Shown one piece after another: positions 1 through 64,000 of a stretch of 64,000 nucleotides of DNA. The translations under genes and the position numbers were made by a program. Origin of the DNA: Sphaeroforma arctica JP610 (taxonomy: Eukaryota); assembly GCF_001186125.1 (NCBI RefSeq), contig NW_014040387.1, forward strand, positions 1 through 64,000. The letters are read 5' to 3'. The first letter of the stretch is position 1. Each line of letters begins with the position of its first letter. Below the pieces are notes generated by a model. It did no database searches, was not told the DNA's origin, and was given only the letters and a program-made list of their open reading frames with translations.

Positions 1-1249
1 AGAGGAAATGGAGGTAGCCTAGCTCCTTGCAAAACGTGTGTGAAAAATGGGCCATCCACTGAGGGTTGAAGGTGGTCAATATCCACCCCCTCTTGTTTGA
101 CCGAGTTTGTGCACCACTCGTATCCACTGAGATATACAAGTGTGCGTGATGCGTGTGCGTTTGTCTGTGTAAGTATATACATGTCCGTGCCTATATGCAA
201 GCATACAGAAGTGTATGTGTATGTATGCCTGTAAACGTGCATTTCAAGTATCTATGCACATGAGCAGTCCGCGGCATCAATGCCCTATGTCTGATGATGT
301 ATGTACTTCCATATCGGCATGCGTTGATGCTTCTATCTGTCGATAACTAGAGTGACAGAGGCATGCTCAGGAATTTCTGATACATCTTACTAATCTGTCA
401 TATCCTCACCATGCCGGTCTGAATGTTAACACTACACTAATACATTTATAGGGTATGATAGAGTTTCTTCCGTTTGGGATGAATAAAGCCGTCGCTCTAC
501 AAAACGTGTGCGATATGCTGAAGGTATGTTACGCGGCTGGTGTCTAGCCAGGGTGTGATTAAAGGACTGTATGTTGTGATGTCCTTTTTTGAGCGTCGTC
601 GTGGACGGCACGGACCCATTTTCTAGCACATCCTGAAGTGGTTGATGAACGTAAGTACATAGACATACGATACCAAGCTGGATTCCACAAATACTTGCCC
701 GCATGGTTTATTAACAAATGCACGCGGATCAGTCATGTGCCAATGGGGTGCGGCCACCCCTTGTGCACTACCATCCGGTATAAGTGACCTGGCTTTCTTG
801 CCTTCCGTATCTTGCCCTTCTTCCCCATGAGTGGGTCGTTCGTATCTCATTGGAGTAGTCAGTAGCAGTGATACCCGGCTCGTATGTGCGTATGGAATTC
901 CGAGCGTTTAAATTTCGATGGTCGTACATCTCATTGGCCGTCATTTAGAGGCCCAAAGTATATCAGATTCATTTTCATGGCTTCGCCGTCTACCTACAGC
1001 CGTGGTCATATATTCCACTTTCAAACACAACTCAGATTCGGGAGGACTTCCGTTGTGCATTGGTGATCTCATCACATACGTACATACGAAAACAACTACA
1101 AGCATCTATTACAATCACGTATAGCTGTGTTAGTGAGTTTATGCTATCCACTATGAACATACATAATTATTGATATAAAATACATACATATATATACCCT
1201 ATGTATATATATATACAACATGATATATACCCTGCGTTCGGCCGCTCAG

Positions 1250-1435
1250 GTAGATATCAGCCGTGTGATGACCTTCGGAGACGGGAACAACGACAAAGAG
1301 ATGCTCAGAGCATCTGGACTGGGCTGTGCGATGGGGAACGGTCGTGTGGAAACGAAGGCGGCAGCCAATGTGACTATAGGCTCAAACGTAGAATCGGGAC
1401 AGGCCAAGTTTCTGGCGAAGCTATTTGGGATTTAA
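1250..1435 (+). CDS. Terminal exon of a Cof-type (HAD IIB) hydrolase; upstream exons not identified, probably outside the window
   Basis: CAG acceptor at 1247-1249, then VDISRVMTFGDGNNDKEMLRASGLGCAMGNG...AANVTIGSNVESGQAKFLAKLFGI*. FGDGxND and G.AMGNG are the Cof-family HAD motif IV signature. Confidence 0.85.
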   Translation, partial: VDISRVMTFGDGNNDKEMLRASGLGCAMGNGRVETKAAANVTIGSNVESGQAKFLAKLFGI

Positions 1436-2678
1436 TTCCAAAAATGTGGGCTAAAAAAATGAATTCCAATTCCGGAAATTCAAGCGGTGCCTGGATTGAA
1501 CTATAGAGCCAAATGCAGAATCGGGGCAGACCGAATTTCTTGCAAAGCAATCGGGGATTTGAGTCCGTATTTTAACAATCAATCGTAGAAAATAGAGATA
1601 AACATCGAATAAATAAAAATCAGGTTTATAATAAGGTTTCGCGCATTCCGCTCTAGAGTTGTGACAATGTGGCGATAGTGCAGAGTAGCGACAAATTGTC
1701 CATAAACTACCCTTATGTACGTAATCCCGTACACTATATAAACTGTACCCACACATAAATAACATAGATACCTATACACTCGCATACAACATAGATACGC
1801 ATGTACTTTGGTCGCTGGTGTGAAAACCGAGAACAGCCTTCAAATACATCAGTGATCTAACAGCCGCCCTTTTAGTACATACAGAATACTCCTCGGCTTC
1901 GATCTTGAAAATCAACGCATGATACGTGCACATATCGTATGTACATGTATTTATCAAGAGTAATTAAAAAATATTATATAAAGTAAAACAGTTTGGATTG
2001 GATAGTAGAGGCTTTCAAGACTGCTGTCAGCCAGCCCCATCAGAGAGCAATACACACCGTGGAGAGATCACTTGAAGAGATCAGACAGTCTCGTCCCACA
2101 GCCCCTGTTTTGTACAGCACACCAGCCTGGACCGACTTGTTATTGAGCTAACAATTAGAAGCTGCTTCATTGCTTAGAGATGACAATCCGACATACTCGA
2201 AATAAAACATACGAATACTCGGGACATGAACGTCTTGGAACAACCCAAAACAGTCTAAAACTCTATATAGTCTTGTACTAAATAGTGCTAGGAATTGTCC
2301 ACCCCCTACGGAGTCACAACCACAACTGCACTTGCATTCGAACAGCCGAAACGGCGGTGCGTCCATATTTTTATTACCTACTAGTCAGCACAAACTCTCG
2401 AGTCTCATACCTGACCCGAAGTTCTGTACTATAGTAAACGGTGGGTGTAAGTGCGGTTCAGCGCTCTTTTCTATCTATAAGTGCGGGCGACCGAGGCCCC
2501 GTGCGTGTCGTGGTGACCTACTATAAATAGAACACGTGTGCTATATATATAGACTACGACTCCAGTCTCCGAAGTTCGGCGACTGTGGACTCCCGAGCTA
2601 TGGCAAACAGAGAGGCTGGGCCCACAATGCATTCAATTTACAATCTAATTTTAAAAGTGCTCTTCGCAGACCAGAGGC

Positions 2679-5600
2679 TTAGAAGTCGGCACCCATCTGT
2701 ACGGTTGTATATATACATAGAGTAGGGAATGAGTATGGATCCTTGTATTTAGGTACGAGCGTCCCTTTGATAGGTAAGTAGGTACCGAATATTAAACGGA
2801 GAACGGGCATGCAGCAGAAAACGGCATCTACACAAACACGATGATAAACATGTACAATACCCATCATACACTCATAAGTGGACTAAACTTAAAAATTAAG
2901 CACAAAATGAGCTGGATTTTGAATATGTTGCCTTCTTTATATATCTGGCTGTCATGAATACTACAAGCATAGATACATACAACTCCCATGTACATATATA
3001 TACTAGACTACTTGGGACACACAATACACACAGGCCTATTGAAGCACATACCGAGCTGGACTTCGAAGAGTTTGCTTTCTTCTCAATCGTCTCAATCATC
3101 GCACTCGATCGGAACGACAGTCCCTTTGTAGCCTCGATGACCTGGTGGTATACGGAAGGCACTTGGCTACCCATAATAACTGTACCCATCTTGGAGTCAA
3201 TCTTCGCATCCAAGCGCGCGTTCCTGATGAGGTTTACAATCCACACCTCTGCCTCGTCCGTGGTCATGTTGAGCTTCTCGCCTAGGCTGTTGATAGATAT
3301 CACCTGGGCGAGGGCGGGGGTTGCAATATATTTAATACAAAGTGCAAATTCAAAATATTTGCATGCTTGTATAACTGTATGTACATGACATAACAAAATA
3401 CTACAATATATATATATACCCACATAAATTTATGTATGGATGCGTGCAGAATATGAATCTGTTGATAAAGATCACTTGAAGGCTAAAACGGGTGACATCT
3501 GGTAGCTGCAAGTATAGCATATGACAAATTTCTGTACAATTTTACACACTTGCCGGATTTGGACAGTTAGTCATACGAACATACCAATCCAGTGTCCACG
3601 TATATATTCGATATTAATGAGTCACCGGTTTCACTGTGCGCATTCTAGGTTATACAAAGACCTGGTAGATTAACAATCTGACATACTTGTACTAAGGCAC
3701 GAATATACCGTACAAACAGGTACCTTCTATGTCTATCGCAGTGTGTGTGTATAGAGAGTGTCCATAAAGAAAGCCACAAATAATTTAGACGAAGACTAAG
3801 CTCACTGCTTTATTTGAACAATCATCGACGTGTCTCCAGAAACACACCCGTTCTTTCCACAATGCACAAAAAATACAAGCCAAACATGAATATGTTGATA
3901 TAATTAACAATTCGTATCAAACACCAATGTACACATTCCTATAAATATATATGTATATATTATATCCACAAGATTTACCTGGTGAATACGACAGTACGTC
4001 TCGAAGATGAACATACGCGCGTTCTCAATAAACTCGTCGCGACACGCGAGCAGAAAGAAGTCGTTCTCCAGAACCGCTTCACACTCACGCAGTTTCTGCT
4101 GTGCGCCTTCGAAGTCGAAGTTGACGTACAGACACTCAAGGAACTCTGTGATAGGATCGCGGTATTGGTTGGATCCGCGCTGGATGGCCTGTCGAATATA
4201 AATATAGGTAGTGATATGTAAACATATATCCGTAGAAAAACATCGGAGGGCAAGCGCTATATATATAAGTGTGTGTATTTTATGCGTATATATATATATT
4301 CAAAGAGTTCCGCAAAATGTAATATCAATTCCAGCATACCGAGGCTACAAAAGATTGACATGTATCCTTAGCGATGACTCCTTAGCATCTATATTTCTAA
4401 TCCTTAGCGAGTGATTGTGCTTACACAACCGACAACCCGCCAGTGGGCCCATAGAGCAAGGTGTATTCGATACAGGTGAAGTATATTCAATATTAGAACC
4501 TACATGCCTTTCAGTCTGTTGCTGACTAATTAACCAACCAGACTACTTACTACAATGTTTTAGACCCTAAACTCTTACTATGATGTATTCCACACCACAA
4601 CCTTCCGGTCCAACAACCCAAATCACCCAACCCGACAATAAGTAGAAATCAAACCCTCACACCACATATCCCAATCCAATTGCGATGAACACACACACAC
4701 ACCTTTACAAGCTCCTTGACGACATAGTTCCGTCTCGTGTTGCAGATGACTGCGGCGGTCAGGTATCGCAGAATGTGTGGGCAAGTGGTCTGGATGGTGT
4801 TGATATACTGAGGCTGGAAGAACATCTCGATGATGCCATCACGTCCCTTCTCGTGGTTGAAGAACACGAACAGACTCCAGTGCAACAACCACGTGCGCTG
4901 CTGCAGTTGCTCGAGAGCCGACCCTGCAAGACGGTGGTGGTCATTGCCGAATTAAAAGTCGTGTTTATGTAGGTGACATGTGTGGTATTGTAATACAGCG
5001 ACCATGAGTATTTATCTATGACGCTCTTCCAGACCTATAGGGTCGTTCGATGCGGTGCAAGTGATGGGACTTCACTACGATGTGCAGACATGCGCAATCA
5101 CTGCTATTCCTAATATATACGGCCCTTTGAGTATGTTTATACGGGTATTTTACCATCTATAGGTCTCACCCAGTGATCACATGGCTTGTTTGGCTTCGAT
5201 TATATATGTGAACGAGGTCAACTTTCCCCCTTCTACTTACATATACATATGTTACACAAATACAAAGATATATATAATGATGTCGGACGAACACAACATA
5301 CCACTCTTATTCTCGTCTAATGACTCCTTGAGCCTGTTTAGGTCTTCCATTGCGGTGTCCCAGTTGTGCATGAGAATCTCTGAGGCGAATTTGCCCCATA
5401 GTGCGCCGTGACACTTATCCGCGTCCAAAGACTGTTATTGAATTGTAAAAAACCGAGAATATATATAAACTGAAGTATATTTATATATATGCATGTAACG
5501 CACACACACGCGCAAGCATACACAGCCACGCGTGTCATATATACAAATGTTAAGTTTAAATATGGAAAGCGCATTTATTTATCACTTTATATCATCGCCA

Positions 5601-7685
5601 AGTGTAAGGAAGTGGAGAAACCATGATCCCCCCACGGGGTAATCATAGTTCCCCTTTTAAAATAGTGTGGCGTAGACGTACCGCTACATTATTCACAGTA
5701 AGTTTCTTCTCGCTGAATTTACCAAAACAACTACTCGGGAGGAGAGGATTTTGACATCACGTGCGTAGCGTTACACATACAGGCACATAAATAGAGATTA
5801 GTGCGTATGCGAGGTATTTAATTTTAACGCATACACATGATACGAGAATAGACCACCTCAACACACAGGGTGTCTACAGCTACTATGAAGTAACATAAAA
5901 ACTTTGGTGTGGAAGTATAATACGCTCCGACTATCTACATACTTTTAGCGTTGTGCATCAGATAATTTTTGAAACTACAATCCATCCACCAAATTGAGAT
6001 CGAATCACAAATCAAATAGTCAAAACGGGACAAACAAACAAGCGAAATGCCCATAAATTGCTACCGCGACATATTTAGGTCCTTAATTTCAAACGGAGTA
6101 CCAAAATTGAAAATTTGGTATATATTGCTTATAAGCTCCTACGCATCTATACACTACAAAACATATACACGAAGGCCTTTTACAGGCACAAGCGAGCCAC
6201 ACAGCTAACAACTCCCATCGAATACATGCGAGAGAAACGTATCATTCGGATACGGAATCAGAATCAGTTTACAAGTAGAGTATACGGAATCAGAATCAGC
6301 CTACAAGTAGATATGTATAGGGAATCAGAATCAGCCTACAAATAGATATGTATAGGGCAAAAGAATCAGCCTACGAATAGATATGTCTGCAGCAATACGG
6401 GCTGGTAATCCACACACGTCAAGCACACGTAAGAGTTGCGTTCTAAACATATTAATCATTCCAACAACTGGCAGCCACACGTGTTATAATGTACTTGTGG
6501 CATGTTCCCGTCTTCAAATCGTCATACAGTGCAAGAGTATATATCCAGTATATATAAGAAACAACAACTTCACCGCGTGCACTTGCACTGATGCGTCCAA
6601 CAGATAAGTAGTCCTCGAGGTTTATGTAGCAAGCGGTCAACAGAGTAGGGCACGCGCTCGGGTTGAAGTACCATCATATATACGAACACGAGGTGTCCAG
6701 AAAGCAAGACATACACGCAGGTCAAAATATGCACTGGACGCACCTTTCAGACACGCTGCCAGTATCACGCCAGAATAGTTAAATATACTGCTGCCCATAT
6801 ATATATATTTATATATGTGTATGTATACACTTATAAGTATGTGTGTTGTATGTGGGTATACTATGAATTCACTAAAGACCCAAGCAAGCGCGTACGTTCT
6901 AATCAAGTTCTGATTAGTAACCAACATACAATAACTAGTTTAAGACTATGTGGCTTAAAAATCAAGCACCCATTCACAAGAAATTACAGATACGTATACA
7001 AGTCGACACATGACGGACGTAGCTATAACAAACATTCATTCCCGATAAAGGTAAAGTATGGACGGGTTTGATTATATATATGTATATATATATAGGTAAG
7101 TAACTGTGTGTGTGTATGATATATATATATATGTATACGCGTGTACCTATATTGATCGACGCGATAACATCCCTGTTAGATATACATATACCAACAAACT
7201 CCACATACCAATACACGGAAGTTGGTTAGGTACTCTGCCGTAACCGAGTAATTTCCAATATCAAACTGGAACTTGGCGAACTCGTACAGCTTATCCAGAC
7301 ACGCCATATCGACTTTGACGGTATTTGTCAGGTACTCCTGGTTAAAACGTTTGTCCTGTCTCAGCTCCTGGAGCACCCAGTCTTGCTCCAAGGCCTGTGT
7401 GAGAGGCGCTGTACTTTGCTGTAGCTCAGCCAACTTAGTAAGTACTTGTTCTCTGCGTTCAGAGAATGACTCGGGTGCGGCATCGCCTTCATTTAAACCG
7501 TGCAATCCCTTGTATATGTCGGCTGCGTAATCCACCATGCAAGTCTTTTCAAGTAAGTCTAGCTTGACAGTAAGGATTTCTTCAGCAGGATATAACTCCT
7601 TCAGAACTAAGAACTTAAGCAAGGGAAACACCATGTGCCGATCGAGATACTCGGCGATAGTGGAGGTCAGATCATACTTCGCCAT
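2679..7685 (-). CDS. EIF3E: Eukaryotic translation initiation factor 3 subunit E (Int6), 6 exons, ~435 aa
   Basis: Exons 7685-7209, 5431-5302, 4923-4703, 4188-3979, 3303-3052 and 2696-2679, all GT-AG with consistent phases (1308 nt). Hallmarks: [81 protein letters not shown]. The 18-nt last exon (MGADF*) is the least certain. Confidence 0.96.
6250..6390. repeat. Degenerate ~32-35 bp tandem repeat in eIF3e intron 1
   Basis: About 4 copies of ggaatcagaatcagcctacaagtagatatgtatag. Confidence 0.75.
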
Positions 7686-8540
7686 GATGGCAGTGAAACG
7701 TGTATATGTACACGTACACGTGGCTAAGTGCGGGTGTGCGTGTGTGTGTGTGTGTAAGTTAGTCCTCTCAGACTATCCTTGCCGTATATGCTTACACAGA
7801 TACTAACACAGACCTATACAAGATTGTATATCGGATAGTATATAGCTTAGCTTATAACCTTGGAATATACTGTAGATACCCAGAATATCGGTAATCACAA
7901 TTCAGCAATACTCTCGCAGCACAATACATCTCTTGTCATATTCCCACAGTCAACCATGCGGGTTGTTCTGCGAGCCCAATGGGCCAATCCAATCCAACTC
8001 ATTCCGTGGTCGAAATTATTTCCAGAAAAAATAAACAAACCAGATCAGGTCATGTGCAGGCTACGAGCTGGAGCCAGTCACGCAATGAGATGGATCTAAA
8101 CCGGGATCAGCTGGTATGAATTTCAAACAACATGTCGTAAACCTTTTTCCTATGAGAAACTATAGAGAGAGGAAGTGGAAATAGTTTAGTTTAGGGTATT
8201 TGAAATACGAAACATCTTGTTTCAATTCAATTTTCTATATCGTACTGCTGGTATGTACTGTACTCTGGAGAAGGCGGCAAAATCGACATTGAGTATTTTT
8301 TTTTGATAATTTTTTACTCAAAATATACGTGACACTTTTTTATAAATAAATATGTGTATAAATATAATACATAGTTACATACATTTTTAACATATGTATA
8401 TGTGCGTGTTGATATATACAAATATATAATATACATACATATATATATATATAATATACTCTTCTTGTTTGCATTTGCACTTATAAAGGATTGTCCCGTT
8501 GTTGGAAGATAGAACATCCACACAATAATCTTATACCAAT

Positions 8541-8884
8541 ATGGCTGGGCGAGCAGAGAAAGAACAAGAACTTCTGGCAAAGTTCAACATTATGCGCCAA
8601 GAACAACAATCAATTGCAAATAAAATATCTGATTTAGAGATACAACGCTCGGAACACGAACTGGTCGTCAAAACGCTGAAAAGTAAGCTTCGGATAGTAT
8701 TTTTGTATACATGGAGATCGTTCGCTTTAGTCATCGATTCGCGAACCTATATATATATATATATATATGTGTATCTATATCTATTACTAAAACTATATGT
8801 ATGTGTACATGTAAATGAATGATATATATACATGGGTGTGTGTATGTGTGTATGTATGTGTGTGTGATGTATATATATATATGC

Positions 8885-8915
<31 letters not shown>

Positions 8916-9045
8916 NNNNNNNNNNNNNNNNNNNNTTTATGTATTGTGTGTGTGTGCGTTTAAGTTTGTGTGAGTTTGTATTTGTGGTGTGTCTGTATGT
9001 GATCTGTATTTGAGTTTTTTAAAGTGTATGTATGTCCGAATATGT

Positions 9046-9077
<32 letters not shown>

Positions 9078-9110
9078 ATATATATATGTGTGTGTTTGTC
9101 TGTTGTTTGT

Positions 9111-9166
<56 letters not shown>

Positions 9167-9481
9167 TCATATATATATATATATGTATATACGTATATAT
9201 TCATATATATATATAGATGCGTATGTGTGCATTTGGTATTTTGTTTTTGGTGTGTCGGTATGTGATGTGTGTGTTTGTGTGTTTGGCTTTGGTTTTGATT
9301 TTTTGGTGTCTGTGTGCGAATGTATATGTTTATCTGTGCGTAAATGTTTTTTTCTACATTTGATGTGGTTGTCAACATACACACAAAAGATATATATATA
9401 TATATATATATGTGTGTGTACGCTTAATCTTCATATCTGTTCATATGTATGTTGATGTATACGTATGTATGAATATATATG

Positions 9482-9515
<34 letters not shown>

Positions 9516-11617
9516 ACCTATACATATATATATATATATTTATATATATATAATATGTCTGTCGGCGTCTGTGTTAGTGTCGATGTCTTTATGCCTCTGT
9601 GTGTGTGTCTGTATATATATATATATATATATCCATTTGTTTTTTGTTTTTGTATGTGTGCGCTTATCTCGAGCTTTATAGCAAAGCCATCATTGCAGCA
9701 CGGGTATAAAAGCACGTACCTATCACAACTATTATTCTGTCATGTGCATCCTTTGCGTATGCGTTATTAATCGTAAATCAAAATATACGATACTTATGTT
9801 CATATATCACAGCTGATGAAGAAAAAGAAAAGAAAGCAATATTGAACTAGGCTTGTTTTTCTTCTTCTTATTATTATGCTATATATCACTTCACACCTGT
9901 GGCAGCCTCGTCTTATACTTCCACGCCAAATAGCTGCACCCGTATTGTTACTGATGGCTCTATACATGTGCTCCTTCCCTAAACCCTAAACCCTCCCCCA
10001 CTTTTGCCGCATGCTCCACTCGTCATGTAGCTGTGCCTGGTGATCGCAAGTGCTATCGAATGGTGGGCGAAGTACTGACTGAGAGGACGGTCGTTGAGGT
10101 ACTGCCGGCCGTGGAAACCAATTGCGCCGGTATTAAGAAGGTAAACCAAGCGTACATTCGTATAACATATTCGTATAACATATTCGTATATATTGATATA
10201 TATATATATATATATATGTGTGTGTATGTGTGTGTGTTGTGTATTGGATGAATGGCTTTCCTGAATTATATATTTCATCTATTGAAAAATTATTATTCCG
10301 TTATTTATATATATATTTTTATATATGTGAGTGTGTGTGAGTGTGTGTGTGTTGTGTATTGGATGAATGGCTTTCCTGAATTATATATTTCATTTATTGA
10401 AAAATTATTATTCCGTGATATATATATATAAATTTATGTCGGAATTCTACTTATATCTTTTAAGGAGTGTACAGGCTTGCAAGTAGAATATATATATATA
10501 TATATATATGAGTGTGTGTGTGTATCCTACCTCACACAGATGTGGTTAGACCATCCATATATAAGTGCAATACCACAGCCACATTACTTGCTTGCTCAAA
10601 TAGGTATATATACACATGCATCCAGTCGAGCCTGCACACCAACGCAACTATCGATGCAATTACACCTATACTTGTATAATATAGTGCCCGCCAACACGTC
10701 TACGTTCATATACTCGTATTCCGACTAATCCCTATAAAGCTACACTCGCGTACATACACATCACATCAAATGCCTCTCTTCACATTCTCATGTACATCGT
10801 GGAAAGAACTATGCGCATACCTGTACTCGGCAGACATTTTTATTTAAATACACCCACACACATTTCAACACGCTTCATGCAGGCAGACATATGCATTTAA
10901 ATACACCCACATACATTTCAATACGCTTCATGCAGGCAGCCATATGCATTTAAATACACCCACATACATTTCGAATACGCTTCATGCAGGCAGCCATATG
11001 TATTTAAATACACCCACATACATTTCAACACGCTTCATACAAGCAGACTTATGCTTTTAAATACACCCACATACATTTCAACACGCTTCATGCAAGCAGA
11101 CATATACTTTTAAATACACCCACATACATTTCAGCACGCTTCACGGAGGCAGACATATACTTTTAAATACACCTACATACTTTTCAGTGCACTTATGTAG
11201 GATTCAAGGGCGTATCGTCCACACATGCGTATGCCTATGCTGTGTGTCCTGGGTGGCAATCGGCTCATGCGACTACCATTGTATGCTCTGAGTACTATAG
11301 CTTAGTACTACACTGTGTAGATAAATATTAACTTTCTTGTATGTGTCGTGCATGTAAGATCATTCTAGGACCATATGTTATTCTCAAACTCAACCCTGTG
11401 CATAGTCAAGTATTGGCCTGGTAGCTCACTGGCCTGCCCCACTGGCCTACTAAATCTCGCACTGGTGCAACTATTACAGGTGATGGACACCCTACAACAA
11501 CAAATAGTGGACAAGGGTAAAGAGATCAACACGTTCAAGACCAAACACAACATACAAACCAAAGAAGAAGCGAGCAGGTTAGAAAAGGCCCAACAGGCCA
11601 GTAGGCAATCGAAATAA
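8541..11617 (+). CDS. PFDN2: Prefoldin subunit 2 (beta type), 3 exons, ~129 aa
   Basis: Exons 8541-8682, 10031-10140 and 11480-11617 join in frame (390 nt). [22 protein letters not shown] and [24 protein letters not shown] match the prefoldin-2 signature (RKCxRxxGGVLVERTV). Confidence 0.93.
10225..10415. repeat. Direct repeat of ~70 bp in prefoldin intron 2
   Basis: gtgtgtgttgtgtattggatgaatggctttcctgaattatatatttcat(c/t)tattgaaaaattattattccg occurs twice, about 117 bp apart. Confidence 0.85.
10831..11195. repeat. 53-bp minisatellite, ~7 copies, in prefoldin intron 2
   Basis: Unit cagacatatgcatttaaatacacccacatacatttcaacacgcttcatgcagg, starting at 10831, 10884, 10937, 10991, 11044, 11097 and 11150. 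Confidence 0.92.
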
Positions 11618-12004
11618 ACATCTTGTGAAGTACATGGGTTGAGAACCGATTCTGCTGTATGCGTGTGGTGTTAGATAACGCACACTTGCACTTCATACTC
11701 TTTACATCAGGTTATGTAGACGTTTCAACTGGGCAATCAAGATGGCATTGATAAAGTTTGTATCATGAGTGGTACTTATGAGGTTTAAGATTGTGACGAC
11801 TATTTTATGTAGTGGTTCCTTCTTTGCTCTCAAGTTGTGACATTGATGAAGTTCGTAGCATAAGTGGTGTTTTGAATAGGGTATGTAGAACTACCTGCTT
11901 CGGTTTATAAGAAAAATCATACTACATCTCGCGAAGAACCAAAACTGCACTTTATTAGGAGTGAAAGTAGACGGGGGGGGAAACATTCTAACTATATGTA
12001 TAAA

Positions 12005-12039
<35 letters not shown>

Positions 12040-12042
12040 TAT

Positions 12043-12073
<31 letters not shown>

Positions 12074-13085
12074 TATATATATATATATATTATATATATA
12101 TATATATTTAATTTTTATTGATATATTGATATATATCAGTGTAACATCGAGAAAAACCATTGACAGAAAAAAATAGTTAACGAAGGCATTGTGAAATCTT
12201 TCTGGTAAGAATATACAGGTGGTGTCTACTGAACTCTCTAGGTATGATAAACAGGAAGTCTGTACGCACACAACAGAAATGAGAATCTATCAGATCAAAT
12301 AGCTGCAAAAATAAGTTCACGATATTGGTTCGTTGGTTACATGCCAGTGCTCTCTATTTATTTCTAGTATTCCGTCCTCCTATTCTAAGGCCCACATCAC
12401 CTCTGGGATTGATTCAAATCATCACTGGGATTAGTTTATTCAAATAAAACATGCATAGATGCATAGATACATAGATACATACATATATAGATACATAGAT
12501 ACATGTATGCATACATTAATTNNNNNNNNNNNNNNNNNNNNGATATATATGCTATTCTTTATTTCTAGCTTAGTTACAAATCGTCACAGGGAGTAGCACC
12601 ATGGTCACAGGAATGGTCCCTAGTTTTGTTTCCTGGTTGCGTTACGCTCTACCGTTTAACTCCTCGGCCTATCCAATACTCGCATCCTGTGATACTATAC
12701 TATCACAGGCTAAACCACAACACGTTGCCATTATAGCATACTACCTGGGTATTATGTTTCTATTTTCTTCCCCATCAATCCATAACCCATAATATTACCA
12801 GCGAAAGGCTCCACCCGAGATAGTTTTGGTTCCGGTTATGTGGGTATCTTGGGTTCTGCCTATGCAAGGATAGCCTCAAACACATCGCAACTGCGCACTG
12901 GACTGCACTCCGCCTGTCTCAGTCAGAACCCAAGATTGGATAAAGAATGAGGTTTGTGTCTATGTATATTATTATCTTGTGTATTATTTTATGTTTTATG
13001 TGTTATATATACTTGCGTATTATGTTATGTATTAAATTATATGTTTTGTATGTATTATATCTACTCGCGCAGACGATAGCACATA

Positions 13086-13467
13086 CCATGGTCATTGTCG
13101 CATATTATGTTATCTTTATTCCTATACTTCACCTCCCCCTACTAATTCATAGCCCACATCAACACCGGGAACAGTTCCATTGTCATTGTCGCATACTATG
13201 TGATCTTTATTCCTATACTTCACCTCCCCCTACTAATTCGTAGCCCACATCATCACCGGGAACAGTTCCATGATCGTTGTCGCATACTATGTGAACTTTA
13301 TTCCTATACTTCACCTCCCCCTACTAATTCATAGCCTACATCATCACCGGGAACAGTTCCTTGACAGCACGTGCCATGGTCATTGTCGCATACTATGTGA
13401 TCTTTATTCCTATACTTCACCTCCCCCTACTAATTCATAGCCCACATCATCACCGGGAACAGTTCCT
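13086..13467. repeat. 91-bp tandem repeat (4 copies) containing the NTMT1 C-terminal codons, stop codon and proximal 3' UTR
   Basis: Units start at 13086, 13177, 13268 and 13374. Each contains ctaattcatagcccacatcatcaccgggaacagttcc, the reverse complement of [11 protein letters not shown]. Confidence 0.92.
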
Positions 13468-14450
13468 TGGGGAATGTTTTCTGCTCCTGTTTCCTGGTCA
13501 CATTGAGCTCGGCCTGGGCAAAGACGGCCTCAAACGCATCGCAACTGCGCACTATACTGCTGTCTTCCCGATCCAGCCAGAAGTCGCCCTCCCCTTTACG
13601 CGTAATGTTCTCCTTGACCACTATGTATCCGTTGGGTTTGAGCGCTTGTTTGCAGCGCTTGAAGAACGCCACGAGATCGTCTGTTGCCGGAGAGAGTGTG
13701 GGGACAGATATGAGTCATTTGTACATTACTTGACATGTACTCGAACCATCACGTATGAAAAATAGGAGCATGTATCAATTATTGGACCTGTTCTCTGGCA
13801 GTACGTACAAACAAGAAAAAAGGGTGGGTGAATGTCGCAAACACCGCCTCTCCGTGTTTGAGGGCTGGCGTATTTGCATATAGCCGTACAGGGTCGGACA
13901 ATATAGCGTCCGAAGAGTATCGATGTGCGTAATATATACGTACTATTTATAAGTGCAGTGGCAGGTAATGGTGTGATTGTGATCCTGTGTGACTCTAGTG
14001 TGCCTTAACAGCGGTTACTACAAACACCTCTGCGGTGTGTTCAGGTGAAGGTTGCGCGCATGGTCCAGAGGTCACATTTAAACTGATGTGTATGGGACAT
14101 CCACTGTTGCATGATTGGTGCATACACACGCCCTTTATAGGAATTCCCTCAACCCAGAGCAATCATAGTTATGTTGCACGGCTAGTTTGTCAGTATACAA
14201 GTAATACACACTCCATTCAACCGCAGAACAGAGCACACGAATCTAAGTATACACGAACACCCACACCATGCACAACATACACCACCCGCCACTGAGATGA
14301 ACCCCCGACGCACTGCAACTCACACGACCTCGTAGTAATGGTCTACTGTACTGGTATATAAACACATACATCAGCTCACCACAGTGCCAGTGACGCAAAA
14401 TTACAAAGATCAGTCGAGAGCTACCCGTCCCCACCTCACTCACTCACTCA

Positions 14451-14482
<32 letters not shown>

Positions 14483-15717
14483 CACACACCCACACTCACA
14501 AACTCTCTCTCACACACACACGCTCACACACACACTCACTCACACGCACACACACACACACACACCGTCTTTGAGATGTCCCACAACCCACTGCACCCAT
14601 ACGACATCGTAGCGTTGGTCTTCCGGTGTGAAGTCCTGTAAACTGGAGCAGATAAACCGTTCCGCTTTGGGTGATGAGATCTTTGCCCGCGCCTTATCTA
14701 AAAACTTTTGGCAGAACTCGACCAAATCCACAACGTCGAATATCGGCAGTAATAATTTGGACGTCACACGCCCAATTCCTGCCCCACAATCAAGTGCAGA
14801 GATCTTCCCCGATTTGCCCAGTTTGCTTAGTAGTGGTTTTAGGAAGTCTTGGGAGCCTTTTATATCGACAGAGGATATGTGTGAAAACCCGCCCAGCACT
14901 CCATTTACGGTCGCTGGTATGTTCTGGTGGAAGCAATACAAAGAGTCAGACGAATGCAACGGCTCCGCTGCGCTAGTGTAACGATTGTATGCTGCTTACT
15001 GCACAGGTAGATACGGCAGTGTGGTATAAGACGGCATGCTTAAGGAATATATTGAATTGGATTCAATTCCATGGGTGCTCCAACGGATATATATTCGTTT
15101 TACGTATCCAATCCGAATTCATCACATGCGTTCACAGGAACATGCATATAAATCCACGCTTTCAAAATGAAGACATATCTACGTGTGCATATTCCTTTAT
15201 ACACGAAAACATATACAAATCGGTGAGCACAGAATATATATAAATATGTTTACGTCGAACTCAACGATTAAACTACAGATAAACGTAGACAGTACCCAAA
15301 ATATACATGTATAAAAATAATTATACATGTGCGTGTGTAGGTGAGTGTATAAATGTGTGAATAAATGTATTTGTGGCCCGTATGTGCGTGTGCTAGGATA
15401 CCTTCGGTCAAACCCTATATAAAAACAACAAATAAGAAATTCATAAAGATATTCAAATCACCAAAAAAAAAATACACAAACAATAAAAATAATGGCGTTA
15501 ATTGTACACATATGAGAAAACACGAGTCGTAATGAAATGTGTAAAAGCAAATACTCGTGTCCGTACTATATATATATATATATATCAATATAAACACATA
15601 CACACAGACATACGAGTGTATGCATATATATATATGTATGTAAGTATGTATGCGTGTATGAACATGTATATATATATATATATATATATATATGTAAGTA
15701 TGTATGCGTGTATGAAC

Positions 15718-15759
<42 letters not shown>

Positions 15760-15761
15760 AC

Positions 15762-15818
<57 letters not shown>

Positions 15819-15895
15819 CATTTATTTAATTATACATATATACATATATATAAATATATATATATCTGTATATATATATATATATATGTCTATGC

Positions 15896-15926
<31 letters not shown>

Positions 15927-16890
15927 CGTGTGTGGATACATACATACATATATACATATATCCGTAGTTAATATACACATATACATATATCCGTAGTTAA
16001 TATACACATATACATATATATATATATATATATAATATAATATACATAATAAATACATANNNNNNNNNNNNNNNNNNNNNNNNNNNNNNNNNNNNNNNNN
16101 NNNNNNNNNNNNNNNNNNNNNNNNNNNNNNNNNNNNNNNNNNNNNNNNNNNNNNNNNNNNNNNNNNNNNNNNNNNNNNNNNNNNNNNNNNNNNNNNNNNN
16201 NNNNNNNNNNNNNNNNNNNNNNNNNNNNNNNNNNNNNNNNNNNNNNNNNNNNNNNNNNNNNNNNNNNNNNNNNNNNNNNNNNNNNNNNNNNNNNNNNNNN
16301 NNNNNNNNNNNNNNNNNNNNNNNNNNNNNNNNNNNNNNNNNNNNNNNNNNNNNNNNNNNNNNNNNNNNNNNNNNNNNNNNNNNNNNNNNNNNNNNNNNNN
16401 NNNNNNNNNNNNNNNNNNNNNNNNNNNNNNNNNNNNNNNNNNNNNNNNNNNNNNNNNNNNNNNNNNNNNNNNNNNNNNNNNNNNNNNNNNNNNNNNNNNN
16501 NNNNNNNNNNNNNNNNNNNNNNNNNNNNNNNNNNNNNNNNNNNNNNNNNNNNNNNNNNNNNNNNNNNNNNNNNNNNNNNNNNNNNNNNNNNNNNNNNNNN
16601 NNNNNNNNNNNNNNNNNNNNNNNNNNNNATGTATGTATGTGTATGTGTGTGTGTATGTATGCATATATATATATATATAATATTTACTGTGATATTAATA
16701 TATATATATATACCTCCCAGTAGTCTTTGGCTTTCTTGTACCAGTTCAACTCTCCGGTTTTTTCATCAACGTCTGCGTCTGCCGCTTTCCAGAGCGCCTC
16801 TACACCTTCTGATGGATCTGGAAGTTCACCCGCTTTTGGCTGACGGTCGCCATCCCAGACCTCATCGGGTACGGTGCTATCTGTAGACAT
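13430..16890 (-). CDS. NTMT1: Alpha N-terminal protein methyltransferase 1 (NTM1/Tae1), 3 exons, ~261 aa
   Basis: Exons 16890-16714, 14923-14566 and 13680-13430 join in frame (786 nt). Motifs [60 protein letters not shown] and [12 protein letters not shown]. Confidence 0.95.
16060..16628. other. Assembly gap (N run) inside an (AT)n-rich NTMT1 intron
   Basis: Run of n. Smaller gaps lie at ~8916, ~12522, ~43220 and ~48534. Confidence 1.
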
Positions 16891-19800
16891 TATTGTTTCA
16901 AGGCTTATGGATACCTAACGACTCTATATGCTATCAACTCCTTTTAAATGTATTGTTGCTATTACAAATACGCAGAGATACATGACACATAGATTCCATA
17001 TATATATATTTATTTTTATTTTTATTACTTTCTCACGTATGTACACATATGTAGAAATGTAGTTCACAAAGCCGCTGTAGCGATGTGATGACAGCGATAT
17101 GCGTAATACGGCACGTGTAGCTGGACTTTTGCCGCCAAACTTTTTCAAGCTAAAATATTGTTCTATTTTCAGAAGGCTACATATGAAAATATGTATTTAT
17201 TTACTAATAATATTTTGGATTTTTAGAGGGGTGCTGACCTGCTGATTGCTGGCAGCTGTAAGGATTGTGGATGCCGAGTTGCCGACCCTCCCTCTACTAG
17301 TGGCCTCTCTAGTAGTAGTCCCTACCCTTTAGGAACATAAACGGCCTTAAGTGCACTTAAAACTGGGATAGTTGATCGGTACGGGATGAAGGGCCAGGTG
17401 GATAGATAAATAGGAATCTTAGGATGCTTATAAAAACTCGAATTTGCATATTTAGAATGTAGTAATTTTTAGTTGAACCATTGAAAACCTGCACCTACAT
17501 AAGGTCGTAAACCGATACTATTTTTGAATTTATATTTTAGTAATTAAAAACCCTTACATTTAAAAAAAAATCAATTGTATTTGAGCTTAGGCCCCGTGAC
17601 CCGAGGGCCCGAGGCCCTGATTCAACCCCGAGAGGCGAGACTGCGAGACTGCGAGAGTCCTCACTCCTCGCTCCTCTCTCTCTCGCTGGCCTGGGGAGAG
17701 ACCGAGAGAGAATGTGCGTGTGACTGTGTGTAAACTTGTATTTGGAGTGTATAAATATATCGACTTGAGTCCCGCGTCCCCGCGACCGAGTTCCCAGCGC
17801 TTCCCACTTCCCACATTACATATAAATGTACGCTTTCAGTCCCCACGGCGTCCCAATTGCGATGTATCATTTCACATTTGGAAAGACCTCCTTGAGTCCT
17901 TGTTCTTTCTTTTAATTTATCAAAATAGCTCCGTGCCAGTAGGCAGTAATCAGTATTTTTTTTTAAAAGCCTCGTTCCTGGCTCATGGCTGCCTGCCCCT
18001 GCCACCTGCCCCCCCCCCTCTCCCCCGGTGGCATGCTGTCATAAAGACTAAAAACATGACAAAGTCATAGCCCCTCGGTATATGATTTTTTTTTAAAATG
18101 TACAACAACAATCAACGACGGTAATAATGTCAAAACAAACACACAAACAGACTCAGTTTCGCTAAAATTTGAAAATAGGCGGCGAGAAAAACTAAATAAT
18201 TAATTTTGATTGGCTCTAGTAATTACTCCCAACCGTCAGACCAAACGAGCAACCCTTGCGTTGCGCTCAATGAAAATAGTCGCGCCTTCCAATACAAATT
18301 CCTTTGTATATAGGAGCTCCCCTATTATATATTTTGAAAAAGTTGTTTTGTTTGTCTTCCAATACAAACTCTTCTTCAGACAGGGCTCCCTACATTATTC
18401 AGTTAAAAATAATTTAGCTCAACTTCTCAAGTCTCAACATCTCAGTTCTCAGTTCTGAGAATTTGAGTAACTTCTCACACAAGAAGAGAATCCATTTCTC
18501 AGTTCTTCAGTTCGCATCAGACCTCAGGGCTCAGGGCTCAGTTCTCACCTATTTTATATTCTAATAAAACAAATTCCTCGTAGACTGTAGATAGGGCTCC
18601 TCAAAAAATACAAAATGTTCTTTTTGGTCTCTTTAATGCTAGTAGAAGTCCTAAATACTTTTCCATAAAAATTCTCAAAACACTACATTAGTTCCTTATA
18701 AAATTGATTCAAATGCCCCATTCATAATTTCTGGTAATCGGGTCGGTCATAGCCCATATCTACCAAAATTCGAGATTTATCTACAGAAGTACAGATTCTG
18801 CAACAAACGTTTTAATTAATTTTTTAAAAACATCTGGTAAACGAAACTGGAAAGTTTATAACTTTTTCACCACAAGTCAGTACTAAATATTTGCACCCAT
18901 TCTAATAGTCTCCTATTGCGTCCATCATTTATAAAAGTAAAAATAAAACAATACACTGGGGAGTGGGGGCCTGGGGCTTGGGGCCCTCCGGAAGTTCGGC
19001 CTTCGGCAGTCGGCAGTTGGCAGTTGGCAGTTGGCACTTGGCAGTGACACTCTTTTTTTAGAGATTCAGCCTTTTTAATTATTGTTGTATTTTTATTTCT
19101 ATAAATATTTGCAGGCTGCAGCCTTGTGTTGAGAAGTTGAGCCTGCAGACTGCAGTCCTGCCAGTCACGCTTTTTTTTTTCAAGAATGTTTTGACTCTTG
19201 AGTTTTCACTTTCCTCTTCCAGACTTCCAGTATTTATTTTTTATTTTTAAAATTCAGTTTCATGTTTTGTTTCAACTACGAACCAACGACTGACACCCAG
19301 CGACTGACTGACACTGACACACACACAACTTGACACAACACAACAAGAGAGAGAAGAAGAAGAGACGGAGACACTATTTACTACTACTACTACTGACTGG
19401 GGAATGTCTACGACGAACGAGCTCTTCCCAGAATCCCAGTTCCCTGTATTCGAGTCGTTTTCATTTTCAAGCAACGAGCACAAAGAATTCCATCATGATT
19501 TTTATTGGATGTGTAAATATTACGGTCATACGACAGTTGATGTCGCGCCGTCGCGGACCCATATTTATAAATATATAAAATAAACTTGATTTTGATTTTG
19601 ATTTTGATTTTGATTTTAAAAAACAACTATTTAGCCATCAGAAGCTACTGTTGGCCTAATGTGCAGTAAATACATATGTATTTTTTTTATCACAAAATAC
19701 TGCAGTTGAAGAGCCTGGGGCCCTGGGGCCTGGGCGGCTGGGGCCCTGGGCCCTTCTACTAGCTACTACATACAGCACAGACTACATAGTAGCCTACTAG

Positions 19801-20450
19801 TAGGCCCTGAGTGTTTGGGACTGGTCACTGACTCACTGGACACTGGATTATCTGGAGTTTGGACTCTGGATTCTGGAGGCCGTGAAACCGTGTTGTGTTA
19901 TGTGTCTTCCTTAAAAAAAAGTTGTGTGTACGGGGTGACCTGCAGGGTAAGACCATTGCCGGCTGTGCTACGTTGGGACGGGGGATTCAGATTCCGAATT
20001 TTCACTCCAACATCAAATCAATTCATAAAAACGACGCGTGTGTGCCTGTCTGTGGCGTTTACACCCCTCTCTGTGCCTATACGTATAAGCTGAGGGTTGC
20101 TGAGTACTGATTACATACATACCTAGCGTAACAGACTGGATCGGTGGATCGCTTTGCACTTGCTAATACCAGCTTCGATTATTCTAATAGGGGTCTGGCG
20201 TAGTTTAGAGAACTGATCATATGAAGGAGGGAAAGACTTGATCCTTTTACATTCATAAAGGGTTGTTTATGTGTAGCCATAGCTCGTAAAGTAAACCCTA
20301 GGCTGCTGCCACTTCAACATCGGTTTAGGATATGAGACATCCTGCAACCATTATACTGCTTCATGTCTGAATATAGATACCCTTTAAACACCACAAAGCG
20401 ACCGAGGGAGCGCTGTATCTTTTACATATATACTCACACTCACAAACAGG

Positions 20451-21262
20451 ATGGTTCACGATGTGATAGTTCCCACACAGTTCGACATCACATCGTACAC
20501 AACCAGTAATACTACTAATACTAGTAATACCAGTATCAATAGGACAGTGGATAACAACAAGAAGGCTTGCATTGAAGATGGGGGCAGGCATGACACAGAC
20601 AACACGCAGGAGAATCTCGCTGGCGACGACCAACAACCGTGCATCTGTGAATGCACAAAGCTCAATGAGAACGAGACATTTAAACAGTTCTTCAATCGAG
20701 TGGGCACGTTTATGGTCAAAAAGCCCGATCTCGACCCGGTACATCTAACATCGCGCAGTGTCTTGACTGTGGCGCTGAGGTATGTGAGTGCGCCCGTGTA
20801 TTGTATGTGGTGTTTTTATATGCTTGATATATTTGTATGCGAAGAACATGAGATTGGGGCTCATGAAATTTCCAGTCCGGCTATACCTCGAATGTTGTTT
20901 TCTCGTTGTGTTATGAGCATGGCTGCTTACACATTGCTGTAGCTAGGCTAGAAATTCGTCATATAATCATGTCCTTATAGGATCAGGTCATCGTGTATGA
21001 TTGCATTCTGCAACGAGATGAACCTGTCAACGCTGGTCGAAACTATTCATGAGCTTTTTCTTTTAAAGATGGTTTTACGGGGAAATTTAGTTTTCTTTTA
21101 CTATATCCTGGGGTGATGAAAAGTGCGATAACATACGCCACTGCATACTTGGTGTATATAGCACCAATTATGTACATTTTGTATATACGTGGGTAAATAT
21201 ATATATATATATATGTGTGTGTGCGTGTGTGTGTGTACACGTACACGTGAATGTGAATATAT

Positions 21263-21309
<47 letters not shown>

Positions 21310-21355
21310 NTATATATATATATATTATATATATATTATTATTATATATTATTAT

Positions 21356-21407
<52 letters not shown>

Positions 21408-24400
21408 ACACGTGTATGTGTTTGTGTGTACACATACATATATCTTGTATAAATGTATATGTGGGTTTTATTTATCATGTGTTGTAAACGATTGCTGCAC
21501 ACGGATAAGACGTTCCTGCTAGTACAGATTTAAAGCCGATACTCAGTACCTTTATTTATATATATATATATATATAATATATATGCATCAAAATCTGTCT
21601 AAAGGTATGTGCGTTGATCACTAAAACGATACGCAATACAATCTCTACCTAGGATAAGCACTACAAGCGCGCAGTACTTCATTGCACAATCGTATACCGA
21701 AGTATATCAATAAATCATCGTATTGAGTTAGTTATATTTGCTGAGTATCGCCAGTGTCCCTCTGGTTAAGGCCGATTTCATTTTAACTGCACGAGGTTGA
21801 GTGGCAAGGCTCACAATTTATCTCAAAAGCTATTTATCTCTAATGCATATCAAATTTTTATATTTCTACACCTTTCTTCGTATCCAATTAGTTATTCCAA
21901 TTTGCTGAATGAAGCCAATGTTCCGCTGAGCAAAGCCAAATTCATGGGATGGCTACGCGAGGTTGAGTGGCTTGGCTCGGGCGTTGCCGCTAATGAGAGC
22001 ACAGATGAGGAATTGGACCAACGGCTGAAATACGGTACGTGGGCTATACCCAAAACCATCACTTGCGCAATTACTGCCATATTATTACGATTTCAGTAGT
22101 ACGATCACTTGCGCAATCGCTGTCATATTATTACTGTTTTAGTAGTGCGATCGTTATATACCGGTATTATTACTATTCTAGTACAATCATTATACTCATG
22201 CCGTCGTATTATTACTATTCTAGTACAATCATTATACTCATACCGTCGTATTGTTACTATGCATAACACCAAATTTATTCGTTTCTAAGGCAGTGAGCGT
22301 GGTTTTGTATTTGTGTGGTATATTGCTTGGAAGTTGCGCTGGGGGCAGTTGGCAGACAAGGTGTTAGTTGATATGGGAATAGTTTCTGTATGTATGTATG
22401 ATGTAGACATTTATGAATGTATATATGTGTGTGTGTGTGTATTTTTATATATATGCGCTCGAAGCAGGTTGTAGGTACATGGGTGGTCACCCCGCAGTCC
22501 CTTGTCTTATTAAGTATTTTGAGGCACATGTTATAAGTCATTGGGCTGTGCTCCACACGTACGAAAGCAGATGTTCCCACATGGGGATTGTTGCCTCACA
22601 TGCGTGCGCCTATCATACAAGCGCTGCGCCGCTGACAAACACAACTATCGCAGATCACTTGCAATGTATATGTGTATATTATGCACAGCCTAAAACCACT
22701 CGGCATCCGTAAAACCTCGTGCTACAATGAGTATCCACGTACACAAATCATAGTGTACTTGGGAAGTGTTGAGTAATCTCAAGTGACTTCGACCTTTCAC
22801 CACAGCCTATACCTACCGATTAGCCGGGAAGCCCTCACACCTTATCGACAAGACCGAAACGGTACAATACGCCCCCAAACGAGGTGCATACTGTTACAAA
22901 TGTTTCACGGGATTCGAGTGCAACAGGAGATGTGGGCATGCTGAGCTGCCTATTCTGTATGTGTGCAAGGAGAACGACTGTGGTCTGGCCTGCCATGCGT
23001 GCTGCTTGGACAGTCCTCACCACTACAACGAGTTCTTCAAGGTACGTTATACTATATATATATATATATATATACATGTCTGTATGTATGTATGTACTTA
23101 TTTATATACATATATACATACGTATTTATATTTCTATATATATTATAAGCGGTATAGTGTGTAAGTTTATGTGTATGTGTCATGTAGAAAGTATCACTGC
23201 ACTGAATTGTTCTAGTTTATGTTGTATTTGTTTCGCTTTCGGTGTCTATATATCTAATATCTCTACAGTTAGAATGATCTCACCAAAGTATGTTAGTTTG
23301 TGATCTCACCAAAGTATGTTAGTTTGTGATGTAGAAGGTTCCTGTTTAACTTTACTGTTCACGGAACGAGTTAATATAGGTTTGTTGTGTTTATCTTTAT
23401 GTGTTTATAAATGGAACGACGCGGTTGCGCCTGTCACGAGCATCGTTGAAAGAAAGTCCTCACCAGGGTGGGTAGTATATTTCGGAACTATCTGGTATTA
23501 GTGTAAACGTGCAACCATACGTTCTCTTACTCGTTTTCGAGAGAGAACGTGTACATCCATGTTCTGCAAATTTGATATATGTGAAGGTTTGTATATTAAA
23601 CTCATACATGCATGCATTCTTCATACATGCATGCATTCTTCATACAATTTCGGTGAGTTTGACGGCAGTTCTTGCACACCGCGATTGCATCGAATACCTT
23701 CTCCCACAGTTATAGATGAACGTACGAATCTATTGGTGCATATAGGTCATTGAATAGGATAGCAGTAGCTGTTGTATGCAGCCGAGGTCATATACACTGG
23801 CGTCTCCGTATTCTTTCCGTAGCTTGAAGGGTGCGTGCGTTCCAAAAGTTGTGCGCTTGCACCCCAGACACTGGCGAACGTGAACTGTATCGCACGTTAA
23901 CAGATGAATGATTGTCTCGTTTTCACACTTTACATTAAATACATGTATGTATGTATGTATGTGTGTGTGTGAGTGTATATAAATATATGTGTGTGCGTGT
24001 GTGTGTATGTGGGAGGGAGGGGGGAGGTAATTGTGTGCGTTGTGTGTGTGTGCCAGAGACTGTGATAAGCGTATATATGCGTATAATATTATTTCACGTA
24101 TGCCCAAATATATTTCACATGCCATCTCTGATAAATGGATATTTCGAACTGGCCCTGTTTACATACTACGCCTAACCTACTCACCCACAGGGCGATGTGT
24201 CTAAGTTCAGGCGGTCGCGTGCGAAGGCCAAGATCGCATGGTACTGTGCCGAGCACAACTATACTGCGTCCGGTTTGAGGCGTGACAATAGCGGGATGGG
24301 AATCAATAACGGTATGCACATCGGGACGGGTGTGCACGTGGGTATTGATCACGCCGAAGACTTGTCCGTCTCCCGTTCGCAGTCCTTTCTGAGTGGGCGT

Positions 24401-27400
24401 GGAAGCGGGAGCGTGGCTGATGCCAACGCTGCTGCGATGAATGGCGGGCCGTACAAGCCGCGCGGAATCGATAGCGCTATGAATAGTGCCGCCACGTACG
24501 CGCATGCGGATACCAGCGCAGGCGCCCATACCGTTACCAGTATATCCGGCACAGGAGATGGCGATGGGGAGGGCTCCGGGCCCAAGAGCGGTGCCAACAA
24601 GACGGAGCGTGTGAACAAAAGTCTCACGAAGGGTTCGAAGAAGAGCGCGGATAAGAGCAAGCAGCAGCCAAGCACGCTGTACAGACGTAATTCACCCTCT
24701 AAGCTGGCGTCTGCGACAGAGCGGTCGTCGCGGGCGGGTAGTGGGATGCCCGGTAAGTATAACAGTCAGCCGGATCTGTCCAATGAGACCGGCGCGCTAA
24801 AAATAAAACGGGACCTGAGCCACCAGGGTGACGAGGCGACGGATGGTGTGGAGAAACGCACGGCATCAGCGCACCACGACGGCGCACACCACGAACACGA
24901 CCAACAACAACAGCAACCACGCCATTTACAGCAGTCACATCACCAACACCAACAACGCTACGCCCATCCACAACAACACCTGCAGCGCCCCCCCTCGAGC
25001 CCAACACATGTCGACACACCCTTCAATCCGTTTGCGCATGGGCCGGCCAGAAGTGCGGGTGCGGCAGGCGCACACGCACACAAGAGCGCGCCGCCGCATA
25101 CGCACGCGAAGATTCTCGCGCGACAGGGAAGTGGGCGGCTGCCACCACCCAGATCAGGCCAAATGTACCGCATGGATAGCAATAGCAGGGGTACCCCTGC
25201 GGGACCCCCCAGCCAGCCCAACGCGATGACGGAGGGTCATGCGCCACTTACCCCGCAACCGCACGAGCACGCGCACGGCGCGTTTTCGTACGGCGAGCAC
25301 GGGCCCCCGAATTTCGGTTCCACGCACCCGCATAAGCAGGCGCCAGCACACGCGCACGGCCACGCGGAAGAACACTCCGGCGAGTATACGCGCGGTTCGG
25401 CGCATGCACACCCCCCATTGCAGCACCGGCCGCCTATGGCGAACGCCATGCAGCGCAAAGGGCCGCTGGGCAGCGCACCCGGACTGCGGCGGTGTGACTC
25501 AAACGCCAGCGCCACGGAGGGTGGAGATCCGCGGAACAACCCGACGATGGGCATGGGCTTTAGCATGGGCGCGAACATGAATATGAGTGCGAATGGAGCC
25601 AGACAACACCCGCCGCCGCATGCCATGAGGCGAGGGAGCTATGGCTGGCGTCCAGCTGGCCCTGTCCACCCACAGGCGCAGGGGCAGGGGCTGCGAGACT
25701 CGCCACCACACCACCTGCAACGCCAACTCTCGCAGCAGCAGCAACTACCACAACAGTACCAAGCAATGCCGCACGAGTATGAGGGCGAGATGCGCCGGGG
25801 ACAGGGATCGGGACCGGGACCTCCCCCTAGTGGTATGGCCCTTCACCCGTCTAAGCAGTTGAGCTACACCCACGGCCAGGAGATGCACGAGCACGACATG
25901 CACAGGCAGCCGCACAGACACCCGCCGCACCACCCGTACGTCAGGTATGCGCACCAGCCGTTGCACCAACGGCCTCCGCACACCTACGCGCAGACACAGG
26001 CCGTGGCCCCGCCATACATGCACGGCGACTCGCAGTCACAACTCGCGGGGATGCATCCCGCCAAAATGCTGGACAACCCAAATGCGGGCAGGGAGGCGGA
26101 GCATGAATGCGCGAGCAGTGGCGAAGAGGAGGGGGCGCGGATGAATACGTCGATGGGGAGCGCGGAAAAGGGCACGGAGCTGAGTGGAAGCCGTTTGGTC
26201 TGTGAGAAGAAATCGCAGATACGTCCGAAGCTGAAGCCCAAGCCCAAGGCGGCCAAGCTGTCGCCGGAGTCGAAAGTGGTGAAGAAGTCGCCAAAGGACT
26301 CGAAGGGGGTGACCAAAAAAGGCCTAAAGAAGGGCCTGAAAGCATCACGCACGGTGGTCAAGAAGAAGGAGGTGGAGCTCAGCGACACGGCCAAGTCCGA
26401 GATGATCAGCGCGGCACTGACGCTGACTCGGACAGAAAAGGCAGTGATGAAGCCAAAGGCGGAGAAGAAACCGCGTAAAAAGGCCAATCCCACCGCCACA
26501 GCGGGGGAAAAGGTGCTGAAAGCTGCCAAGAAAGCCTCTGGGAAGGGCCTGAAAGTGGGTGGGGAGGGCCCAAAGGCTATGAGTGCCAAGAGTACAGGGT
26601 CTAAACCCAGGAAAATTTCGGCCAAGAAGAGCGGCGGTGGTGTGGTGGGTGTTGGTTTTGAAGACGCCGCTGAGGAGAACGGGAAGGCGGTAGGTCGCTC
26701 AAGCAATCCCGTGCAGGTGGCAGCAACACACAAGGACATGGTACATCCGGAGGCGCCTGATGAAGTGGGGTATACAGGCACGCCCTATGCCCAGGGCAAC
26801 CACGATGACCGACCCGTAACCAGCAGCAACCCGAGATCTATAAATAGACCGGGTGAGGGCGTTGCGGGGAGGCAAAGGTCGGCGTACGACGGTGCGCCCG
26901 ACAGTGGACGGGATATGGACCACGAGGAACGGGCGGATGGTGCGGATAGCATGGGGAATAGAAGCATCGGTAACCAAACAAACCACGCCCACGAGAACAA
27001 CCCAGACCATATCATGAGCGATAACGGCCGTGGCAGTGACTCGGATGACTCGCGTCGATACGCGGGCGTGGCGCCGCAACCGCGCAAACTGCGGCGCGTG
27101 AGCGGCAGCAGTGCTAATGGACGGGTTACCTACCGGCGGTCGATAGGGTCGCACTCCGGCCTGGCGGATTACGACGATGAGCATGCCTGGGTAGATTCCG
27201 AAGCTCGGGGTATTGAGATAGGCATGCACGTTAACATGGGCCCGGCTGGTATGCCTGTGACGCTCCCGCTGAGTATGAGCAAGACGATGAATATGGCGAT
27301 CGGCCACAGGCGCGCGGTGGGGGAAGGGCTGGACAACCCCAACCCCCGTATGAACGGGTTTGTGGGCCCTGGGATGCCGAGGTACATGGCGGCTGGCGGT

Positions 27401-28026
27401 ATGGCCTTGCCGCCGCACTCGTATGCGGCAAGGAAGTTTACGCTGCACCCCAACCACTCCTATCCGGACCGGCCGTCCAGCGCTCTGTCGTACCATCCCA
27501 CGCGATCAATGCCGCCCTACGGTACGTTTTTAGGGTTGCTTGGGTTATGTGGTCTGATCTAATTGGGTCTGTTTGGGTGTCTTATTGGCGCGTGGTAGGA
27601 TAGATAGACGGGTGTTTGTGTTGTTTGCCATGTATCCTTGTGTGTTAGTATGTATGTCCGATTTACTTTCTTATGAAAGTACAATTGCCGTGCCCACATT
27701 CAACTCGTCCTTGCGCGCCATATGTGACAAATTGTTTGCGGATTTTTTTCTTTTGCGCATATATGTTTTATATACATATATATATATTAAGATATAACAA
27801 GTATATATTATTGTCCATCAAGTCACGTTTCGGGTGATATAATACCGGTTGAAGTTGTTGCCTTAACATCACTCCCCAGTTTGTTAACACTGACAGTCGG
27901 TGCAATTGTATTGAATACTGTGTACAGGCCGGAGGTATCCCTTTCCCCCATATCACCACATGAACTCCCACACCCAGGGCCCGCCTCAACAGCCAGATTA
28001 TTGTAAGTGGTGTTATGGCTTGCTAC

Positions 28027-28059
<33 letters not shown>

Positions 28060-28982
28060 TATGTATATATATATATACGTGTGTGTGTGTGTGTATGTAT
28101 CTATGTATGTATGTAGATCTGGAGATCTGAATATGTACGTATCTGATTGTAAATGTGTATACGTATCATCGCAAGTGGAGTATTGTGGCACTCTACCCAT
28201 AACTACACGAATAGTATAATGGTACTCCCGGCACTCCCTAGCAGTTGACAAACGTATTTCTATATAGCCACCTGGATGTACTGTGGGCATATGGCATGAC
28301 ACAATGACAACACATGTCCAAGAATCTATTGCGGGCCTGGCCTATTAGAGCCATGCATCCTGTTGAGCTGCACAGTGTGTTTGGTTTAACTGGGTTGTGA
28401 GAGGTCTGTACCCAGGGCAGCGGAGAATAGGTACGTGCATTTCCGTAACAAGAGTCACATCCGATATGTACGCTGCACTCAACAGATGGTGTCGAAAGTC
28501 TAGAGAGTGCATTATTCGAAGCGCTCGTCTTTAGACCCCTCACTATCGGTACATGCGTGCGTAAGTGTGCGCCTTCGTGTGTGTACAGTTAGTTTCTAGG
28601 CAGTGGTGCGCTTAGCTCATTCTCCCTCTTGTGCGGGTGTGTATTCTGAATGTACTCATGCAAATTGCGCACCCATGAGGCAACCCAGTAGTCTATATGA
28701 ACACACCCGTGAACTACTGTACTCATATCCATGTGGCACGCACATACGATCATCCCCGTCTGATTTGTAGGATGGAAGCCCTACAATAAACTCACGCAGT
28801 TGTACCAAACCACTCTGATATAACCTCGCCACCCAGCCAGCTACTTCAATATCAAGCGATGTACTGCAACATCGAGAAGATCCCCACCTTGGACTAGCGA
28901 CCTATGCAATTCTTAATACTCACACGCCTACTAGCGAACAAAGGCAGGATTTAGCCTTTATCTCATTGCTGTCTCCTATATT

Positions 28983-29024
<42 letters not shown>

Positions 29025-31299
29025 CATTTATACATTTATATATCTACCCTTACAACCCAGCCATGGAAGAGAGCGAGCTGAGAATAGCGCCGAAACGGAA
29101 CGTAGAAGCCGAGCCAAAAGATAGCACTATGAATGGCCAGCTCTTTAATAAGCGAAAACGGGGCGTGCGAGACGGCAATCGGCCGCAATCGGCTCCGCCA
29201 GTGCAGCTGAAGGCCTTTGCCGCCGAACATGCATTAGATGCTCTGGCAGACGAGGCTCTCAAACGTATGTTGATCTTAATCTGCGCATGATGTATATATA
29301 GTGTGCAATTGTATATATGTGCATGTGTAGGTGTATATGCATATGCATATGCATATGTCTATATATATTGTATATAGTGTATATGTGTGTATCGATTGAG
29401 TTTTAGTTTAGGTCTGCACCTGAAGTATAGATATGTAGCCTTGGTGAGCATTACCGCCGCGTATGCTGTGGATGCTCTGACAGACAAACCTATGTCAATA
29501 GGTAAACGATTATAGGTTTAAATGTGTTCTTAACTTCAACACATCTGATTACGTCATGGCATTCGGCCTTCTTATCCGTATATTGTATAGAGATTTGGTC
29601 TCTGACATTGAACCACTTGTGTCATTGCACCGGTATAGGATCACCACAACAGTGTACTAGCTCACCGGCTGACACAGAAACTGTCGATGAGCAAGCGGAG
29701 ATGGGCCGGCAGCACTCTGACGGGTACAGGGTAAGATAGTTGGCAAATCGATACTTACACATACACGCACATATGTAGTGTTATATATATATATATATAT
29801 GTGTGTGTAGATGTAGATGTGCAGCATCTCGTTTACCTCTCATGATTGTGCGTGATCTGAGTTGAATCTGTGTTCTCCATCTCGCTAGCTCTTTGTTTCC
29901 CGAGTGCACGGTCTATCTGCTATCGTGCTTGGTCGTCGTTGCTAGCACCGCAACGCATCATAGTGCCCATTCTACTTTGAAGAGGCGTCACGACCTCGTT
30001 CGTGTTTTGTTTACGATAGTACCATCTCTCTCTAGGCACTCTACTATGACGATATATCACCGTGTTTGATCTTTATACCACACTCTGGCCCTTGTGCTCA
30101 CCCATGCATTTACCAATGATCCCGTCCACGAGCAGAGGTCCAACAGCTCACACGGCGGTAGTCTCCATCTGCTCGCTGAGTTAGCGCTGCGCTTCGAGGC
30201 TGATTACGTAGCTGCTGCTGATGCTGCCGCTGCCGCTGCTGCTGCAACAGGTGGGGTTCAGACCCCTTCAGAGACCCCCCTGGAATCACATTCGTCTCCA
30301 GCACAGGCACATCAGACCGGTGAGGTGCTGGACAACGGTAGAGATAGTGTAGGCATGGACAACGGTGGAGATAGTGTAGGCATGGACAACGGTGGAGATA
30401 GTGTAGGTATGGACAACGGTAGAGATAGTGTAGGCATGGACAACGGTGGAGATAGTGTATGTATGGACAATGGTAGAGATAGTGTAGGTATGGACACGGA
30501 CGCCAGTATACACAGTAAACAGCAGGAGAGTGGCCTGCAAGATGCTCAAACGAGCGCGGAAGATGTCCGATCGCAAGAATCGGATGCTAAATATAGCCCG
30601 CGTGCTATAAATAGCACAGCCAATGGCGAGCCGAGAGCAAGGGGTGACTCTGCATTGCGAGCACTGACGGCGGCACTGTTTATGGCAGAGGACACTGCAG
30701 CGGTGCACTCGACCAAGCAACAGCCGATGTGTGTGGAAAACGAGCAAGAAGCACCACAAACACAGCGGCAGGATATGCGGGAATTCGAGCAGAAACAGGA
30801 GCACCAACCCCAGGACGAAAATCTAGGGGCCTTAAAAATGGATCGGGGGCAGGGCTCGAAACAAAGAATGGCGGGCGAGCGGGCGGATGTGGCCTCTGAT
30901 GCACACAGTGGGGATAGGCCCGCACACCATGACGAGGAACGTATGGGAACACATGCGCTAACCTATGAATCACCTGAGCGGAGATCCGTATCGCCCCCAC
31001 CCACGCGCAAGCAACCCCAAACAGCGACAGCCGAGTCAGAAGCACGCCAGAGGAGCACCAAAAGTGTATGTGTGGACACACATCCGATGAACAGTGTGAG
31101 TGTGGTGTCTGTTGTCAGTGCCAATAGCAATTGCTCGGCCGCAGTGGCTGGGACTGAGGCGTCTACCAGCCAATGGGCGAAGCACAGCAATGCGACGAAG
31201 GCGGGCACTGGCATAAGTGCTGCCGCGGTGTTCGAGGTGACTAGCGTGGATGAGAGTGGCGAACGCGTGATGAACGCCGAAATCAGCACGGCCAGGTGA
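20451..31299 (+). CDS. Large PHD-like zinc-finger protein with long disordered Q/H/P/G- and K-rich regions (putative chromatin or transcription regulator), ~1,880 aa
   Basis: Phase-consistent GT-AG exons 20451-20779, 21892-22034, 22806-23041, 24191-27521, 27928-28002, 29061-29264, 29439-29501, 29639-29730 and 30136-31299. The spliced finger reads CYKC...CKENDCGLACHACC...WYCAEH. The start codon and the joins after 27521 are inferred from phase only. Confidence 0.7.
30331..30492 (+). repeat. Coding 27-bp tandem repeat, 6 copies (DNG[R/G]DSVGM)
   Basis: Unit gacaacggt(a/g)gagatagtgtagg(c/t)atg, in frame within ORF 30094-31299. Confidence 0.95.
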
Positions 31300-33881
31300 C
31301 AACAACCGCGCCGCAGCTTTCATTCAGGAGTGCTGAGTGTACGAGATGGATTGAGTTGGCACGAGGGGTGACGAAATCCCGCCACCTATACATCTATCTC
31401 GCTTTCTTTTCTCTGTGTGTGTACCTCTCGCTCGCTCTGTGTGTTTGTGTGTGCGTTGTGGAGCGAGATGAATTGAGCGCTATCGGACCACAAAGCGGCC
31501 CCAAAGCACATAATGCCGGGTGGTCTATGCGATCCGTCAACACATTCAATGTGTAACAATCGACCGGTGAATAGCCACAATTCGTGGGGATGTGCGGAGC
31601 AGGTGCTCTGTGGGCTTTTAATTGTCCAAAGTCTAATTAATGCAGTGGTACTTGGGGTTGAATGTGAGTCCGGGCGAATGCCGCGACTGTTAAGGGAGCC
31701 TATTACATTACATACTACAGATGGCACCTGGAAAATGACATCGCCCTATGATATCTGACACTGGCATACCTAGCAGCAACTAGAACTGTAGGGGTACAGT
31801 GGTAGATGTGAGCGGACACTATGACTCATTAAGAGTCGCAAACTGAAAGTAAGAAGAAGGATCCCAGGTCACTTTAGAGTGACAATTTAAGAACGGAGAA
31901 AATCACCAAAGCGGATACGCACGAATAGCGGTGCGCGGAAGTCAGCATGCATCAGAAGTGCGCGTAGGTGAGCATTTGAGATGTTTGCACAGGACTCAAC
32001 GGATGAACCGAAGAATGAATCAAACGAAGAATCACCGGCTCGCAACAATGTCGTAGGAATGTCAGTGTGATACATCGGACGCCAGCTTCGTGGATGGTTG
32101 GCCTTGCAAGAGTGCAACGCACTATGAGTAGAATATCCTACCGAGCAACCCCTACCACTAGGGAAGTATGCGATGGAGTTGAACCAGGAGACACAAAGAC
32201 CAATACTTACTGTCCTGGCTTCGATAGAAACGGGGCACTATCGAAATTAGACGATGGAAGAAGAAATGAAGCCCCCAGAAGGGCGATCGTAACAATTAAA
32301 AGAGATTTCAATTTTCCATGCGTATTAGGATGTATAAACATACTAGAACTAAAGAGAGAATTATGGACTTGTGTGCCATATGTGCATTAAATACAAATCT
32401 GTATTCATTTTTATTTCTTCAGCACCTGCACATTTCATTAATTATTTATTAATACTTCTTCGGCAGATGCACTTTTCATTCATTATTTATACTTCTTCAC
32501 ATTTCATTATTTATTTATTATTACTTCTTCAGCAGATGCACTTTTCATTCATTTATATATTTATACATCTTCACATTTCATTTATGTATCAGTGAAGAGC
32601 TACATAAACACGTTTTGATGCTCTGGACAGATCTACATATATATGCGCGTACATTGTTGTGTCTGCTTGCCGAAAAACCCCTTAACGAGCATTCACTCGA
32701 CAATGTATCCTTTTTAGGAGAATAACACACTATCCATTCCTCCGGGTAGTAGTGCTAGCTGGTGAGACGATGATCCTATCTCCGCAGTCAAAACTTTACT
32801 TACACTCTCAGGCTCGATAGTGTACAAGATGACTACTAGAGAACAACAAGTCATTGTTGCATGGCAAGCAAGCTCCAATATATTTCAGCCCCAAGTGCGC
32901 TAAGAATCAGAATATACATCTATGCAAGTAAGCGACCACCTACTGTAGTTGGTAGTACAGAAGAGTGACTTATTTTTATATGTGCACATTATGTGTATTT
33001 GGATTATTGCGCTGTGTGACTGAGCGTTCTGGTATGCCCATAAACCAACCAACAACTCGATTTGTTAGCAATGAAGTTTCTACGAAGCCAGATGAGACGT
33101 CCTATTTATAGATTCAGGCCATATCCAGATGTATAGGCTTACAAATATATAAATGTGTGCTATGTGTGTGTTTGAGTCATCAGTGCTCCGTGACAGAACT
33201 TACTTGTATATGTCTGTAACCGGCTACTGACAGTCTGACACACATGGGATTAATATACACGAGTTAAGAGCCTAAAAGTCATGAGCAGGGCATAAGTATT
33301 TATGTTAAAAAAGAGACTTCTAAGCAATGATGAAGATGTTTAACAGCCTCTGAATTCAACAAAGATAAGGTGTTCTTTTTATGAGGTTATGAGTCAGGCT
33401 TTAAAAAAATGTGTACATATAATTTTTTTGAACAAAAATTTACATACATCGATTTGTGTTCCCGCTCTTTTCCACCAATGACTGCTTTGCACTGTTTTGA
33501 ACACAAACACCTAAAATAAACTTGGTTTATAGGCCTTTGTAGATGTAAATAAACCTTGTTCAGTTGTATACTCCTGTATTCGAACAAAGTTGAAAGGGCT
33601 ATGTTTTCAGTTTTTTCCGGAATGAATTTCATTCTTCCTATGAGCGGCCGGCCATGCTGTTGCATTGCCCAATCAGCAATATCTACCGTCAATATTGTCA
33701 ACAACTGTGCTATGCTCCTTTTTAGCTCCAGCCCGGCTCCATGAGAAGTATGCCAGACGCCATACGGTCAATACGACATACGGTGCAAAAAAAATAAGCA
33801 ACGACATAACAAAAGGAGGGAATGGATGAGTGCGAAGCTTCAGATCTCTATACGAGTACATACACATACATACATATTATA

Positions 33882-34427
33882 ATGGCTGCCAAAGTAGACG
33901 CAAAGGTTGTCAAGGCCTGTATCAAGGAGGGAGGCAAGAAGGGCCAGGATCTATGTGGTATGGCTGATTTGGGATCTATCAACTTCTTCAACGTCGTGAT
34001 CGATGCCGCCGAGGGACGTGATGACTACCTTGACGAGTGCATGAAGGGAGCCAACATGGAGGTAGATGCCGAGGCCGAAGACCGCAAGGGTGGAGCCCAC
34101 GGTCTGGGAAAGTTGTTCTATTCCGCTGGAACCGATCGTTTGGCGTTCCTATGCCACGTACCTGCTGCTCTAAGTAAGGAGAAGGATGTCACCAAGGAAG
34201 ACTGGTTGAACGCTGTGTTGGCCTCGGTTGACGGAAAGGTTACCGAGACCATCTCCGACGAGCTTATCCGTGGAGAGGCACTAAAGGAGGGAGAGAAGTT
34301 CCCATTGAAGATGCGAGATACTGCTATCAATGCCGGTTTCGCTTTCTTGCGTGAGAAGGGTCTTGTGCTGGATGACGAGTCTAGTGACGACTGTGACTAC
34401 GCCGAGGCCGCTGGTATCGAGTGGTAA
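33882..34427 (+). CDS. Intronless conserved hypothetical protein, 181 aa, acidic tail
   Basis: ATG at 33882 after an AT/AC-rich leader, strong codon bias, and globular-looking blocks KEGGKKGQDL.GMADLG, EDRKGG..G.GK.F.SAG and KFPLKMRD.AI..GFAFLREKGL. I recall similar uncharacterised proteins from various protists and algae, but this is not verified. Confidence 0.88.
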   Translation: MAAKVDAKVVKACIKEGGKKGQDLCGMADLGSINFFNVVIDAAEGRDDYLDECMKGANMEVDAEAEDRKGGAHGLGKLFYSAGTDRLAFLCHVPAALSKEKDVTKEDWLNAVLASVDGKVTETISDELIRGEALKEGEKFPLKMRDTAINAGFAFLREKGLVLDDESSDDCDYAEAAGIEW

Positions 34428-35874
34428 ACTCGCCATAAAGTACATACTTAATAAGAAGATTGTATATACAATAGTACTGTAGGAACGGGTTTGCCTGGCT
34501 GCCTGATAAAATGATTTAGTAGACTGGTAGTATGCTCGGAACGCTTCACATTTCTTTCAGGAACAGATGTAAATATGTTTACTGTGGTTAAATAGTGCAC
34601 CCTTCTGCTGGGCAGAAAAGTAAGGAACAGGGTGGAACTTTGTGATTCTCAACCGTTATTGTTTCGATGTATAGTATACACGCAGTTTGGTAGTGGTCCA
34701 ATCTTGGCTTGGACCCCTTGCGGTTCAAGAGTCGAATATTGTATATGAGGACGTAAGGTATCGATGGACATCAACTTCTATTAAAGCTTTTCATGTGATA
34801 TATGAATAGAGAACTATCATTTAAGTTGTACTTAGTTAAGATCAGACGCATGCATACGTTCGGTATTTGTAGTACGATTTATGTGTTGAATCTTACGCAA
34901 GATATATGTACATATTCCTTTTCTAAAATAGGGTTTTAAATCCTTGACTACTTCTCAATTTGCTTTATTGTTATTGTGCACTGTTTGTACTACAGCGCAG
35001 TTATTTGTTTCCTATCACGCGATATCAAATTTTCAAGCACTCGAAGAATTCTGTTTGGAAAGGCTCTTTATGTTTTCTGGCGTACGCTGTGTATATATGT
35101 ATACTGTCTGCAAACGGCCATGCGCTTCGATTTGTATGTAGCGCACTCGCACGATTCCATACACTCAAGTGCAAGTCTGTCAAAATATTTCTCTACGATC
35201 TATAACTTCTAAATATTTCTCTACCCTCTATAACTTCTAAATATTTCTGTCTATGTAGTACTGAAGTGTGAAATAGCAGACAGATCACATGGTCACGTTC
35301 GTGTGAGATCACACCATTTTATCACTAGTATAAGGTGGTGCTATCTGTCTATGCACTTCGGATAGTGGTTTCGCGGAATTAAAGTGTTGCACACTTATGC
35401 TAGAGATTCCCGTATTCACAAAGTAGTCAAAAGAGATCTTTCTCTTGTTGATAGGTCTAAACACACCTAAAATACGACAAGTTGTTTCTGTACGCTTTCT
35501 TGGTACCGTCCATCCACCTCGCTTGAAGATACAAGAACCTTTGCTCGCCAGGCGCTGACGATTCCAGCTATGAGTTTAGCAATAGTATTTTGAAAGCCCA
35601 TCACAACCCGAGCGGAACTGTGGCCCCCGTCTCTGTGCAGCATGTCTCCTATAACCATATTTAGCCTGCACCCCCCTCCCTCCCTTTGTACCTGTGCACC
35701 TGCTCACCTGCGCTTACCTCCCTGCGCACTACCATCTGTACCATCATATGCTTATGTAGAAAATAAACGCGATACAGTCTTGTTGGAAGAAAGGTAGGCG
35801 TACCCCGCCGGGAACGACGGATGTATTTTACCTGCGACGTTGTCGCTTGTACCAAGTTTTTATATGAGTATTAC

Positions 35875-36056
35875 AAAATACTATCACCATCAATTTGTTG
35901 AATCATTACATAGTACTATCACCATCACACTATCACCATCAATTTGTTGAATCAACAACAACAACAATTTGTTGAATCAATACAATAGTACTATCACCGC
36001 CAATTTGTTGAACCAATTTATTGAATCATTTCAATAGTACTATCACCGTCAATTTA
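35875..36056. repeat. Degenerate short tandem repeat
   Basis: Recurring tagtactatcaccatcaatttgttgaatca, 4-5 partial copies. Confidence 0.8.
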
Positions 36057-36687
36057 AGCGAACCAAAGTCACTAGTCACGAATTGTTTGAAATACGTTCT
36101 CGTACGCTGTAGCTAGTTTATCTCAGGAAAATTAGAACAATATGCATCTACAAATTTGGTTTTATAGGCTTGACATGGTATTGATTAGCCCCAAATACTT
36201 GAATTACGTATGCTACCGGCACAAGTACGAGAGCCCCGCCCATGTGTCGGCGACCAGCCTAACGAGGAATCTCAGACTTTGGCATATAAATAAACTCGCT
36301 AGTATTGAATCCCCGCTGATTCATATACTCAGCGCGCTCTCCGTTGCTTCCGGTGTTTCCATAACTCCATATATAAATACTAGGTGAGTACAATTGGCAG
36401 TTGTATGTATCAATTCAACCCACCATAGCGGTCTGCAAGTATAGTCTCGTGGTGCCATGTCTGCCAACGAACACTCTCTCTAGTCTCCATCCGGGACTTC
36501 TCCTCCCCGGTGCCACTGTTTTAATGGATTTTAGTCTGCCAACTCATGCGCACTCGCTTCTCTGGTACTTGTTTAACTCTACTGCGCTCCAGTTCATGTG
36601 TGGTGTCCAGACCACACGCAAGGACACTCTCGTCAGTATATGGTACAGATACTTCAGGGTATTAAAAACTAGTTCCTCAAACGGCCA

Positions 36688-37132
36688 ACAAGCCACTAAT
36701 TGGCGCTACTGCACAAAGCACTACACTAATTGGCGGCCACTCGATTAATTACAAGTTAGTTCCCTAAGGCACCAGCGAACAAGCCACTAATTGGCTCTCA
36801 GCCCTGCACTAAGCAAAGCACTAATTGGCGGCCACTCGATTAATTATAGGTTAGTTCCCCAAGGCACCAGCGAACAAGCCACTAATTGGCACTCAGCCCA
36901 TTGCTTGGGTTGATTGCTAATTTTAATTGGGCTACACTTAGCACATTGTTGCTATTCGCAGTATCGAGTGCACGTTTGCGATTGCATTCTGTGCATCAGG
37001 GCAATTGGTCCATTAATTGGCGCCTAATGTGGCGTTGAACTGCCAATTTTAATTGGGCTACACTTGCACACTGTTGCTGTTCGCTGCATCGAGCGCGCAT
37101 TTGCGACTACATTCGGTGCATCGGGGCGATTG
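36688..37132. repeat. Two adjacent duplications (~95-bp and ~126-bp periods) rich in ctaattgg
   Basis: ctaattggcggccactcgattaatta at 36726 and 36821; aattttaattgggctacactt...gtgcatc.gggc.attgg at ~36919 and ~37045. Confidence 0.8.
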
Positions 37133-38577
37133 GAATACGCGTGTATGTGTGATATATCACACACTGCCTTGTACATAGCCGATCAAACACCGTGGTACGC
37201 TGCAGGCGTTTCTCCTCGGCAACTTGCAGTAGTGAAGTGCACTAAACTACGCACTCGCTCCAACAAGACTCATCGGGCTATCCAGATCCTACGTGAATAG
37301 CCGTCTGCTATGCGAAGTATTTTAACGAATCGGGGCACCCACTCAAGCGAGCGTCTAAAACCACCCACGCAGGACTCAAACCCGCTGTCAGGGCGTAGGT
37401 GAATGTACTTTCAGGCAGTGAAGTACTTTGACCAGAGCAATCGCCCACGCGGGAGTTTATCGCGTTACGCAAACCCGTGTGTGGAGAAACCGCCAAAGAG
37501 TGAGGTGCGTTGACCAGGGTTGAGGGTATGTACCTACACAGACAGCACTCGAACTAGCTGTACAGAATGAACGTAGGTGAATGTACTTCCGGGTAGGCAA
37601 GTGCATTGACCAGTGCAATCGCTGGAGTGGAAAGTAGTCCAGCTATGCTGAGCTAATATGAAGATACCGTCAGGCCGTGAGCTACCTGACCATAGTACGC
37701 ACTCAACCGGGTGTCCCAGCGAACTACGCAGGGCTTAGACGGACAGGCTCCCCCGCAGTTGACCGATACGTCGTCCTCAAGTAATCAATACACAACCCCC
37801 AATCTACCCCATCTGCAGCAGAGACCAGCATGACCCGTATTGCCCCTTTCTTTCTCAGGTGGTAAACGCATTGCTAACGCCTGCCAAGGCCGTAGGAGGT
37901 ATACCGACAGCCTGCTATGGGTTAAGGAACTGTCTAGCTTGCTGGATTTCATTGTGTCCTGTGCAAGCGTGAGAATGCACCCATTCTCTCAGAATAGGAC
38001 TCACTTATACTGTATAGCTTGCTGGGTTTGAGGTGTCTGTAGAGCCACTGGTCACCTCACCCCCAAATAAATATTATAGTCTCGCGTAGACGACAATGCG
38101 CAGAGGTCCGCCCACGCCGTCCTTTGTTCTCAGCGAACCATATCATCAACCGCAATAGGAAACTGTGCATAGCCTCCTCAACTGGTGTGCTTTTTCAACT
38201 GATGTTTATCGCTGGGTTCGCGTCCTGGCGCGCACGCTTACTCGCTGTCCCTGTCTGTTGTTTGTCAGTAATGAATGGAGAGGTATTTGTTAATCAAAGT
38301 GCGGTACACAAGTACAACCCCGGCAATTAAGGTGCACACCTGAGGTCGCAGTTGGACTGGTGTTGATAGAGTGACACACAACCTAAATTCTGTTTGTCCC
38401 TATCCAACGCATAAACTAGGACAACCCAGGCACTGTGTGCACTACACACTAGTCATTGAAGCCAGGCGTGATGTTGGGGATGAAGTACAAATGGGCGTAT
38501 GTATATCCAGAGCAAAAACAGACCCCCCAGGCAATACACAAGGCACACGGAGGCACACAGAAGAGGTGATACCTCAC

Positions 38578-38648
38578 TGGATGCCAGAGAGTTCTCATGA
38601 ATGGATGCCAGAGAGTTCTCATGAATGTATGCCAGAGAGTTCTCATGG
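38578..38648. repeat. 24-bp tandem repeat x3
   Basis: Unit atgccagagagttctcatgaatgg. Confidence 0.9.
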
Positions 38649-38699
38649 TTCCAGTGTAGGTAGGTTATAGGGTATGTTGCTTTGAATAGCTTCACCCAG

Positions 38700-39072
38700 C
38701 ACACAATACCTCCATTCAATATACATTTGTCGCGTGTAATTTTCATTGGTACTCTAGGGCGTACATCAGATACACACGCTTCTATCTGAAATACAATACA
38801 CAAATACCTTCATCCAATATACACTCACGAGAAATACAACGCAACAACGCACAATACCTCCATTCAATATACGTTTGTCGCGTGCACTCCCCATTGGTAC
38901 TCTAGGGCGTACATCAGATACACACGCTTCTATCTGAAATACAATACACAAATACCTTCATCCAATATACAAACACGAGAGATACAACGCACACTACCTC
39001 CATTCAATGTACGTTTATCACGTGTACTTCTCATTGGTACTCTAGGTCGTGCATCGAATACACACGCTGCTA
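38700..39072. repeat. ~148-bp tandem repeat x2.5
   Basis: cacaatacctccattcaatatac...cattggtactctagggcgtacatcagatacacacgc recurs at ~38702, ~38850 and ~38990. Confidence 0.9.
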
Positions 39073-40734
39073 TTATACACGTATCTAGATGTCATATGCA
39101 TTTACCTGGGAGTTATCCTCAGCTGCGCGCTTTCTGGCGGTTAGCACTTCGGTGAACTTATCGCTCAGCTGTAACAAGGACCACAAGAACCACAACTTAG
39201 ATATTTAACCCCTGAAACTTAGATATTAAACCCTAAAACCCTGAACCCGTCCAAGTTAATCTCTGAAAAAAAAAGATATTAGATTCGCGATGAACAGAGC
39301 GTCAAGAGCGTATTGTATATAGACCCCACCCCCCCCACCACCACCGCAAAGAAATCCCTTTGAAGAGATACAGGGGTCTTGACTCTAATCTGATGTGTTG
39401 TATATGCAAACTTATCTCCGCGCTCCGGTCGCGAAAGCATGGCTGTGGCTCTGAATTGCCTCTACGGATATATGAACAGGCCCCAATACTCAAAGAATGG
39501 AGAATGGGCGTAGAGGTCCAGTACTATCAGTCAAAAACACACACGGCACCGCCCGAACGTTAGTAAGGCTACGACGCCTCTACGAGCATGTGGTATAAGC
39601 GAGCACCAATAAAAAACCTAGATATATCGGAAATGGTTTCGAGATGTCGTAAATTGTGGGCTTTCGGCGATATGACTTGACGGTAACCGCCCAGTCATGG
39701 AAGTGCACGCACATCCGCAACCACACTCCGCATCGCACAAACACAGGCATTATGTGATCGTATACTGAGAGATAACTACTAGGCGACACAGCGGGAGGGG
39801 GGGGGGGAGGGAGTCTTGTTTTGCGTGATGTGGGGAACTCTGTCCAGAATATGATATGCGATGGACTACAATGCTTACTGACTTGTAGTAGAACAAGTAC
39901 AGTCTCATGGGAAGCCTTTAAAATCAATCTACCAATTTGTGTGGCTAGATTGGCTTGGTCTTTAGCTACAGCCTAAGTGCATAGCCCCCGATACGTACTG
40001 AGACAAGAGGCTGTAATACCGTTTCTGTATTCCGTGACTAATAATCACTTAATCAGTTACATCCAACCTACCGCTGACCGGGTCGTGCTCCATGTAGAGC
40101 ATTCCAGACCCACTACCGTCGACGCACATGTGAGTGCCAAAGGATGTAAAGAACGACTACACTCACCTCCGCAGGTCGCGTGAGCTCGGATACACTTCCA
40201 ACTGCTTCACCGCAAAAGAAAAGCGCAGAACAACACGGATACATACCGCTCAGATAATACGCCTACAACTCCTTCACAGCCCCGCCCCAACAAGTGACCC
40301 CCCCCTCAAAACCCTAAACCCAACGCTCATACCTTGCGGAGGTGGTAAGGTTCGAGAGCAGCTACCACCGACGTCGCAAACGCCATGGCCTGCTGCGTTG
40401 CGATGATGAGGTCTGTCTCGGCCGTCTCGCTAAAGTACTCTTCAAATGCACTTGAGCTCTCATGGGTGATCGCCTGTGTGTGCCGTGATGAATGGATAGG
40501 TTGCGTACTGGTATGTACTGCTTCGGTCTTAAGACTACAACAACGTGTGTGTATGCGTGGGTACACTCCGGTACTTGTCTTATTGATATTGTTGTGTGCT
40601 GGACGCTAATGGCTGCGACAAGATACGACAGATGTGATGCATATAACCCATGCCTGCGTGTGGGCAATTGCCTGTGCTTGTCTTGATGGATGGTGGTGTT
40701 GTGGCATGCGATGACCCGCTCACAGTATGAAAAA

Positions 40735-40870
40735 CAAAGCCACGGTATATGCGTGGATAGTAAAAGCCACGGTATATGTGTGGATAGTAAAAGCCATAGT
40801 ATATGAATGGATAGTAAAAGCCACGGTTTATGCATGGATAGTAAATACCACGGTATATGCGTGGATAGTA
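40735..40870. repeat. 27-bp tandem repeat x5
   Basis: Unit aaagccacggtatatgcgtggatagta. Confidence 0.9.
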
Positions 40871-41338
40871 GCCTGCGAATGTGCCAATGTCATGTGCTTT
40901 TCGATAAACAGTGAGTTCGAAGAAACTGCTCAGGCAGAATGACAACTGTCGATACGGATGTATATGATTGAGTATTCTGTGTCTGTACTTGGTCTCTCAG
41001 ATTTGAAAGCAAAATGAGCTGGAATGCTCGGGCCTAGATATGATGCATAGACTCCTATGTACGTATGCAGGTGATTGCGGGTGCTTGCCGTGGTGTATAG
41101 GTGTGTGTGCTTACTAACGACTCTTGTGTCATGGTTTCACACATAGACTATGCTTGGAGTGTGTGTATATATGCATAGGGCGGATCAGATCCCAATGACC
41201 GGGTTAGACCCATAAGCATCCATCATCGTTAACCCGCTAAGCGCACCCCGCAAGACTCACACACTGATCCAGACCAAGTTTGTACTGCAGATAAGATTCG
41301 ATCGTCGCTATATCATTTGATAGCGGTATTGTAAGCTA

Positions 41339-41725
41339 TACATTCCTTGTAAACAAGCAATGCATCCCTTATAAACAAGCAATACATTCCTTGTAAACAA
41401 CCAATACATCCCTTGTAAACAACCAATACATCCCTTGTAAACAACCAATACATCCCATAAAACAACCAATAGATCCCTTGTAAACAACCAATAGATCCCT
41501 TGTAAACAACCAATGCATCCCTTGTAAACAACCAATAGATCACTTGCAAACAACCAATAGATCCCTTGCAAACAACCAATACATCCCTTGTAAGCAACCA
41601 ATACATCCCTTGTAAACAACCAATACATCCCTTGCAAACAACCAATACATCCCTTGTAAGCAACCAATACATCCCTTGTAAACAAACAATACATCCTTTG
41701 TAAACAACCAATACATCCCTTGTAA
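41339..41725. repeat. 22-bp minisatellite, ~17-18 copies
   Basis: Unit aaacaaccaatacatcccttgt with single-base variants and no unique spacers. Confidence 0.95.
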
Positions 41726-42880
41726 AATGTCTAGAACATATTATTCTAGCAGTATTGCTTGCAACTATTTCCTCTGTTAAACTGGATACGTTATATTTCA
41801 TAAATGCTCTCACAGTCGGCGAAGCAGAATACTTTGTATCTCGGCCCTCTGAAAACGTTATCTCCTCCACATACTCATAAATAAACACAGCTGAAATAAC
41901 ACACTGCTCTAGTATACTAAACGCTTACCAGTGCACGTTTACGAGTTGTTTGGGCCGCAGCATCGTCCTCTGGGAAGAACTCGTCTATCGCGTGCCTCAT
42001 ATTCTCCAGCAGTTGAGTGTGCTTGGTCCCGGGGACTGTAACCGCGTCGATGCGCATCTGTACGATTTTCTGCGATGTATATGGGTACTATTGTTAATGT
42101 TCCGTTCATCTATTGGCCAGCACCTTTCATCTGGACCATGTTCTGCGTTGCATATAGGTTATTGTCATAACTGTCCTGTGCCGTGGTAGTATCACACCAA
42201 TCACTCACCCGTTCGTACATTGGCATACACGTGCTATCTGTTGGACTTGGTATAAAACCTGATAACCGAAGTTCATATTTGCGCATACGCATGCCATTTG
42301 CAAGACGTTCTGCGTAGTGCACCTGATACTCGTCCTGCCATCTATTGGCATATATTAAGTATATAGGTACTCATTGTGTATTCATCAGACACTACACCAA
42401 CCCAAACTTATCGCAAGACAAAAATAACCCAGCGGCTGAACTCCACAACATCTGATCTTTGACTGTCGCACTACGCGAGCTATAAGTGACTGAAAACTCT
42501 AACCCCATCCACGCGGGAAGCACTGCAATTGCCCATGCGCCCTCCTAGAGGTCAGCGCAACGTTCCAATACATTACCCAAACCACAGTAGAATCCTCATA
42601 CCAACACGCCCCACCCTCCCGAAGAGACGAGTTCAGCACATATTGTTGGTTTCTTTCTCGTACATGGGCGTAAGGCACGACATGGCAGCTGTCGAGCATA
42701 GTATCTAACGTATTCAAATACTTGACACCTGACACTTGACACTTGCATAATCATCACACTTACAATCATACACTCCTCGGCATCGCTACATGGACGTGTG
42801 CAGTTCATTATGCGGTGGGAACTACAAGTGTTAACCTTGTTCACAGCAGATCAGCTATACCCACGGTCACGATGACATAA

Positions 42881-43530
42881 CACAGATTGACTTGCTATAA
42901 CAAGCAGGCATGGTCAGAGAGATCGTAGAACACACCAACTAATATGCAGCACCCCTCACTCCTGCAGATGGACACACGAATAAAATATAAAACCCAAACG
43001 CAAGCCACAAACCAATACAGATTGACTTGCTATAACAAGCAGGCATGGTCAGAGAGATCGTAGAACACGCCAACTAATATGCAGCACTCTTCACTCCTGC
43101 AGATGGACACACGAATGAAATATAAAACCCGAACGCAAGCCACAAACAATATAGATTAACTTGCTATAACAAGCACGCATGGTCAGTGAGATCGTAGAAC
43201 ACGCCAACTAATATGCAGCNNNNNNNNNNNNNNNNNNNNATAAAACCCGAACGCAAGCCACAAACAATATAGATTAACTTGCTATAACAAGCACGCATGG
43301 TCAGTGAGATCGTAGAACACGCCAACTAATATGCAGCACCCCTCACTCCTGCAGATGGACAAACGAATAAAATACAAAACCCAAACGCAAGCCACAAACA
43401 ATACAGATTGACTTGCTATAACAAGCACGCATGGTCAGAGAGATCGTAGAACACGCCAACTAATATGCAGCACTCCTCACTCCTGCAGATGGACACACGA
43501 ATGAAATATAAAACCCAAACGCAAGTCGCA
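42881..43530. repeat. 135-bp tandem repeat, at least 4-5 copies, spanning an N gap
   Basis: acagattgacttgctataacaagca.gcatggtcagagagatcgtagaacac.ccaactaatatgcagcac...ctcctgcagatggacacacgaat; period 135 (42885 vs 43020). Confidence 0.92.
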
Positions 43531-44714
43531 ACCTGGTATACAGCATATCGATTGAACACGCACCATGCATGTCCAGAAAGACCAAAGAGCATACGATATG
43601 ATATGTAAATTTGTAGCACTCCCCACGCCTGCAGACTGGTACTGGGATGAAAAATTCAAACCCAAACCTCAACCCTGATTTACAGCCGATTGAACCGGCT
43701 CACCCACACCGTCACGACGGTACACTTAGACACCACAATTGTTGCACCATGCTGTCACGTCCAAACATACCCACAGAGAGCGCACAAGACCGTGGCTTGA
43801 CCCACAGCATGCATGCACATGTACCACTTGCACACAAGGCGTGGGACGTTTGCACACTCAAAGCCCATACGTTCCGTCGAGTTGTACTATGCAGCACACC
43901 TCACACCAGTAGCCGCACACTCCTGCGCATACCTACCTGTAGTTTGACACTTCGGATCATGCGCTCGTACGCCTTCCTGGATGTCTTGGCGTTCGATGCG
44001 ATTTGGTACAGAACTTCCAATGCATCGATAGTCTGTAGCAGATTGGCTCTGGCGACAACATCGTCCTTGTTGCTGAGCGCGCATGTGATGTGTGCAATTA
44101 GCAGGTAGGTCTCATCGACGGGCACCTGATCTTTCCACATGCTCAAAAACTCTGTTTGGCATGGATGAAGAATATTTTATGCCAGAATGTGTTTGAAAGG
44201 ATCTGCCACTACTTGAAAACCAATATCAAATAGTAAGTTTCAAAGCATTCGCGATCTTTCCAGTGCTCATTCGGCATGGATGAGGATTTTTTTTATGCCA
44301 GAGTGTGTATGAAAGGATCCGCCACCACGGGAAAAGCAATATCAGATAGGAAGACCAATGCATTCGGATCTGTGCACTGTTTGATAGTTTGTGCGACAAG
44401 TTTAGTGTAATCAAGCCGATTCGCCTGAATTGAACGTAAACTTTCTGCACTGAGCCATCGAGGAGGATATTCCAAGGTTAGCCTTTTCTTGTGTGGTGTG
44501 GGTTTTTGGAACGGTGTTGATAGTTATCAGAATGAATGGTAGGTAGCGAATAATTCTTAGGCTATCGTCCTAATGCTTCCTTTATGAGACAAGAGTGACT
44601 ACTATTTGGCCGTGGGGATGTATAGACGGCGCAAACATCCAATGGAAAGTATAGTCTAAACCGACATACAACTTAACAGCTTTGAGTTCCGCTGTGCTTT
44701 CGAAAAGAACCCAC

Positions 44715-44803
44715 TGACACATGAATGATAGGCTAATTGACACATGAATGTTAGACTAATTGACACATGAATTTTAGACTAATTGACACATGAATGTTAG
44801 ACT
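44715..44803. repeat. 23-bp tandem repeat x4
   Basis: tgacacatgaatgttagactaat at 44715, 44738, 44761 and 44784. Confidence 0.9.
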
Positions 44804-44807
44804 ATAC

Positions 44808-46140
44808 CTGGCGGGGTTCACTCGACCTCGCGTTTTCTGCGCAGTAAACATGAAGCGCCTCTATACATTCCCGTAGTGCACCGGAAGACCACAAAGCGTC
44901 TAATACACTCAGAGTTAGAAGTATATAACTACTATCATACGCTAACATTCCAAGGCTTCTATAGTAGAAGCCCAATAAGCCACTCCGCATACATACCTTT
45001 CACAAAGCGTCTAATACACTCAGGGTTGGAAGTATATAACTACAATCATATGCTAATATTCCAGGGCTTCTATAGTAGAAGCCCAGTAAACCACTCCGCA
45101 TACATACCTTTCACAAAGCGTCTAATACACTCAGGGTTGGAAGTATATAACTACAATCATATGCTAATATTCCAGGGCTTCTATAGTAGAAGCCCAGTAA
45201 ACCACTCCGCATACATACCTTTCACAAAGCGTCTAATACACTCAGAGTTGGAAGTATATAACTACAATCATATGCTAACATTCCAGGGCACCTATAGTAG
45301 AAGCTCAATAAACCACTCCGCATACATACCTTTCACACCCTTCCACTGCTTGCCCACCACTAGCCTCTCAAAGTGCCAGGACAGAATGGTCCTGACCTCC
45401 GTGTTCAGGACCTTGGACTCGCTTTTGAACTTCCGGGTCAGATTGTCGCAGCTCTTTTTGAACTTGGCCGCATCCTCGGCACTCTCGACATATGGTAAAG
45501 CTTTGGCTGTTGTCGGTGGCGTAGGCGATCGCGTCGCACCAGTGTTGCGGTTCGTCGTGGTCGGTGGTACATTCTCCAACACAGGCACGTCTGTAGATCC
45601 ACTATTCTGTGTATCTGTTTCGTCGCTAGCACTAGAGTTCTGGCTTTTCTCCGGCTGTGTAGAGCCACAGGTGTTGGTGTTAGATGTGCTGCCTATGTCT
45701 GCGTTTGTTTTAGTGTCGATACTTGTCTTGGGCTGGCTGTCCGTCTTTGCAATGGCTGTGCTAATCGTATCTATATTTGGTGAGTTCTCCACCGGTGCCT
45801 TGCTCTCCTCTATCGTGTCTTTACGGCCCGTATTAACATTGGGTATAATACTCTCAGCTGTGGCTGGTAATTCATCTTCGACTCCTCTGGACATACTAAC
45901 CGCAGGTACTGCTGCTAAAGGAACCACAATAGCAGATCCAATCATCGGCACCACAGAATCGCTCTTCTCAGTAGGTGCACTGATTTCCGCAGGTACAACA
46001 GTCTCTGCTTCCGTACCAACGCTGTTTTTTACGGTTAGTTCACTGGGTTGACTGGAACTAGGACCATCGCGCACACTTTCTTCAATCCGCGGGCTCGAAT
46101 GTGCGATACTCGCTGTGAGATTAGCAAAAGGAGCGGACAT
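44808..46140 (-). CDS. First two exons of an unknown gene or decaying pseudogene (S/T-rich disordered N terminus, then a helical segment); downstream exons at ~43.9-44.5 kb look disrupted
   Basis: Exon 46140-45330 (MSAPF...GKQWKGVK, donor gtatgt) splices in phase to 44899-44808 (DALWSSGALRECIEALHVYCAENARSSEPRQ, donor gtatag). A further coding-like fragment lies at 44146-43901, with stops and frameshifts in between. Confidence 0.55.
44890..45337. repeat. 111-bp tandem repeat x4; each unit is one complete 97-nt GT-AG intron plus 14 nt of exon (minus strand)
   Basis: cacaaagcgtctaatacactc...gcatacataccttt starts at 44890, 45001, 45112 and 45223. On the minus strand each unit reads ag|gtatgtatg...gtattag|acgctttgtgaaag. 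Confidence 0.9.
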
Positions 46141-46548
46141 TCTCCAGTTTGTGACTTCCACATCAAAGTGAAGGTGACAGTCAACTGATACACTTATAAA
46201 TAAACAGAAGTGTGGACCTGTCTCCTAAGTACATAACTACGTAAGACTGTGGAGTGCGGAACATAAGTAAATATGTTGCAACTTGGACCTCCCTAAAGTA
46301 TTTATATTTACCTCTCTGTAGCTAGAGCATTAAAAAACGCTCTAAACCAAACAGCCCGCCAGAGAGTCTCCTGAATCAAACAACCACTGCTCTATTTACC
46401 CTGTTTTTACATACTGGTAACTGGTAACTGGTCGTTGTGAAACTTGGCGCGTGTATTCTGGTAAAAACCCTTTATCTTTTATTTCAAATAATATAATTTT
46501 ACTTAAGAGTCCTTTTTTATAATTGCGGTTGTGCAACGGTTATGAACT

Positions 46549-46637
46549 CCGCAATATCTTCGGATGCGCAGGTTCGAGTCCTGCACCTGTCATAAAATTT
46601 GCAGGTTGGCCGAGTGGTCTAAGGCGTTGTGTTTAGG
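46549..46637 (+). tRNA. trnL(UAG): Circularly permuted tRNA-Leu(UAG): 3' half 46549-46592, 7-nt spacer, 5' half 46600-46637
   Basis: Rejoined 82-nt tRNA: TGCAGGT TG GCCGAGTGGTCTAAGGC G TTGTG TT TAG G | C CGCAA T ATC TTCG GAT GC GCAGG TTCGAGT CCTGC ACCTGTC A. The acceptor stem pairs at 6 of 7 positions (one G-U). It has a Leu-type D loop, anticodon stem TTGTG/CGCAA, a long variable arm, a perfect T arm and discriminator A73. Confidence 0.88.
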
Positions 46638-46645
46638 AAGTAACC

Positions 46646-46653
46646 TTTTTTTT
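46646..46653 (+). terminator. RNA polymerase III terminator (T8)
   Basis: Eight consecutive T residues, 8 nt after the tRNA 5' half and immediately after the taacc trailer. Confidence 0.75.
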
Positions 46654-47347
46654 ATTGATACAGTATTATATTTAGCTGCTTATTTCGGCTGTTCTAAGAA
46701 AATGCGAAACCTATTGCAGTATTTGTCGGTACTGGAGTTTATTCTCGCACTTCTGAACATATTTTACATACATACATCTGCGCAGGTTGCGGTTGTATTA
46801 TCTTCGACTCGCGCAAGTTGGTATTGTGATCCGAGGCATCATGATTGCGGCACCTTCAAGCAGTGACATACTCACCTATTTGGAGTCTCACTTCGTGTGA
46901 ACATATCAACAATCCACCGATAAATGTAATCGTGACACCTATATAGAATGACCATATAGTTTATTCATTGAATGCACGAAAGTGTTCCCGACACCCGTAT
47001 ACAAGGCGTGACTGAAATATATCCACAATCCCGTACAACCTCTAACCTGGAGAGTATATATGGCAGATTGGCAGACTTAGCAGCACTGCAGCTGGTAGCA
47101 TATATACTGCATCACAAATTCTCATCAGTCATCATACTCGAATGCAAAGGTATGTCATTGATTTTTCCGACCAATAATATTTGGCTAAAAAATCGGTATG
47201 TACTCTGAAAAGTGTACACGAGTTCGTAATATTTTGAAAAGTTTTGGGTTTTAACCTTGTGCATGTAGCGATTTGTTGTATTATGAATATGTGTATTGTA
47301 TTGAGAAGCGCATCTGGCTTCAGAACTTCATTCCCTATAGTGTAGAT

Positions 47348-52253
<4,906 letters not shown>

Positions 52254-52949
52254 AGCGCATGTGTCATAAGTTTTTACTGAAGTTCTACAATAAGAGATTC
52301 ACCTCTTATCCCTGCGCCTTTGTTGTCGACATTTGGAAACTTTGTCCGAATATCTTCTTCAAGATGGAGGCTGTACATAACTTTTAAAGTGCCTTGTGGC
52401 TAGTTTTTTATTCAAGAAGAATGTGTAGATGCTCTCGGGGCCAGAATGCCTTGCCGATATTGCAACCTGTAGTTGCCGGCGTCAAATTATGTGTGGATTA
52501 CTGTTTGCACCGAACGCTACAGTAGGAAAGTGGGTGGCTATTTTTCCAGCAACATAAATACGCAGAATTAAAATAAGTTGGCCTGTCTGAAGCTGAGAAC
52601 ATCAGACCGGTCAAGGTGCTCCGGAGATCGAAAACCGGACGAGATCGGCAAAGTTCGACCATGAAGAGCGGAGAGATGAGATACTGAAGTTAAAATACGA
52701 ACATTTTCTCAATACTTGCATGGTCTTGCATGGTCTGATATTTCACAAATGGTGTTTGTTTATGTTTTTGTAAGCCTACTTTTTGTAGCTTTCCACTGGC
52801 AGTCTGGTTGGCAATGACAGGTTGCGGAATATGTGATAGCGTATCCCCTGCGCCTTGTTCTTGAGTTGCATCTTGTATCTCGAACGTCCGCCTTAATAGG
52901 CAACACAGATTACCCTCTGTCGGTTTGTTCTGTCATTATACTCTTCGCC

Positions 52950-55900
52950 TGGGGTGGGTTCTGATCTTCAACGCTTATTCAATATGAAATGGTACTTGAA
53001 CCCAGCCTCCAAAACTACTATGCGGCAAGCAACATTAAGAACACTTGACTGTTGGTGGTGAATTCTTCGAGCTCGCTAGCCTTCTTGACTAAGCCAATTA
53101 GTTCATCACTGACCGAGTTAGGATTTTCGGGGGCTATAGTCCCATCAAGGTTACGGACAAAATACCCGTTGCCCTCCTTGCTTGCTATCTTGTATGATCC
53201 TCCGTATGGTGCTGTCATTTTATTCATCTCGCCTGACCATTGTGTATGTGCTAATTGAGGTTGAATGTGTCTTGGTGTACTCTTGATAACCTGTCAGCAA
53301 CTTCATTGTCTTTGCCTGGCACGTGTATGATGGTGAAGTGATGATGAATTTTTTTTGCTATTCAGTTTGCGAGCATGGGATGCAGTGTTTGTTGCTTGTT
53401 CATCTGACATAACGCTTTGTGATCTGTCCACAATGCTATATCACCTCTTTTGATTTATTCTGAAAAGTGATCTAGGCTGTATACCAGCGCTAGTAGCTCT
53501 TTTGTGTTTGTCCCATATCTCTGTTGTGCAGGGTTTAGGCCATTTGAGTAATAGAGTATATCTCCTCTGACTCCATCTACGATTTGGAACAGATACGTCA
53601 CTTGCGCCATTTATGATCTGAAACGGTACTCCAACTACTGGGTACGCCAATGTTGCTGAGCATGCAATGGCATCTCTGAGTTCTTCCTATTTCTTAATGA
53701 GCTCAGGTGTCCAAAGATTGGCTACATTCTGACTCATTTTTCCTTCCATGAGATTGCGGAAGTGTTTCGTTATGTATGCAAACTGAGGTATGTGGTCTCG
53801 CATGTAGTTTGCGCGTCCGACTGCTCGATGTAGGTCATGTTTGGTTCTTGGCAGTGGTCAGTCAATCATGCGTTTTGTTTTTCAGGGTCTGTTTTGAGCC
53901 CTTTTGTTGTAACTTTGATGCCTAGTATATTGACTGTCTTGACTGCAAACGCACACTTGTTGTGATTCAGCCTGAAGTTGGCAGCGTCAAGTCTACTGAT
54001 GACTTCACGTAGTGGTTGTCTATGTTCTTCTTCTGTCATACTGGCAATGACTATGTCGTCCACATATACTTGTACTCCAATAATGTCAATGAGGAGGTTG
54101 GCCATCACTCGTTAAAGGTGTGCTGTTAGCGAGTGTAGTCCAAATGGAGCTGACTTGAACGAGTATTGTGCCCCTTTCCATGAAAAAGTAAAGAAGTGTT
54201 GGCTATTTTCGTGTGCACGAAGGTGGTAGAAGAATCCTGTCAAGTCCAATTCGGAAAAGAATTTTGCACCTTTTAGGTTGTGGAGTGCTTCCTTTATTTT
54301 CGGTAATACGAATTTGTCTTGTTCATGTTGATATTTGACTTCTCTTGAGTCTAAACATGTGCGTACTTGCTTTAACAGATCCGTCTGTTCAAAGTCCCCT
54401 GTGGATAGTAAAGGTAGATTTACTTGTGTGGGTGTTGTTCGTGTATATGTGGCTGAGCTTGGCCCATTTTCGAACATCGTCATCTGTTTGTGGTATGTAC
54501 TTGGGTGGAACAAAGTTCACTTTAGCGTGACGAATGTTCTTGGCTTTGACCTCCTGACTTGGTATCTCCACTACTGATCCTGATAGATTGCTGTGGACAT
54601 ATGGTGGGATCTGACCGTTCTGGTCTGACAAGTCGGAGAGTGATTCTCTGAATCCTTCTTGTTCATGCTCAGGGCCTTCTTCTGTGGTGTGAGAAGTGAT
54701 TCTCATCTGGCATCTGTTGGTATGAGTGGATTGATTATCCCCGCTAGATATATGCCTAAGTATGGTGGAATGTCCATACCTAATGCAATTGGTGATCTCT
54801 TGTCTGGGAGGTCGAGTACCTCAAAGCAGTTTGAAGTTTTTCTACCGCCGTAATTTTTATCATATACTTCTGTGGAACCTATGCGTTGTACTCGTGCATC
54901 TGATTGTGCTAGCTGTATGTACCCAGGTTGTGCTTTTACGGACAAGTATAGTTCAGTTACTACAGTGCGATCCATACATGAGCGTTGTGCTTCTGAATCT
55001 ACTAGTGCGTTGTATGTGATGCTATTGATTTGTATGTCTATGTGCAATCATTGGTCTCGTGGGTTAAGAAGTAAAGAAATGGGTGTGTAAGCAATATCAT
55101 TTGCATTTACTAACAACGTTTATTCATCAGTGTGTGTATTCACAATATATACTATGTTTATCATGTTAGCTTCCGACCACCAAGCTTTTCATAGTTCCTC
55201 ATCCATCTCCTGCACCTTGTTGCCATTTGTAATAGCCAACTGGTCGATATGGTTGGGTTGAGGTTGCTGCGCTGCTCGAACTGCTGCTTTCAGATGGTTG
55301 CTTTCGTCTTTCTTGGGGCACAAACTGAATGTATGTGGGGAAGGGTCCATACCTCAGTGTGGGCAAGGTCTTGGTCCTCGTGGTGTTGGGGCGTGAGTAC
55401 CCTGTCTATAGGACCGTCTCTACCTTGTCTTCCTTGTTGTCCACCACCTTTAAGCTGGTCCTCCCCTCTGGGTGGACCCCCTGAAGGTATGTCCACTCGT
55501 GGACGAGTGACTCTCTGGTCGGGGACGGGTGCGGTTCTCGCTCGCTTGTTGTCACGTTTGCGATTAGCCTGTGTTATAGTTGCTTGTCTGCTCATGTCTT
55601 CAGTGAGTTCATGGAATACTTTTCTTATATGTCAGACAAGTGTCCACTGCTACCATCAGGCTTTGTTTGAGCCTTGATCAGTCTATCTGTTTCAGCTTGC
55701 AGTCCGTACATGACTAGTGCTTGGGAACGGGATGCTTTGAGGAATTGCCTATTAATGGACTCTCTCTCAGTGCCCTTGTATCGCTTCTCTAACTCAAACA
55801 TTGTGCGGCGCAATCGTGCTCCTCGTACTTCAACATTCATGCGAGTGTCATAGAAGTCGTTGAGCCACTTCTCTAGTAGATAGTATACTAGGGTGCGACG

Positions 55901-56776
55901 CAGGTTGTCAATGATCAATATATTGTCTTCCACATCAGTGAAGTCTTTCCAAAGCTGTTTAGAACTACGTATATTTTTGAGTGCAGTGTGCGATACCTCC
56001 GTTGCGTCTGTCTGTCTGAGCAATTCTTGTACGAGTGATAGGTACTGTACTACTGACATGTTTGTGCTCGCGAACAAGTCTTTTGCTACAGATACAAACT
56101 CAATTTTATCACGACTGTCAGCCATGCTGACGTACTTGTGTGTTGGCCACTTGGGGTTCTCACTCATCTTGAGTAGCTTGTTCATCTTTGGTTCTGAGAT
56201 TTCATCCCCTACATGAGATCTAATTAGAGTTAGCTCGCTCATAAAGCCACTGATTGCAATACACTCATCGTAATCACTTTTATCACCGTCCTTCATAGCT
56301 TTATTGTGTAGCTCTGACAACCACTGATCTAGTACTGGTATCAATCTGTTGGGTTGTTGGGTGTAAACTGCCTTGCGGAGTTTGTGGAGTGCTCGTATAT
56401 CAATGGGGTCGTCCGCCTTTTGTGCATACAACTTGTCCACTAGTATATCTACAATGTAGTCATTGCCGTCATAGGTGGTTTTGTTAATGGCTATGTTATA
56501 CTTACTCATTGCTGGCTCTAATGGAGCTCTTGCTGGTGTGGGCTCATCGTCCATGTGCATCGCTCCTTCTCCATTGTGTGGAGTAGAGGTGCGTAAGGAG
56601 ACCTGGGAGACTAGCATTGTGTCAGTTTGTACTGGTCTTGTTCTGGCAGTACGACATATGCTCCCACGTGTGTGCCCACGAGTTGAGCTCACTTGTGTGC
56701 GTAGACTCCTTCTTGCTGCTCGTGTTCTTTGGTAGGGCGCAGACGTCTTTGACTGATATGCTTGTCCAGTGTACAT
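52950..56776 (-). mobile_element. Decayed Ty3/gypsy LTR retrotransposon (gag, protease, RT, RNase H, integrase C-terminal remnant); no LTR pair identified
   Basis: Gag-like ORF 56776-55625; broken zinc knuckle CPH*GMDPSPHTFSLC at 55365-55318; protease ALVDSEAQRSCM (55047-54703); RT AKFFSELDL..., APFGL, YVDDIVI, KCAF (54330-53866); RNase H TDHKAL and HVPGKDNEVADRLSR; GPY/F-like APYGGSYKI (53227-53018). There are many stops and frameshifts. Confidence 0.92.
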
Positions 56777-59539
56777 TGCAATTTAGAGTTCTTGTCGCGT
56801 GATGTGCGCGTAGTGTGCTATTTTCCGTTATTCTCTAGCTTCAATAAACTCTTTCTATAAGTCCACACGTTTTTATATAGTAAAAATCAGTAGTTCACCT
56901 TTATGTTGGGCCTCTTTGTGGTGTTCAGTGTAGTAGTCTGATGTAGTGTCTTGCACTTGATCTGCTCAACTTGACGTTCTCTGTGACACCTGGGTTTATG
57001 TTGAGAGTTTTTGGGGTTAATATATACACTTTGGTTTATCTCGGTTTATTCGTTAACTTATGACACACTTGGTTTCTTGTGTGAACCCAGTTTATCGTGT
57101 TGACAACCTTGGTTTTTGGTTTGTATTTCGGTTACTATTAATTTATATTTGTCTCGTGACAATGTACCGCACTTCTTTGATTTAGGTAGTTGTTTGAGTA
57201 ATGGTGTCTTGTGGCCTAATGTCTGACCGTATGTGTTTGTGAATATGAATTATACGTCACTCCATTACTTGTAGTCTGTCTGTGTCTGTCTTTGTTGACC
57301 GTTGTATTCGTTGTTTATCCAACATGTATCGATCATGCGGAATGGATTGTTCCGGTTTGCTTCTACTTGTGGTATTATGTCGAGATGTTGTTTCTCTTTT
57401 GTCTTCGATTGCAGTGTGAAGTCGGCATGAAGTGTCTTGTTTGTAAGAGGCTTCTTCGTAGTTTCACTTTTTGTTTTCTATTGTACATTTTTAAAATAAT
57501 AATAATTTATGTACTGGTTTATTGTATTGTGATGTGTAATCTTGCTTGACCTGGTGCCTTGTTTTTTAGTATATGAATGTGTTGTGTGATCTCAATGTTA
57601 TCCTTCGATCTTGCTCTTGTACGCTAATTCACGTATTGGTGTGTTTGTTTTTCTTACCTGTATTGTCTCTGGAGTTGAGATTTAAGTGTCTTATTTGTGT
57701 TTCACTAAGATTGTCTCTGATATGGAGATGTTAAGTGATGCTAGTTTTGATTTGCGAAATTGGTTGTTTATTTCGTGATATTGGCTCTTGTGTTATTTGA
57801 ATGTGAGTGTTTCATGACATGTGTGTTATTGTACTTTTTACTTCAGTTCTCTGAAGTGGAGATGTATTTCCCACTTTATGTCTTTCCTTGGTCTTGGTTG
57901 TGTTGATGTGGATATGTACTTCATTAACTCATGCATGCATATGTGCTCTAATCTTGTTGTGTGGCCTGTGTATATCCGATTTGCTGAATCTCAGTGTATG
58001 GCTCATTTATTCTTGGCTCGTTCGATTAATTATCTATGATGTGTGTCTATTGTAGATTTATTGCTGCTCTGTTATCTCTTGTGTTCGCGTAGCGTACCTC
58101 TGGATTTGAGGTTTATCGTCTGAATTTTAGTGATGCTTAAGATCTCAATTTTATCTGATGTACAATTGCAATTGTTCTCTGATCTATTCTCAACTTGTCA
58201 GGTCTTTTATATTCGAGTTATTATCTTCGACTACTATTTTATGCCATTCCAAGTTGTAAGTGTCTAAGGTACAATATCGATTTCGATGTCGTGTTTTGTC
58301 TCAGTATTGATTCTGATGATATGTATAATTTCGAGATATTTATAAGTTGCCGCCTCGTTTGCGTTACCACGATGTCTTGCTATTTCTATTTGGCTTCGGG
58401 TCGTGTGTAACCTTCTCTATCTCTATGAACAATGTGTTGGAGATATTAAATCTTTTGTATATACGATTCTCTGTGTAACCGAGCCGTTGTGTGGTGTCCT
58501 GGTGGTGAGGATATTCTTTTGTCTGTTTGCGATCACAGGTTTCAGTACTAGAACTTTTGTCTCCAATATTGATACTATACTCACCTTGACACTGTCCCCA
58601 ATATTGATATTATATTCACCTTGACACTTTCCACCGAACTTCTTTGTCTCTTCCTCCAAAGTTGACTTTGTATATCTCTAGTTTATGGGCCGGTATCTTA
58701 TTGTGTTGTATTATGGCAATTACAGCACTGTCAAAATTATAAATAAAGAATAACACTATGGTTCTGCGAACCTTGTTTGGGGCGTATGCTTGCCTTTCTC
58801 AGAGAAGAAGCTTAGTCTTTCTTCCCAGTTCTTTTTTTTCTTGAGAGGACCTCACTTGGTCTCTTGATATTTGATTGTCAGCAGTGGCTCGTCTCTGAAG
58901 TAGACAACCTCTTTCTTGTTCCTCGTTATTGGTCCTCTTATGGTGTCTTCTATACTTATTTGAGTATTGGGGTACCTATGTCTGTTTCGACTGGTGTACA
59001 ACAGAGACTTTTCTTGTTGTTTGACTTACCGTAGTAAGGATATTGTAAAAAATGTAGAGTTTGAGAGTAGCTTACAAGATACGACCAATGGAAACAATAG
59101 ACCTCTTCTCAAATGCGAATCTCTCAGCTAGGTAAAAAGTCCCAGGCTGGAGGACTCGCATCGAGTCTTTGTTTGTGTTTGTTGTTTTCTACACTAGACT
59201 CAATTATTACTTAAGTGTTTCTCTCGCACGCGGGAGTCCCGGTATCATCTACCGGTATACCCGCTATATTTTTGATCACTTTATCATCAGAAATATTGGA
59301 TCCTAGATCCAAAGCTCAGTATTGGATAATCCTGGGTTTTGGGTTTAGTATTGGCTCTTTCGATAATCCGGTCCCTGTATGCTACATGACAATTATCACA
59401 ATCGGCCATAAATGATAGGAAAATTTGTGATAATGATCATACAGTCGGTGATGAAAATTGGAGAATGCTACTCAGTTTATTTACATACCACAAATATCCA
59501 TACATACAATACCTGACACAGAAGATGCAACTGACATGG

Positions 59540-60620
59540 TATACATATTACACGCAGACGGATTTCGTGTGTGCGCACACCCGCTGCAAGGAAACTGAAC
59601 CGCCAGTCGGTCCCCATGCCAGCTCGATCACATGAGAGTGCAATCCCAGTCGATTGGAAACCAACTGCACTGCCTTCAGGGGAACAGATTGCAAAGCAAC
59701 TCTTAGATACGATGCATCAATCGTTAAGGTTGTGTACACGGATGATGAAAATCAATGTTTGAAGTTAACTTCGCGGTTGTACGGGGTAACGGAATTTACC
59801 AAAAGCAAACTTCTAAACGAAATACACTAAGAGATTTTATCAAACAATGGTGTATACACGGGACACTGGGCAAATCGGTGTTCGCTGGCACTACTACAGG
59901 GAGATACAGCTATAGTGCCAGAACAACGTGCGCTATCCAAATCTGAAGCTGAACTCTTATACACGATTATACTTTCCGACGATTTGGAATAGCAATGGAA
60001 ACGTTCGTAATGGCCATAAGTAGTACAATTACAACGTATTAACTATTTCCAGGTGCCTTCATGGATGAAGCAACAGATCACTATTGAGAAACTTGAAACA
60101 AGAAGGAGAAGGTGTACCTCGACAGAATAAGTTATAAGTACGCATTCCTCACTCGTAAACAATTCGATGTTGGTCGTACCACACCGGGACAACCAAGTAT
60201 CAGTAAATACACACGCATATAAGAATGGTACAAAATTCAATAAAAATGATACTGATGGCTTAGTGCGTCAATCTATGTTCAGCGACACATTGTTTTCTAC
60301 ACCGAGTTACAATTTCTAAATGCCCGCGCGTTCTGACGTATATAGAAGAGATTTTAATAAGTACGATACATATTGTAATGGCTACACGTATTTTAAAGTG
60401 AAGTACTTGGGTGGTGGCAGGACACACATCGTACGTAGACCGGATGGGCAATAACTGTTGTAGCGATAGAACTAACGATGCTAGCGGGGAAGATCGAGAT
60501 GATTGTGTTATGTAGTCAAACGGGTCAACCCCTGTGAAAGTTCTCGATTTTCGGTGTCACTGTCAGTATATAATTGAGGCTTGGATTGCCTGATAGCCAA
60601 CAGCCCCGCTTATGAAAGAA
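59540..60620 (+). pseudogene. Probable decayed MULE/Mutator-like transposase
   Basis: A long frame broken by scattered stops gives DFVCAH...RGTDCKATL (resembling a FAR1/WRKY-GCM1-type DNA-binding domain), then YFKVKYLGGGRTHIV and, across a frameshift, FRCHCQY...LGLPDSQ (a degenerate SWIM CxCx(n)GLPCxH). No DDE core or TIRs recognised. Confidence 0.4.
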
Positions 60621-61117
60621 TTGCACTGTCATAGGATCAACTGAGACAGCTGCTTGTAGACAGACAGTTGTAGGTAAGAACAGTGAGCACTTCCTGAGCA
60701 TTAACATATGACGGTAAGTAGGTGGTTAAGAAGAACATGGTCAAGCGATTGTAATGGACACGTTTGGAGTCCAAATACGTAACGCATCGACAGCCGCAAA
60801 GAGAGCATCCAAGCTTACATACGATCAACTACTACAAATCAGTTTGCTGTCATAAGACAGTAGCCTTTGACTAGAGGTATGTGATGGGCCTTACCTCTGG
60901 GGTAGGGCATGGCCATGTTTATTCATACCTTGTGCCGTACAAAAGACGGATGGTACACCATTATCATAGATATGCCGGCCGGATGGGAGCGTGACGTGCT
61001 CGTAATAACAACCCTGAATTATGGGAGTTAGGGCACTACATGATTAATTGGTGTGATGGGTGTGAGGAAAGTCACCAAACTTTCAAGTTTCTAGTTAAGG
61101 GCAATAAGGTGCGACTC

Positions 61118-61393
61118 CAAATCTATAATCAACATCCTATATAAATCATCGTTCCTGCCAATAGGAAGAAACTAGTGAAGGAGGTGCGAGTAAGAGTGTG
61201 TCAACAGAAGCGAGTGTGGGGGCGAATGATAACGACAATCCACGATATTAAACACAAATCTATAATCAACATCCTATATAAATCATCGTTCCTGCCAATA
61301 GGAAGAAACTAGTGAAGGAGGTGCGAGTACGAGTGTGTCAACAGAAGCGAGTGTGGGGGCGAATGATAACGACAATCCACGATATTAAACACA
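61118..61393. repeat. Near-perfect 137-bp tandem duplication
   Basis: caaatctataatcaacatcc...gatattaaacac at 61118 and 61255, with one visible mismatch (gtaag vs gtacg). Confidence 0.95.
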
Positions 61394-64000
61394 TCAAACC
61401 GTCGACACATAGTTCGGTCCCTCTATATCAACTCAAGGTACACAGCAGTATTGGTAGGCAAGACAAGTGAATGGCATGTTATATCAATTATATAAGATAT
61501 ACAATGAGATGCCTCTAGTATATATCGACGCAATTTTGGCCGAGTATCACTGGCCAAATTTGCATCAGTTTATGTCTATTGCTGCAAGTGGCAGGACTAA
61601 AGAAGCAGAACGAATGCGGTCTCATGGTCATGAGAGAACAGAGCCCAAAAATATGCATTCAATATTTAAAAGCTATCCACAAATATTGAATTGATTCTTG
61701 TGATACGGTGCAAAGCACGGTTCAAGATAGTACTACATTAAGGTTTCGGTAATTCTAGTTGCTGGACGCGGCACGAGTTTGCGAAGAATCGAGGTGTAAT
61801 ACATTTGCTTGCTTTATTGCGGAAAGAGGCGCCTAGTATAAGATGTTGCCAAGAGATACAAAAACACAATGTGTCGGTTTTCTATGTAGCTGCGAGGTCA
61901 ATTAATTTTTGGGGATCCGGCAGCTCAGCAAGCAACTATGAATCTTCCACGTGTACTAACGCCTAAACAGCACAGCATTACGCAGGAAGGAAGGAAACTC
62001 ATTTAGATAGAGAGAACGACACCCACTACTACCGAAATCGGTTTAAGATAGTCAATTGCTACCTTGGCTGAGGGGTGAACATGTGAGTTCAGATAGGATT
62101 GACAACTTTAACAAGTAGAAGCCACGCGAAGGTGTCGGCTCAAGGCCAGATTCTACTTGTCTGCGTGTGCTCAAAAATGAAGACAAGACACAGCACGAGA
62201 TTGACCTCACCGTCTGCAGCTCGATTCATGGTTGTAGTTCATATTGTTTGCGGAAGCTATATGCTAAAACTTTAGATAACGGTGGAAAAAGTCGATGTTT
62301 TGGAGTGCCGATTAGGTTTTGGCACAGAGAATAAATTAGTACCAGCGAGATGTTATAGAAGATTAGTATGCTCTATCAAAATAAAGTATGATTTTGCTAA
62401 TGTTGAGTACAAGCGTGTCATCCTCGAGTAACACAAGACTCTACTCGATTGTTGGTTGGTGTGGTAAATACGATATGCAGGTCATCTTAAGGATGTATAA
62501 CGACACACCTACTGTAAAAGGGGTTGTCAAAGAGTGGTGTGAGCAAATTTTCACTCAGAAGGAGCAATTTAAATATAAATCACATGATGAGGAAGAAGAA
62601 TATGTGCCAATATTGGATGATACGTGAAAGAGTAGCTTAGAGGGGGAGACGGCTGATGAGAATAGACACGTTTGGATGGTATTGCACTTGAAACACGCTG
62701 TATGCTTCAGCAGTCAGGTCTATATGTGAACAGAAATGATCACATGCAGAAAATCTGTGGCTCCGTAGTAAGATATTCATATAAAGGCGAAATTAGTGAA
62801 CATGAAGCCCAGGATATATTCCGAAAAGTAATTGACAGACTTTTGACTGAGGGTACTAGCATGGAATCATTGGCAATCAATCTGAATATGGTCATACTCG
62901 AATCACGAGAATTGACAGCTGGGAGTCCTTCATGTGTCTGAGTGATGAAAATATGTACATATGCACGCATGTTTCTACGTATTTCACTGGATGTCGATAG
63001 ACATCACGTAGAAAAGAAGGGAGACAGAGCAACTATGGCTGCGAGGGGCAATTAATGTGATAACATAGGAATAAAAACAATGCTTTCGATCAATATCTCG
63101 ATGTTAAGGACAAAATTGAAACGGATTGGGATGACTACCATGCTCAAAATCGGGTGAAAGTAGAAGAGTATGATGAATTAGAGAACACTGTTGAGCAGGC
63201 GCTTTCGTATTCTTTTCATGATTATAATGTGAAGAAAACTGCCAAACACAATGGCATTCCGTTTACTATCATGATATGTAGAATGTGAACAGGCCGTTGG
63301 ACGAGAAATACTGCAGGACAACAATACACACAACGGCGCATACAGATGCGGCTAGTGGGAACGTAGGTGGATCAACAATGGATAAAATCGCACAATTCAG
63401 TCGATCAGCAATGAAATACGTATCCGTTGTAGAAGGTGGTAGTTCAATGACTTTTGCGAAGACACAACAGCAATACTCTATAGCCATTCTAATAATATTG
63501 GATATGTTTCATGTGCAGGAAGCAGATCATGGGCCATTTAGGTCAAAGGTGCAGTGATTGTATTGCCAAGGACATACATCCTGCTGTCGGTCGTTTGGAG
63601 GCCATGATATTAGTTGAGTCTTCAAAACAGTTCTCGACACTCAACTCATCTAGTTGCCAACCATAATTCTTTCAGATCACACACCTGGCCCCGTTTGCAC
63701 AAAATTTTACCATTTGCACAACTTCTACATATGTGTGCATAAGAGGCAGAAACATGAAGACACTTGTTTGCATTTTATAATATCAAATATAAAAGGGGTA
63801 AACACAAAATTGATGATTAGTCAGACAAAACGACTAAATGACAAGTTACACCGCATACACCGACACCAATCGAGAAACGGAATGATTGCGTGATACACTG
63901 ATGCATAGACGATTTTGTAATATCGGCATCTCTCTATCAGTCTAATCTATATATAGTTGAGGAATCGATCAAAAGAAATTGTGCGCAGACAAGGTACGTA

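What the first reader, a model, noticed from the sequence alone, without database searches (positions are those of the whole stretch)
46538..46653. Circularly permuted tRNA-Leu(UAG) gene with a BHB-like leader/trailer junction in an opisthokont-like nuclear genome
Seen: the tRNA 3' half (position 38 to A73, 46549-46592) precedes the 5' half (positions 1-37, 46600-46637), with only taaaatt between them. The halves complement each other in the acceptor stem (GCAGGT/ACCTGT) and the anticodon stem (TTGTG/CGCAA), and the break is exactly at the canonical 37/38 intron site. The flanks build a splicing-endonuclease substrate: leader GGTTA (46538-42) pairs with trailer TAACC (46641-45); leader TGAA (46543-46) pairs with U32-U33-U34-A35 as a 4-bp central helix that includes the U32:A anticodon-intron pair; there is a 3-nt bulge CT|C at the 3' splice site and a relaxed 5-nt bulge GG|AAG at the 5' site. 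A T8 terminator follows directly. Established: permuted tRNA genes are known from Cyanidioschyzon merolae, prasinophytes, chlorarachniophyte nucleomorphs and Thermofilum pendens; in C. merolae they mature through a circular intermediate opened at the acceptor-stem spacer. Inference: the neighbouring genes look opisthokont, and I know of no permuted tRNA in that lineage, so this may be an independent, undescribed origin that standard tRNA scanners miss.
Basis: partly seen in the sequence, partly recalled or inferred. Interest (0 to 1): 0.93.

Follow-up and report, generated by a model that had tools for sequence, protein, structure and literature searches.

The report
Back-to-front leucine tRNA in animal relative
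Sphaeroforma arctica, a single-celled relative of animals, writes a leucine tRNA gene back half first, in several copies, and the RNA would likely have to be cut, closed into a circle and re-opened to work, a layout I found reported only for algae, an algal virus and one archaeon.

Summary
Observation confirmed. The tRNA 3' half (46549-46592) precedes the 5' half (46600-46637), split at 37/38, with leader/trailer pairing and a T8 run. Rejoined, it is a clean tRNA-Leu(UAG); no such hit arises in 20 shuffled windows. The host is Sphaeroforma arctica (neighbouring DPH1 exon 99% identical), an ichthyosporean holozoan. Contigs of two public runs show four sequence types across the spacer, all back-to-front, about nine copies by depth. 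One type has two compensatory acceptor-stem changes, and some units lie in tandem. No ordinary-order joint was listed, but that is not proof of absence. Expression, circularisation and charging are untested. My literature searches found no permuted tRNA in opisthokonts. This scan noted permuted tRNAs earlier in other genomes (diatoms, protists), none labelled opisthokont. Verdict: most likely a working type II permuted tRNA gene family, new for the animal-fungal lineage.

The parts
46492..46497 (+). TATA-like hexamer (TATAAT) in an AT-rich stretch, about 27 nt before the earliest possible start
   Evidence: sequence; role inferred; no control run
46513..46518 (+). T6 run; a Pol III transcript would have to start after it (46519 or later)
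   Evidence: sequence; inference from Pol III termination at T runs
46529..46539 (+). A-box-like element in the leader (TTGTGCAACGG); its last G lies 33 nt before G53 of the B box
   Evidence: score 8.07, top 0.08% of 126,544 window positions; ordinary short-arm tRNAs show 33-36 nt (21 of 27 genes); similar elements in the same register in two other flanks
46538..46542 (+). leader strand of the outer helix (pairs with 46641-46645)
   Evidence: 5 of 5 Watson-Crick pairs, pair probability 0.99-1.0; likeness of other copies begins at 46538/46539
46543..46548 (+). intron-like end of the leader: 4-nt strand pairing with tRNA positions 32-35 (A46546:U32 is the anticodon-intron pair), then two bulge bases before the 3' splice site
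   Evidence: identical in a low-depth contig of organism C (record 19)
46549..46592 (+). tRNA 3' half, C38 to A73: anticodon stem 3' strand, long variable arm, T arm with B box (46571-46580), acceptor 3' strand
46593..46599 (+). 7-nt intervening sequence (acceptor loop of the predicted circular intermediate); differs in length and letters between copies
46600..46637 (+). tRNA 5' half, positions 1-37, anticodon TAG at 46634-46636; position 1 is T, mismatched to C72
46638..46645 (+). trailer: three unpaired bases after the 5' splice site, then the strand pairing with the leader
46646..46653 (+). T8, Pol III terminator-like
   Evidence: likeness of other copies ends at 46651-46653
48989..49327 (+). 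exon of the neighbouring DPH1 gene used to place the host (context, not part of the tRNA gene)
   Evidence: 99% to SARC_03387 of Sphaeroforma arctica JP610, 89% to Creolimax CFRG2790T1; Pfam PF01866 for the full protein

Best explanation
This is a leucine tRNA gene of Sphaeroforma arctica written 3' half first and present in several copies, which is likely transcribed as one short RNA and likely matured by cutting, circularisation and re-opening. Shown: the order of the halves, the 37/38 break, the leader/trailer pairing, the T8 run, the host, and further copies in the same order. Inferred step 1: RNA polymerase III starts just after the T6 run (about 46519), placed by an A-box-like element in the leader (46529-46539) and the B box 33 nt further on. 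The two boxes are thus in ordinary order and spacing although the gene's own A box lies behind the B box. Inferred step 2: the transcript folds into a cloverleaf closed at the acceptor end by the 7-nt spacer, with leader and trailer standing in for an intron. The splicing endonuclease cuts at G37 and before C38 and a ligase joins them, giving an 89-nt circle, as shown for Cyanidioschyzon (PMC3978253, section 6). Inferred step 3: RNase P and tRNase Z remove the spacer and CCA is added, giving tRNA-Leu(UAG) for CUA and, by wobble, CUG. Open step: position 1 is U opposite C72; it is either tolerated (my estimate about 65%) or replaced by a templated G (about 35%). Likely origin: head-to-tail duplication of an intron-containing Leu gene, with loss of the outer halves but retention or rebuilding of an A box upstream.
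For: Rejoined halves give a canonical class II tRNA; 0 of 20 shuffles give any wrap-around tRNA. Splice geometry is met by 11 of 63,252 positions. In run X1 four contigs cover the spacer, all with 3' half before 5' half; their depths (241.5, 143.5, 52, 51.6) add up to the whole depth there (488.7) against 52.5-63.2 on the unique flanks, about nine copies; run X14 repeats this (119.4, 62.9, 33.3, 33.1; total 248.7; flanks 30.6-36.1). The 143.5 type changes pairs 6:67 and 7:66 on both sides of the spacer and keeps both paired, while spacers differ freely (about 3, 6 and 7 nt) (read from tables 3 and 4). Likeness between copies starts at 46538/46539 and ends at the T run (table 7). Two other flanks carry A-box-like 9-mers in the same register (scores 6.3 and 7.1, worked by hand from the matrix; top 0.17% and 0.10%; the window's own 3.8, top 0.5%). 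The clearly decayed copy (12 differences, A58 lost) has none. No joint from 46637 back to 46549, the mark of an ordinary-order gene, is listed in any of 7 runs laid, of which 4 gave contigs. Spacer length and type II junction fall in the known range (PMC3978253, Table 1).
Against: No RNA evidence: no spliced or circular junction was seen in any run laid. The acceptor stem lacks the 1:72 pair in every type seen. The 4-bp central helix has about 0.01 probability in the computed ensemble. At least two copies look broken (record 3 decayed; record 7 a 5' half without acceptor strand or 3' half). Contig depth is not a true copy number. The record with the compensatory changes has only 24 letters of the 3' half, below the tool's 31-letter bridging rule. 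The three A-box-like flanks may share descent, so they are not independent trials; the matrix came from 27 tRNAs of two unidentified contigs, 2 of them out of register; and the organism C flank scores weakly (0.9, top 1.8%, shifted one base).
Confidence: 0.8

Rival explanations
1. A dead or selfish family: a fragment of an old tandem duplication of an ordinary intron-containing Leu gene that has been copied around (by gene conversion, or as a small Pol III retro-element) while ordinary genes elsewhere make the leucine tRNA.
For: 1:72 mismatch in all types; one decayed copy and one lone 5' half; copies begin near the presumed start and end at the T run, as retro-copies would; an A box and B box in ordinary order are what a SINE needs. 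Ordinary genes could be hidden by the tool's filter or cut tables.
Against: Compensatory changes in two acceptor pairs across the spacer, a freely varying spacer beside a near-invariant tRNA body, and a splice geometry that a SINE would not need. No ordinary-order joint is listed. Low-depth contigs of organism C keep the same order with other spacers (records 19 and 20; weak, depth 3-5).
Confidence: 0.12
2. The functional phase is the other one: in the tandem arrays the 5' half of one unit and the 3' half of the next form an ordinary gene with an intron of about 280 nt, or the halves are spliced in trans, and this locus is an array end or orphan.
For: Joints from 46651/46652 back to 46538 show units in tandem, about 250 nt apart (record 10 of X14 is 339 nt long).
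Against: That 'intron' would contain the T run (at least T6) eight bases after the splice site, which should stop Pol III. The window copy has unique flanks on both sides. A 1,198-nt contig of X17 runs into leader plus 3' half with no 5' half listed in the 1,143 nt before it. The cis fold needs no partner.
Confidence: 0.05
3. Assembly artefact: a collapsed repeat put the halves in the wrong order.
For: The unit is repeated and no single contig spans the locus flank to flank. A collapsed array at this locus cannot be excluded.
Against: In two runs from different studies the unique left flank runs 24 nt into the 3' half and the unique right flank follows 28 nt of the 5' half, without mismatch. 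In X1 a 79-nt contig identical to the window bridges the spacer with 34 and 38 letters on either side (one spacer difference in X14). The nearest assembly gaps are at 43220-43239 and 48534-48553.
Confidence: 0.03

Closest known systems
Type II (37/38) circularly permuted tRNA genes of Cyanidioschyzon merolae, e.g. Leu(CAG) with a 9-nt intervening sequence (PMC3978253, Table 1, sections 4-6, 8)
   Same: 3' half before 5' half, junction at 37/38, short intervening sequence, bulge-helix junction made by leader and trailer, downstream T stretch, class II tRNA
   Different: Host is a holozoan. About nine copies by depth and tandem units, where the review's table lists single genes (two for Gly). 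An A-box-like element lies in the leader, whereas the review proposes a TATA-driven, TFIIIC-independent start because A and B boxes are inverted. The 1:72 pair is not encoded. Expression was shown there and is untested here.
Permuted tRNA genes of Ostreococcus, Micromonas, Bathycoccus, prasinovirus BpV1/2, chlorarachniophyte nucleomorphs and Auxenochlorella (PMC3978253 Table 1; passages of PMC3673656, PMC4494063, PMC12633428)
   Same: Mostly type II with a relaxed hBH junction; Leu and Ser often affected
   Different: All from the green lineage or its viruses; Leu(UAG) is not among the 34 genes of the 2014 table
Permuted tRNAs of Thermofilum pendens (PMC3978253 Table 1)
   Same: Reversed halves, very short intervening sequence
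   Different: Archaeal, junction at 59/60, CCA encoded
5'-edited mitochondrial tRNAs repaired by Thg1-like proteins (Dictyostelium; passages of PMC6471195, PMC4284800)
   Same: Encoded mismatch at the top of the acceptor stem with an intact 3' strand that could template the repair
   Different: Known from mitochondria; PMC4284800 (2014) says such editing had not been tied to any nuclear-encoded tRNA apart from G-1 of tRNA-His. No RNA evidence here, and a Thg1-like gene in this host was not tested.

Membership tests
Type II circularly permuted tRNA gene | 3' half upstream of its complementary 5' half on the same strand | tested here: met
Type II circularly permuted tRNA gene | Junction at 37/38 | tested here: met
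   5' half ends at G37 after TAG, 3' half starts at C38
Type II circularly permuted tRNA gene | Short intervening sequence at the acceptor end (1-74 nt known) without a terminator | tested here: met
   7 nt here, about 3 and 6 nt in other copies; range from PMC3978253 Table 1
Type II circularly permuted tRNA gene | Leader and trailer can form a BHB or relaxed hBH motif with 3-nt 3' bulge | tested here: met
   pairs verified; 11 of 63,252 positions fit by chance; the 5' side is a 5-nt loop, not a strict bulge
Type II circularly permuted tRNA gene | That motif is the favoured fold of the precursor | tested here: inconclusive
   outer helix 0.99-1.0 and anticodon stem 0.95-0.96, but central helix about 0.01
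Type II circularly permuted tRNA gene | Downstream T stretch and upstream AT-rich or TATA-like sequence | tested here: met
   T8 at 46646-46653; TATAAT at 46492-46497; no control for the latter
Type II circularly permuted tRNA gene | Exons carry ordinary tRNA consensus elements (U8, G18G19, U33, T54-T55-C56, paired stems) | tested here: met
   ARAGORN call holds at 115% threshold; exception: 1:72 is a T/C mismatch
Type II circularly permuted tRNA gene | Circular intermediate and mature CCA-ended, charged tRNA in cells | not testable with these tools
   only assembled contigs were served; no raw small-RNA reads
5'-edited tRNA (Thg1-like repair) | Encoded mismatch within the first three acceptor pairs | tested here: met
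   position 1 is T or A opposite C72 in the window type, two other intact-looking types and two organism C contigs
5'-edited tRNA (Thg1-like repair) | Mature RNA carries the Watson-Crick base | not testable with these tools
   no RNA reads
5'-edited tRNA (Thg1-like repair) | Host encodes a Thg1-like 3'-5' polymerase | not tested
tRNA-derived SINE | Many dispersed, decaying copies with target-site duplications | tested here: inconclusive
   about nine copies by depth, mostly conserved, two broken; only 30 letters of each flank were visible, so duplications could not be checked

The most novel reading that the evidence does not exclude
A close relative of animals makes its CUN-reading leucine tRNA only from back-to-front genes that rebuilt an ordinary A-box/B-box promoter in the leader, and whose first nucleotide is not encoded but written in afterwards by a 3'-to-5' polymerase: permutation in opisthokonts combined with 5' editing of a nuclear tRNA.
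Probability: 0.17. Interest if true: 0.93.

Novelty: new variant of a known kind. Interest (0 to 1): 0.76.

Why it matters
Permuted tRNA genes have been treated as a feature of small algal genomes and one archaeon, explained by a promoter that does not need the A and B boxes in order. The 2014 review notes that most eukaryotes could in principle carry type II genes yet do not. A multi-copy family in a cultured holozoan would extend them to the animal-fungal lineage and show that standard scanners miss part of a tRNA set there. The leader A box offers a simple, testable way for a TFIIIC-dependent cell to transcribe such a gene. Tandem units, intact single copies and broken copies in one genome look like stages of the duplication-and-loss model. 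The unpaired position 1 makes nuclear tRNA 5' repair directly testable by sequencing one RNA end.

Tried and rejected
No whole genome is held for this window, so no genome-wide tRNA census. Rfam on 45500-47700: 0 matches. ARAGORN with long introns gave two calls (Asn; His 45487-46592 with a 1,021-nt intron) and 15 at a 90% threshold; I treat these as noise. My first circular-tile scan used an option this ARAGORN version lacks and missed the real locus; fixed. The variable-arm row was mis-indexed and is ignored; the arm is shown. A degenerate Leu 3'-half/5'-half pattern gave 2 hits in JGI metagenomes, both ordinary tRNA clusters, and 0 in viral contigs. Sequencing runs: no RNA holder listed on record; X16, X18 and X19 gave no contig on 46300-46900, which is no evidence either way. 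An X17 contig stops exactly at A73, but it is one contig and may be a graph break. Organism C contigs have depth 2-5 and a small share, so they are a hint only. No second half-copy in the window beyond one 18-mer match at 3 mismatches for each half. The 1:72 tally on 27 ordinary tRNAs gave 25 paired; the 2 unpaired are probably my register errors. A BHB-strict reading was rejected: the 5' side is a 5-nt loop. The upstream TTGCG (46523-46527) as a relic anticodon strand was considered; the other flanks do not show it, so I do not rely on it. Thg1 literature searches gave nothing on this host.

Full report
The observation. The sequence at 46538-46653 is as described. A tRNA 3' half from C38 to A73 (46549-46592) is followed by 7 nt and then by a 5' half ending in the anticodon TAG and G37 (46600-46637). 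Neither ARAGORN on the window at default settings nor Rfam on 45500-47700 sees it. Rejoined in a script, it is called tRNA-Leu(tag), 82 nt, and passes a 115% threshold. When all 240-nt tiles of the window are read as circles, this locus is the only wrap-around tRNA, and 0 of 20 shuffled windows give one. Five leader-trailer Watson-Crick pairs, a 4-bp helix with positions 32-35, a 3-nt 3' bulge and a 5-nt 5' loop were verified; 11 of 63,252 window positions would fit that geometry. Against this, the computed ensemble supports the outer helix and anticodon stem but not the central helix (about 0.01), and T1 is mismatched to C72.

The host. A DPH1 exon 2.4 kb downstream is 99% identical to SARC_03387 of Sphaeroforma arctica JP610; the next relatives among named hits include Creolimax CFRG2790T1 at 89%. 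A second protein of the window lies on a contig of the same length (125,757 nt) and has Creolimax fragrantissima as its closest relative, 77%. The host is therefore an ichthyosporean holozoan. I built no tree; the placement rests on identity and the source label. The tRNA lies between a minus-strand gene (ORF 45292-46224, no Pfam match) and DPH1, 1.9 kb from the nearest gap.

Is the locus real, and is it alone? In X1 and X14, from two studies, the unique left flank runs into the leader and 3' half, and the unique right flank follows the 5' half and trailer, without mismatch. No single contig spans the locus, as expected for a repeat. Four contigs in each run cover the spacer, all with the 3' half first, and their depths add up to the whole depth there (488.7 in X1, 248.7 in X14). 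Against flank depths of 52.5-63.2 and 30.6-36.1 this suggests roughly eight or nine copies; the tool warns that depth is not a copy number. Reading the difference tables: one type (depth 143.5) changes acceptor pairs 6:67 and 7:66 on both strands and keeps them paired; another has a 3-nt spacer; one has 12 differences including A58 and looks dead. A further contig holds a 5' half and terminator with no 3' half in front. Likeness among copies starts at 46538/46539 and ends in the T run. Joints from 46651/46652 back to 46538 show tandem units about 250 nt apart. No joint from 46637 to 46549 is listed, but 3 loose-end rows and 22 pieces of X1 were hidden and human-like contigs are filtered, so ordinary genes are not excluded. 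Three low-depth contigs of a third organism (X20) include two that keep the 3'-half, spacer, acceptor-strand order with other spacers; this is a weak hint of conservation beyond one species. X16, X18 and X19 gave no contigs, and no run showed a spliced or circular junction.

How it is likely transcribed. The 2014 review (PMC3978253, section 5, read) argues that inverted A and B boxes cannot bind TFIIIC and that algal genes rely on an upstream TATA box. Here the leader contains TTGTGCAACGG (46529-46539), which scores in the top 0.08% of window positions against an A-box matrix built from 27 ordinary tRNAs of loci L001 and L002. Its last G is 33 nt before G53, and 21 of those 27 tRNAs have 33-36 nt at this interval (the other 6, with long variable arms, 44-47). 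Two other flanks seen as loose ends have A-box-like 9-mers in exactly the same register (6.3 and 7.1 by hand from the printed matrix; top 0.17% and 0.10%). The decayed copy has none, and the organism C flank scores weakly. That is 3 of 5 flanks clearly, 1 weakly, 1 not. The flanks may share descent. A TATAAT lies at 46492-46497 and a T6 run at 46513-46518, so the start would fall just after 46518. This promoter model is an inference.

How it is likely matured. By analogy with Cyanidioschyzon (PMC3978253, sections 6 and 8, read), leader and trailer act as an intron: the splicing endonuclease cuts after G37 and before C38, ligation gives an 89-nt circle, RNase P and tRNase Z remove the spacer, and CCA is added. 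A relaxed hBH junction at 37/38 with an anticodon-intron pair is what the ordinary eukaryotic enzyme recognises according to that review. CTG (24 of 76) and CTA (9 of 76) occur among Leu codons in six exon stretches of the window, so the product would be needed. Position 1 is T in the window type and the 143.5 type, and A in the short-spacer type and both organism C contigs, while C72 shows no listed change outside the decayed copy. It behaves like spacer. Either the mismatch is tolerated, or a G is added afterwards as in mitochondrial 5' editing. A 2014 review says such editing was unknown for nuclear tRNAs (PMC4284800, passages; PMC6471195, passages). I could test neither.

Comparison with what is known. 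The 2014 table lists 34 permuted genes in red and green algae, a nucleomorph and Thermofilum (PMC3978253, abstract and section 4 part 1; section 10 part 1 for origin models). Passages of later papers add Bathycoccus and prasinoviruses (PMC3673656), Amorphochlora (PMC4494063) and Auxenochlorella (PMC12633428). A 2026 review on photosynthetic organisms names only algae and archaea (PMC13578239, 8 passages). I also saw one passage of the Ostreococcus preprint 10.64898/2026.07.10.737489 and passages of PMC4090602 and PMC6188563. Soma 2007 and Maruyama 2010 were not read. Searches for an opisthokont case: 'permuted tRNA' (74 papers, 40 listed; from 2016 on 41 papers, 37 listed), with Sphaeroforma (0), with holozoan terms (173, 25 listed; others listed), Sphaeroforma arctica + tRNA (26, 25 listed), and with A box and TFIIIC (2). 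None of the listed titles or abstract openings reports one; a single 'permuted' hit in a mitochondrial review (PMC7194472) was not opened. Two S. arctica papers contain no 'permut' (PMC11109566, PMC6855841). The library lacks most subscription papers, tRNA databases were not searched, and no supplements were read. The scan's own notes list permuted tRNAs in diatoms and other protists (unchecked), none for this genome or lineage.

Verdict. All sequence-level criteria of a type II permuted tRNA gene are met; the RNA-level criterion could not be tested. I put 0.8 on a working permuted family, 0.12 on a dead or selfish family, 0.05 on the long-intron or trans-splicing phase and 0.03 on misassembly. 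The mechanism class is known. The lineage, the multi-copy and tandem organisation, the leader A box and the unpaired first base make it a new variant. Interest 0.76.

Noticed in passing
window 46523-46536: Small hairpin whose 5' strand (TTGCGG) is also complementary to the start of the 3' half (46549-46554) and overlaps the A-box-like element; could compete with the anticodon stem or be chance. Not seen in the other flanks.
   Followed up: partly
run X17, record 18, laid on window 46538-46592: A 1,198-nt contig of a probable RNA run, depth 190, ends exactly at the discriminator A73 with no further letters; may be a long transcript reaching a permuted unit, or a graph break.
   Followed up: no
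run X20, record 19: 87-nt contig with identical leader end and 3' half, another spacer and the acceptor 5' strand, then unrelated sequence where the D arm should begin; a broken copy, chimera or insertion.
   Followed up: no
runs X1 and X14, records 7 and 15, laid on 46606-46653: A lone 5' half with trailer and T run, preceded by unrelated sequence.
   Followed up: no
window 46594: The main spacer type has A here in run X1 and G in run X14; strain difference or collapsed variants.
   Followed up: no
window 54112-56782, minus strand: Retrotransposon-like region: a reverse-transcriptase fragment (Pfam RVT_1, E 6e-5, below the curated cut-off) downstream of a 385-aa ORF without a clear family.
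   Followed up: partly
window 33882-34427: Single-exon gene for a 181-aa protein without Pfam match, 77% to Creolimax and about 45-50% to proteins of green algae and a choanoflagellate labelled flagellar-associated.
   Followed up: partly
L001 1-1749 and L002 1-1384: Very dense clusters of ordinary eukaryote-type tRNA genes (16 and 11 genes) in metagenome contigs of unidentified organisms; not permuted.
   Followed up: partly
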